DNA of 64,000 bases, from NCBI RefSeq assembly GCF_000150275.1, contig NW_002060950.1, positions 1,042,106 to 1,106,105 on the forward strand. Reading direction: 5' to 3'. The notes under the pieces were generated by a model, which was not told where the DNA came from, did not search any database, and saw only the letters and a list, made by a program, of their open reading frames with translations. A program made the position numbers and the translations under genes. Origin of the DNA: Trichoplax adhaerens. Taxonomy: Eukaryota; Animalia; Placozoa. Shown one piece after another: positions 1 through 64,000 of this stretch (positions are counted from its first letter, which is position 1; each line of letters starts with the position of its first letter).

Positions 1-91
1 CCACTGTGATGTATTTCTACTTTCCTAATGACAATGAATCACATACAGCACAATATACACTATAAATGTTCTACTGAATCACTCCAGTGCA

Positions 92-510
92 TATTAAATG
101 AAAATTATATAAACCATCCATCGCTATAAGCTATTCCAATTTTTACTACAAAATGCCGTAAGCCCCTGCCTCTCCGGTTTTCATTTTAGATATTAAATGA
201 ATATTATATAAAACTATCCATCGCTATAAGTTATTCCAATTTTTACTACAAAATGCCGTAAACCTCTGCCTCTCCGGTTTTCATTTTAGATACAGCACTT
301 GCATAACAGGAATTGTTTATTAGTACGTGTAGTTAAATCATTCAAAAATGTTTGTCAGATAGCCAAAATAATAATACAAAATAAATATGCCTCTCTGGTT
401 TTCATGTTAGATACAGCACTTAAATAACACGAATTGTTTATTATACGTGTAGTTAAATCATTCAAATATATTTGTCAGATAGCCAAAAATAATAGTACAA
501 AATAAAATAC
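92..510. repeat. Two adjacent local tandem duplications (about 99 bp x2, then about 120 bp x2) downstream of ERI1
   Basis: tattaaatgaa...tcattttagata occurs at about 92-190 and 191-290; gcctctc..ggttttcat.ttagatacagcactt...tgtcagatagccaaaa.aata occurs at about 268-385 and 389-505. Confidence 0.85.
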
Positions 511-1084
511 ATAATTTAAATAGTACGCAGTTATCTTTACCGACCAATATCGACAATAAATTTTATTGAACGAATGATGAAATAAATACTTTACCATTGA
601 ACTTTCCGTATTTAGTAGAGATTATCTTAATAGTGATTCACTACCAATAAGAACACATTACCATCAGCGCTGATCTTAAATGGCTAACTAGCTATATTTA
701 GCAAACTGCTTACGATCAATTGAGGTTCAATACTATCTGCACATAAGTTAAAGTTAACTACTGATAATTTCAATTTTAAATTATAGATACAATAAAATTA
801 ACGTTACGGCAATCAAGTAGCAAAAGTGTCCAAATGCGGGATAGCTTTACTGTATGTACAAGGCACTTTGATAGCCATCAAAACTTCATCGTAGCTGGAA
901 GTTCTCAAGATTATAATATTTTTGCTTAATTTAAGAATAAATTTCACAGCAGCTGCTCTCTATGAGTACATCAATCAATATTGTGTTAAAAACACGTAGC
1001 CAGATTCACTGCATGGTTACATGAAAAATACAAAATACTACAAAATATTAATGCCAAGTGTTACACTAATTTCATAGTCTCCTA

Positions 1085-3033
1085 TTAGCTATAGTTAGCT
1101 AAGATTTCATTTGGTTTAACTTGACATCCGTCTCGTATTAACTGGCATAATATTTTGGCAATATTTTTTGCGTCGTCTATTCCACTATGCAAACGTCCAT
1201 CATGCGGGATTTTTAATGCTCCTAACATATCTTGCAAAGTTGGAAACCGCTGCCCTGATAATTTATAGAAAGCCTTGAAGGTTCGCTTTAAATTTGTCCA
1301 ATTTGAAGCCCAATAAGGCATAGGAATTTTATCAACTTTACATTGTATCGTCAAGAATCGAGTTATATCAAAGGGGCTAGAAAATAATTATAAATACCAG
1401 TACTTTCAATTGAAAACGCTTACGCATTTATTTCCAGCAGCAAGAAAATGTTGAAATAATGCTGAAAATCGTCATTGTAAAAAATTATTAATAAATAAAG
1501 TCCTACCCGTCGGTTACAACCACGAAGGTACTTTCTCCTAAGACATCTTCCAACCATTTTTGAAAATTTTGGAAGACAACTTTAAAGGCATCTGCAGAGT
1601 CGATTGTTTTCTAATATTCAAGCAATACAGGCCATGGATAAAAATTTAGTTGTATTATTACGTACACTATATCATCTGTGATCAACAAAGCAATAGCAGA
1701 AAATTGCCTGATGGATAAAATATACAATATTGAATGTGAAGTCTTGGCATGATTATGGCTGAAATTGCGGTAGTACTGTACGGTCAAGAGGGTATTGTAG
1801 AGCAATAGCCAGCTTAATTTTGTTATCACTATATTAACTATTTATTATGAAGGCTAACTCTCTTCACGCACAGTATAAATGGTTCACTCTTTTGTATGTT
1901 GTGCTGTCATTTACTGTAAGTAGCACCTAAAACGACCATTTTTTCATATGGCGTACTGGCTTCGTAACACCTGTTCTAAATGTTTACAGGATTTACAAGC
2001 ACAGTATATGAGAACTAATGTCGGTATATTTAAATATATAGTAGCAATTTTTCTTCAATTGACAATTAATAAGTAGCAATGCAGGGTTGCACTAGGCCTG
2101 ATGATGCAATCAGCAATCAGCATAGGCGGAAAACTATCACAGGATTATATGAACTGAGTTATTCTCCCACGAGTACAAAGTATATGAGACTCTAGAGCAG
2201 GATCACGTCATCTAACCTGGTCAATTCCAGTCAGTTTTGTACAAAAGCTGCTTAACTTTGGATTCATGACAGGTCTACAATAGAAATGAAATTGGCTTTC
2301 CACGGCTAGAGTTCGAGCATTCACCATCAAGGCGGGAAATTCAATTATTTCATGCTTATACTTTCGTGGATTAACTTCCTCGCAAGTTGCTTCGAAATCA
2401 ATGACACAATAATAATCAGTGCTAAATTTGCTGGATTTGATATTGCTGTTTTTGTAAACTTTTTCTCTCATGACGCCCTTTAGCCTTTGCTTCAATACAT
2501 TATCTTCGCCGCTGATGTTGGTTAGGCATAGTTCGAAATAGAATAAAGCTTTTTTAATAATTTTTGCAAAAACGGTTTCAATACCTTATATCTTAGATCA
2601 GATACAAGCATTCTACAAATTCAAAATACAGATTGCAGCTACTGTGGCAGCTACTGATAGGGATAGAACATTTACAGTGTAATATATAAGTTTACGTACA
2701 GTATTTCTATGTATTGATGCGATTATAAGTATTTGCAACATAGCAAATCTTCATACAGAAAGTGATAACGCAGATTTAGAGCTTTTAACCAGATTATTTT
2801 TTCATTTATTAGAGTATCCGAAAGTTACAACTGGCTATCCATTGCCTACGATAATCTCTAGTGTTGATATGTAACTAGTGCATTACTTACTTGGTACTAA
2901 CGTCAAGTTGTTTTAATTTATCAATGATTTGTTGCATAGTCATTTCGTTGACAAGTCCATTTATGCGAGAAAGGGTTCTCTTACTATTAGCTAATTGATC
3001 GTCATCATTCTGACTAGTAGTCGGTTCCATCAT
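1085..3033 (-). CDS. ERI1: 3'-5' exoribonuclease ERI1/3'hExo (SAP domain + DEDDh exonuclease), 4 exons, about 277 aa
   Basis: Exons 3033-2891, 2511-2217, 1610-1507 and 1376-1085 have GT-AG boundaries and total 834 nt in frame. SAP-like SRINGLVNEMTMQQIIDKLKQLDVSTNGEDNVLKQRLK; ExoI VIDFEATCEE..HEIIEFP; ExoII VVTDGPFD; ExoIII HSGIDDAKNIA. Confidence 0.92.
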
Positions 3034-3598
3034 CAAAGTACGTTCTTATAATGGCATGAAAAGGCATCAATTTGTATGTGTCATCCTCTTGATAACTTTG
3101 TTGGCAACTCCACTCACTTAATCGCAGCAGTTCAAGTTGATCCTTGGTGTCTATTCACTTCTATCCGAAGTTCATGCACAATCAGCGCTCCCGGATTTGT
3201 CTTGCAGCGGAGGTGTGAAAATCAGTTAATAGTACTGTACTTGTGTAGGCTTCTACCAGAAATCTGAATATTGGCCAAGTGCTGTATCCTAGTCCGTATA
3301 CTGTACACTAGTACTGATGCAGTATAAAGTAAATTTTACTCAACTAAAAACTTAATCGCAGCAATTTTTAAGTTGATCGTTTGTGATGTCCGTCCAAAGC
3401 GAATACCAAGTCAATACTCCTGGATTTGGCTTGCAGCAAGGTCTGTACATCAGCAACTGTAAGTGTCTGTTCCGGTCTACTATACACTACATTAATCCTT
3501 GTGCAGAAGAAAGTAAATTTGAATGATTGATTTAGCAACTCAATTAACTTAACCACAGCAATTGCAAGTTGATCCTTGATAATTTCTATCCAAAGTAG

Positions 3599-4211
3599 AT
3601 GAATTTCAAATCAATATTATTAAATATTCGTCAAGGTTTACGTCTGAACGTCTGGTTGTCTGAACCTCAGCGGCTGCGTTCTAGCAAAGTTTTTAGGCCA
3701 ATCTGCGCAGGCTTAAGAATGGATTTGGTAAGTCAATGAACTTGATGGCAGCAAATCGAGTGGATCTGCTGTCATTTCCAAAGTAAATCAACGCCAAATC
3801 ATGAGTAAAAAGAATTATTTTACAGCCTAACCAACCTTGGAGGATTTGCCTTTTAGCTTTCTTCGACTTGGTAGTCAGTATACTGCTCTGTACCTAGGCC
3901 TACAGTAAATGAATATCAAATCAATATTATTAAATATGCGTCAAGGTTTACGTCTGAACGTCTGGTTGTCTGAACCTCAGCGGCTGCGCTCTAGCAAAGT
4001 TTTTAGGCCAATCTGCGCAGGCTTAAGAATGGATTTGGCAAGTCAATGAACTTGATGGCAGCAAATCGAGTTGATCTGCTGTCATTTCCAAAGTAAATCA
4101 ACGCCAAATCATCAGTAAAAAGAATTATTTTACAGCCTAACCAACCTTGGAGGATTTACCTTTTAGTTCACTTCGACTTTGTAGTCAGTATACTGCTCTG
4201 CGCTAAGGCCT
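3599..4211. repeat. Near-identical 310-bp direct tandem duplication in the divergent intergenic region ERI1 / NB-ARC-TPR-1
   Basis: Unit atgaat.tcaaatcaatattattaaata...cagtatactgctctg...aggcct begins at 3599 and again at 3909, with only scattered substitutions. Confidence 0.95.
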
Positions 4212-4322
4212 GCCAGAAGGTATTTGTATAGCATTACAATGGTGTTGCTGTCCACGATGAGATCAATGGACAATTTGTGCATGCAGACTAAGATGACGTC
4301 ATTTTCTTGCTCAGCCGATTGG
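3696..4322. promoter_or_regulatory. Candidate bidirectional promoter elements: CCAAT+TGCGCA (x2), perfect CRE palindrome, inverted CCAAT
   Basis: ggccaatctgcgcaggc at about 3696 and 4006; ATGACGTCAT at 4293-4302; ATTGG at 4318-4322. The stretch is locally GC-richer and lies between divergently oriented genes. Function is inferred only. Confidence 0.4.
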
Positions 4323-6383
4323 AGAAGGGGAGTGCTGTAACACTGCCTAGTAATGCAGTCTAATCCAGTCCAGAAATGATTTCATCAACTGGACGCTAGG
4401 CAGGCAAAAACTAACCTTCACCTTCAGCACGGCAATACATACTACAGCTACGCAAACGCTACTTTACACGCCTTCTTTCTATATCAATCTTGTCTCGAAT
4501 ATAAGATTGATACCGCAGTAACCTTTTCACACACCTTGATTTGGATGACGTATGGTTGGAATCATCATCGGCCATCTATTTATTTTTTAAACTTATTGGC
4601 GAATAGTTTGGTTAGGACAGTATTGAATTTGATCGGCTTATTGGAGCAACTTTCTCATCCTAGATTGCTGTGCTTTAACCTTGAAATATCGAGGGTTGAA
4701 ACAGATAACCATGTGGATTGATATCGAGATGTGTTAAGATGGAGTTGGTGTGCGTGTAACCACAACAAATTGCTGAAATTTTGACGTACTGTAAACATCA
4801 ACTGACGAATGGATGAGGTAAACTGCCATGCCAGTGGCCATGGAGCTAACGTTGTTTGTTATTTGTGTGCATGAAATGGAGGAAACAGCATGATCCTGCT
4901 ACATCACAGTATAGGATTGATGATTGTAAATATCAGCTAAATTAGAGATTAATTGTACACAAGCTGCGATCATTATCCAATTTTTACATTACCCGATAGG
5001 TCAAATAATCGTAATGGATCAATGAGATCGATAGTTAGTGATGAGGGATTATCAGTACTGATAGTCTAGTGTCGTAGTTATTATTGATGGTCGTTGATCG
5101 AGGGTATCTTCCTGAACGATCAACATGATGATGTTATGAGTCATTAGGTTATTTTCCCACAATAACATTTTGAAAATTTGGTCACCATTTGCAGGTGTGG
5201 TAATACTGCATTAGTAATTGCGATAGTTTAGTTTCAACATTGTACTATGCTGTTCGCTGTTGTTGCTGTTATGATGGATGATAGCGAGTAGAAAACTGTA
5301 CTCAGTGGACTGTTAGCCTAGCTTTGGATTTTGTTATCAGCCATTGATCCAGGGTATTTCCCTGAACGATCAAGATGGTAACGTGATCCATGCAGGATGT
5401 ACACATCGTCCTTGATTAATGGGGATACGATCACCTTCTTGGTGCAAAATGCTTTGTTGAATCCATTTAAATTTTATTACAATTTCTCGAAGCGTGGAAA
5501 TGCGGCATCAATAGTTTATTTTGAATGAAAATTGTATTATACTGTAGTTTACTATCAAGTTTATCATGTAATACTAAATCGTGTCATCAATTTAGTAATT
5601 AATCTATTATAATGTACATGTCTGCTGATCAAGGATAATTTTCGACACTAATACTGGATCAGTAGTAGTAATACACTTATAACCCCCCAAAATCACTATA
5701 GCAATGTAGTAATATCGCACGTACTGAGCTACTGCGTTGTTAATTATAATCAATGATATTTCCTAAATAACTTTGAAATCGTACAACCATCAATGATTAA
5801 ATGTGATCGATTGATGCCATATATCATACAGTATCTGCTACTACAATTGACATTTTCACTTCACAGTCCTTCCATACTACTACTATATAATGATATTCTG
5901 TAATGGATTATGTTATTGATCTAGGATATTTTCATGAATAACAGTACTGGATCAAGAGTAATAGACCCTACTATAGTGTACTGCCACTTTGTTGATCGAC
6001 AAAATTTCCAGAAATAAAACTAAATCGATAGTAACACTATATCTCAGCATACCGAACTGTACTGCTGCCTTGTTAATACAGGATATTTTCTTGACTCAAT
6101 CGATCATTAAATTGTAATTGTTGCATCGTACAACTACTTTACTATTCCGTAATACAGTATTGGCCTAAATTCGTTCATAAATTGAAAGCCAACCAATGTG
6201 AATTGATGATCGTTGACAACCTATCTTTTGCGAACGCTCTCTTAACTATAATCATGTATAGATTAATACTGGTACAACGCTAGACAACTTTCACGCTAAA
6301 TAGTCAAGCGATAATTAAACTTAACCTTTCTCTCCTTCCATTATAGTACAGCAAGGATCGAAAAAGTAATTGAGACGTGTGAT

Positions 6384-9300
6384 ATGGCCAACAATCGTGT
6401 GATTAATCTTTATATTTCAAATTTACAACAAGCTGCCGCAGTAGGAAATGACACACTTGCTGATAAAATTCTTGCTTGTTTGAGCTCTCTTCATCATATC
6501 TCGTGGCAAGTCATCGAAACTTTAGTACAAGCTACGCTCTCCAAATTCTATCATCAATTACCTGATATTTACTTGGCTAAGTTAATCAAAATTGTCCGAC
6601 AATTGATAGCGAATAATGCACACTTGATGAAGTTAACAGCAAAAGATGACAGCCGAAATGTAGTCTACCAACATGTTAAAGATACTAGTGATAAAATTGG
6701 CAAACTATTACTAGACCTGGATGATAATCAATCGGATCTACCCCCTTTATTATTATATGCTGAATTGCAATTGCTTCAATTAGAGATTAACCAATATGGA
6801 GGCCACGATCAAAAATCAAGCAATACATTAGCAAAAGATGTTCATCATCTTAATAATGATTGCCGAATGATCCTTACCAATAGAGATGCTCATTTTTTCG
6901 ATAAGATATGTCAATCATTATGGAATAATCCAATGAAATTAGATAATCTCATGTTTTATGTCATTATTGATAATTTCGCTCATATCATTAAATCGATCGA
7001 TAATGAAGATTTTAAATCGTTAGTCTATGCTGGTAAGTGTAGCAATTTCAATCATCATACATTTGGCCTGAAATGCTATGCTGATCTTATCGTCAAACAA
7101 CACAGCGATGAACAAAATTTATTACTACCATTATGTAAATTGATCTATGAATTATTAACACTTATGGCACATATTAAACCTTATGAAAAGGAATTGATTG
7201 ACTATGTTACTAAACTTCAAGCATTAGCTGGTACAAAATCCATTAATGATATGGTTAAGGCAATATTAGATAGGTCATTTATTGTTAATCGTTCACTAAA
7301 TTCTACCAGTATGACCGATTTGAATAATATAGATCGGTCTTGTGCTTCGTCGCCGCTACGCTTATTAAACGAAAGTAGTCATACAATTCAACTATTTCCA
7401 TCGCCTCCACCTTTACTCATTGATCGTCCACAATTAATTACAGCAATATCGAAAGCGTTGCATAATACTGGTCGATGTGCAATTATCCCTCAAGATGTGG
7501 CGATACCTTACGGCATTGGTAAGTCAACACTAGCAATTCAATATGCTATGAAGTATAAGCATGACTATAACGTCATTTACTGGCTACAAGCAGACAATGA
7601 ATTAACATTACAACATGATATGATTGCATTAGCTAAAAGGATTGTTTATTCACATGCTTTCAATGACAAAGCTATCACTAAACTTCGAAATTTATTAAAA
7701 TCTGATTGTAATTGTATCGAGTTTATCGAAGATTTTAGAAATTGTTGCGTGTCCAAGGTCAAAGCCGATGAAGGTTATGCCTCTATTATCAAATGTTTAA
7801 TTCAAGATGTTTTAGAAAAGGATATTTGTGGCTCATGGTTATTGATTTACAATCGAGTGAACGATACTGATATGATAGAAAATTACATTCCTAAAACGAC
7901 TTCTCATGGCCATGCCATAATGGTTTCATGCCGACGAAATTGGAAATCTAACGTACAAGTTGGTATCTTCTCAACTGAACAAGCTGTCGATTTTCTGCAA
8001 TCATCAATGCAACAAGTTGCTACGTATAGCTGCAATAAAATTGCTGAAAATTTACTTAATGTACCTATTGCGTTAACACTTACAACGGGTTATGTACAAG
8101 CCAAGAAGACAACAATGATGGATTATACCAACTCTATTTGTACATCCTTAACTAAATCATGGAATCCAGTAACAAGTATTAAAAAATTATTATTAACTAA
8201 AGCTAATAAACGATACGAGACCGTGAAATATATCGTCTTGACAGCTTGGAATTTAAATTTAGATGAGTTTATCCAAGAAGTGCCACAAGCAAGTGAAATT
8301 ATTGCAGTAGTTGGATATCTATCATTGGAAAATGTTCCAATCCAACTTGTGCAAGATTATTATGAGTCCTATCTACTTGATCAAAATACCCATTGGGATG
8401 TTGTTATGATTATAATGCAACAATACAAGTTAGTGACCAGAATTAAAAATAATTGTTGGTCAATCCATCCGTGGTTTCAATTGTTTGTAAGAGAAAAAGC
8501 GCATCAAGAAAGCAAAAGTGAAACAATTTTACTACGATTATTGCAATTATTTAATCAAAAATTAAATTTTTATAGCGATAACTATGAAAAGAGTAAAGAA
8601 ATTAAATCGTTCGCCAAGTATGCCATGAATTGTTTAAAGTATAGTTGCCAATATGATGCTTTAATAGATATAAGGATTGAAGTAGTTGTTAAAATATGTC
8701 GTCTATTTTATGAATTTAAAGAGTACAAAAATACAAAAATGTTCATCCATTTAGCTAATACAGCTAAATTGCTAGAATTGAAACAACTCAATAATGCATC
8801 CCATCGTAATATTTCAAATAGGTGCTTAATAGGTTATTGCAAACTATGTAGAATTGCTAGCAAGGTTGAATTTATGCTAGGTAACATGAAGGATGCTATT
8901 AATATCTTAGCCGCAGCATTAGGAATGATTAGCAAAGATAGTAATGATAACCATGATATCGATGTTCAAAACCTTCAGGTTTACTTATTTTACGACATGG
9001 GCGTTATTAACACTTTACTTGAAAATTACGACATTGCAGAAAAGAATTTCCATCAAGCTATGGAAACTGACGATTTGTTTTCAACGACACCGCTACGAGC
9101 TGCAGATATTTCTTACCAATTGGGAATTGTATATGGATTGAATAATAAATTTAAGAAGAGTGTTTCTTACCTACGGTATAGTCTCAATCTTGATGAAGAA
9201 GAATTTGGACCAATGCATTGTCATGTTGCTATGGATCATTTAGAGCTCGGTCGAAGTATGACTTTACAAGGAAAACTACAGCAAGCCTTAGATCATCATA

Positions 9301-10937
9301 AACAAGTGTTGCTAATAATTACCCAAGAATGGAAAGCTACTAGTAACTGCATTTTAACTTTAATTGCAGCACATGTTGAAAGCAGTCGAGTTAATAGTAT
9401 GTTACATCATTATTCTAAATCATTGATACATCTTAAAGAAGCATTGAAGCTAAGTATTGATCACTTTGGTCAACGAAATTTATTTATAGCTTCTATTTAT
9501 TATCATCTTGGTAAAGTATATAGACAAATGAAAGATTTACAACAATCATTACATGCTTTAGAGCTAGCTCTTGAAATACGAAGCCAAGAATTGGATTACT
9601 ATAATGTTACAATGGCCGAAACTTATTATCAACTTGGTTTAACAACTTTCGATCTTGGTATGAACGAACAGGCTTTGAATTATCATCAAAAATCACTTGG
9701 TATAGCAGAGAATGCACTAAGCGATGATAATTTGTTAATATCGGATTATTGTTTAAAAATTGGTCAATTAATCATTTTAAGGGGAGAATATAAAGAAGCA
9801 ATTGATATTCTGGAGCGAGCGTTGAGTATTCGACAAAATCATACTAAAGATTCTGATAAATCACACACTGCTGCAATATGTTATGAAATAGGCATAGCAT
9901 TGAAGGAACAACATCAATATGAAGATGCTATGGATTATTTAAAAAAATCTTGTGATATGGATATATCAAGCCATGATTATTTCGATATAGTGAAAACTTA
10001 TGAAGCTATTGCCTCAATTAATTCTCTACGACATCAATATAATGACTCAATAAGTTATCACCAAAAAAGCTTACAAATTTCTATTAAGAGATATGGTGAC
10101 GATAGTCTCAATTTGTGCCCAATTTATGATAATATAGGCCATAATTATGTATGTCTAAATAATTTTTGTAATGCTATGGAAAATTATGAAATTTCACTCC
10201 AAATCAAACTAGATTGTCAGGAAGATGATCTCCTTCAAGTTGCGCAAAGCTATTATAATTGTTGGGTAGTCTCACGTAAACAGTTTAAACACGATCAAGC
10301 CGTACATTATATTGAAAGCTGTCTTAGATGTCGTTCGAAAGTATTAGATCCAGGTCATACATTATTGGCTTTGACATATCATGATATTGGGTTGACTATG
10401 AGAGATTTAAAACGTTACAAACAAGCACTACGATATTTTACGGATGCTTTGGATATATCAATAAATTGTATAGATGGTGATAGATCACAGGTTGCAATGT
10501 GTTATCGCGAAATTGGTGCGACTTGGCTCGAACAAGGTTATAATAAAATGGCTTTAGAGTACTTAGAATTAGCTATAAACATTTGGCAAGATGATGCGAT
10601 TGACGATTATACGTCTAATTATATATTAACGGCAAAATTAATTGGTCAAGTGTACTTAAATATGGCAAAGAAAGCATTATTCCATCGTCAGTATTACCTT
10701 GTCACTACAAAGATTGAGTTATGCGAAAGGCAATTAGATAAAGTGCATACCTTTCTTGGTAGTAATCGTCATAAAGAAATAGAATATAGAAAAAGTATGG
10801 AAAATGTACTCCTACAATGCCAGTTCCTAAAACGAAAGATTTGGATACAATTTATTCGTGACCTTCTCATATTAGTAATCCTTGTTTACGGTATAAAAGT
10901 GATACTATATTTTAGAAATGATTATGTTGCTCATTAA
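6384..10937 (+). CDS. STAND NTPase: unknown N-terminal helical region + degenerate NB-ARC + TPR repeats + C-terminal hydrophobic anchor (1517 aa, single coding exon)
   Basis: Uninterrupted 4.5-kb ORF. P-loop PYGIGKST; RNBS-A IYWLQADNE; Walker B position WLLIYNRV; GLPLA position NVPIAL; MHD position IHPWFQ; many TPRs (e.g. YYHLGKVYRQMKDLQQSLHALELALEI); C-terminal LLILVILVYGIKVILYF. A polypyrimidine tract plus TAG at about 6325-6346 suggests a 5'UTR intron. Confidence 0.9.
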   Translation: MANNRVINLYISNLQQAAAVGNDTLADKILACLSSLHHISWQVIETLVQATLSKFYHQLPDIYLAKLIKIVRQLIANNAHLMKLTAKDDSRNVVYQHVKDTSDKIGKLLLDLDDNQSDLPPLLLYAELQLLQLEINQYGGHDQKSSNTLAKDVHHLNNDCRMILTNRDAHFFDKICQSLWNNPMKLDNLMFYVIIDNFAHIIKSIDNEDFKSLVYAGKCSNFNHHTFGLKCYADLIVKQHSDEQNLLLPLCKLIYELLTLMAHIKPYEKELIDYVTKLQALAGTKSINDMVKAILDRSFIVNRSLNSTSMTDLNNIDRSCASSPLRLLNESSHTIQLFPSPPPLLIDRPQLITAISKALHNTGRCAIIPQDVAIPYGIGKSTLAIQYAMKYKHDYNVIYWLQADNELTLQHDMIALAKRIVYSHAFNDKAITKLRNLLKSDCNCIEFIEDFRNCCVSKVKADEGYASIIKCLIQDVLEKDICGSWLLIYNRVNDTDMIENYIPKTTSHGHAIMVSCRRNWKSNVQVGIFSTEQAVDFLQSSMQQVATYSCNKIAENLLNVPIALTLTTGYVQAKKTTMMDYTNSICTSLTKSWNPVTSIKKLLLTKANKRYETVKYIVLTAWNLNLDEFIQEVPQASEIIAVVGYLSLENVPIQLVQDYYESYLLDQNTHWDVVMIIMQQYKLVTRIKNNCWSIHPWFQLFVREKAHQESKSETILLRLLQLFNQKLNFYSDNYEKSKEIKSFAKYAMNCLKYSCQYDALIDIRIEVVVKICRLFYEFKEYKNTKMFIHLANTAKLLELKQLNNASHRNISNRCLIGYCKLCRIASKVEFMLGNMKDAINILAAALGMISKDSNDNHDIDVQNLQVYLFYDMGVINTLLENYDIAEKNFHQAMETDDLFSTTPLRAADISYQLGIVYGLNNKFKKSVSYLRYSLNLDEEEFGPMHCHVAMDHLELGRSMTLQGKLQQALDHHKQVLLIITQEWKATSNCILTLIAAHVESSRVNSMLHHYSKSLIHLKEALKLSIDHFGQRNLFIASIYYHLGKVYRQMKDLQQSLHALELALEIRSQELDYYNVTMAETYYQLGLTTFDLGMNEQALNYHQKSLGIAENALSDDNLLISDYCLKIGQLIILRGEYKEAIDILERALSIRQNHTKDSDKSHTAAICYEIGIALKEQHQYEDAMDYLKKSCDMDISSHDYFDIVKTYEAIASINSLRHQYNDSISYHQKSLQISIKRYGDDSLNLCPIYDNIGHNYVCLNNFCNAMENYEISLQIKLDCQEDDLLQVAQSYYNCWVVSRKQFKHDQAVHYIESCLRCRSKVLDPGHTLLALTYHDIGLTMRDLKRYKQALRYFTDALDISINCIDGDRSQVAMCYREIGATWLEQGYNKMALEYLELAINIWQDDAIDDYTSNYILTAKLIGQVYLNMAKKALFHRQYYLVTTKIELCERQLDKVHTFLGSNRHKEIEYRKSMENVLLQCQFLKRKIWIQFIRDLLILVILVYGIKVILYFRNDYVAH

Positions 10938-13221
10938 ATGCTGTAATTATGCGATCTCAAGGGTTGAATCGATCAAACTAAATCGATTGCGCCTTCTGAA
11001 TTTAATGAAACATTAATTGTAGACATTAATGCTATAGTATTTAAAGAATAAATACCACGACTAGGGTATTTAAAAATTAATTATTAAATGTACTCTTTTT
11101 ACAAAACTGAATGTCTACAGTGCTAATTAAATACCTCAAGTATACTATTTGAAGATTTAAACAAATAAGATTAAATGTCAGTTTTTGCCCTCTAGGATTC
11201 AACACGATATAACGTTATACACGTATATATAGTAGACTATCGATTTTTTTAGTTATTATTCAAAATTTTGATATGCTATGTTAATTCAAGACGTTTATTA
11301 TTTTTATGCTCTCATTATTCCTAATTTTCCTTGAGAATTTATGTAGAATAGTTAATCTAGAATTCTGGTGTGATATTATAGTATTTTTTATTCTTTAATT
11401 GAATATCCACATATTTTTTAATACTTTATCTTTCTATCAGGCTGAGAATAGTGTTTATAGGAAAAGATTATATAGCGTAAAATAGTTATTCTTTAAGAGA
11501 GCGTACAAAGTACGATCAATTTATTGTAGATTTTAGTTTAGGATCTGTTCTGTTTTACCGTAACTGTTTTTATCGGTTTCCGTAATAGTTCCAGACTATT
11601 TCAACGAAATCTCAATATCCAAATAGAATATTTTTGTATTACATAAATAAAGTGTTTACAGCATAGCTGGATTACAATTATTTTATACATTGCATTCTTC
11701 TAATTTGCATACTGTATCAATTTTGGGGGGTTATTGGTTTTTGTGTGTACTAGCATTCACGAGGGAAGTCTATGAGATTGGAGCTATCATTGATGTTTTA
11801 ATCATCAGTGCATTGTCTTTGAGTACATTTGCGAATCCATGTAGCCTATTGGTTTCTGATAATTAATTAGCAATGGTAATCTATCTTCCTGTGTAGACCG
11901 ATTATAGTTGAATACTGCACAATCATTATTACAGTATACTGTATAATCATCTTTACTTTTGATAATGTAAAGCGTAAAGAGACATTGCTACTATAGAGGG
12001 ATTTTTGATGCTCATTGCAATGCATAAAAACACTTCTATAATGTCTATCTAGATTCATAAAGTATATCAGTAATAAAAAAAAGCCTATAATGGTGGACAG
12101 GTAGGCTTGTATGGTATTCTTGTAGACTCTTATACGTATCGTTGATATTTTTTCAATTGTCTAACATACTTTACCTGGAGAACCTATGAATAGTTAAGGT
12201 TCCTGGCCATGGCGTGTAGCCTTACTCTCTTAATAGTTACTGTAGTCCTATTAGCTCTAAAGACTGCATCTTGCTAATCCTTGGAGCTAGAGCAGATACT
12301 ACTAAAAAAATTATAGCATTTATAGGGACGATGTGCCATATCTTATTTTTTTATGTTACTACCAATAATATTTGAATTGAACATGATCTACGGCAAAGCT
12401 TCAATATGGCTAAAGTTCCGGGCTATTGCAGACTATTTCCAGTATTTTTGCTAGCTGTAAATGATGCATGTTGGTAGTTGTTAGCATTAAAGTAGGGGCT
12501 ACTAAAATACAGCAGCATTTGTAAAAAAAAAATAGGCCAGCTAACCATTTTTAACGATCCCTGGCTAGCAAAAGCATCAATGCAATAACAAATAGATTTG
12601 TTATACTGCTGATAGTACAGATACTTAAATATGATCAACGGCATACACAGTGCTAGCAGTGGCGATAGACCTAGTCCATGCCCTCTACTTGTTACTCATA
12701 GTCCAGTATACAATATTACGACATCCTTTTCGACTACGACCATCCATTTGCAAAGCTGGAGCTGCTAAAGCCTTCTTCTTTTCCCATTAGCATTGCTGTC
12801 TGAGAGCTGGCACTTACGATTAAGCCTCTATATCGAATAAGGTAAAGTAGACAAGACCTTAGAACCTTGCTAATCATTTTACTTAGTCATCTACCTAAAT
12901 AAATCGCTGTTGATATTGTTGCATTTTCATCACTATGACGCAAGCAACTGATTTCTAGATGTGCATATATCGTAGTTTAAGCTTGCACCTTGTCTACTGT
13001 TCAATATTGAACAACATCGATGAGGCAAAGCTATCATTTTAAATTAGCCATCTACTGCATAGGAACAAAATATTTATTGGCTGACTTTACCTACATATCC
13101 TATGGCTCATTGGTGTAGAATACAGAGTGTGTTGTTTACGATTGTATCTTGTCGATCATTAAGTTGGATAACTTCAAGATCCAATGATGTTGTCATCATT
13201 GGACTTGGCTATTTATGTAAA

Positions 13222-13810
13222 CAAATTGTTGATTGCGTTACTTTTCATCAGATTTGGATATTGGGTAGGCTTAGATCTTCATTTTAATCAAATTGTTGAT
13301 TGGGGGGTTACTTTTCATCAGAATTAGATACTGGCTAGGCTTAGATCTTGATTTAAATCAAGTTGTTGATTGGGTTACTTTCCATCAGAATTAGATCTTC
13401 ATCTAAATCAAGTTGTTGATTGGGTTACTTGCTATCAGAATTAGATATTGGGAAGGCTTCGATCTTCACCTAAATCAAGTTGTTGATTGGGTTACTTGCT
13501 ATCAGAATTAGATATTGGGTAGGCTTCGATCTTCATCTAAATCATGTTGTTGATTGCTTTACTTTCCGTCAGAATTAAATATTGGGCAGGCTTACATCTT
13601 CATTTCAATCAAGTTGTTGATTGGGTTACTTGCTATCAGAATTAGATATTGGGTAGGCTTAGATCTTCATTTCAATCAAGTTGTTGATTGGGTTACTTTC
13701 TACCAGAATTAGATATTGGGAAGCCTTCGATTTTTATTTCAATCAAGCTGTTGATTGGGTTACTTTCTACCAGAATTGGATATTGGATAGGCTTAGGTCT
13801 TTATTTCAAT
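13222..13810. repeat. 67-bp minisatellite, about 9 units (one shortened to about 50 bp)
   Basis: Consensus aagttgttgattgggttacttgctatcagaattagatattgggtaggcttagatcttcatttcaatc; unit starts at e.g. 13477, 13544, 13611, 13678, 13745. Confidence 0.95.
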
Positions 13811-13814
13811 CTAC

Positions 13815-14097
13815 TCTACACTCTGTACTTTACACTTAGGTCTTTTTCATCATTATGTTGGATCAGTTCAGCAGCACAAGCTCGGACCGTTTCGTTTGAT
13901 TTGACCTTCTAAGTAAACAAGTTGTTGTTTTATTCCATCAGGATAGTTTTTACTCTCAGATCATCCTTGAAGTTGGATTGGTACTCTTTATTTTACACTT
14001 GTGCCTTCTTTATCATCATGTTGGATGAGTTCATCCACATAAGATCGGATCATGTCGTTTGATTTTGCTTCTATGTAAACAAGTTGTTGTTACTTTA
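13815..14097. repeat. Diverged two-copy duplication (period about 165 bp)
   Basis: tttacactt...catcat.atgttggat.agttca...cgtttgattt...ttcta.gtaaacaagttgttgtt at about 13828-13930 and 13992-14092. Confidence 0.8.
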
Positions 14098-14262
14098 TAA
14101 ACACTTGCATACGGTACATCAAATTGTTAATTTTGATCATCATTCATCTGCGTAGAATAACTGATAGTCTGCATTTTCCACTGGCGAACATGCAAAACTA
14201 GGGAAGACGACTTTCTTCAGCGTTTAACTTTGTGATCGATGCTAATATACGGGTATAGATCA

Positions 14263-14613
14263 TCAATAAATTGTCGTTACTTTTCATCAGCATTCGAGCT
14301 CTTACGCCGACTTTCTTCACGTAAATATAATGTACAGTAGATAATTATAATTAATCAATTGATTATCGTTACTTTTCATCGTCTTTCGAGCTACTACGCC
14401 AATTTTCTTCATGTGTGTATAATGTACGATCGATAATTAATCAATTAATTGTCGTTACTTTTCATCAGCATTTCGAGCTATTACGCCAACTTTCTTCATG
14501 TGAGTATACTGTAACGTATAGTAAATAATTAATTAATCAATCAATTGCCGTTACTTTTTATCAGCATTCGAGCTCTTACGTAAATTTATTCATGTAAATA
14601 TAATGAACAGTAG
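14263..14613. repeat. About 90-bp tandem repeat x4
   Basis: tcaat..attgtcgttacttttcatcagcattcgagct.ttacgcc.actttcttca.gt..atataatgtac units start near 14263, 14353, 14439 and 14535. Confidence 0.9.
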
Positions 14614-15407
14614 GATCTTTCTAACTTTCTCGCCAAATAGATACTGTATGAAAACAGATTGAAATAAAGGCACAGATACTCTATTCTTTATTTCCCTGAA
14701 AATTGTAAACTCTTTACTGTCCCTTACTTTGTATCAGATCCACCTAAACAGTATAAGAACCTCAATTTTATGTCGTGAAGTTCAATCCAAGAAACAGCAT
14801 AAGTCTGAACAAGTTATCCATCTGTACTTCTGGCCATTTTATGTATCCATTTATCAAAAATGATTGATTCCCGTAACACTTCTATTAATGGAGGTGCTCT
14901 GAACTTTACTACTGCAATTACTTTTTCCTTTTAATAAACTGTATGAACTTTTTTATACCTGTGCTGTACCTCCAATTATTTTTCTTCATTGAATAAACTA
15001 TCCAAGCATATTTCACGCTAGTACCTCTAATTGTATATTGTTAAAGTAGACTAGATAGATTGGATAATGTTTTCAATGCCCTATGCAGTTTATCCACAAA
15101 TTCGATTAATCTAATGGTATTTTCATTCGTATTTCACAGTTACTACGATTATTTACATTTGTACCTTGTACGCATATATCATTTAATTACGGAAGCAGTA
15201 CCAGATCAAGCAATATTATCCATCATCTTTTTACTTAGCCAAAGAGTTGTCTATCGACTATAGACTTGATTAAAAGTATTTGATTCATTTCGTTACCTTT
15301 CTATCCATATGTAATTGCTAATTGGCATATATTTTTCCATTTAAATAGAACTTGTGGTGGTCATTTGTTATTCTTGAATACTCTAAACGACTCGACTCGT
15401 CATCAAT

Positions 15408-18161
15408 ATGAGCCAAATGCATCAGGAACGGCAGAAGGATCTGCCATGGATTATTTCTTTGCCTCCTAAGGTATCATTTTTCACCGGCCGACGTGATTTA
15501 ATACAACGTATTGACGAACAATTGCATTCTCCCGATGTTATAAATCAAGGGATGGCAGCCCTTGTTGGTATTGGAGGTGTTGGCAAATCTTGCTTAGCTT
15601 TACATTATGCCCATAGCAATATTCAGCAGTATAATATTGTCGCATGGCTTAATGCTGAAAATGAAATCTCATTACAAAATGACATGGTCAAGTTAGGCCA
15701 ACGAATTGTTGATTCTATGTCTGATGGTTCACATCGTATTCCACCAACACTGCATACATTGCAAACGTTAATGGAACAATATCAAAAGACACCAGCAATT
15801 CGCCATGATTTAACATCAGATTCCCTTAAACGCCAATCTAGAGATACACAATTATTAGAGCGTATTATTGAAGTTAGCAAAGATGCTTTAGATCAACAAT
15901 TAATAGGTCCATGGCTGTTAATTTATGATAATGTTCATCGTGTTAAAATGGTTAACAAGTATATTCCAACGATGCGCACTGGCCATATCATCTTAACATC
16001 TCGTCATCGTAGCTGGGATGATATGATTGAAATAGATATATTCAATCGGAAAACATCGATTGAATTTTTACATCGAGTGGTAGAACCACATGGTCATTCC
16101 CATCAACCGATAGAGAATGATGACGCTTGGGATAATATTGCCGATATCTTGGGTGATTTACCATTAGCACTTGCACAAGCTGCTCAATATATTAGAAGGA
16201 AAAAAATTAGCATTACAACTTATGTGGATCAATTTAAAAGTTTATATCAAAATTTATGGCAACAGGAAGCGCCATCGTCATCCTATAAGCAATACTTGAG
16301 TGAAAATGATGATCAATGTGTTGTTGTAGAGCACACTGTGGAGACAACATGGCAAATTGCCATCTCACAAGTTAGTTGTATCAATCCTACTGCTTGTGAT
16401 TTAAGCACGATTGCTGCTTACTTATCACCTAATAATATTAGCCGTGAATTATTAGTTCAATTAGGTGTTCGAATACTCCATGTAACTGAGAACGACGTTG
16501 AAATTGCTCTCGATTTATTACATGATTACTGCTTGATGAGTTGGAATGGGAACTGTTATAATATCCATCGTTTGTTACAATTAGTTATACGCCATAAGTA
16601 TCAAGATTCAGGTGTTGATCAAGTGGTGGTCGAGAAATTATTCCAGTATTATAGCGAAAGGCTTTACTATGATCGTCGTAATATTCAACAAACTCTTGCT
16701 AATATTGCTTTAATTGAACATTTTGAAATGGCTCGAAACTACCTCAATGTATATACACTCCATGATGGAAAAGAAGACAATTATCGCCATCGACAATTAG
16801 TTAATTCTGTCATTTTAAATGTAAGTCACATTTATTATAATTTAGCTAATATGGTTAGAGCTAAAGACTACGTCGATGAAGTCTTAACCTCGATACCATC
16901 ATCAACGACAGAAAAATTTATCAATGAAGGTATCCATGAAAACCAGCGGCATCAATTTAGTCGAGCCATTAAATTAAAAGGCAAAATCATTATGGAAATG
17001 AATGATTATGATAGCGCTCTTAATAATTTTCATCAAGCACTGGAATTAGAACGACAACATCAAAACACTTTACAAGAAGATATTGGTAAGACATTACAGC
17101 TTATCGGTCAAGCCAATTGTCGAATTGGGAAATTTGATATTAGTCGTCAATACTTACAGCAAGCAATTGAATTGCAAAGGCAACATCTAGGTGAAAATCA
17201 TCTAGATGTAGCTAAAACATATTTATGGCTTGGACGTGTAGCTAGTAAAACTGGTAATCTTACTGAAGCTTTGACGCATGCTAACAAGGCATTAAAAATT
17301 AAAAAACAACTACTTGGTGAAAGTAACCTCGATGTAGCTATGATCTACGAGACGATAAGTAATATTTGTCGTGAAAATTATAAATATGATGATGCTTTAC
17401 GCTACTTTCAGAACGCTATTGAATTTTATAAATTGCACTTGGGTGAGAATGCCCTTAAAGTAGCTGATGGATTGCATTCACTGGGCCGTATTTATCGCCA
17501 AGTTAAAGATCTTGATCAAGCCATGTCATGTGATGTTAATGCTTTAAACATTAAACAAAAACAATTAGGTCACGAGCATGTTAGCTTAGCTTATACCTAT
17601 GATGAACTTGGCTTAGTCTATATGGCGAAAAATGATTACGATAACGCTAAAGATAACCTAATGAAATCATTGCAAATCAAAATAAAACAACTTGGTGAAC
17701 AACATATGAATGTAGCTTATACACTAGATAAAATTGGTTTATTATATAAAGCCAATGAAAATTATTCCCAAGCCATGGAATCTTTTAATCAATCGTTGGA
17801 AATTAAAAAGAAACAACTTGGTGAAAATCATGCTAGTGCTGCATATACATATCATCAAATTGGAATCATCTATAAAGAAAAGGACGATTATATCAATTCG
17901 TTAAAGTATCTGCAGTGTGCATTAAAAATTAAAAGAGACAGCTTCGGTGACGATCATGTCCAAACATCTTATACTCTACATGAAATTGGGTTGTTGTATA
18001 AAAAATTTGGTGATTCTGATGAAGCAATACGATACTTGCAAAGAGCTCATGATACTAAAGTAAAACAGCTTGGTCAGGATCATATCCGAGCTCTGGATTC
18101 AATGGCTGAAATAAACGCTATCCGTGATCAAATAAAAAAAGTTAAAATCACAATAGTTTAA
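15408..18161 (+). CDS. STAND NTPase: NB-ARC + 42-aa TPR repeats, no N-terminal effector domain (917 aa, single coding exon)
   Basis: LPPKVSFFTGR; Walker A GIGGVGKS; VAWLNAENE; Walker B WLLIYDNV; sensor IILTSR; LGDLPLALAQAA; IHRLLQ. Eight 42-aa units of the type KKQLGENHxxVAxTYxxLGxxY. A candidate 5'UTR intron acceptor (ttaaatag) ends at 15348. Confidence 0.93.
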   Translation: MSQMHQERQKDLPWIISLPPKVSFFTGRRDLIQRIDEQLHSPDVINQGMAALVGIGGVGKSCLALHYAHSNIQQYNIVAWLNAENEISLQNDMVKLGQRIVDSMSDGSHRIPPTLHTLQTLMEQYQKTPAIRHDLTSDSLKRQSRDTQLLERIIEVSKDALDQQLIGPWLLIYDNVHRVKMVNKYIPTMRTGHIILTSRHRSWDDMIEIDIFNRKTSIEFLHRVVEPHGHSHQPIENDDAWDNIADILGDLPLALAQAAQYIRRKKISITTYVDQFKSLYQNLWQQEAPSSSYKQYLSENDDQCVVVEHTVETTWQIAISQVSCINPTACDLSTIAAYLSPNNISRELLVQLGVRILHVTENDVEIALDLLHDYCLMSWNGNCYNIHRLLQLVIRHKYQDSGVDQVVVEKLFQYYSERLYYDRRNIQQTLANIALIEHFEMARNYLNVYTLHDGKEDNYRHRQLVNSVILNVSHIYYNLANMVRAKDYVDEVLTSIPSSTTEKFINEGIHENQRHQFSRAIKLKGKIIMEMNDYDSALNNFHQALELERQHQNTLQEDIGKTLQLIGQANCRIGKFDISRQYLQQAIELQRQHLGENHLDVAKTYLWLGRVASKTGNLTEALTHANKALKIKKQLLGESNLDVAMIYETISNICRENYKYDDALRYFQNAIEFYKLHLGENALKVADGLHSLGRIYRQVKDLDQAMSCDVNALNIKQKQLGHEHVSLAYTYDELGLVYMAKNDYDNAKDNLMKSLQIKIKQLGEQHMNVAYTLDKIGLLYKANENYSQAMESFNQSLEIKKKQLGENHASAAYTYHQIGIIYKEKDDYINSLKYLQCALKIKRDSFGDDHVQTSYTLHEIGLLYKKFGDSDEAIRYLQRAHDTKVKQLGQDHIRALDSMAEINAIRDQIKKVKITIV

Positions 18162-19032
18162 GTATCAAGCAGCCCTATCGTAAATTTTGATTTTATAGTA
18201 TCTCGCTATGGCCACCTTGTAGTACTAATAGTTATATGGATTCTTTATGAGCCTTTTTACGTCCTATGGTATAAGATAGCTGTAAATCTTTTTACTGCTT
18301 CGCGACCCTACATATAATGCTAGTGGTTATGTGGATATTTTTGGAGTCTACATCATATGGTGTCATAAAGCTGTAAACGTTTATCTTCTTCTACTAATAG
18401 TAGGATGTGATCTAGATTTTAATACCTAATCATTTATTTTCAATTAGATAGTGTTCAACAAAACCTAAAGCATCAAATTATGTAAGACACTTATTATGAT
18501 TCTTATATCAAGAGTATTCTACTACTTGAAAGTCAAAATTAGGTAGCGTAATATAACTATTTTGTAATATTTTACTGATAATTATAATTGACGGTGAGTT
18601 TAATCAGCTATTCAAAGTTTGGCTTACAAAATCTTATCGAGTACTACTCTGAATTATTTGAGTAGCACTCATGTTGATCCCCTGCTTTCATATTTTTCCT
18701 CTTATGATGCTAGTTTAGTCACGAAATAATGAATCATCGGTTATTACTATTCAATATTAAGGTACTCAATTTTACCTCTGACAGTGAAAAACAAAATTTA
18801 TTGCAAGACATTTGATTTACAGACAGTTAATGCGTATGTAACCTAAATGTTCTGGAATCAATGAGACATTATGTAATGTACGAGTACTTTTTTTGTACTA
18901 TTGACTACAGGGTTATCTATGATTAGTGATGTGTCTACATTTATAAAATTTAATTTTTTATTCTAGGTATATCGTTATGTTTGTAGTAATTATCTAATCA
19001 AGCTACCTTTCCCGTTATATTTTATGTTCAAT

Positions 19033-22000
19033 CTAGCTTGAATCAACCTTTTTTATAATGTATAATACTCCTTTCCAATCTATTGTAACCAAAATTCGAA
19101 AATCATGAGTCCATAATAGCCTTTCACAGTCACTATATAAATAAAATTGTTGGACCATCGTATTTTCTTCCAGGCTATACCAGTTTATCTTATCATTAAC
19201 TGTTACAAAATATGGCTGATTACCATTTTCGTCTAGCCAATAACCTGATAGAAAATAACTTGCTAATATCTCTCTATTATCAAGGCTATCAAATTGTTTT
19301 ATTATCACAGCCAAAGAGATATTCCAAACCTAATGAAATTAAGTCAATGAATGACAATCAATATTGCACTATGTACAACGTAAATTGAACATAATCTCTA
19401 GCCATTAAAATACATGTTTATAACTCAATACATGATTCGATTTCTACATATCTATATTTCAAGTGAAAATAGCTATTAGGAAATGTCAAATGGGTTAAAA
19501 TGGCATTTTTGCAGATAGCAGTTGTAGTAAAATATCGCAAACTAGAATAGTCATAATAATAGAATAAGATAACCTACCTTAATAATTCCAGTATCACTTC
19601 CAGTTAGTAATAATTTGGCATCCGATGAGAAGTCACAACTCATGACGCTATAGCCATGTTGTAAACATTGGTACAACCGTAAACTTGGGTTATACCATAT
19701 CTGAAAATTATAGTCAAGTTAAGCACTAGTTAAAATAGGCTCGAAATGATCTAATGAAGCAACAAGGATTGCAAAGTAACGATAATTGATCTATATCTAA
19801 TGTTATACAGTTATTAATTTAATGTAGGATATCTGTCGCTATGAGCGATCTAATAATAACGTAGTGTGCTAATTTATCTATGCAGTACTTCAAACTGAAG
19901 TGGGCAGGGTAGAAAAATGTATATAATATGAATATATGTCTAAAGATGTTATATTGAGCTACATAATCAGTTAATAGCATGTAGATTTATACTGCATTTA
20001 CTAAATTTAAACTTTAGTAATGAATCTGTAACTAATTTAATAAATATTAACTAGTATATAAAGAGATACGAGAGATAAATTTTAAGTTAATTATTCAAAA
20101 TTGGCTTAAAATTTACGTTTGATTGTGTTCCCTGATCTTATCCCATGCATAATCGTAAGTTTTAGTATTCTCAATGTAGGTGATGTTTAAATAGCAATAG
20201 CACACTTTATTGATTTTTTAATAATATCAGGAGGAATCCTTCTATGCAATAGCATTACTAATGCATATGCAGTAATAGCTTCTGCTCATCTAATAATAAA
20301 GACAAGGAGTTCTCGGTGACCAACTGAAGGAAATTGACGAATATAAATGCCGACCTAAGCTGTATATTTAATTTAATAGTACTTTATTCAACCGTATACC
20401 TTAACAAGGCAATCATGGGATGCTGTAGCAATGAATGATTCATCTTTAGCAACACAGCAAGACCAAATAATGCCTTGATGACCTTGAATCTCAAGTATCA
20501 TTTCTCCAGTTCGCGGATGCCAAGTCTTGAAGTAAAAATCCAACAAGGAAGTAAAGTGTTTATAAGAGCAGTATGCAGATATCAGTTTTGTATCAAAGAA
20601 ATACAATCCATAATATGGCATAATATTACTGATAGCAGCTTTTGCATAAAAAGCTAAGTAACATGTTGATTTACCTTAATATAACCATCGTAACTGGCTG
20701 ATAGAATTCTTTCATCGTGATTTATGAAATTACAAAACGAAATTTTATCCATATGGCCATACAGTTGTGCAAGTAACTGACCATTCTTCGTATCTAGAAT
20801 CTAATTTGGAGACAGATATTAGACAAATCGAAGATGTGAATTGAAGCCTGTCATACTGTTGATTCAGTAAAGAATTATAAATAGAACTGTCTCTAAATCC
20901 ATAAAAGAGGTATGAATAAAGTATATCGCCTCAAATTTCTATCACGCCTGCGATTCATCGAAGCTTTGAAATAAGAAATATGTTGATTTAAATGTTGACT
21001 GATATTAAATCTTAATAATATATATAATATCGGTAATACAATAAAACCTAACATTTTTATAAAGTAATCCTAATGCACACTGAAATAATGATCAGCCTAA
21101 TAATCCTAGAATGAACAACACATTAATTTCACTACATCTAGTAGTGAATCATATTTTCGATAAGTGCATATTCAAGAGAGCTAACACTATCAGACTATGA
21201 TTGAATGGAAGTATGCAATACGAATTGATACGATTTGGAACTTTCCTAACTTGCATTCAATTTATATTTCATATATTGTGATCTGAGCAGATAGTCTTTG
21301 TTTTTAACTTAATCCTATCATGGTGCAACCTATGCAAGTAACATAATTTGGATAGAACTAACATAGATTGGGCATTGCGTTATTATTCCGTATAGAGCAA
21401 TCATCATGGTATCCTCTTTGCTGAATAAAAATTGTCGAATTTCATCTTCATAGTGTTGCACTGACCAGATGATGACATTCAGGTTGCTCGTTGGTAGATA
21501 CTGATTATGATCATTGGAAGAAAGATTTAGAACAGTATTCGACGCCAAATCATCGTTAGTGTATACTACTGTAGCGGTTGCAAATAACTTAAGTAATACG
21601 TTATAAAAAGCTAAGTCTATGTTTTAAAGGTAGCTAGATTCTAAATTACGTAGCTTTAATAGCTCTGTATAGATTAGTTAATTTTAAAATAATTTCAAGC
21701 CGTCTTCTGCTGAAGTAATATAACAATAGAAATGTTAATATGCTAATCAAGCTGCTTTACTATAATTTGGCCATTACTGCATCCAATAGCAATCCATCGG
21801 CAATCCCTAGACAATTTACAACACGTTACAGAGCCAGTTTCAATTTTAATTCGTTTTTTTAGAGTAGCTTTTAAACCATAGTAAACCTAAGATATGAAAA
21901 ACACAAAAGGTGATATTTTATGTTGTCGGTTGTCCATATGGATAATTAAGAGCTCTCAAATACGACTATAATTAATTAGTAATGATATTTTGTCGAAAAG

Positions 22001-25000
22001 AAAATGAGTATACCAGTAAATTGTTTTCTTTATCCATAACATAGAGGAGAGGATTATTATTATCCTCGAATTGGCAATCGTAAATTGGTTTTAATGAGGG
22101 ATTAACCACGGATGGGATGTTGAAGAAATCCCAAACTTTGAGAGTTTCATCATCTGAACCTGTGACAACTTTACTACCATCGCGAGAGAAAGCTACAGAA
22201 TTGACGTGATCACAATGTCCAAAGCAAGTTGTAACGAGTTTGGATTGCTGCAAATCCCATATCTAGAATATGAATGAGGTGAGAAATGTTAGCGTAGACA
22301 TACATGCATCTAGTAATAGCTAATGCGCGACATTTTCGAGAAGGGTTTAAATAATTATATAAACTATATTGTGCTTGATCTTGATTTGTAAACTACTTAT
22401 TACAGAGATTGCTTAAGCGGTATTATGCAGTGCTCTGCTGCTTAAGATAAGATAGATAAGGAAGTAGATAAGACGAATTAAAGTTAATTGAATAGATAAG
22501 AAAATTCTCTGCGTGCTAATTGTATTTTATAGCTACAGAACCAAATGTTTCTCTATTAGATTTTCAATCTTTGGTTTGTTTCTAATTCATGAATATCTCA
22601 ATAAGCATCTCTTAGTTTTTCTAGGATCTACAGAGTAAGATGAATTAATCCATGAACTACTAAAATTTTTATCGTTATCTATGATGAATCAAATTATGAG
22701 TGTATTGTATATGCAGAAAGACTTCTTCCTTTGGTCTGTTATGTCGACATTTTGCTAAATTATACTAGCCTTCTGGGTTTGTATTAGATAGGCAAGCCTA
22801 AAATAGGCTTTATCATTAAGAGTGATAATGTAACTCTAACTCAAGCGGATCGCTTGGGCATCTTTGTGGATCTATCTAATAACCCTTTAACTCAGCTACC
22901 GTCTAATATGGCTCTTGCTACTCATTTTAAATAAAACATACAAATATATATACAACCTTACGTGACAAAAATCTTTCTCCAGCTAAAATAGCCTATCAAT
23001 GTTGCCTTACCTGCACATCATTTGCTATGCAAACGGCACAATATCGATCTTGTGATATTTCTAACGAATTGGCCAACTCTGACATTGGGATCTTTTTATG
23101 CACCGTTCCGTCTTCAACTTTTATGATATAAAGATAACTCAAACAGGAACATAATATCTGACTATCATCACGTAGGAAATGACATGAAAGTGGACCCCAC
23201 AATGGCATTTCGGATTGATAAATGATTGATTGATTTACAGAGTAGGTTATTAGATCCCATACCTGACGGAAAATGTCGTGTTTGAAAGTACTCCTGTTAG
23301 TATATTTCTGCGAAAACTGAATTGGTGATACTTTTATCGAAGGCTAAAGTACGTAATTAGTGAAGGCGCAATGATGCTAAAAAATTATTTTGGTATTAGA
23401 AAACTACCTTTACATATCCATCTTCGCCACATGAGACCAAAAGGCTTCCTGAAGATGAGAAACGACAGTGTTTAATTTTTCCATTATGCCCGTGCATGGT
23501 GGCTAGATGGTGGCCAGTTTTAGCTAACCAAATCTGTAAAGGATTATTAAAAGAGTCAGAAAGAAAGTTAGGGTTATTACTGTAATTAATGTCGACCTTT
23601 GCCGCTTTATCCCTTTAAGTAGTATTATAAGAAATATTTCTAATGTAATGAAAATAAATACAATGGATTACCATGATAAACGTTGAGCATGAAGCTATCT
23701 TTTGGCCAATACAGTCTATATGACACCAATAAACCGGTTCATGATGGTCTATATAATTTATACTTACTGATTGAGAATGAATATCCCAAATCTTATAAAA
23801 GAAGACATGAAATTAGCCGTTTAATAAAGCGACCAATGGCATCAAAAGGTAAGTTAATCATGGCAGTGTGCCTCGATAAAGTTTTTGAATTCACAAGTTA
23901 CAAAATTTTATGCGCTAGCAAGTATTCGTCGCAGTTCACTGCATAGAATAAATAATCTAAGCTACTCTAGCTGTATTAACCAGGAACGAAGTAGATAGAC
24001 TTAAATCTTTACTGGCATTATTGCATTAGAATATCTAGAACATGTTCTATTTGCCATGACAGACTTTTATGTAATACTAGTAGACATGGAGGGGAAATGT
24101 ATTAATGCGATGATTGATATCGTCATTTTTAAAGCTTCAATACTGGGAATTTATGGCAAGTTTTATATTATTAGTTTATATACTTTAATTATTACATGGT
24201 ATGAGTAATCTAAACTACTTAAGTAGCACTAAAAGGAATAAAACAGATAGACATACCGTTCTTACTAGCACTTGTACATCAGAATATCTAAAATATGTTA
24301 TGTATACCCTGATAACCTTTTATGTTATATTGGTAATCAACGTTATGGAAATGTATTAATCCAATGATTGATATTATCACCTTCAAGGTTAAATATCGGG
24401 ATATTGTTACAAATTTTATGTTGCTAATCAGTATCTGTTGCATTCATTGTATTGTGTGAATAAATTTAAGCTATTAGAATGCAATAAGAGCGGATTGCTT
24501 TTATCTAAGATTCTTATTATGACTTTTGTAGCATATCGAGAATACATGACTTATTTAGTCCTAATAATTGCGGTGGATGTTATTTAATCTTGCTATCAAA
24601 GCTGTATTATAGGAATGGAATGATTTTGTTTATGATGCTAGGAACGAGCTAGCATATAGGTTAACTATTGCGGTATATCTATATTTTCAACTCCTGTACA
24701 TAAGTTTTATCTATAGTATATCTCGTAAAAATTTCTAGATATAAACTATGATATACCGATAAATACTGTACGGTATTTGAGAAGGTCTTCCAACTTGATT
24801 TTTTTAGAAATAATGAATGTATTGAATTAGATTAAACTAATTGCTAATAGCAGCTATATTGTAACCTTGACAGTTTCATCTAGTGAACTTGTTATAAGGC
24901 TATTTTCATCGGGCGATATCAGCATAGCAGTTATGCTATCAACATGACCATTTAAAGAGGCTTCCAAAGTTGCATTGTCGCAATTCCAAATCTATTAATT

Positions 25001-28000
25001 CAAGTTGAATTATGTTCGGCATTTAAAAAGTTATCAGGATTCAAACTTGTACTAGATATTGGACTAATCATATATGTAACCTTTATATCACCATTGTCCA
25101 GACCAGCTAGAGCATACTGATCGTGGTTGGAAAAGTGGCAAGCTGTTATACTTTGGTTATGAGTCTTGACGGATAATTGCCACGCATTAAGTCGATAGTG
25201 ATGCTGATTACTGCCAATAATTAGTATACAAATTTCATCTATGAGATAACTACAGAACGTTCTTAACACCAAATCATAATTACCGACTATGAACAAATGT
25301 TCATCCAATATACTGTAAATGCGATGCAAATAATAACTAGTTAATGTCCTTCCGCTTCGCTGATAGAGATATCTTAGTTAACCTCCAAATTTTAATGTCA
25401 TATTATTTAATAGATTAATATATATTTAGAGACAGTATATATATGATATGTATTCTTTATACGGCGATGAATCGAGTAATACTTTTGATGCGAAACTAGT
25501 TTAATAAAGTTGTGCTCGTACATTAAAGTATCTATAGCTACTAGCTATAAATGCATTTCTAAAACTACAAATTTTACAAGAATCACATCCCTACGAGAAT
25601 ATAGTAAATGATCATATACCAGGCAGCTTTCTTAGCTAAGATTATCTAATGAGTATGGTACAATATACGTTAAATAAATAGTTTAAGAGCTAGACTTATC
25701 TAAACTGATTGCAATGGTTGTGTTTAATGTCAAGGCCGATCAATTTCCCCCTCCTTTAATTCTATTGAAAGAATGCAAAGTCTTTGTACTTACTTTTATG
25801 AACTGATTATGATCCTATACTCAAATTATATTATCGATCCAGGCTTGACATAATAAATACTAACCGATCCCTAACGCCTAATTATTTGGCTCATTCTGGC
25901 TCAATTGTTAAATAAAACAAATACTACTTACTATATTTCCTACTACTAAATGATCATTTCCTGGGAATAAACTATTCTTTAACTTTGATCCTCAATTACT
26001 TCATTGGTCTTGGTATATACTGACTAAATTTAAGATGAATTTTTCTACCTCTAGATTTTAATTTCTAAGTAATAGCGAGCTAGAAACATGAGGTATCAGT
26101 AAAAATTTCTCTAACCGAAGCAGTTTCATTCTCTTTTCTGAATTGGCCATAAAATTATCAAGTGTGAACGTTATCAAATTGTTTTATACCCATATTTGTA
26201 AATTGGATATTATACGATTGAACAGATTTACGTAAATCTTTCCACTGGATTTAGCTTATTATTCTAAGTCTATATTTCTAAATTATCTATCTATTATAAC
26301 TTTTAATTGATGAATTTTTCCAAAAAAATCTTACTATTTTAAATAACTTACCACCATTGGAACTGTACTGGATGTTCATTTTGCCGTTGAGCGATCTGAA
26401 GAGCTTCATCGACTATTGATGGTTGCTGACATCGATTTAGTATTAATTGGATTATATCTAAGTGCTTATTACCGGTAATAATATCGGTATTCTCTTTTAT
26501 TAAGTCATAATATTGCTGGATTTGATACCACTCCTACGAATCATAAATAATTATTCCTAAGGAAAATGCTCTAAGTAGATCGTGATTAATAATACATTTA
26601 TTACAGTTAGAAAAGCTAAGTATCTCATAGATCATTTTCTCGAAAAAGGTAGTTCATTTATCTACATATGATACACTATTTAATTTCTATAGACTTTATT
26701 AGTAACATAGATAGAAAAGAATACCAAAGAGATCATTCTATAGAATAATAAAGATTATTTAAAGAAGAAGTTAGATATTTTCATACATCGTTTTGACGAA
26801 TAAAAGTAATTCATCTTGTAAAGGATACTCTATTCAGTATCTATACTAGTCATTATTATCTATGGGTAGATATGGATACCGAAGAGATCATTTCATAAGA
26901 TGGTAAAGATTATCTAAGAAAGAGACCAGATATCTCATAGATTATTTTATACAAGAAGGTAATGCATCTTGCTAAACTAGTTATTTCCAAGGAATAAAAC
27001 TCATTGCGCTAAGTAGATATTGCATCTAACACAATCTTTACTAATAGACTATTTCTATTGATAAAAATAGATATCAAGTAGATATTTTGAAAGAATATTA
27101 TTATATTCTGAAGTCAGAATCTCCATTCAATAGTAAACCTTTAATATGGTATTATCCAATGATAGGAATAAATATCAACAGATAAATTCGTAAATTTGAT
27201 TAATTTTGCGAGGTACGATAATCAATTTAGTGTAAATTATTAAAACCAATCCAATAAAATAGGAACAGGAATCAATCGATTATTTTATAAAATAATTCAG
27301 TTTGTCTCACCTTATCTTTGAATGTCTTTTGCACTAGCATGTAATCGTTTAATAAATTAGATAATTTATTGTGATCAAGTTTTGATTGGAGCCATAATGG
27401 ATCAGTTAGTAGCTGACAAACGATGTCCAATCTCTTGGCATGGATTAAATGATGAACAAGATGTGCATAAATATAGCCATCATCATCAAGTAGATGCCAC
27501 TGGTTGTTGCATAACGCACTGTATCGGTCAATTAATCGATTATGTATAGCGGATAAGTTAGGGTGGGTTTCTTTCAAGTAGAACATTAACAAATTGTGAA
27601 TAATATAGCTAGAGTAGAGAATAAATGAAGAATAAAGTGAAGTTTAGATATCTTATAGTATTGTGCCGTATTATCATATATACGAGCAACTATGCAATAA
27701 CTGCACGGAGCATATCGTTTTAAATTATAATCATGACGGTTAGAATGATGATAAGATTTAAATCAATTCTTGTTTGAGTAATATAAACCTTTTATGATTA
27801 TCATCGCGTTTAAATGTTAAAGCCAACGATTTTGCTACAAATTCTTCCATTTTATCTTCCACTAACTCAATATCTTGATTCCATAATAGATTTAAGACAC
27901 GACTTGGAATATGAATATCGTTTTCAAACACAGCCAAATCATAGTAATATGATTGTAGATCAGCATCCAAGCTATCGATACTGATTCGAATAGCCTCTTC

Positions 28001-31000
28001 TAATTGATGGCTATGATGAATAGATTGATAGATTAGACGGAGATGATTTGGAGTTGAATTTGTTAATAGTGAAATATAGTAGTCCCAGCGATGAGGGTTC
28101 TTTGAAAGCAACGATGCGAAAATAGATATAGCCAAGGGTAAGCCTTTGCATTTAGAAATTAAACTATTAGCCTGAGATGGCAGTTCTATAGAAGGAATTC
28201 CAATCCAAGAAGAAAGAACGGCTTTGGCTTCTGCGATATGAAAGCCTGGCTATCCGTTGTTGTTTAAAATATGCCGCCAGCAATATAAACATGAGAATAA
28301 GCTACCATTAATTATCAATTATGTGCACTTTTCATAACTACATATCAACATTTTTCATGACTATTAACAACGTATGTTTTTTTAATGATCAGATGGCGAA
28401 ATCGAAATTATAGTTTGGAATAATTTGATAGAAATCCAGAAAAGCTCTTGCTTTATATAAATTAGCTTATAGTTATCATCCTGTTAGATGCTGAGCGCCG
28501 ATATTTATTCCAAACAGGACACGCAGTATAACGACGTTTCTAGTTTAGAAATGAATTTTTAATATAAATCGTGTCCAGCATGAAATACTGTTGACGTAGA
28601 CTATGATTGCATGCCAAAGTATGGTCAAAGTATAGCTTATTCGTATGAACAAAAGTCTGTATGTTCATTAAAAAATTTAAACAGGAACCGAAACTCTGAT
28701 AGAGGTAACCTTATAGCAGTGAGCAAGAACTCCAACCAATCCTGGTGAGTTTTTAGAAGTGCAAGTGGTACTACTGGGTGTGTGCATTTATAAGTTAGCT
28801 CGAAAGCTCTCTAACTGCGATCGAGATATCTAAATGCGTGAACATTTTCCAAAATTTTACATGTACATGTTAAAAATTATTTGATAAGGTGATAACAATA
28901 GCTCAATCATACCTAGTATGTTTTTATAAGTATAAGTACAGTCGCTAGTTACCTACAGTATAATTGCGTAATAGCTGAAAACTCAAATTGCAATAAAGTC
29001 ATTCAGCAATGAATAAGAGAGATGTCTCATGCAATGTTTACTACATTTTTGTAGGTATGTATTACAATACTATATGCACTTGGCAATAAGCAGGAAGATT
29101 CTAACTACTATACGCGTATAAGGACTTATAATAATAAATGAGAAATAACGATATATATGGCATCTACTACATTGTAGTAAGTATAGGTAGAATTGTTCGA
29201 TTAATCTTGGCGTATTGACTTGCAAAGGTGGTTGCTAATCGCAGAATGTCATATATGATAGTAAACAAACAACCAGTATCAACTTTATATTTATTGATAA
29301 TACTATTCAAGCTATCAATTAAATTGAATTCTTACCTCAATCTGTAGTATGTTGCAGGGAGAATTAATTCTCTTTGCAGTAGTACTATCTCGTGTTGTTG
29401 CTAAGGTACGGCATTTGAGATCTAGGTAACTGATTAATTTACTGTCCCAAATATTATCCAAGATTAAGATCATTCTTGGATGCTGTTCATCTATCAATTA
29501 AAATGAAAACGAGGATCATTCTGCTTATGCCAAGTATATGTTAATTAATTATGTATCATAAGGCTATGCAAGGTGATGTGCCATTTCAATTTCAATTTGG
29601 TATAAAATTAAAGTAGTATCTATCCTTATAAAACAGTTTAAAGAAATTTGTAGCGTCCACTATAATTGCTTGAAAATTATTACCAGCTAAATAATTAAGA
29701 CACTAATGATAATATTTTAATCTATGAGTAAATACTATACAATGCTATAGAAACGACCCATAATATAAATAATTTATATCTATGGGTTGATTTAGCCTAC
29801 ATATTAGACGACGAAGGTGATCTCGAACTCCATCTAAGGTATTTGGCAGCCGTGATTGTTTGCAATCTAGCAGCATGCATAAATCTTGCAATCGTGCTAG
29901 TAGTTCGTTCGATGATAGCCGACCTAGGTGTTAAATTGATCATTAGATTTGGCTATATGCTGTGAACATAGACATCAAGGTATATCTCTATATCTCCGTC
30001 AATATATCAACATTCATGAAAATAACAGCATACTTTAATCCTTAAATTGTCCTAATAATCTTACGATATATAGCAATTAGATTAATGTGGCATAGATCTG
30101 ATCTCATGCTTATAATTAATTTTCGAGTATCACGCTATCGTTCTTCTATAATTGTTGCTTAATAATTATGAGCGAATTTAAATCTAGATGTAATTGTAAG
30201 TTTTTCTTTAAACTATTTCAATAATTTTGTGGTATCCTTATAGCTATTAAAATAGATTAAGCTTTCTTAATTCCAATCTCTTACTTATTTATTATTTGTT
30301 TTTGATATTATACTGTTGGTATTTGTAATCTTTGCGTAATAACAGTAATATGTGAGAGTTTAAGCAATGCAATTTTTAATCAATTTTGAGTCGCAAAATG
30401 GTAATAGAATCTAATCTTACCTCATTACTAGCAGCAAGGGTATATGAAATATGAAAATTAAATAAGGCATTGGAAATACAAAATTATATCTGTGAAGAAT
30501 TTTGATCTATTTATTACCAGTAATGGATTAAGATAAATAAGCGTGAACTAGATTGTTCTATTGTAGGTTTTAGAGCTACTGAAAATTCTTTACTAGCTAT
30601 CACGGCTACTTAAGATTAAAAATCCAGCGTGATAATAAAAATGTAGAAATCTTAGTTAATTAATAAAGCTAGAGCTATCAGAATTTAGTCTACTTTTTTT
30701 AGCAGATATTGACCTACTTGAAATCTAAAATCTAAAATGTCTATAGAAGTATTCTGCTGCCTGGTAGTTGCCCTACTTATCCAATTTGGTAGCGTAATAA
30801 ACACGTAGAAATCTTAGCTAATCTTTAAACTTTAACCATCAGGATCTAGCTTAAGTATATATTATACGATACTAACTGAAATATAAAGTGCAATATGACT
30901 ATGGAAGTACTATACTGCCCGAAGTTAGCCTATTCATCTATTTTAGTAGTTTAACAAAAGTGCAGGAATCTTAGTTAATCTGTAAAGATTAAGCCATCAG

Positions 31001-32112
31001 GATCTAGCCTGTGTTTTTATGGATATTGAGCTAATTGAAACTTAAAATTTAGTACGGCTATGGAAGTGTTATACTGCCTTTTAGCTAACCTATTTGTCTA
31101 ATTTATTAGTATAAGCCATAGCACTTATCCATTTTACTTATTATATCTCTATTTGAAACTTCAATCTGACATGACAGTAAATAAATATAGAGAAATACGT
31201 TTGGAATAATTTTAGCCTACTATTAAGTAATACGATTCAAGGTTGATCAAACTAATCATTTTATATTTATTAGAGCCGTCAGAGTCAATCATATTTACTA
31301 TTACGGCATAGTTATTGCTTATCATTTTTGATACTGCAAAATCTTTGAAAATTAATACTATTTCTGTGCAATGATTGAAATTTTAAATTCATCATGACAT
31401 AGCTTAGGATTGGCTTAAAATAATTCTATAAACAATTTTACCTAATGTTAGCCAGGTTATACCACCAGGAAAGACTTGCTCTATTAGCTGGCCTTCTCTT
31501 ACAATTCGGCTAGCCAAAACAGTTTTCCCACACCCTGCCATGCCAACAAGAATAACCCAACCACATTGATCTCTTAATTGGTTTAATTGAGCTCTAATTT
31601 GATCTTGCATAGCAATTCGTTGAACAAAGTGAGACGGTAAATCAGGTACACCTCCATGAACTACCAGCTCTTCTATTCAATATAGAATATCGAAGGATTA
31701 ATCGTGTTTATCCTGTCTACCTTCCAGTAGACAGTGACATTTAATTTGCAGAGTAGAAAAGAATCTTCTCTATACGTTTACCTTTATCATTTCTCGGCAT
31801 AGATTGAGTGATTGCTGTTGATAGCCCAGAATCGGCATGAGATTGGGAAAATATTCCAGCAAGATGAGGAGTTGTTTGATTGAGGGCATGGCGAAATTGT
31901 TCAAATGCATAACTATCGCTATTACTGATGTTATTTAATATTAAATTGTTCTTATCCCAATTAGTCGTTTGCCCTCGCATCTTTTGATATTTCTCTGAAG
32001 TCAAGACCCCTCGTGAATATAAAATATCACCCACTCTATCCGCATTCATATCCGTTTTAATTTCTTTCCAATATTTTCGCAATAAGTAGCGATCATTTTC
32101 ATTGCTTGACAT
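19033..32112 (-). CDS. APAF1: Apoptotic protease-activating factor 1 (CARD + NB-ARC + helical domains + WD40 propellers), 18 coding exons, about 1199 aa
   Basis: Exons 32112-31782, 31672-31442, 29923-29801, 29490-29336, 28249-27789, 27608-27311, 26533-26352, 25210-25081, 24991-24866, 23533-23408, 23262-23011, 22262-22014, 21886-21761, 21500-21363, 20800-20675, 20525-20400, 19700-19578, 19329-19033. All are GT-AG and total 3600 nt in frame. Start context ACCACCATG; CARD; GGVPDLP; GMAGCGKT; LILDNIWD; CKGLPLAI; WD40s; C-terminus DFRILVTIDWKGVLYII resembles the APAF1 end. Confidence 0.93.
24093..24480. repeat. Diverged intronic duplication (period about 255 bp) in APAF1
   Basis: ggaaatgtattaat.c.atgattgatat..tca occurs at 24093 and 24347 with continuing similarity. 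Confidence 0.65.
26620..26975. repeat. Diverged intronic tandem repeat (about 155 bp x2.5) in APAF1
   Basis: atacc.aagagatcatt...taaagattat.taa...agatat.tcata at about 26720 and 26876; tatctcataga also at 26621. Confidence 0.65.
30627..31110. repeat. Diverged intronic tandem repeat (about 160 bp x3) in APAF1 intron 2
   Basis: aatcttag.taat...atcag.at.tag...ctat.gaagt...ctgcc recurs from about 30647, 30810 and 30967. Confidence 0.75.
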
Positions 32113-34560
32113 GGTGGTCTATTCAATTCGAATAAACTACTTAGGATGAAAGAATACCTTCTGTTGTATGTTATACCTATCTGGTATTTTGCATGGAAAA
32201 ACAACTGTTTCATTTAAACTTTGGATGTGGATCAATATATAATCTACTCCATTTATTTACATGTTGTTCTTATTAGCTGATTTTTTTATAGCTTGTGGAA
32301 CCTCCATGGCATTAGTAAATCTCTGACGTCGAATAATATATAAATAAACAGAGTCTTTTAAATTTTATTGGCTATCCATGTTGCTAGTCTATCTATCAAT
32401 CATGACAGATATCCATAATATTAAAATACGTAGATTGCATAACACTATAGGTAAATAGAAGAGTGCGTCTTTAGTCATAATCATGTAATAGAAAGAGGTG
32501 TTGCTTATTGAATCAAAGTAAGATAGCGTATATATTTTTCGTCCGGCAGATTGCATAGTATCAAAGATGAATATCAGGTGCCTGTTGAACTATTACTATG
32601 TATCAGAAATATTTGTCTTGTCATATATAGTTAATATGCATGCTTCTCTATGAATTTGATTGCATAACTTGACAGGTAAAATAAGAGTATCTAATAAATT
32701 AATACTGCCGTAAAAAATGAATATCTACTTCGTCAAGTATATCCTATTGAAACGAGTAGGACTAGGTAGCTCTATATGCGTAGGCATGTATATGATAGCC
32801 TACTTAATTATTACTATGCATTTGTAGAAGTAGCCTGATTGTATGTCGCTATATATAAATATGAATATTTCTATTAACACTCACCATGCAGCCGAATATG
32901 TGCTTAAGTGCTTGATGAGTTAGACTGATACAATCTTCTGGAAGCAATCGAACTATATAATATCATACGTAAATAAGTAGAAAGCTGCCTACTGGTAGGT
33001 GGGCAACAGAAAATAGGTATCTCATTCATTAACTGTAGAACATTTGCATTTTATTGAAAGTACTCGAATTGCAGAGATTCGTTGATAAGTTTGAAAGTGT
33101 TTATTAATCATAATCGAGGAGTAGCGAAATTGGAGGTCAGTATTTAGTAGCTTTAATCTTCTCGGCGATAGCTTAGCTTGCAAAATAAATCAGCAGTTTT
33201 ACATCAGTAATGTAAAATTTTCAAGACTATATCAGCAATGGATATCGCGCCTATAATAGGCTTAGTACTGACATATGCTTTGTAGCAATTGAATTAAATC
33301 TTCTCTCGCTTAGTATTCCCGTTACATGCTGGATGAAAATAATAAATACGGTAAATTAAATAGCTTTAGGGTAACAGAAGGCTGATTTGATGGTTTTGAA
33401 GCTCTCGGTAAATCAGTACCAGCAAATAGCCGAGCAGTGCTAGAATTGCAAATACTCAGGAATGATTCATCTGTCGTTAACGTTACAGCAGATTCTATTT
33501 CTAATTCACACTTTATGTTAATTCAACCGTGAAAAATTTGAACAACTTTCACTGTTGCCTAAATTCTTGACGTCTTCTATGTCACTTTTTCTTTATCACT
33601 TCTAGTAATGATCTGTCTAGAAATCATATCTAGTAAGATAATCTAGCTACGAATTTTCATTTAAAGTTTTACTTTGTGTAGGATTTATTCTCGTTCATTT
33701 GAATGAGAAATTTACTAGCTATCGTAAAATTTTATGAGATACATTTCATAGTGATATTATGGAAACACCTTGAAAAAGTGTAGCATGCATGGTATCTGCC
33801 ATAATATCTAGAGCTATGATACGATCAATCAATCAAAAGTATTAGTAAATGAGTAATTTTACTTTAGAGTTCATTTTAACCTGTCTTTTTTGGTAATAGA
33901 TATTAACAATTTTGACCATTCTAGTATGTAATATTTGTTTTTTTATTATTTTATCGGTTTAATCTACTGTCTTCGCAATAGCAGTTGATCAAATATCAAT
34001 TTCAAATGGATACATCGAAAAATTAGACTCAATGCCTTACCAACTAGCTAGAAGATGAATTTAATCCTATATTGTACTACACTTACTCGCATTAAAATAT
34101 TCATAGACAAGTTCCTTCGAATTGTCATCCATTTAACAAACTTGCTATTATCAATCATAAACTAATGTTGAAGTAGACTGCGCTAAGATTAAGAAAATAC
34201 AGTGCATGATCTAAATAACGAGAATCGCCAAGATTGCAAGCTTTAGATCCTATACCGTGGTCTATCTTGCTGATATAAAAGATAGGATTACAGCCAGCGG
34301 TAATTTCTAAGCTTATAGGTTATTACGATTCCATATTACCAGCGAACAAGATTCAATGCTGGCCAGGAGAATATCTAATCCTTATAAGGGTGTTCATTCT
34401 ACAATCGGGAGTTTTTATCGTAGATAAATCAGGACTAGTGCTTGTGTAATTTGTTAAATCTTGTTAAATGGTTCGAGCTATGTGTGGGATTTATAAGATA
34501 GGATTATGGATGGCGCAAATTGCTAGACTTGGTAAAGGCTACGACTTGATAGGTTGCTTT

Positions 34561-34959
34561 TTAATTTCGACGAAAAAATTCTGCATGAGATATAGTTCCA
34601 TCCTTATCATCATCGTATCGAAGAATATTCTCTTCAATCATTCGATTTAACTCATCCGTTGTTAGATTTCTAGAAAATTTGAAGGAATGCTGCATGCCAT
34701 GTAAGATTTCCAATCCATCTAATTTATTATCTTTATTGGTATCATGTAATTTAAAATAGTATAGCTTTTCCTTATCTGCAAGTTTTTCTATTTCCTCATC
34801 ATCCATATCGTCTAAATTTTTTATATCTTCCTTTAAGTGTTCAGGATCCATCATGAATTCTTCCATTTCTTCTAGGGTTGGTTCATTGGATGTCTTCATC
34901 GTTGTTGTTAATAATGAACCAATGTAAGCTAAAATAAGACCTGCTAAGATTATTTTCAT
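34561..34959 (-). CDS. MCFD2: MCFD2-like secretory-pathway two-EF-hand protein (132 aa, signal peptide)
   Basis: The first true ATG gives MKIILAGLILAYIGSLLTT (signal peptide); DPEHLKED; YYFKLHDTNKDNKLDGLEI (the MCFD2 hallmark YFKxHDxDxxxxLDGLE); second EF-hand DDDKDGTISHAEF. Confidence 0.85.
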   Translation of the reverse strand: MKIILAGLILAYIGSLLTTTMKTSNEPTLEEMEEFMMDPEHLKEDIKNLDDMDDEEIEKLADKEKLYYFKLHDTNKDNKLDGLEILHGMQHSFKFSRNLTTDELNRMIEENILRYDDDKDGTISHAEFFRRN

Positions 34960-37900
34960 CGTTATAGATAGTGTGGTTAAGTGAATGAGTTGAGGTAAAT
35001 CGAATTTTAATTGCAAGTCTTACTATCAATAATATCAAGATCGAGATGAAAAAAAATGTGCTGATTAGTTCAGGTATTATTGCTCTTCCATAAATAGAAG
35101 AGTGTTGCAATTAGTCAATGTCGCAACAGAGCTGAATATGAATTCATATGTTGCTGTCGTGTTCCTTAATGATTGGCATGAAAACATCTTGTAATCATAA
35201 TTGAATTAAGTCATTTCTATTGGCATGATATCCATATTGCTCTATTTAGATGAGATCTTGAAGAAAGTTACTAAAAACTGGATATTTGAATTGGAGCATG
35301 ACTGAGAGAGTTTAATAAATCAATGGATGACCCTTTTTCTTTTTATTTCAGACATCTTTTATAAGTTTTCTTTCCAAATTTGCCTCTCACCTGGAATTAT
35401 TACATAATGTGGGGGATATTACAATTTTGGATTATAATGATAGATTGATTCAGAATGCTTTAACAATCTGTTACAGTAATGGATGATAAACTTCGATTCT
35501 ATATTTGACTGTATAGCGATAGAAATTGCGTCATTGAATCTATATCATGTTATGTTGGGCAGTTTATGTGTATTTATCAGGAGGAAGAGGTGGCAATAAA
35601 GCAATACTAGCACTCATACATTCTTACGGAACACTAAGAAAATGTATATAATTAAATAACTACAGTTTTACCATTGGGATATTTTTGTGGTTTAACTCGT
35701 AACATTAACATATAATATAGGCTGTTAAGATAGTACTATTGATTACTTTGCGAAATTTCCCGCTATGATCAAATCCATATACGGGCACATATACGTATAA
35801 AGAGATTTTAATGAAGTAACTTCAGCATTCTCGAATTTATATGCAGTGCTAGAATTTCATGTCAAATGACAACTACCCACTAAACTTACTCACACAGTTA
35901 GGAATACGAGTATATGTAGCTTTACTTTAATTTGTACGTATGCCATAATCGTTGCTGTACATAGAGTAGTCAATATACGTATATGGAATTGGTCTGTGTC
36001 TTAGTTGGATAACGTGATGATTTTTGTCGAAACATTTTATAGTTATTGTCAAGACAAGGGGTTGGTATGCTACTTATTGCTGAATATTAGTAGCTTATAA
36101 ACGTCAATGAAATCAATCTCTAGCTTGATTGTACCTTGGCTTGTCAGCAAGTCTTAGTACTTCCTGTTTCAATTGTTGTCATGTCGCAATTAGACATTCT
36201 TTGCATCTTTATTGTATGTTGAATACATATGAGTACAGACAGTAGCCTGAGGAAATAGAGAAGACCGTTCCTTAAATCAACGATAAATGTTTTAGCCAAG
36301 TTGTCCTTTTGTTGAAATAGAAATGACTGCAGCCATGTCTAAAATTATCCATCGGAATACCTCCTCCTGCTAGGTGTCGTTTACGATACTGTAATTAGAG
36401 AAAAAATAAAAATATTTTACAGAAATTACCACAGCTACTTTCTGAGCTAAATGAATACTAAACGGACTACTTGGCGATTTAAGCATATAAATTTACTAGG
36501 TACTTATATCTAATATTAAACGTGATTACTAGTATTAAGCTAGCCATTTACTCTATGGTTGGCCATCAGGATAAGAGCTACTTTACCTGCATCAAATAGA
36601 TACTCTCTGTTTTAATTGCCGTGAGGGAGTAATTAAACATATTTCACATCTTTATTGTGAATTCATTAAGCAAGCGTCTGAGCGGAAATATATAGAAGTG
36701 GAAAGGTTTTTCTCCTGCAATTAGTTGTAACTACTTTGGTTCAAGTGATCGATTGAAAATACGCGCTGGTAAAAGCTATCAGTCTCACTACTATGAAAAT
36801 GAATATATGTGCACTGTTTGTATTCGCAATATTAATTGCAGGATCTCTTACTATAAGATGACAACAATATATGCTATTTGGAAAGATGCGGTAAGTGAAG
36901 TTATTAATTATAAGGTCTATTAAAACCGAAACAACAAAGTTTGAGTGCGTATATATATAAAAAAAGAGGGGATACAGTAAGACATAAATTGATTTGAATA
37001 TATTCCCAATTAAATTAAACAAATTGAGTGTAATTCACTTTCATCTCTAATCTTACATAGTCTTGTTCAACTGCACATTACAGTCGATAATTAATACATA
37101 AAGTAACAGAAAATTACTTAATTGCCGTTAGCGGCCTTAATGCAGACTGTAGAATGCGAAAATGTGCAAATTGTTTGGATGATTTTACTTCATGTATAAA
37201 TGAACGCAGCTAAATTGATCCCAAGTAATTGTTAAATAATGCGAAATATTGGTTACAATTGTAAATATGAATGTTTTTTCGTTATAAAAGGATTAATAAT
37301 TTTTAACCAAGTCTTTCAATCTATAAATACTTATTATAATAGAGGTCATAACGTAAAAATATCTTTAATTTTTTAGTGGAATTAATAATCGAAACAATAT
37401 CATTCCAATCTATTCGTCGCAAAGGTACTTCAAGATGACTAACCCTAACGTCGGATAATTCTCTAGATACGATATATCGAGAAATTTCTTTGCTCGATCG
37501 AAAACCTTACTCTCTCAATCTTTGATAAGATCAACACCAAACACGATGGAAGTATCTAAATTACAGCTAATCTTATCTAATCAATACTATTCTATTTATA
37601 ATTTGGAAAAAGTAATTCTTGGGATCTATAACGTTATTTTAATATTGTAGATAAAATGAAATGAAAATCATGAATCGAGATATAATCTTAAAATGAGGTT
37701 TGTAATGCATTTTAAATGATGAATCGTCAATTTAAAGACTTTACAACATTTATTGAATGCGAAATGTAAATAAAACAAAGTTGAACTCTCTATGTATCAC
37801 GTATGAAAAAGTGGCCAGACACTAAAAGTGTAATCAAATAGAACACGCGAAGGTTGGCTGCCTAACCTTAGAACTCATATTGTAAATCATAAAATCATTC

Positions 37901-39081
37901 AAATACTCGTAATTTTTAATGATATTTGCGATGATCATATCCTTTTAAGGGGTAGTTGAAGTATAGAGAGATTTTAAAAAGAAGATATTATTCATACGCG
38001 TGTCTTCACTGAGGCTTTACGAAATCCAATAATTAATTATCTTACTGTTTCAAATACGGTATAACTTTTGTTTTCGTCAATAGTAAGAAGAGATTTGTAT
38101 GAGAAATTTTACTACAATAACTCTTATGCCAATAAATTGCTATAGGGCATTAAGGACTTAGACTGTATTGCAAAGAATATAATAGATATTGGGATTACAA
38201 TAATAGTCAATATAATTTAAACTTTGTAAAATCTACAAGTTTCTTATACTGGAATTATAGTTGACCGGATCGGGCTAGATTTCTTTTATCGGCAACAATA
38301 GAATGAATTCGTAAATAGAGATTAGTCCCAAAGTAGATTTAACGGCTTTCGTTTTATTAGTTTATATCAATAAATACTCGCATTTTATGAAATAAATATG
38401 GTGAAAAATACAGATAGAATGAATAAATAAATTACGTGTTAATAATTCTAAATGCCTGACTAGTTGCTAACTAGGAACGGAAATAGGTTTACTTTAAGTA
38501 CCGGTATATATTACAAAAATGAGAATGATATCGAGCTGTGATATTTATACTCTCTAATCCGCTGATTATAGTCATTTCCAATAATCGAAGTACAAATTAT
38601 ATTTCAAATGCCGCTCATTACTTCTAACGTACTCCATTAACGGAATTATATACAATCATATCAATTAGAATACATGAATTGCAGAGAAATGGCAAAGATG
38701 TCATCTCGTAGGATAAATACGCGGCTAAAAATGTTATGAAATTATGAGTCAGTCGATGATAATTTTGCTCGTTATAGTCTATCTACAATGCTAAATAAGG
38801 ACTTTAGCAGTACTGTATCATCTGTTGCTAATAGTTTTCATTACTGAAAGTGAACTACTGTATGACAGTAATATATTTGGTTCTGTATACTATTTAGATT
38901 TTTCATTCTATAATATTACAGAAGTCTCCATGCGTTCTTGTATAAATATTTAACATAGACATTCAATGGTGCTATTAGGATTTATAAACATAATTGTTAT
39001 ATAGAAACATCTTTAAATAGCAGATTTAAGGCGATGAAATTTGAGGATTGTGATTGCTGCATAATCGATAGATCAAGTCCA

Positions 39082-42000
39082 TTATTCACTCATAGTCAAC
39101 ATAGGATAAAAGATAAATTGCAATAGAAAATGGAATACCATTAACGTTGTATTATCCTGATATATACTTTGCTTCTTTAATCCTTCAGAATTAATAGATA
39201 TTAATTCAAGGACTGGTGTATCGCCGCCTAAATTGCTCTTTAAGATACCTTTAAAATCGGCTAGCATACCTTGACGTAATTGATAGATTTGTGTAGCAAA
39301 ATCATGCTCAGCTTCTAAAAGGACATCTAATTCATTACCGCGTTGTGGTATTGGCATTTTAGTACGAATTTGAAATTTATAATGATCATTATTATGTAGA
39401 TGACAACCATCTTGACGCCTTAAACGACATATTGGATCATCAGGATTATCACAGGCTGTATACTTTTTACCGAAAACACAAGTTAACCATTGATGTATTA
39501 ACCAGGGTAAACTACTAAACATATCTTGAAATTTATTATCAATATCGACGACTTCAATTGTGTCTATTTCACCCGACCAGGTAACAATTTGATCAGCTAA
39601 TTGGCGACATTGTACTTGAACACGAGCTTGATTACTTGAATGCCAAGCTGGTGGACCGCAATGGGCAACATATTGCGACCATGATATTCTACTATCTTTA
39701 TTCGATGATGGAATATTAGAAATAATAAAAAATAACAATACTAGCCCTAACATCAAGTAAAAGAGACTTTTCTTGCTCATTGTTAACTTGTTATGATGAC
39801 TAGAATTAGCTTTTGCATCTCCTTGTGACAGATTCGATTGATTATCATCATCATCAAGAACTAAACCTTGATCGACCAGTGTCTTAGGTACTGCAGCTGT
39901 TGCAACAACACGAAATAATCGATCTACAATACCACAACGAAATAATAATCGGATAATCATACCAAATACCATACCAAGTAATGTAAATGCAGCCAACCAA
40001 CCGACAGAACCACGTAATAATCCCGACCAAGTAGAATAACGAAATAGCTCAATCATCAATTGCCACCATGCAATAAATGTTAAGTGAGGTATTAATATTT
40101 GGTGGGTACCTTGCCATTTATGTCGACTAGCCATAGTCACCATGAGACCAGGAAAGATTAAGTGAACACAAGATGCTAAGCTAAAATTTAAATGCAGCCC
40201 ACCAATAATTTCAGTTGATAGAAAATTACTTGCAAATAAGGTCAATAACCAACGAAAAGGCAACCATGTTGGTATGCTATCACTGTGAGCTAAAAATGCC
40301 GATAAAATACGCATGATAACAGCCATGATGGCAATATCATTTTGTGATGATAACAAAGCAAATCCAGTCACAACGACACACATTGACATGAGTGCTAATT
40401 CTGGACATGGTAGCCATGATTTATTAGACAGTGCAAAAAACATTAAAGTACTGAAAAGAACGTTAAAAAAGATTAAATAAGGACGAAGGATAAATACTTG
40501 GTCTTGATCTTGTCGGTTAGTATCACTTGTTAGTGTATTGGATTTTATTTGCTTTTGTTGAAATAATTTAGTCCAAATTTGACCGTTTGCTATCATCTTA
40601 CGTTGTTTAAATATCATTAAAGTACAAATTACCAAGACCATAAAGCCAATGAGGAAAAATAAAGGTGGTAATACTGTAAATAATAAAGCTGATGTACAAT
40701 TGGTATAAATGAAGAGTAATACTAAAGTTTGTAATTGTTCGGTGGGTAAAAGCGATTGGAAAAATTCTTCACTATGTTGCGAGGCTTTGCCAACAATGAA
40801 GTCTTCTGCAGCAAGAAGAGTTCGTTTAGGATAATCAACCAGTATCTAAATAATTATAACATTTACTTTAATATACTGCTATATAGTAGTTTAAATGTGG
40901 ATGGTCTTTAATTGCCCTGTTTAGTAACTGTTTATCTGTCGTCGTCATTGAGAACTAACAAATCTAATAGTCGTCGTCGTTTTTACCTGGTATTTTCTTA
41001 GCTCTATGCGTTTAAAGCGATGTAGAATAGTCTAACCTTAATGTTATGCATTGTAATGTGCTACTATCCCAGCTTATAATTGCTTTCACTTTATGATACT
41101 TAATCTAGCTGAATTGGCATATCAAGCAATATTCTAATTCAGAGTACAGCACTGTCAATAACGAGGTATATCTGCTTGATGGAATTACAATTGATATAAT
41201 TTCTACTTTTTAATGATCTATGCTGTTTATTTTGAATCTTGATTATGCTTTACGATACACGTATAAATATCTAGTGGAGCATTATTGACTACTTGTAAGG
41301 TTAGCTATTGCTGCAGCATATCTGCATTTGCCAATTTGTTCACAACTTGCAACCCAAAGTGCATATGTAAAATATTAGCATTTATACTAAATCGAAGCTC
41401 TATTACTGCATAAAGCTGCATTTTGTACAATAACTGATTTCTTTCCTACGTTAACTGAAGTATGGGGTAGATATCATCTGTTGATGGAGATCTCTGTTAC
41501 TAAATGGATTATCCATGAGAAATCTATTCTTTAAAGCCTAGCAATAGCGATTTCAAAGTAAAGTATCCTTTAAGAGAACTATTCATCAGAAAATTGCTTT
41601 TAATAGCCTAGCAATAGCTCTCAAAGTAAAGTATCCTTCATTTTTAGGACTGCAAGTATAGAGCTCAAAGTTAGCATAGCTGCAACTTTGAAGTGTTTAT
41701 CGTCTACTGATGGAGATTTCTGCTATCAAGTAGACTGTCAATGGAAAAATTGCCTGACAGAGAAAGAATATACCTTTTTGGATGTCATTTTGATCCTTTC
41801 TAATGGTGGTAACTTGGCAATTTCTTCCCAATCTTCATCAAACATACCTTCATCTTTGTTATCGGACATGATTTCTTCCATTTTTTCCGATTCACTTTCC
41901 TTGGTCATAGCTTTTCGCTGAACTTCTTCCTCAATCGGTAATTTTTCTTTATTGTGGTTGTTTGTAGCTTGATCAAGAAAGACTTCTTCATCTTTTGCTT

Positions 42001-45000
42001 CTTCTGGAGTAGATGGTGTCGATACAGTACTTACTGACGAGACCATTTTCTTATTCTGTTGAACATCTTGTATTAATTTGTGCAACGTTGTGGCTCCTTG
42101 GACCGGTTTCGGTGTCGAATTAGATTGAAGTTTTTTATTGCCAACTAAGAAGGAATCATTTTCATCTTCTTTGGATTGGACATAACGTTCCAAGGCTTTT
42201 CCCATAGCACTTTGCCAGCGTATAGAAGCTTTTCGTCGTACGTGTATTTTATGATTTTCATCTTCATAATCTTGTAACATTTCAGCTGCTTGTTGATTAC
42301 CAGAATCAGAGCTTAGCTTTAACCATTGTAAAGCTTCTTTACGATTCCTTTTAACACCAAATCCTTCAAAGTAAAAATTGGATATTTGCAATTGTGCATC
42401 AGCATCGCCATCTCTTGCTTTCTGTAATTCCTCTTTAAATAGCTGTTTGCTTGTTTTCCTATCCTGTTTACCATCAATAGGATTATCTCCTGGCGTAGCA
42501 GGAACTTTAGGCTGGAAGATATTCTTTAACATCTCGCCCGACGTTGCATTGGATGGATGATTTTGATCTTGTTGACTATCTTTAGCTTGTCGGACAAATT
42601 GACTTAAAATACCACTCTTGTTGACAGCTTGACCTTGTGATTGATTTTCTTCAAGTTTTTTACCAAAGGCTTGCAATACTATGGAAGCCATTTTAGGTGA
42701 TGCTAGTTGCTTGTCTGTAGCAGCAGACAAATCTTCGTCATGCTGATTTATATTTTCATCGTTGAATACATGATTATCCGTTGTGGATGAGTCTGCTTTA
42801 TCCTCTGCTTTATTCTTGGTCGTAGCTTGGTGATGTTCTTCCTTACCGCTGTCATGACTAGTTTGTTGTTGGATTTTAGAAGTTGTATTAGCTTGAATAA
42901 ATTGGCCTAATAGAGAAGCATATTGAGTCGATTTCTGGCTATCATCTTGTGGATGAACTGGGCTTGAATCAGTTGGTATTTCATGATTTTCTAATACTTG
43001 GATTGGTGTATCTTGAGCTTCTTCTTGATGATCTGTCCATTCTGCCGGCTGACTAGCATTTTTAATTTTCAGATACATTTTAGCAATAGCCATGCGTGAT
43101 TTTTTCTCACGATTGGTAGATATAACACACCAAATGACATCGGCTTTATTTTGCCTTGTAATACCAATCCTATCGCGTTGGCATTGCGCTAATAATGATG
43201 TTGCTTCGTTATTGCTTTGCTCTGATGATTTAATCAACCAATGGACACCTTGGATAGGATCTTTCTCAACATGAATACCTTGCAAATAGCATTTACCTAC
43301 AGCTAATTGTGCATGTTGTTGGCCATCTTGAGCATGATGGAAACATTCATCGTAAGAAAAGGATTCATCATGAATATGGTAATGTTTCTTTTCATGACTG
43401 CGTTTTTTCTTGGTCGATGGTGTTTTACTTGGATTACTTTTCCCCTCTATAAGCGTCATTGGATCGTTGTCTTCTTCCTTGTTCTTTTCTTCGTCTAGGT
43501 TATCACCATGATCTGTAACATTATCCTTTCCACCTTGATTGGGTAAGAGTTCGTTCTCCGTAACTTCTTCAATGGCAGTTATAGTTTTACTTTGATCCAA
43601 TTTTAATTCTGTTTGATCATCATCATCATCGTCATGATCATCGAGGTCAGAAATACAATCAAAGCTATCCAAAATCTCTCTTGTCATCCGTTTAGAACGG
43701 TAATTGATATCACTATTTTCCTCGTTTTTCTCTACTGATGTATTGGATTCTTTCGATTGACGACGGCTGGAAGCATATTGCTTGCGCCTTAATTTAGGAG
43801 AAATTTCTGGTGACGTAGCTTGGGGAGTTACGCCTGTACTTAAGGATTCGCTACTTGCATGAATAGGATTCCAATTTAATTTATTATTCTCATTTAGATT
43901 AATAATATGTTTAAGTTTACCCTTTAATACAGTTAAGCGGCGCCTTGCTGCTTCCCTTGATAAAGGATTCTTAATTACATTAGTGTTGGCATTGCTATTA
44001 CTGGCCCTATTAGCATCGTCTCGATGATCATCGATTGGGTTGGATGTTTCACCATCATCACCATCATCATTATTATCGTGATTCTCTTGATCAACTCGTT
44101 CATCAAGTTTAGAATTAGTAGCGGTTAAATCTATTGCTGGATGATCTAGTGGTATTGTCCTAGTGGCGATAGAGTCGGTTTCACTTTTACTTTGATTGGA
44201 TGATGGTAGCATGGAGCCATCGATGCTTTGGATATCTGTTGTTGGTTGCTGGATTGCAGGATCATTTTCTGAGCTTGCATCACTTGTATAACTACTTCTA
44301 TCCTCTGATGTACTATTTCCATCGTTACCTTGTGAAACAACGGTTAAATAACGTTGGGAATCATCTTGGATTTCTTCTTCATATTCTTCATCGATATAAT
44401 CTTCATCCGAGTTATAATCTTCATCATCTTCCTCATCGGTTACCTCTTCAGTAAAAACAAGATATCGACTTGAACGATCAAGAACAGAATTGTTGATGGA
44501 TTGATGACCGATTTCTTCATTATTTCCATCATTAGCAACATCGAAAGAAGCAAATGTTAAAAATGAACTTGTCTCACGATATATTTTACGCTTGATTTCT
44601 TGTTCATGTTGAGATGAAGGATGGTCTATGTCATCAGGATGATCACTGGTGGGTATACTTTGATTAAGATTTAATTCATTTTCTGTAGTATTTTCAGCAA
44701 TCGATTCTACTGGAAGCTTAATAATGCGCCGATGAACTGATTTTTTCCTTCCTCGCTTAATTAAATTAGTGTTGAGTTTATTGCTCTCGTCATGATTGCC
44801 TTTACTGATGACACCTCGAAGGCGAGTTTTTAAATCAGGAAAACGTTTACGAAGAAATACCTTGCTCGAGCTCTCCATGGTAGGTTCTACAGCTGCCGAG
44901 CTGGAATCAATATTCTGATTTGCAAAGGTATCTTGATGTACAGTAAGTGGTGTTTGCATTTCCTCAGAGGTTTGATTTGGCTTGATATTTTCTGTCGTAG

Positions 45001-48000
45001 GGCTACCTTTCTCTTCAGTAGCTGTTGTCTCAATTGGAAATGAAGTCGAGTTCGATCTCTTGATGGAGTCGATTTGTGGTTGATGAGGATCCTTATTATT
45101 GGCATGGACTTCTTCATTTCTTGCATAGCTATTACCCGTTGTGCTTGCACTACTATTACGCCTTCGTTTCATGGCGAGAGAGGATGAATTTGCGCTGGAT
45201 GCTATGCTATTATCGCGTGATATTGAATCTTTCTTCTCCTTGGAATAATGAAGCCTTTTTTTCATCTTTAATTTATCTAATACAAAACTACCTCGACGGT
45301 GGTTTACGGTAGCAACCTCAGCAAAGAGTTCATTATCATCGATAATTTGGAAGCCACTTTCTGTTGGTTTACGTCTGATGGCTTTATGTTCATCTTGGCC
45401 TACAGCTTGGCTATCTGCTTCATCTTCTTGTTTTTCATCATTGGTAGTCTGTGATTCTTTATCTTTATCGTCAGTATGGATAAGCTGAGAACGATTATCC
45501 ATAAAGACTTCATCGGGTTGTTGAATATTGGCTACGGAGTTTTCATCCTCTTCTGTACCTGGTTGATGACTATCAGATGTTGAGTTTTCGTCTTCTTTTG
45601 CAGCTGGTTGTTGAACAGCAGACATTGAATTGGCATCATTTTCTGTAACCGATTGATGAATATTGGTTATCAAGTTGTTTTCTGCAGCAAGCTGATGAAT
45701 ATTCGACTTTGAATTTGTATCGTCTTCTCCATCTTCTGATTTTTTACTATTATTTGCAACGGAAGAAGATACTGAAGAGGATTGGATATTCTCTTCTTGA
45801 GCGGATAAACGATTAGCAGATTCCTTTTCAACTGTTGCAGGTAATTGCTTGGAATTATTGACATCTTGCCCATTTTCCTGATCGTTCGATGGCGTTAAAA
45901 ATGTATTAAAGCTCCAAATGGAGCTTGGATTGGTTTCTACGCTATGGAATGGACGTAATTTTTCTAAATCATACAAGGTCAAGATGGGCGTATGATTGGG
46001 CTCGTCCTTTTCCTCTTCAACACCATGGTAGCTATTGGACTGCTTGGTTTCTGCAGAAAGCCTTCGTTCCTGGTGATCGGCATCTTGATCATCTCCTGTT
46101 TGATGTGTTTCCATGCCACTATCAACGCTTGTACACTCCGCTAAACTTTCTGTAATTGAAGTTTGACTTTGGCGTGCTGATGTAGTTTTAGTATCGGCAT
46201 CTTTATCCTTATTTTCTTCCTTTATTTCTTGATTACCAGCTCGACCAGAGATTAAATCAACGCATATAAAATCTTCTGATTCAAATTCCACCGTATCTTG
46301 ACGTTTATTGGATAGTTTCTTGATAGAATCTAAATTTTTCTTCATGGATTTTCCACGCGATCCGGCTACTTTACTTTTAATACTTGATTTAACTCTTCCT
46401 TGATAGAATGATCTTAACAAATTTCCATCGGGTGTATTAACATCTTGGCCGTTTAATGGCATCTGTTGGCTCTCTGTTGTTAATGTATTATCAGTTTCCT
46501 GTCTATCTTTCTCACTATTGGAATATGGATCATTCTCATCTTGAGATTCTACATTTTCACAGTTACTGCTATTATCAGATAGTTGTGAACTTTTAGCCTT
46601 TTGAATATCGGTCATGTTGTCATGATCTCCAATGGTATGAGAATGACCTATCGAGGCTTCCTGTTCTTGGTTCTCGTCATGATTTTCTTCATGGCTCACG
46701 TTCTGACTTTTGCCATGATTCTCGTCGTGATTCTCGTCATGATTCTCGTCTGATTGCTTGGATTGTACCAAATTGGAGGTTGGATTGATATCATACTGAC
46801 TTTCATGATAGGAGTTCAATTTCTCCGAGTTATATCCTTGATGAATACCGTCTTCATGTCTAATTTGCTGGCTAGACAGGCTGGTTTCTTTCTTATATTC
46901 TTCCTGTTGATTGACTGCCAACTGATTAAATCCTTTCTGGCTCTCATTTTCAATCTCTTTATTCGGTTGAGGAATACCATCATCTTGGCTAGGATGAATT
47001 AGACTTGGAGCAGTTACTGGTGAAGCAGATGTTTCATCTTCCAATTCGAAAGGATTTCCAGGTTTATGATCTTGAACTTCGTTTGGATTACTATCATTAC
47101 TGTCGGAATGGTAAGAATGCGTGATTGAAATATTAGAGCCAAGGATAATTTGATTATGAAGAGAACTTGATGCTAGACTTCGGCGAAATTTTAGCTTATC
47201 TAAATTGGTAAAAGATCGACCTCGGTGTGGAATAGTTGGGCGTTCAATATGGCTTAAATCATTGGCGCTATTGGAAAGTTTTTCAGCTTGGATATCGAGC
47301 GATTGTTCCGACAAGCTTGATGTAGAGCCAGCAGCACTTCCTGATTGGCCATGGTAAGAGTGCTGATGCAATGTACTATTCCATTCTAGGCTGTTAGTAG
47401 ATGGATTTCGTGAAGAATTTCGAGACGAGCGAGGTGTTGTATCCACATTCATTGAGCTACGACTTAATTGTTTCTTGCTTTGTCGCCATTTACTCACTAC
47501 CGATGAAACTTTATATGCTACACGAGACTGCATTTTATTAGGAGAGGATTGATATTCGCTATTATCAGCTAAGCTTGCTTCATCATTATCGTCGCTACCA
47601 AATGCTACATATAAGAAATCGTCTAAATCGTCGGTTTCTAGCAAACTAGTTGCACCTTGATTGAAATTTTGGATGCTTTTTTCATCTTGATCATCTGCAG
47701 AGTTGGCTTGGGTATCTTCTTCATCCTCTTCTATAAGAAATGGATTACCCGGGATACTAATACTGTCATCATCGTCATCGTCATCGTCATCGAGCCCTTC
47801 AAATGGATTTCTCGGTGGTAGATCTGCAAATGGATTTTCCGATGGTTCATTTTGTGCACTATTCAGATCATCGCTATCATGCCTTTGGCCATTCTGTTGT
47901 CCAGGACTAAGAAATGGATTACCACGATTTGGACTAATGGAGTTATTTTCTACATGATTATTTTCAAACGGATTCTGCGATTGCTGACTATCGACCGTTG

Positions 48001-48842
48001 GCTGAGAATCTTTTCCATCATCAGCAGGGATATTGCTCTGACTATTATCGATCGTGAATTGCATTCCATTTGGACTTGGACTATTATTTCGTGCTAATTT
48101 ATAAGCATCAGCAATTTCTTTCAATGATAATACTTCACCCGATGGGGCACCTCTAGTTATCTCTTTCTGATTGATGGTGGTAGTCGATGCTAAAGCAATA
48201 TCATCATCATCTGCAATTTTCTTGGCATGCTTTAATCGATGTAATAGTTTCCTTTCTTGGCTTTTTTGCTTCTTTATACGATCGCTAGTATTAACACACC
48301 AAATAACTTTAGCTCGATTTTCTGAAGTTATACCTACAATAAAAATAGAATTAAATGAGCCATTGAAGAATCTATCTACTTATTGAAGAGGCTATGCTGA
48401 GTCCGACTAGCTCAAAATAGATTCATTAAGGTAAATGACCTTTATTTCTTCGCAAACATTCTGATAAGATGAATGTTGCATCTTTATTGCATTCTTCTGA
48501 TGCTTTAATAAGCCACTCTACGCCGGTAACTAGATTTTTCTTGACATACTTTCCTGATAGGTAGAATTTACCCATAGTTAACTGAGCGTCGACATCTCTG
48601 TCAAGAGCCTGATAGAGAACCTGTTTATAATAGGATTTGGATTGTTCGCCAAAATCAAACTGTATGCTGCTATCTTGGTTTTCGCCATCAGAATTTTCAC
48701 TTTTCTTGGCTTCTTCATCAGCTTGTTTAGAATCAACTTCATCCTGCTGATCATTGCCTTGGTTGTCTTTTTTGACGATAATTTTTTGACGCCATTTCTT
48801 GACGGCAGCTTTCGATTTTGCTACTCTTTGTGCCGCTTTCAT
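39082..48842 (-). CDS. WFS1: Wolframin (WFS1) homolog with a greatly expanded N-terminus; 3 coding exons, about 2908 aa
   Basis: Exons 48842-48440, 48333-41774 (6560 nt) and 40845-39082 are GT-AG and total 8727 nt in frame. Junction RRNKG/ITSEN matches WFS1 RRGITSEN. The last exon has MVLVICTLMIF, PCPELA, LIPHL..WWQL, GLLRGSVG and the luminal SWSQYVAHCGPPAWHSSNQARVQVQCRQL..VTWSG..V..IDN. An in-frame TAA upstream of ATG 48842 makes this the start. Confidence 0.88.
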
Positions 48843-48934
48843 GATTTGTTACGTTTGGCTGTAGATATGGGGAGAAAAAATTTACGTATAAGATTAGTTT
48901 AAGGAAAGTTCTGCTTTATACAAGTATGTTATAG

Positions 48935-49515
48935 ATACTATTGTCGCCAATGATGATAAATTAGTTATTACTATGCATAATTTCTCAATATGAAGTATAA
49001 CTAAGCGTTAGATTGTAGATGATTAGCCGTATTTTATATACATTTTATGCTGCTTTAAGTTTAAATTTATTATATTAAGGTTTCGAGATGTAAGGAGTAA
49101 ATAATATATTTATCATTTGAAATTAATTTTTGCTTTGCATATTATAGACAATTATCGTCACCGATTATGATCAACTAGCTTTATGATCATACTAATGTAT
49201 AGGGTTGACCAATATATAGCATAGCTGAGTATTAGATTGCAAACAATTAGATATGATCAGCATCTTATTTAAGATTAGCTTATCAATATAAAGCGTAGCT
49301 GAGTATCAGATTGTGGATGACTAACCATATTTAATATAGTACTAATGTTATTTTAAATCAACTAGGTTGTACCCGAAGGAGTAGATAGTTTATTTATTAT
49401 TTGAAATCAATTCTATTTTGTATACTCTGGACACAATTATCACCAACGATGATCAACTAGTTTTATAATTATACTAATACCTATAGCTTATCAAGATGTA
49501 GCATAGCTAAGTATT
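48935..49515. repeat. Diverged duplication (period about 300 bp) just upstream of the first WFS1 coding exon
   Basis: agattgt.gatga.ta.cc.tatt...aaggagta.ata...atttgaaat.aatt...acaattatc...atgatcaactag...atactaat...tagcatagct.agtatt at about 49010-49235 and 49309-49515, plus a partial third copy near 48935. Confidence 0.7.
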
Positions 49516-52500
49516 CTTATAGACTGCTAAACCTCAACGATTAAAGATATATTACTCTATTAATTAAATTGTAAGTGGTCCGTCGAAATATATCGAATTA
49601 ACTATAGTCGCTGTATTTGTGTATTACAACGTAGCATTCATCAAACATGGCTTATCTTCTGATTAGAGCAGAATATCTTTCTAAAAGTCAGCAAGTATTT
49701 TTGATTTTATCCATGTAGTGCAGCCCAAATATAGCTTAAGATTATATACAGTATGTGTGAATATCGTGCATGACGTAATTACTAGGCTAATTAAGATAGA
49801 TACGCTTGTATAGGTGCTAGATCGTAGAGTGAGATTAAATATGTGAGGATTTGTATCAGTAATTGCAATACGGATTGTAAAAGTTATTAGTCATACTGTT
49901 TGGCACCTCCAGGTACGCTAGAGGTGTGATGTTAGCCTTATTAAGGTAGATAATGATTTATGTGTCACGAAGATACTCTGTACACAATTGTATATAAGCA
50001 GGAGATTTTATCTCCGAAGACAGAGTAGCCATAGATAATCTAGTCCTTGGTAGAAGACGTAATTATTGTAATAAAGTGATTTTCCTTCAAGTTGTGGAAG
50101 TCGTTGCGTTTCGATAGACACATTATTACAATCCAATATCTAGGCAATGGCAATAGTGCCTCTCTAATAAAGGTCATTAGTTAGGACTCTCAGCTTACAC
50201 TGCTATCGATACGTGGTAAAAACATCATCTAAACCTACTGATATCGCTAATAGGGAATTGGGCAGCTACTTTTTAATGCTAACTGAAACTTTAAGTAGAC
50301 ATCAGCATAGATTTAAACTTGTAATCGTGATAAATCACAGCTAAACTATTGCTCTCCATGCTATACTTGTTTCTGGGGTACATCTTTAGCAATTTCATGA
50401 GTATACTATCGACTCTTCTATACATCCAGTTAAAACTGACATGGCTGTCAGTGTATTATTAGAAAATCCATTATTGCAAGCAGCGATATCTTAACTTGTT
50501 GCTATTCATTTTAAGATTATTTTCACACAATCATCGTGTCAATTTCACGTAATAAAAAGACCATCTAAAAACGAACATGATGCTGAAGGCGGTGGCTTAT
50601 TGATTTTAATGTGTTTGACTAAAGAAATTTACCTACAAACACATATTACAACATTTTCTTCATAGTAATCTGTTCATTTAATATCTATTTTTATCACAAA
50701 CATGTTCTAGAATGTGCTAAACAATTGCAGTAGTAATAAAAGCGTAATTTTCTTAGCATTTGCTCCTAAGAATCGTTGTCGATTCTATTTTTACTGATTT
50801 GTCTTTCTTAGTTCTTACTAAATGAGATTGTGATGGAGAGTTTACATCCCCTAAGACTATTGCTATTCAAATGGTTTGGTGATGTCTACAGAACACATGA
50901 ATTAATATAAATAAATAACGGTGTGCTTTACCTACGACTGTGCGCGATCATTAATTATTGTACGGGCAAGAATTCTTACTAAACATGTTGTGAGTATATG
51001 ATTATAGATAGTTTATCGCATTGACGTGGCATAATTAGAAAGCCTAATACATTTTTTTCTATCGCCTACTCTATCGAATATAAGATTTTGCTACACAGAT
51101 GCACGGTGCAAGAATCATCAGAAAATGTCAAAGTGTCATCAATTATAATGATAGCAAATAAAGCAATCATTGAATAGCGTATTACATTTAATAATATGGA
51201 GAAAAATTCGCCAGTAGAGAACGTTATTGAGTGTTCAATTTGGAAAGAAAATAGCTTCAAATTACTGTAGTAGTTTAATCTTAAACAATGCTAATAGCTA
51301 AAAATTCAAATTTCTAGATAATTAATTCTGCATAGAAATACATCGAAATCCTATCTGACAGATGATCGGTTAACACCTATATTGACAGTACTAAATCGGC
51401 TAAGACTAGAATCACGATCAAAACAGAGCGATACCTTTTATCTATCCGTTATTATAACAAGACCTTAACATTGTATTACCTGATGGACGAATTTCAAGCT
51501 AGACTGGCCTTACTAGTAAATATATAAAAGAGTAACCATCCGATCTTACTTTATCGGGTAATAGAGACGACTTGATGAAACGTAAAGTTGAAAATTTTAC
51601 CATTCGATGATGTGGCAATTTAGCCCAGTAAACAACATGGGCAGCGCTACTTTTACCGATTTATGGCAAAATGATTATATTACTATGATATACATTTGGA
51701 TATAGGGCGTTTGTGAGTCATATTTATTATAGATTTAGAATGTCATAGACAATCAATTACCCGACGCACCTGACCATATGGTCGATCTATTTGATTTCAT
51801 AATTTTATTGTCAATGCTGACTATATCCCAAGCTATTTGAATGAAGTGGCTGAAATATGGCGCATATTAAAGTAGTTAATCATAAGTCGAATTGCTATTG
51901 AACCAATCAAGGTAGGAGGATAATATAGGACACTTTTCAATAAAAGGTTAATGCTTCTATAGGACCAATCAATATAAATAGAAGATATAAAAATAAGTTG
52001 CGATCAATTAACCAATCAAGTACAAGCAAGACTATCATTATTTACATTTTAATTTTACCATAATCTAGCGAAGAAGTTTATAATTTGGATATGTAGTAAA
52101 TGTTAAATTGATTTTAATCAGCTAGATCTATAAATAGCGGAGAGTTTAGGGATCGATTGTTGTCATCCGAATTGTAAGTTTCAGAAAGATCATCCACTAA
52201 AGCAGGTTGCCTTGCTTTCTCGATGGATGTTCTCATTTCAACTTTGGGAGCTTGAATATATTCTATGATGCTAGCCATGATGATATAGCATTAGCGTTAT
52301 TAATTTCCAGAAGAAATCTTAAATCAGCGCAACTTACACCGTTTTCCTGATTGATCTTCTTACTTTCAACTCAGGAGTCTAAACGGTTTGATGTAAACTG
52401 TATAAAGATATTTAAATTGGACGGAATTTAGGAAGCAAAGTTCACTCACTCTATTCGATAAACTTTATTCCACTCTTCCGGTTATATAGGGATATTGATA

Positions 52501-52641
52501 CTAGGCGCTATTTGCAATTAGTACCTTAGGTAGTCTTATCTGACTTAAACTAGAACTATAGCAATACGTCTGTATTAGTATGAAAAGCTCTAAAGCTCAG
52601 TACTCTATGTAGGAAAGTAGTTTCAATTGAGATTAGAAGTA

Positions 52642-52821
52642 GCCGTTGTGGCCAGAAAGACTACATCTTATAAAAATCGATTCAATTGTACAATTTTATT
52701 CATTTTTTCCATATTAGATAAGACAGCTCTGCAGCTTGGCATTTTAAGTAAGAAAATGGCTTCAATAGAGGTTAGCAGGACGCCGTTGCGGCCAGAAAGA
52801 CTACATCTTACATTCATCGAT
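52642..52821. repeat. Short direct repeat (about 40 bp x2)
   Basis: gccgttg.ggccagaaagactacatctta.a...atcgatt at about 52642 and 52782. Confidence 0.8.
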
Positions 52822-53576
52822 TGGATTATGCAATTTTATTTATTGTTGTATTATGCGCTATAATGCATTCAAAAATCAAGAATAAATAGCACTAGATAGC
52901 ATAATATATGATACTTATCATTTTACTTAAAATTAAATTTGATATTATACAATTATAGATTTACAGTTCCGTTGTCTTCGCGTGTAATGAGAATAAGAAA
53001 TAACAGTTATTATTATTAGTAAATCTAGTAAAACACTATCCTATACTTAACTATCTACAACGCAAAACATTATAGCCTTTTAAATATCATGATTAATATA
53101 TTGTACTAAGTTATCATTGATATCATTTCGCATTTTACCCGTACGTCTATTTTGGATTTTTGAAATGTTTTCATCTTGATTTTTACAACGGCATTCAGTC
53201 GCAATCTTTGCTGTTGTCGATTTGCTAGTAAGATAGTATGCGAGTTTCTTAAGTATCTTACGGCACAAAAACTAGACTCCTAAAGTCTATTTAGCGATGA
53301 GTGATTTTAACAACGATAATTATCTTGGAATTCGTTAAATATGGATAAAATCTAGCCAGAGCTGTGATTATAGTGGCTTGCTATATGGTATTTGCATAAT
53401 GCTCATTGTGATATACCATCTCTCTGTAATTTTACAGGTATTTTATATCCAAGTTTGGTAGCACTGTAAATAGGTACTCTGCTCATTTTATTGGAGTTAT
53501 CCTGCTATAAAGTTTTAGTCTCTATCATTATTAACATTAAGCATTAATTGAAATAATGAATAAAAGGAAATTATCC

Positions 53577-53965
53577 GAAGCCATGCTCATTAGATGAAGA
53601 TATTAACTATTAAGATCCTTGATGGATATCAAATATTCGCTGCATTCTAGATAATATCCAAGTTCCTGCACACTTGATGAAGATACTGATGGATATCATA
53701 TACGGTAATCATTGCATTCTGGGTATCGGTATATAATATCCCGAAATTATTCAAAATCATGCTCACCAGGTAAAGATATTGATCATTAAGATCGTTGATT
53801 GATATCATGATGGATTTCATATACTCGTATTCATTGCATTTGTGGATATCGGTAAGCAATATTTATTCTAAAATTCTCCAAAGTCATACACACTAGATGA
53901 TGATATTGGCAATAAAATTCTTGATGAACATCGTATATTCGAAGCATTCTAGATATCGATATGTA
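53577..53965. repeat. Degenerate tandem repeat, about 4 units
   Basis: Recurrent gatgaagata.t, tgatggatatca.ata and gcattct.gatatcg.ta elements at about 53593, 53676, 53773 and 53895. Confidence 0.6.
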
Positions 53966-55195
53966 ATGTTGACTCCAAAGCTGATATTTTACATCGTAAC
54001 GTATTTTCTCATATTACGTGTAAGAAGAGTAAAAGATTGCGAATACAATAAGAAATAAATCAGTGAAGTAATTTTATCATGGAAATCTCATCATCAGATT
54101 TTTAGTAGTGAGGTTAGCTGCCCTTTTATTATCAACAGATGTATCCTTGGAGTTGTAAAAACATGGGATAACAATTCTTCTTATGCAGCCATTGTAGAAG
54201 AATACTTAACTGAGAGATAAGATATGTAAGCAAATTTTCTTTATTTTACAGTTTTGATCTTATAAAAACATTAAAGATGTTGCTATACATCGGCTTTATT
54301 ACTGCTTATCACTTATGAGAAATACTTTGAATCTTTTCTAGTAATAATACATTTCGTGTGAGAAGAATACTTATTCTACTTTACGAACTGAAATTCGAAT
54401 GAAAGATTAATTGCTTTCGATGTACCATTTGCAGCAATATGAAGCAGCTTATCATCTGCATTGATCAAAATGTATACTTGTATCTAGTTCTCGATATTCA
54501 GCAACGTTGATGGTGTAGTGTACTGAACAAAAAGCTCAGCTGATGTTCGCAAACTCTTAGTGTTACATTTTCACAAATTGCTTTCTAAGAAATTTCGTGT
54601 TTTCGTCAAACATGAAGACAGCAGAGCATATTGTGAGGTCATGCAGATTTACACCCTATCTGCAAACAGCTAACCTGTAGGTAAGGAAGAATCAGCATGA
54701 TGGTATATATTCATCCTTAGTAAATCAGCAGACCATTCAGTTCCTAAATGGGTGGGTTTATCCTCCTTTACTTTGATTTGAACAGAGCTTTTAAGTTTAA
54801 ATTTCTAAGATAGATGCAATAGACACTTTACATGTGATTTGGTTATTCTGGAAATGGCATTTCTTATTCAGTTGTACCGTAAACCATAAATAGCGAAGAA
54901 ATGATCCATCCTTGACCTCAACAATCCATCCTTGGTTAATGAACAGTTTAGTAAGCTTAAAGTGCAGAATTATCCTTCTTTGCCACAATTTTGAAGAGAG
55001 ATTTTAAGATTTGAATTGGTAGTAAAAAATGCAATAAGTGTTCTAAACGTTATTCGCTACCTCTAAAGTGTTGTTTCTTATTTCATTACATCGTAAGGTA
55101 AAAATAGTGAAACAAAACGATCTATTTCAGCATATAATCGAACAATTGGCAGCCTGTACAAATCACGATTAATTCTAGCATTAAAATATAAATAA

Positions 55196-56266
55196 TTATT
55201 CACTTTTAATGGTAGATTTTTGCTTGATTAAATCTCCCTGTCTTTGATGACCATTATTATCTTGATCATATTGATCCAGTAAATTAATTTCTTTCGATCT
55301 TAATCGTAAACCTGCACGGTTATTGTTGGAGTGATTCTGTTGAGATATTGTTTCTACTAGTATATCTTCTTCTGTATTCATTATTTCAGTTGTATCAATT
55401 AGGCGGTGATTCGATTCTTTCTGTTGTTGCTTGTGATGATTTTCCTTCGTCAATTTGTCAATAATAGTTTTATTATCTAATTGATATTTTTCCTGTTGTT
55501 TAGTTAAGTGATTCTGAATTTGATCATGCTTTACGGGTTGCTCACTACGAAATTGTTGAGCAATTTGCAATAGAGATAATCCACTACGTCTTTCTTTGCC
55601 ATTAGATTGATCGCTTCCGTCTTGAATTTTATTTTCAGTCACTGCAGATTTTGATTGATTATCACTGCTACCTGTTATCCGTTTTAGGAATACTTCTTCC
55701 CTTTTAGCAAGATCTTTTAAGCGATTGCTAGTGTTAATACACCATAAGACCTCTTTTACATTACTATCATCGATGCCAATTTGATTTTCATAACATTGCT
55801 TTAGTAACTGAGTGGCCGGATCATATTGAGCTTTGGATGCTTGCATTAGCCATGTAATGGCTAATTTTAAATTTTGTTCAACTAGTTGGCCATCTAAAAA
55901 ATAACGAGCTACTTGAAGTTGTGATGCCCTATCGCCACATTGAGCATGATATAAGCAGTGACTAAAATCCTTTTCTTGTTGATATTCCAATTCAAGATTT
56001 CCTTCTAGGCACATTCGACAGTATGTAATTCCATCACTTTCATGTTGTTTTATCGTTGGTAAGAAATTGGCATACAAAGACTGAGAGGATAAACTATTGG
56101 TACCATAACTATCGTACTGTTGATGATTTAATCTTTCCGATGGGCTGTTTCTCTTGATTCTCATTCTACTTTGGCTATTTTGGTTAGATGATGGATGATG
56201 AATTAAGACATCATCCTCTTGAAAGTAGTCTTCTTCGTCTTCGATATCTATTTCTACCTGATCCAT
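55196..56266 (-). CDS. Stand-alone protein with one wolframin-type N-terminal Sel1-like module in low-complexity flanks, no TM segment (about 356 aa)
   Basis: A splice acceptor (ttctattcag, exon starting 56369) is followed by an in-frame TGA, so the first ATG is 56266 (MDQVEIDIEDEED). Module FSHCLYHAQCGDRASQLQVARYFLDGQLVEQNLKLAITWLMQASKAQYDPATQLLKQCYENQIGIDDSNVKEVLWCINTSNRLK aligns with the WFS1 modules downstream. Confidence 0.7.
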   Translation of the reverse strand: MDQVEIDIEDEEDYFQEDDVLIHHPSSNQNSQSRMRIKRNSPSERLNHQQYDSYGTNSLSSQSLYANFLPTIKQHESDGITYCRMCLEGNLELEYQQEKDFSHCLYHAQCGDRASQLQVARYFLDGQLVEQNLKLAITWLMQASKAQYDPATQLLKQCYENQIGIDDSNVKEVLWCINTSNRLKDLAKREEVFLKRITGSSDNQSKSAVTENKIQDGSDQSNGKERRSGLSLLQIAQQFRSEQPVKHDQIQNHLTKQQEKYQLDNKTIIDKLTKENHHKQQQKESNHRLIDTTEIMNTEEDILVETISQQNHSNNNRAGLRLRSKEINLLDQYDQDNNGHQRQGDLIKQKSTIKSE

Positions 56267-58402
56267 GTTATAGCTAGCGCTGTCGTAATAATCAATTCTT
56301 GTCTTAGAGAGAAGATGGATAAAAGTGCAGATCGGTAACAATAATATCGTTGGAATATCCAATCAGTACCTGAATAGAATACTATCCATAAAAATACTCG
56401 TAAAGCAAATAATTCATACAGATTTTAAGCCTTTAGCAAACAGTTAGGTTTTGATATTACTTTACTAAGGCTATCGCGCATACTAGCAGCGATAAAACAT
56501 ACGGTGCAAGCTGTTTATTCCAGTATAACAAAATCAAGGAAAGGCTATTTATTTTTGACCATCTGGTTTGTGTAAGTGCTATATAATGCTATTTCTCGAT
56601 CAGATAATATTTATAATGGAAATATAGAGTCAAGTTACATCATAATGCTCTGTCACAACCGAGATTGTAACACAAGAATTAAACGGGATTCTTTCCTCTA
56701 AAGTAGACTTAACTATCTAAGCAACTAACTCTAAGCACTCTTTAATCAACCAAACTTAGATTCGAGTCTTAGACGATAGATTACTCACGTTAAGGATCAA
56801 AACTTTATTCTAGAAGCTATTTTATTAAAATGTCCGATTGAACGCACAACTTACAATTACGACTAAATCACGTCTGATCATCATCAATCATAATAAGCTG
56901 TGAGATAAGGTTCTTATTGTTAGCTTAGATTCGTGGGATATTTATATAAATTGATGACTAAAGCACTTTTGATCATATAGGGAATTGCTGTAACTCCCAA
57001 ATAAAATTCCCATTCTTAAGCCAAAAATAATAGCCAATTTGTATAAAACTTATAGTTGGAAAGAAAGCACTTTGGATCATCGTCAATCTTGGCTACAAGG
57101 TTAAGTTTCTATTATAATATAGTTGGCTAATAGCAATAGGAAAATTTGTACTCAGCTCGTAGCTAAAACACTTTTGGATCATTACGAATCACTATCAGAT
57201 CTTTGCTGATCAATTTCATGAAATACTATTTCATAAATATTTTTAATTTCCAAATTTCGTTGTGCGATTAAGTTTATTACATTGAGGCTGTTCAAGATAT
57301 AAGTGATAAATATGGATGGATGATGGCTATTTAAGTATAATTTATAAAGTTATTAGATATAAAAGTAACATTCATCTTTGGATCACCTATTTAGTTAATC
57401 CACTGTAGGTAAGCTTTATAAGCACTGATATTGATGCTTACGATTATACAGTATACTATGCAATCTTGCTATTGAAGATTTTATAATACTTGCTGGATTA
57501 GCTTTGGTATGCTCATTTAGGTCGTCAAATAATTTTTTTAGGGCAATATATTTTAAGATTCTTCATTTCAGATAAAACATCGGAATTATTGCAATTTCAT
57601 TTAGTTAAAGATACTAAGGCGTTTTCTTATAAGTCTCCAATACATCATAGTGATTAAATTAAATAATTAGTGATTAATTCAAACAGTATTATGAGCAGGA
57701 AGATCAGAATAGAAATCTCAACTAAAAGGCCGTAATAAAGCGATTGAAGTTGTTAAGACTTATTTAGGCATTGAAAAATGAAGACATTAATGCATTAACG
57801 ACTAAGCATATTATTGTTCATACACGAGAGTACCCATTTAAAGCAATTAAAATCAAATTTTGAATTAGCATGATCTGAATGATGAGAAGTATAAATAAAT
57901 TCTTTAATTGACTACTAGAATAGTATATACTGTATGTATAGCATAGCAGCATACTGATCAAACTATCTGCATATAAATATTAACGTATACAAAAAATAAA
58001 TATCGGATCCAATCAGGAAATGCGCCAATCTTGCAATAGCATCGAATTAGATTCTACAATAATTAATTATCACTGGTTTCATGATTGAGTTAAAAGTTAA
58101 TTTAAGTCAGCAATCGAGAGAACTGCAAGAAAGTAGCGTTTTATACCATTTAAATAGAATTGATATGTAATTTGCCTACTCTAAACATACTTCCATTCTA
58201 TACTAAGTTATTGCAAGCTTATTAATGTTATATCCTTTCTTGTCGTTTTGATAACTACCAAATTCAATAATTTAAAATCATTAGTATAAAGAAATTTTAT
58301 CGTAAATTAAATTAAGTAAATAATAATAATAATCCATGTCAAAATAAATTAATGCTGTTCAACAAATTAGTTAGTGTTTTTGCATTTTTATCTTATAGGT
58401 AA

Positions 58403-61400
58403 TTAAATTAAAATAAACTTAGTTTTACAATTAATTTCTTTTAATTTCTCTTGCATTTGTGATAACTCAATTTCTTGCAATCGCTTACGACGGACTTTTT
58501 TCGATACAAAAGCATTGGAGAAGCGGTTGCGGAACGAATCTCGAAATTGGCTTAATGATTCCGATGAAAACGATGTCATGATACCTTGATTCTTAGCAGT
58601 AATAACTCCGCCACTGTAAGTATTATTGTTGCTATCGTCGTCACTATTGGAAGACACTTTTTGATTCTCATTATCAGCTGGTACATTTTTCTTCTTTCCA
58701 TTATTATCTTGATCCTTTTCGTGACTAATATCATCATTATCCGATGTATTTCGAGATGATTCTGAACAGCTAGCGCACTTAAACCCAACCGCAATAAAAT
58801 CATCACGAATAATATCCGTTAATTTTTTGTATTTACCGCAGATTGTACATGTACTATTAACATCGAGCTCATCATTGAGATCGGATAAGCTTTCTGGTTC
58901 CATTGCATTGTTATCAATAACTTCAAAATCGCTCAAATTGTTATCACTATCGTTAATCTTAATTGCTGGTTGATGATAATTAGCTACTAATTGATTACTG
59001 CCAGGTCGAATTTTACTCAAGCGTACACAACTGTAGTCTTGGTTGATACTTGCAGTCCATGAGTAACGATTTTTGTTAATAATTTTATGCGATTTTCTAT
59101 CATGATTGGCCGATCCTTCACTATCTTCATCTTCGCTATCATCGGAATCAATAGGCATCGTAAGATCTGGGCATGATGGTATTTTTCTTAAATCGATGTA
59201 TTTATCACGTAGGCTATCCATGCGACTAGATGAATCGCAAAGGAAGTATACCTCATTTTTGGAATCAATGGATAGAGATCGGGTTGATGAGGTAAGTCGC
59301 CTTAATTTACTATGAGATTGCCATATTTGATTACGAGATTTTAATGTATCCCTATCAGAGCCAGTGCTACCTTCGCTACATTCGTTATCGCTACTGTTGT
59401 TATTAGTAAATTCGTAGGCGTCCAACGTTGAATTAGGCTCTGTGGCGATTACAGTAGGTGAGCTAACGGATAATTTAATATCTGGAATGCTATTTGCTGC
59501 TGTTGTTTCTACTGTTGCAATATGGTTAGGGTTTGATACTTTTTTTAGCTGAAATCTTTTTCGCCATTGACTGATAAATCGACCTGATAAAGGTCCGCTA
59601 TTGCTTGAATTAGTTGTCGCTGTCGTAGTTGTAGTATTGCTAACTGTAGCGTTGGGTTTGATGGGTTTGATGACTTTCGAAAACCAAGCATTTGCACGAG
59701 ACATGAATGATAAATCAACTGCATCGTTAGGATCTTTGCTTTTAATTCTGAATCATCAAAAAAGATTAAAAATACCGCAATTATCAAAATAGTGTAATAT
59801 TGAATGTATTATATTACAATATACTTCTATTAGGGAATATCACCTTTCTAAGCGTTTTTTAATGACTGCCACTGGGTTTTTCTTGACTAGACCACAAGTG
59901 CACACAATAGCATCAGCAATAGCTATCATACGATCTGTAAATGATTCAGCCCCATATAGACATTTATCAGTAATGAAACTAAATATATTAACCTTAAGTT
60001 GGTATAATCACGTAAGATAACCTGTAGAATCTTCAATGGTCTTTGAGTGAAGATTTCTCAAGGTATAAAAATATCCAGTACAATTAGCATGGATATAATG
60101 AAGGCGTAAGAATATAAATTTCGATTTAAACAACGATGCAATCATGCCTATAGTTTAGAAATATTATATTAGTTATAATTGTCATCAATTATAGTGATCG
60201 CTATGATCTTCTTTTAATAGCTGGAGTTGCACAGTACATATTTGATCAAATTATGACACAACGTTGCTGGACAGCAATTAATTATTCGACTGCTGTAGAA
60301 ATATGAAAACCGCTGATGTAACTTTATGATAAATTAAGATATACGGTACTACTATACGTATATCAATTATAAATTTTAAAGTGAAATAGAATCAACTTAC
60401 CAATTTCTATTCTTTCAACATCATCCAATAAAGTGCTTCTAAACGTTGTTATACGCTCATTTTCATCATCATAACTTTGAAATAATAAGATACGGTAGTG
60501 GTATTAAATTTGGTTTACCAAAATATATGGAAATAACTTCTTTCAAGAAATGTATTATATGTTTATGGGATAAATATAAATATAAAAGTACAGTATACTT
60601 TACTAAGCATTAATTACTCAGCTGGCACAGAATTTTCTATGGAGCAAATGATACCTGGCAAGATATATTGCTTTGGTTGTTAATAACAGCGCTACATCTT
60701 CGTCATGGCCGGTGTTTGAGCTAAATTTTATTACCCATAAATTCATATGACACGTTATTATTCCATAGTAATAACACCTACTTCATAAAAAATTATGTAA
60801 TAATAAAGGAACACCATTGACTAACCAAAAATGCGGGTTAACTAACATCCAACCAGCAACATGTTCCTCGTCTTCAGGAACAATTAAACGTTGGCAATGA
60901 GATATTACATTCGCCTCTGATTCTTCCCGTTGAGCCGACCATTCATCTTCATTTTTCAACTGTTGCCTAATCTTTCGCTTTAAGTTCAGTAACTGCAACT
61001 CTTCTGTAACAGGATTACCTAACATGATATCTGAATAGTTTTGAAGATGAAGGGAATATGAGTATATCGGCTATTTATCTTTGTCATTGTGCATTAAGAG
61101 TAGTAAGATTTTAACATTGTAGTTATCCTAATATCATTAAATACCAATGACAGTCTGCCTATACGTATCTCTGAATCGGTTCAAATAGTACCTAACAAAA
61201 AATTTTGTTATTAATGAATAAATTCAATCGGTAACTACTTCATTAATAGTAGTAAAGTAAGTATAACATTTATCTTTAAAGTATACCGATTTGCTGAGTT
61301 GTATCCATCTTTCATGACACCTTTGACGTTTCTTTCGCCTGTTCTTGTATAATCTCCCTAAATAAATATGTTATACGTCAGCTCCTGATATCATTCATTG

Positions 61401-63862
61401 TATTATCAAGTTAGAATATCTTAAAGTATTAATATCGATATTGAACAGTAATCCTTTTACATCAATGAAATCGCAATTTTATTTATAAATTTTCACCTTT
61501 AATGCATCAGTACCAGCATATTGCCGACTAATAGCGTCGCCACAATTTGCCCACATGCCTTGCCATTGCAAACGACAGCCTCCAGGTAAGGATTGTTCAG
61601 GTAGTAAACAGCCTAACTTTCTCAGCTATGAATTGTAATCAAGAATACAAGGACCGAAATTACCAGCTATCACTTCGTATCAGTATTGTGTCTACGTTGT
61701 CTGCAATAGAAATTATGTAGTTTAATAGGATTTACTTGAGCTTCCAAGATAACACGAGAAATGGCAGCCTGTACAACATTAGTTCTATCCAAGCAATCCA
61801 TGCAATTAACCCGCATGACACAAGTTTGTTGACAGATTGGTGACCGATCTGATGTAATCCTATAAAAAATTATATAATTTATGCGATTTAATAGTTTTAT
61901 TTAGTGAATGTTAACAATTTTTCATGTTCTGATAGCTTTAAAAAAGCTACAAACCAGCAAAATTTCATTTCGTGAATTAAATTCTTCATTCTCTGCAATA
62001 ATATCGAAATATTTTGAAATTGCAATCCTTTACTGCAGTTGTAAATAAGGAGAAATGGTGATTAGTTTTATTGTTAAGTTATATAATTAAACGAATATAT
62101 AACATTTCAGATCTTATAAATAATAACTTATACCAGTGTTCATGAAAGTCGAAGGATACAAAAGTTAAATTAGAACTGTCGTAGGAGATTATATTTTTCA
62201 TAAAGGCATCATGGATAATCTATTAAAAAGTTTGTAGCACTTTTAATTAATTGCATTCATCTATAATTATCAATCTTTCAATTAAGTGTAGTACTTTATT
62301 ACCTTCTCTCTTCCAATATGATCAATTAGACTGATGATTATCTATATAGAGGAGTAATTAATATTGAATAGCTATCAGATAACAATTACTTAGAAAGAAA
62401 TCTAAATAATCATTATGATCACTAACTAGATCGCCATATATTGAGACAAGCTCAGAAAAATGTTTTGTTAATGCAGCTTGAGTATCTTCTTGACCTACAA
62501 ACAGATAAAGATAATGTCAGGCATGAAATTTGGAAATAACAGCTGTTATAAGAGTATAGTAGTTTGCCATATTCCTTAACCTTTATCAATCACAGGCGGC
62601 GGGCGATATTGTATGCCAGGTTGGCTCCAAAATAATGGCACCGATCCACGTGTAATAACAAAAGATAAAACATTCTGGTTGTACGTTGTTATCTGAAAAT
62701 TAAAAAATTTAGAAATATTTAGGGTTAATTAAGGCTATTTGATATTAATAGGTATGGCTATTTATTACAGTAAACGCAATTTGAAGAAAGTGATTTTTAT
62801 GTTATATGGATCATTGCCTGTTCAGTTTCCACGAAATTAGCACATGAGCCGCTTTTATCTATCCCTCTACGTTTATATCTAGTTCCTACAAAGAGGACAA
62901 AATAAAATCTTAATGCTATAACTGATAATAAAATTTCTCATCTAGCATTCTAAAATTTTACTATCCAATTTTAATTAATCTTTCAGTCTGTTATACGTAA
63001 ATTGACAAGTTTAGTCATGACTATAGGAATTAGGAAGTTACGTTCAATCTTGGATTATTTTTACCTGCTCTAAAGCGACTTCTTCTAGCGATTAATAATA
63101 GACCAAATTCATCCGTATTGCGTTGATCAATAGATACCTTCTCGTGCATTGCTGCTGTTGTTGTCGTCGAGTGATCATGATCCGGGGATAAGTTAAATCT
63201 TTCTATTTGGATAAATCCTTGCATAATCGGTGTAATCCATATATCAGCTTCAGGATCCTACGCAAAAGATGTTATAACTTTTAGTCTTGTATACTAAGTA
63301 GGAAACAAATATGCTTTCGATAGGTAGTTCTATTTCTATAATAATACAAGGCGAAAAATCAAGTATGATCATTTATCTATTCATCAATTTCTGTCGAGTC
63401 TTACTTTCGAGTCAATTAGATCTTTTAACATGAATTTATTCCAGAAAAATCGCCTATTTACCTAAATAGATATTAAAATCGAATATCAGTGGAGTAATAG
63501 CGATTTTAATGCATATACACGACATAACATTAACAGTTTTACCCTTTTCCATAACGGTAATGTTGCATCGTAATCTGGACTATGTAAATTTTGCATAGAG
63601 TTTGTAATATCGCCAGTGGTTGAATAATAAAATGCACCGGAATCGTTAAACATTTTACATAATTCCTAAAGTTATAAAGTAACGGATTATTAGATGAAGT
63701 AATTTGCTACTCAAAAAGGTAGGGAGATAAAGTATAGGAGATTGGTAAATTTCTAGGCATTGATAAATTTGACCGTTGGTGAAGTAATGTTGGTAAACGA
63801 TATGTCTGTATACTTACCTCCAATAATCGCCTCTCTAATTTTTCTTTGATTTTTAAGCTTTT
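58403..63862 (-). CDS. INPP5F: Phosphatidylinositide phosphatase SAC2/INPP5F (Sac domain + hSac2 domain + long C-terminal tail), 5'-truncated by the window
   Basis: Many short exons read KEKLERRLLE/ELCKMFNDSGAFYYS, RRFFWN, LIARRSRFRAG/TRYKRRGID..ANFVETEQ, RGSVPLFWSQPG, FDFHEHC, catalytic RVNCMDCLDRTNVVQ (about 61765-61815), WANCGDAISRQYAGTDALK/GDYTRTG and hSac2 YDDENERI..VERIEIG, LRLHY..GYFYTLR. Exon 59934-59844 (KRLER) splices to the last exon 59747-58403, which ends NCKTKFILI. Confidence 0.92.
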
Positions 63863-64000
63863 CTGTTATAACAGGAAGAGATTGATATATGTTAAAGTCA
63901 TTTTTTTTATGAGGTGAATAGACGATAATGCAATGTGATAGATATATCGAAATGTATGAAATTTTCTTGAAATCATTACTGAGATATGCCATAAGCATGC

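Follow-up and report, generated by a model that had tools for sequence, protein, structure and literature searches.

The window analysed here, 64,000 nucleotides of the Trichoplax adhaerens genome (contig NW_002060950.1, positions 1,042,106 to 1,106,105), contains on its minus strand a wolframin gene of three exons (48842–48440, 48333–41774 and 40845–39082) with consensus splice sites and compatible phases (1, then 0). Its parts are:

Exon 1, 48440..48842, minus strand: 403 nt, translated from the ATG at 48842; donor AAG|GT.
Intron 1, 48334..48439, minus strand: 106 nt, phase 1, GT..AG, acceptor TTGTAG|; splits the Gly codon of GITSEN.
Exon 2, 41774..48333, minus strand: 6560 nt, 2186 codons, open throughout; donor AAG|GTATAT.
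Intron 2, 40846..41773, minus strand: 928 nt, phase 0; donor AAG|GTATAT and acceptor TTTAG| read directly.
Exon 3, 39082..40845, minus strand: 587 codons plus stop.

From this exon model the predicted protein has 134+1+2186+587 = 2908 codons; splice sites, phases and codon sum confirm the three-exon gene of about 2908 aa put forward in the original prediction. Exon 1 supplies the start codon, a basic-Trp N-terminal motif (KKWRQK), a run of acidic residues and the initial 63 residues of a Sel1-like module (M1). Exon 2 encodes, in order, the remainder of M1, spacer 1 (approximately 1620 aa), a second module (M2), spacer 2 (approximately 200 aa), a third module (M3) and a pre-membrane linker of 120–150 aa. 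An upstream frame, 55196–56362, was considered as a 5' exon of the gene and rejected since it ends in its own stop and is followed by about 6.3 kb of AT-rich DNA, and since exon 1 starts from an ATG of its own with an N-terminus typical of the family. This gap holds no open frame of at least 120 codons, the longest being 53–86 aa. No part of the window resembles human DNA.

No stop occurs in the 2186 codons of exon 2 (151 expected; log10 P about -68), and the longest open run among 200 shuffles of the exon was 177 codons; chance is excluded as the source of this frame. Codon usage is host-like in every 150-codon window (RSCU r = 0.93 versus the other genes of the 64-kb stretch), the coding log-likelihood is positive in 28 of 28 windows, the GC1 > GC2 > GC3 pattern is retained in all of them, and the exon is free of assembly gaps. 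By these measures the whole 6.56-kb exon is protein-coding and the three predicted exons exist. An intronless exon of 6.56 kb is unusual, and the two introns of the gene are short (106 and 928 nt). One might suppose that in-frame introns hidden in exon 2 remove much of the spacer and bring the mature protein far below 2908 aa, but a 300-nt intron alone would hold about seven stops where there are none, and no 150-codon window loses the coding signal or the GC gradient. We regard hidden introns as very improbable.

Exon 3 carries a YPKRT pre-membrane motif, a membrane region (approximately 40725–39712), a WC-rich domain (39681–39391), a WCOB domain (39387–39091) and the stop. It possesses eight or more hydrophobic spans, as befits a multi-pass membrane region. 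The Pfam WC-rich profile matches over its full length [PF20053; 95.3 bits, cut-off 24, E 3.2e-27, exon 3 aa 389–485] and is followed by the OB-fold WCOB [PF19913; 47.1 bits, cut-off 23.4, E 3.5e-12, aa 487–585]. The best of the 217 exon 3 homologues align over 93–99% of the exon, and phmmer (query residues 3–550) retrieved named wolframins of Owenia, Ptychodera, Lingula, Haliotis and lamprey with E values of 1e-47 to 1e-70. A six-frame search of the 105.6-Mb genome with the WC-rich profile gave one locus only (99.6 bits). The identity first proposed on inspection is upheld by these two domains and by the sole WC-rich locus, and by its domain content the gene is the single wolframin (WFS1) orthologue of this placozoan. 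In the recognized wolframin architecture of WSLR (PF20023), WEF-hand (PF19914), WC-rich (PF20053) and WCOB (PF19913) domains (PMC7016017), the membrane region, cysteine-rich domain and OB-fold domain are homologous to ours. The PDB copy searched contained no solved wolframin structure. Profile and fold searches were run exon by exon rather than on the joined 2908-aa protein.

By homology with human WFS1 (PMC7016017, PMC8632972) we assume that the protein is localised to the ER with a cytosolic N-terminus and a luminal C-terminus. Neither a hydrophobic span nor a signal-like segment is present in the 2321 N-terminal residues. Outside the modules, exon 2 has a hydrophobic fraction of 0.12–0.28 with no hydrophobic span, and its overall composition is S 12.4, D 9.1, E 8.9, N 8.4, K 7.2 and Q 7.0%. 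Hydrophobicity and composition therefore agree with the earlier picture of a very long N-terminus free of transmembrane segments, its modules separated by polar low-complexity sequence.

The frame of exon 3 opens only at the acceptor and its first ATG lies already within the membrane region, so an upstream coding exon is needed. That exon 2 is joined to exon 3 is predicted from this necessity together with the splice consensus, the phase and the spacing. The intron 2 acceptor is also present in L004 (Logan SRR30664517), a contig of a related placozoan and the sole related contig recovered, which matches exon 3 at 80.7% nucleotide identity and ends inside intron 2. Searches for an exon 2 orthologue in another placozoan were blank when the words came from all of exon 2; with the M2–M3 part they gave only generic Sel1-repeat proteins (one Thiotrichales and three Logan sequences), and a pattern scan of JGI metagenomes for exon 2 gave nothing; the collections searched apparently leave out this genome and its near relatives, so that these blanks carry little weight. 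The tail of exon 2 shows no significant similarity to the canonical pre-membrane segment (2.4 bits, inside the shuffle range). A resemblance by eye between LPPLERIK..KK|ILVDYP and the canonical LP..K..KYP was accordingly dropped as support for the junction, not being significant.

A module profile built only from the wolframins of non-placozoan animals (49 modules) found exactly three copies in the gene, each of the type of approximately 100 aa:

M1, 48218..48629 (48629–48441 + 48331–48218), minus strand: profile 45.2 + 12.1 bits; Sel1 repeat, WSLR-type hairpin and helix.
M2, 43037..43357, minus strand: complete and intronless; 87.6 bits; GITRQN..VIWCV..AIAKMYLKI.
M3, 42140..42439, minus strand: Sel1 repeat kept, GIT..N..WC half lost; Pfam Sel1 31.9 bits.

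These agree within a few dozen bases with the three Sel1-like modules noted originally. In the profile the two pieces of M1 adjoin (positions 71 and 73) precisely where intron 1 lies; its exon 1 part (aa 72–134) scores 22.4 bits with Pfam Sel1 (1.7e-4), under the cut-off. With Pfam Sel1 [PF08238; cut-off 30.7] M2 reaches 32.1 bits, and exon 2 taken whole 52.9 bits. The Pfam WSLR profile [PF20023] gave 14 and 19.1 bits in the window's copies, the latter in M2, both under its cut-off of 27. M3 matches the animal-only profile at 20.0 bits over 42439–42215, that is, profile positions 7–83, the first two thirds only. In pairwise alignments the three copies gave z-scores of 14–26 versus shuffles. 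The spacers contain no further copy by the animal-only profile, and a fourth module at exon 2 aa 704–742 was rejected (-2.2 bits).

AlphaFold2 modelled M2 as a Sel1-repeat fold of six helices with pLDDT above 90 (overall 87). Its top Foldseek matches were all SLR proteins, at probability 1.00 but with E values of only 0.02–0.1, and its best PDB sequence matches were all Sel1-repeat proteins, headed by 6ok3 (7e-26). M3 was modelled as three short helices followed by a single long helix (pLDDT 88–98 up to residue 100). The alpha/alpha fold and sequence signature are shared with SEL1L/Hrd3, Helicobacter HcpB/HcpC, Legionella LpnE/LceB and Oxalobacter SLR proteins. Whereas these proteins form long contiguous arrays, the placozoan gene has isolated two-repeat units with a family-specific third hairpin, carried on long disordered linkers.

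To judge from these scores M2 is the most canonical copy and M3 a degenerate one. It had been suggested that function was partitioned, copy 1 keeping GITSEN and copy 2 the MYxK helix. This is not supported by either copy: M2 has GITRQN together with AIAKMYLKI, and M1 has GITSEN plus the aligned helix ERKLLHRLKH.

M3 lies some 122–147 aa upstream of exon 3, near the canonical module–membrane spacing of 57–138 aa, so this degenerate copy occupies the canonical place relative to the membrane region. The profile scan that had been proposed as a check thus recovered the Sel1-like modules, but not the EF-hand. Between module and membrane region Pfam reported no EF-hand [PF19914] even at E 10, a profile of the linkers of 43 wolframins matched nothing past the module tail, and AlphaFold2 models of the segment from M3 to the end of the exon fell to low confidence after the module (pLDDT about 50). 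Since Pfam also fails to detect an EF-hand in the Owenia proteins, and detects it weakly in Haliotis, its absence may reflect divergence.

Intron 1 occupies the same codon and phase as intron 4 of human WFS1, the split in our sequence being g|gt at 48440/48333. The human donor is c.460+1 (PMC5363171); with published residue numbering (158-ENE, 169-ETD; PMC8632972) and vertebrate sequences, rather than the human sequence itself, the human Gly was placed at codon 154. The placozoan gene shares with WFS1 an N-terminal Sel1-like module with a GIT..N..V.WC motif, the interruption of the GITSEN Gly codon by a phase-1 intron, and a basic-Trp motif near the N-terminus, the last being found at the start of other wolframins too. 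The match in position and phase indicates that M1 is the ancestral copy, and that an N-terminal module was in the gene before placozoans and bilaterians separated. In the module tree M1, represented by its exon 1 part only, groups with M2 (92/50) and both are joined by M3 (81/67). Support in this tree is weak, and the AU test allows for a single placozoan clade (p-AU 0.31).

The position of M3 raises the question of whether one or two proteins are made. An internal promoter in exon 2 might give a wolframin of canonical size containing M3 only, while exons 1 and 2 would mainly specify a separate long soluble module protein that continues past the donor as far as the 41738 stop, or is only rarely joined to exon 3. 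Starting from the in-frame Met codons of exon 2 (aa 1881 and 1934), translation would yield proteins of 893 and 840 aa, the normal wolframin size; M3 alone sits at the canonical membrane distance; beyond the donor the frame continues only 12 codons; and the genome has soluble genes composed of a module plus a polar tail (55196–56362 and locus L003). Such a product, however, would have to work with the most degenerate module, without the WSLR half kept by every other wolframin. M1 bears the ancestral intron and the N-terminal basic-Trp motif, from which it follows that the canonical N-terminus is exon 1, and the donor at 41774 is a strong consensus in the right phase. We consider two products unlikely.

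Comparable wolframins have one module each (43 of 43, including the Owenia giant), as the original prediction had stated for vertebrate WFS1; those proteins whose source names were looked up are all bilaterian. Their N-termini measure 179–511 aa (median 235), with the exception of an Owenia model of 1846 aa; the placozoan N-terminus is 2321 aa. Relative to WFS1 the placozoan protein thus differs in having three modules rather than one, an N-terminus near 2320 aa where the median is 235, no detectable EF-hand, a cluster of NPF motifs, and a degenerate membrane-proximal M3 with the canonical copy approximately 2150 aa away. Given the Owenia fusiformis model [CAH1790355.1 (P0015), 2495 aa], gigantism is apparently not unique to the placozoan among wolframins. 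The Owenia protein is likewise giant, with a canonical membrane and luminal part, one module and an 1846-aa polar N-terminus, of which a 1670-aa S/E/D/K/P-rich extension is devoid of Pfam domains. In contrast to the placozoan spacers, which lie between modules, this extension lies upstream of a single module at the canonical place; it lacks an NPF cluster (one DPF), and the spacer sequences are dissimilar. It is an annotated paralogue beside normal-size copies, its gene model being unverified.

Two soluble paralogues in the same genome have the same module of approximately 100 aa, followed by a polar tail and without membrane or luminal part: one in the window (55196–56362, minus strand), the other a 526-aa frame (G000:C1411, locus L003). 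Their modules score 69.8 and 72.4 bits with the animal profile and exceed the Pfam cut-off for WSLR. They pair strongly in the module tree (97/95) and, like M2, have no intron at the GIT position.

The spacers have no Pfam domain at E up to 1, and the ESM Atlas gave no usable match; in blastp comparisons with the soluble paralogues, the neighbouring 433-aa frame and the giant of Owenia, only the modules aligned. Spacer 1 includes the following feature:

NPF cluster, 47048..47974, minus strand: six NPF motifs, mostly then acidic residues; candidate EH-domain ligands.

The six motifs fall within exon 2 aa 120–428 against 0.16 expected (37-fold), the maximum in 5000 composition shuffles being three. 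At least six loci of the same genome have EH domains above the Pfam cut-off. Multiple NPF motifs in a disordered region, many of them preceding acidic residues, a setting described for EH domains of the EHD type, are also features of the EH-domain ligands MICAL-L1, Rabenosyn-5, syndapin and epsin (PMC13282721). Those proteins are endosomal, unlike one with an ER membrane anchor, and here EH binding is a prediction. A 16-aa basic motif, RGxSF..LDKLK, occurs twice in exon 2, 640 aa apart, and the exon contains short in-frame tandem repeats. We know of no wolframin that carries NPF motifs of the EH-ligand type.

The gene model might be right and the long arm nevertheless without a tether role, slippage and duplication having inflated a disordered linker in which M2 and M3 decay, and the frame staying open only due to the essential membrane and luminal part downstream. 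Ahead of an essential membrane domain a frame is kept open in any case, whether or not the spacer is functional. The tandem repeats, the lack of any detectable domain or relative in the spacers, the clear degeneracy of M3 and the independent origin of a comparable polar extension in the Owenia paralogue would all be in keeping with such neutral growth. M2, though, shows no decay: of the three copies it fits the family profile best (87.6 bits), and its fold is predicted with pLDDT above 90. The NPF motifs are 37-fold enriched and clustered, the basic motif recurs 640 aa apart, and codon usage is host-like all along the exon. On balance we hold neutral expansion to be possible but doubtful.

What the locus specifies is, we believe, probably a wolframin whose cytosolic arm was expanded within its lineage into a multivalent ER-anchored adaptor, the luminal part being ordinary. 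The N-terminus would have grown within the lineage from the usual 235 aa or so to about 2320 aa, through intragenic duplication of the module and growth of disordered linkers, giving an ER-anchored multivalent cytosolic arm. Up to three binding surfaces might be available on the modules, similar in kind to the one that holds the SEC24/calmodulin contact region in human WFS1. In the human protein the N-terminal segment with the GITSENE region binds SEC24 (PMC8632972), and the SLR and calmodulin-binding regions overlap (PMC7016017). Neither M1 (ENR) nor M2 (QNK) strictly preserves the diacidic SEC24 signals found in human WFS1. The six NPF-acidic motifs just after M1 may recruit EH-domain proteins. 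The protein could then act as a long-reach adaptor from the ER membrane to trafficking or membrane-remodelling machinery, while its luminal part keeps the ordinary wolframin role. For a tether or scaffold role, which we infer from sequence features, the best support is the NPF cluster.

A bolder proposal, and a rather improbable one in our estimation, is that the module is an autonomous, portable ligand-binding unit amplified in placozoans (three in cis and at least two soluble proteins), and the giant wolframin an ER-anchored long-reach tether whose NPF-acidic cluster engages EHD/Eps15-type machinery and whose modules engage the conserved wolframin partner. If this were true, ER export or calcium handling would be coupled to endocytic or recycling membranes, and the independent gigantism of the annelid paralogue would suggest recurrent selection for reach.

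Returning to the adaptor that we favour, the protein is real, but it is a variant of a known one confined to its lineage, with a cytosolic arm approximately ten times the usual length, and among the few non-bilaterian wolframins in our survey. Domain duplication with linker expansion is a common mode of protein evolution and should be a moderate surprise to the specialist. The cytosolic Sel1-like module of wolframin is a site of Wolfram-syndrome mutations, and contact regions for SEC24 and calmodulin have been reported in it. With three copies on one protein and single copies in soluble proteins, it offers natural material for dissecting its role, the three copies being in contrasting states: one canonical, one intronless yet intact and one decaying. 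The residues fixed in all intact copies, together with the partners of the soluble copies, could indicate the conserved ligand.

The frame listing of the window contains three open stretches on the minus strand between 48842 and 39082, which are the exons of a wolframin (WFS1) gene:

Exons and introns of the wolframin gene (window positions)
48842–48440, minus strand: exon 1; ATG at 48842 and donor AAG/GT at 48440, read directly
between 48440 and 48333, minus strand: intron 1, 106 nt; acceptor TTGTAG
48333–41774, minus strand: exon 2, 6.56 kb; donor AAG/GTATAT at 41774
between 41774 and 40845, minus strand: intron 2, 928 nt; acceptor TTTAG
40845–39082, minus strand: exon 3; stop at 39082

Exon 3 specifies the cysteine-rich (95.3 bits) and OB-fold (47.1 bits) wolframin domains of Pfam, preceded by at least eight hydrophobic spans, and can be aligned over almost its full length to named wolframins of annelids, molluscs, a brachiopod, a hemichordate, arthropods and vertebrates. 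A genome-wide search (105.63 Mb, 1414 contigs, approximately 33% G+C) revealed one wolframin locus. A related placozoan contig from a Logan run (L004) contains an orthologue of exon 3 with 80.7% nucleotide identity and the same acceptor, and ends within intron 2. The EF-hand domain of the family was not detected by Pfam, a linker profile or AlphaFold2.

The Gly codon of GITSEN is made up of the last base (g) of exon 1 and the first two (gt) of exon 2; the end of exon 2 is in phase 0, and the phases of all three exons are compatible. Summing the exons (134 + 1 + 2186 + 587) gives 2908 residues, in agreement with the length of about 2908 originally predicted. Homology searches were run with each exon separately.

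Exon 2 contains no stop in 2186 codons against 151 predicted from base composition (log10 P approximately -68); its other five frames hold 101–308 stops, and the longest open run among 200 shuffles was 177 codons. Its relative synonymous codon usage correlates with that of three further long coding stretches in the window (r = 0.93, compared with 0.01 and 0.25 in the two remaining sense frames). In 28 of 28 overlapping 150-codon windows, nearly all of which show GC1 > GC2 > GC3, the coding log-likelihood lies above zero in frame 0 and below zero in frames 1 and 2. Since there are no stops, codon usage is that of the host, the coding score holds everywhere and exon 2 has no assembly gaps, an unrecognised internal intron is very unlikely.

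A module profile made only from the N-terminal modules of 49 wolframins of other animals finds exactly three copies in the gene, as had been claimed, and no further module elsewhere in it:

Sel1-like modules M1, M2 and M3
exon 1 aa 72–134, minus strand: M1; profile positions 6–71, 45.2 bits
exon 2 aa 1–38, minus strand: M1, second piece; profile positions 73–110, 12.1 bits
exon 2 aa 1660–1762, minus strand: M2; 87.6 bits, animal-only profile
exon 2 aa 1967–2039, minus strand: M3; profile positions 7–83, 20.0 bits

Pairwise local alignments among the three give z-scores of 14–26. The Pfam Sel1 repeat scores above its gathering threshold in M2 and in M3, and in M2 it is followed by a sub-threshold match to the hairpin of the Pfam wolframin Sel1-like profile (WSLR). 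The AlphaFold2 model of M2 (alignment of 34 sequences) has six helices with pLDDT > 90, and in the PDB its closest matches, whether by fold or by sequence, are Sel1-repeat proteins throughout. M3, which has lost the GIT..N..WC half, is modelled as three short helices and then one long helix; the 120 residues after it are modelled with low confidence. The original readings of GITSEN in M1 and AIAKMYLKI in M2 are correct. The suggested partition of these motifs does not hold, since M2 also has GITRQN, and M1 an aligned helix, ERKLLHRLKH.

The polar spacers between the modules (approximately 1620 and 200 residues) contain much S, D, E, N, K and Q but few hydrophobic residues, and have no membrane span, Pfam domain or detected relative. 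At 45537–45663 lies an in-frame 45-nt tandem repeat (2.8 copies, 69% match) with a 15-residue acidic/polar unit, and further short in-frame repeats occur at 46671–46755 and 44381–44437; these are signs of spacer growth by slippage. The gene is genuine, and so is the triplication of its wolframin module, which is well delimited and borne on a disordered arm of exceptional length.

Because the two pieces of M1 adjoin exactly at intron 1 (profile positions 71/73), the exon 1/exon 2 junction is validated by homology. The exon 2/exon 3 junction is predicted from splice consensus, phase, the canonical spacing of M3 and the fact that exon 3 requires a coding exon upstream, its frame being open only from the acceptor onward and its first ATG lying within the membrane region. 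The tail of exon 2 shows no significant similarity to the canonical pre-membrane segment. An isoform of normal wolframin size from an internal promoter is a live alternative or addition to the long protein; initiation at either of two in-frame Met codons, aa 1881 and 1934 of exon 2, would yield proteins of 893 and 840 residues, respectively. Among the homologues retrieved with exon 3, many predicted proteins of about 600 residues (P0002 and P0004, both ENA records, and P0005, P0007, P0008, P0011, P0017, P0020 and P0028) start within a few residues of the exon 3 start position, which suggests that other animals share the large exon for the membrane and luminal parts, together with its 5′ boundary.

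An exhaustive HMMER search with exon 3 gave 217 homologues. Among the best 150, all 43 wolframins having both a module and the membrane-region start possess a single module, whose end lies 57–138 residues from the exon-3-equivalent position; the multi-module N-termini that might have proved common among invertebrates are absent from this sample. The N-termini span 179–511 residues (median 235), with the sole exception of an Owenia fusiformis model (1846). All proteins whose source names were looked up are bilaterian, the present gene being the only non-bilaterian wolframin identified. The Owenia protein (P0015, CAH1790355.1; 2495 aa, an unverified annotation as wolframin paralogue) likewise has a polar N-terminal extension, of 1670 residues rich in S/E/D/K/P, but this lies upstream of a single module in the canonical place and shows no similarity to the Trichoplax spacers. 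Gigantism therefore has a second, independent example, while the three-module architecture is without parallel in the sample: the gene is a variant of a known family, its three-module form being new. In the Owenia extension a motif like SF..L..AWKDLKRGMSPKP occurs four times, and the gene for this protein shares a 39.8-Mb contig with a normal-size paralogue (P0001).

Two soluble paralogues occur in the same genome. One is an intronless frame at 55196–56362 (minus strand), approximately 6.3 kb upstream of the wolframin gene, in which a complete module of the wolframin type (69.8 bits against the animal profile; 30.2 bits for WSLR, which exceeds the Pfam cut-off) precedes a polar tail; it is ruled out as an exon of that gene because its frame ends in a stop. 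The other, a third module-bearing gene on another contig (L003 409–1989, minus strand; G000:C1411 around 3414058–3414156), has a 526-aa frame whose module (72.4 bits; WSLR 32 bits) stands between an N-terminal SSWRQRRRG and a tail rich in S/N/Q/E. Farther upstream, and on the strand of the wolframin gene, a 433-aa S/N/D-rich frame (58403–59704, minus strand) has the basic-Trp motif SQWRKRFQLKK near its start, a CxxC..CxxC pair and no Pfam match.

In human WFS1 the splice donor of intron 4 lies at c.460+1 (PMC5363171), so that the exon before it closes with the first base of codon 154. Read with the vertebrate sequences (GIT.ENE...LS.ETD), the numbering 158-ENE and 169-ETD (PMC8632972) places the Gly of GITSENE at this codon. 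Intron 1 of Trichoplax (48440/48333) splits the same codon in the same phase and is therefore older than the placozoan-bilaterian split. M1 is preceded by a basic-Trp motif, KKWRQK (48800–48783; exon 1 aa 15–20), which we liken to the GRKQW at the start of many other wolframins, including the very N-terminus in many arthropods. By the shared intron and this motif, M1 is orthologous to the canonical module. Neither M2 nor either soluble paralogue has an intron at the GIT position. In a tree of 40 modules M1 pairs with M2 (92/50), M3 joins that pair (81/67) and the soluble copies form a strongly supported pair of their own (97/95); monophyly of the placozoan modules was not rejected (p-AU 0.31). 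As identities among the copies (28–44% in the first block) hardly exceed those to other animals, the duplications are old or fast-evolving. M3 occupies, by position, the canonical site next to the membrane and is, by sequence, the most decayed copy.

Just after M1 exon 2 specifies six NPF motifs (0.16 expected), most followed by acidic residues, reportedly the context of EH-domain ligands; EH domains occur at at least six loci of the genome. A 16-residue basic motif, RGxSF..LDKLK[FM][KR][KR], is found twice, 640 residues apart. Its copies, HRGRSFTNLDKLKFRR (approximately 47245–47180; exon 2 aa 364–385) and HRRGSFVLDKLKMKKR (approximately 45310–45240; aa 1008–1030), each have a serine of the basophilic-kinase type and, after it, an amphipathic basic stretch, and are possible phospho-regulated or calmodulin/14-3-3-type sites. 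A second basic-Trp copy, VSKWRQSKK (47497–47462; exon 2 aa 279–290), resembles GRKQW and the SSWRQRRRG of L003 and may be left over from an N-terminus that was formerly separate.

Human WFS1's cytosolic N-terminal segment binds SEC24, a subunit of COPII, by way of diacidic signals in and just after GITSENE (PMC8632972), and its Sel1-like region overlaps with the region mapped as binding calmodulin (PMC7016017). The diacidic signals are not strictly kept in the placozoan protein. Our best reading is of an ER-anchored multivalent adaptor, in which up to three helical units on long flexible linkers might reach trafficking or membrane-remodelling proteins, while the luminal part would keep the ordinary wolframin role. 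Even a functionless spacer would still have its frame kept open by the essential downstream part. The main interest, which is moderate, is that this gene offers natural material for finding what the wolframin N-terminal module binds.
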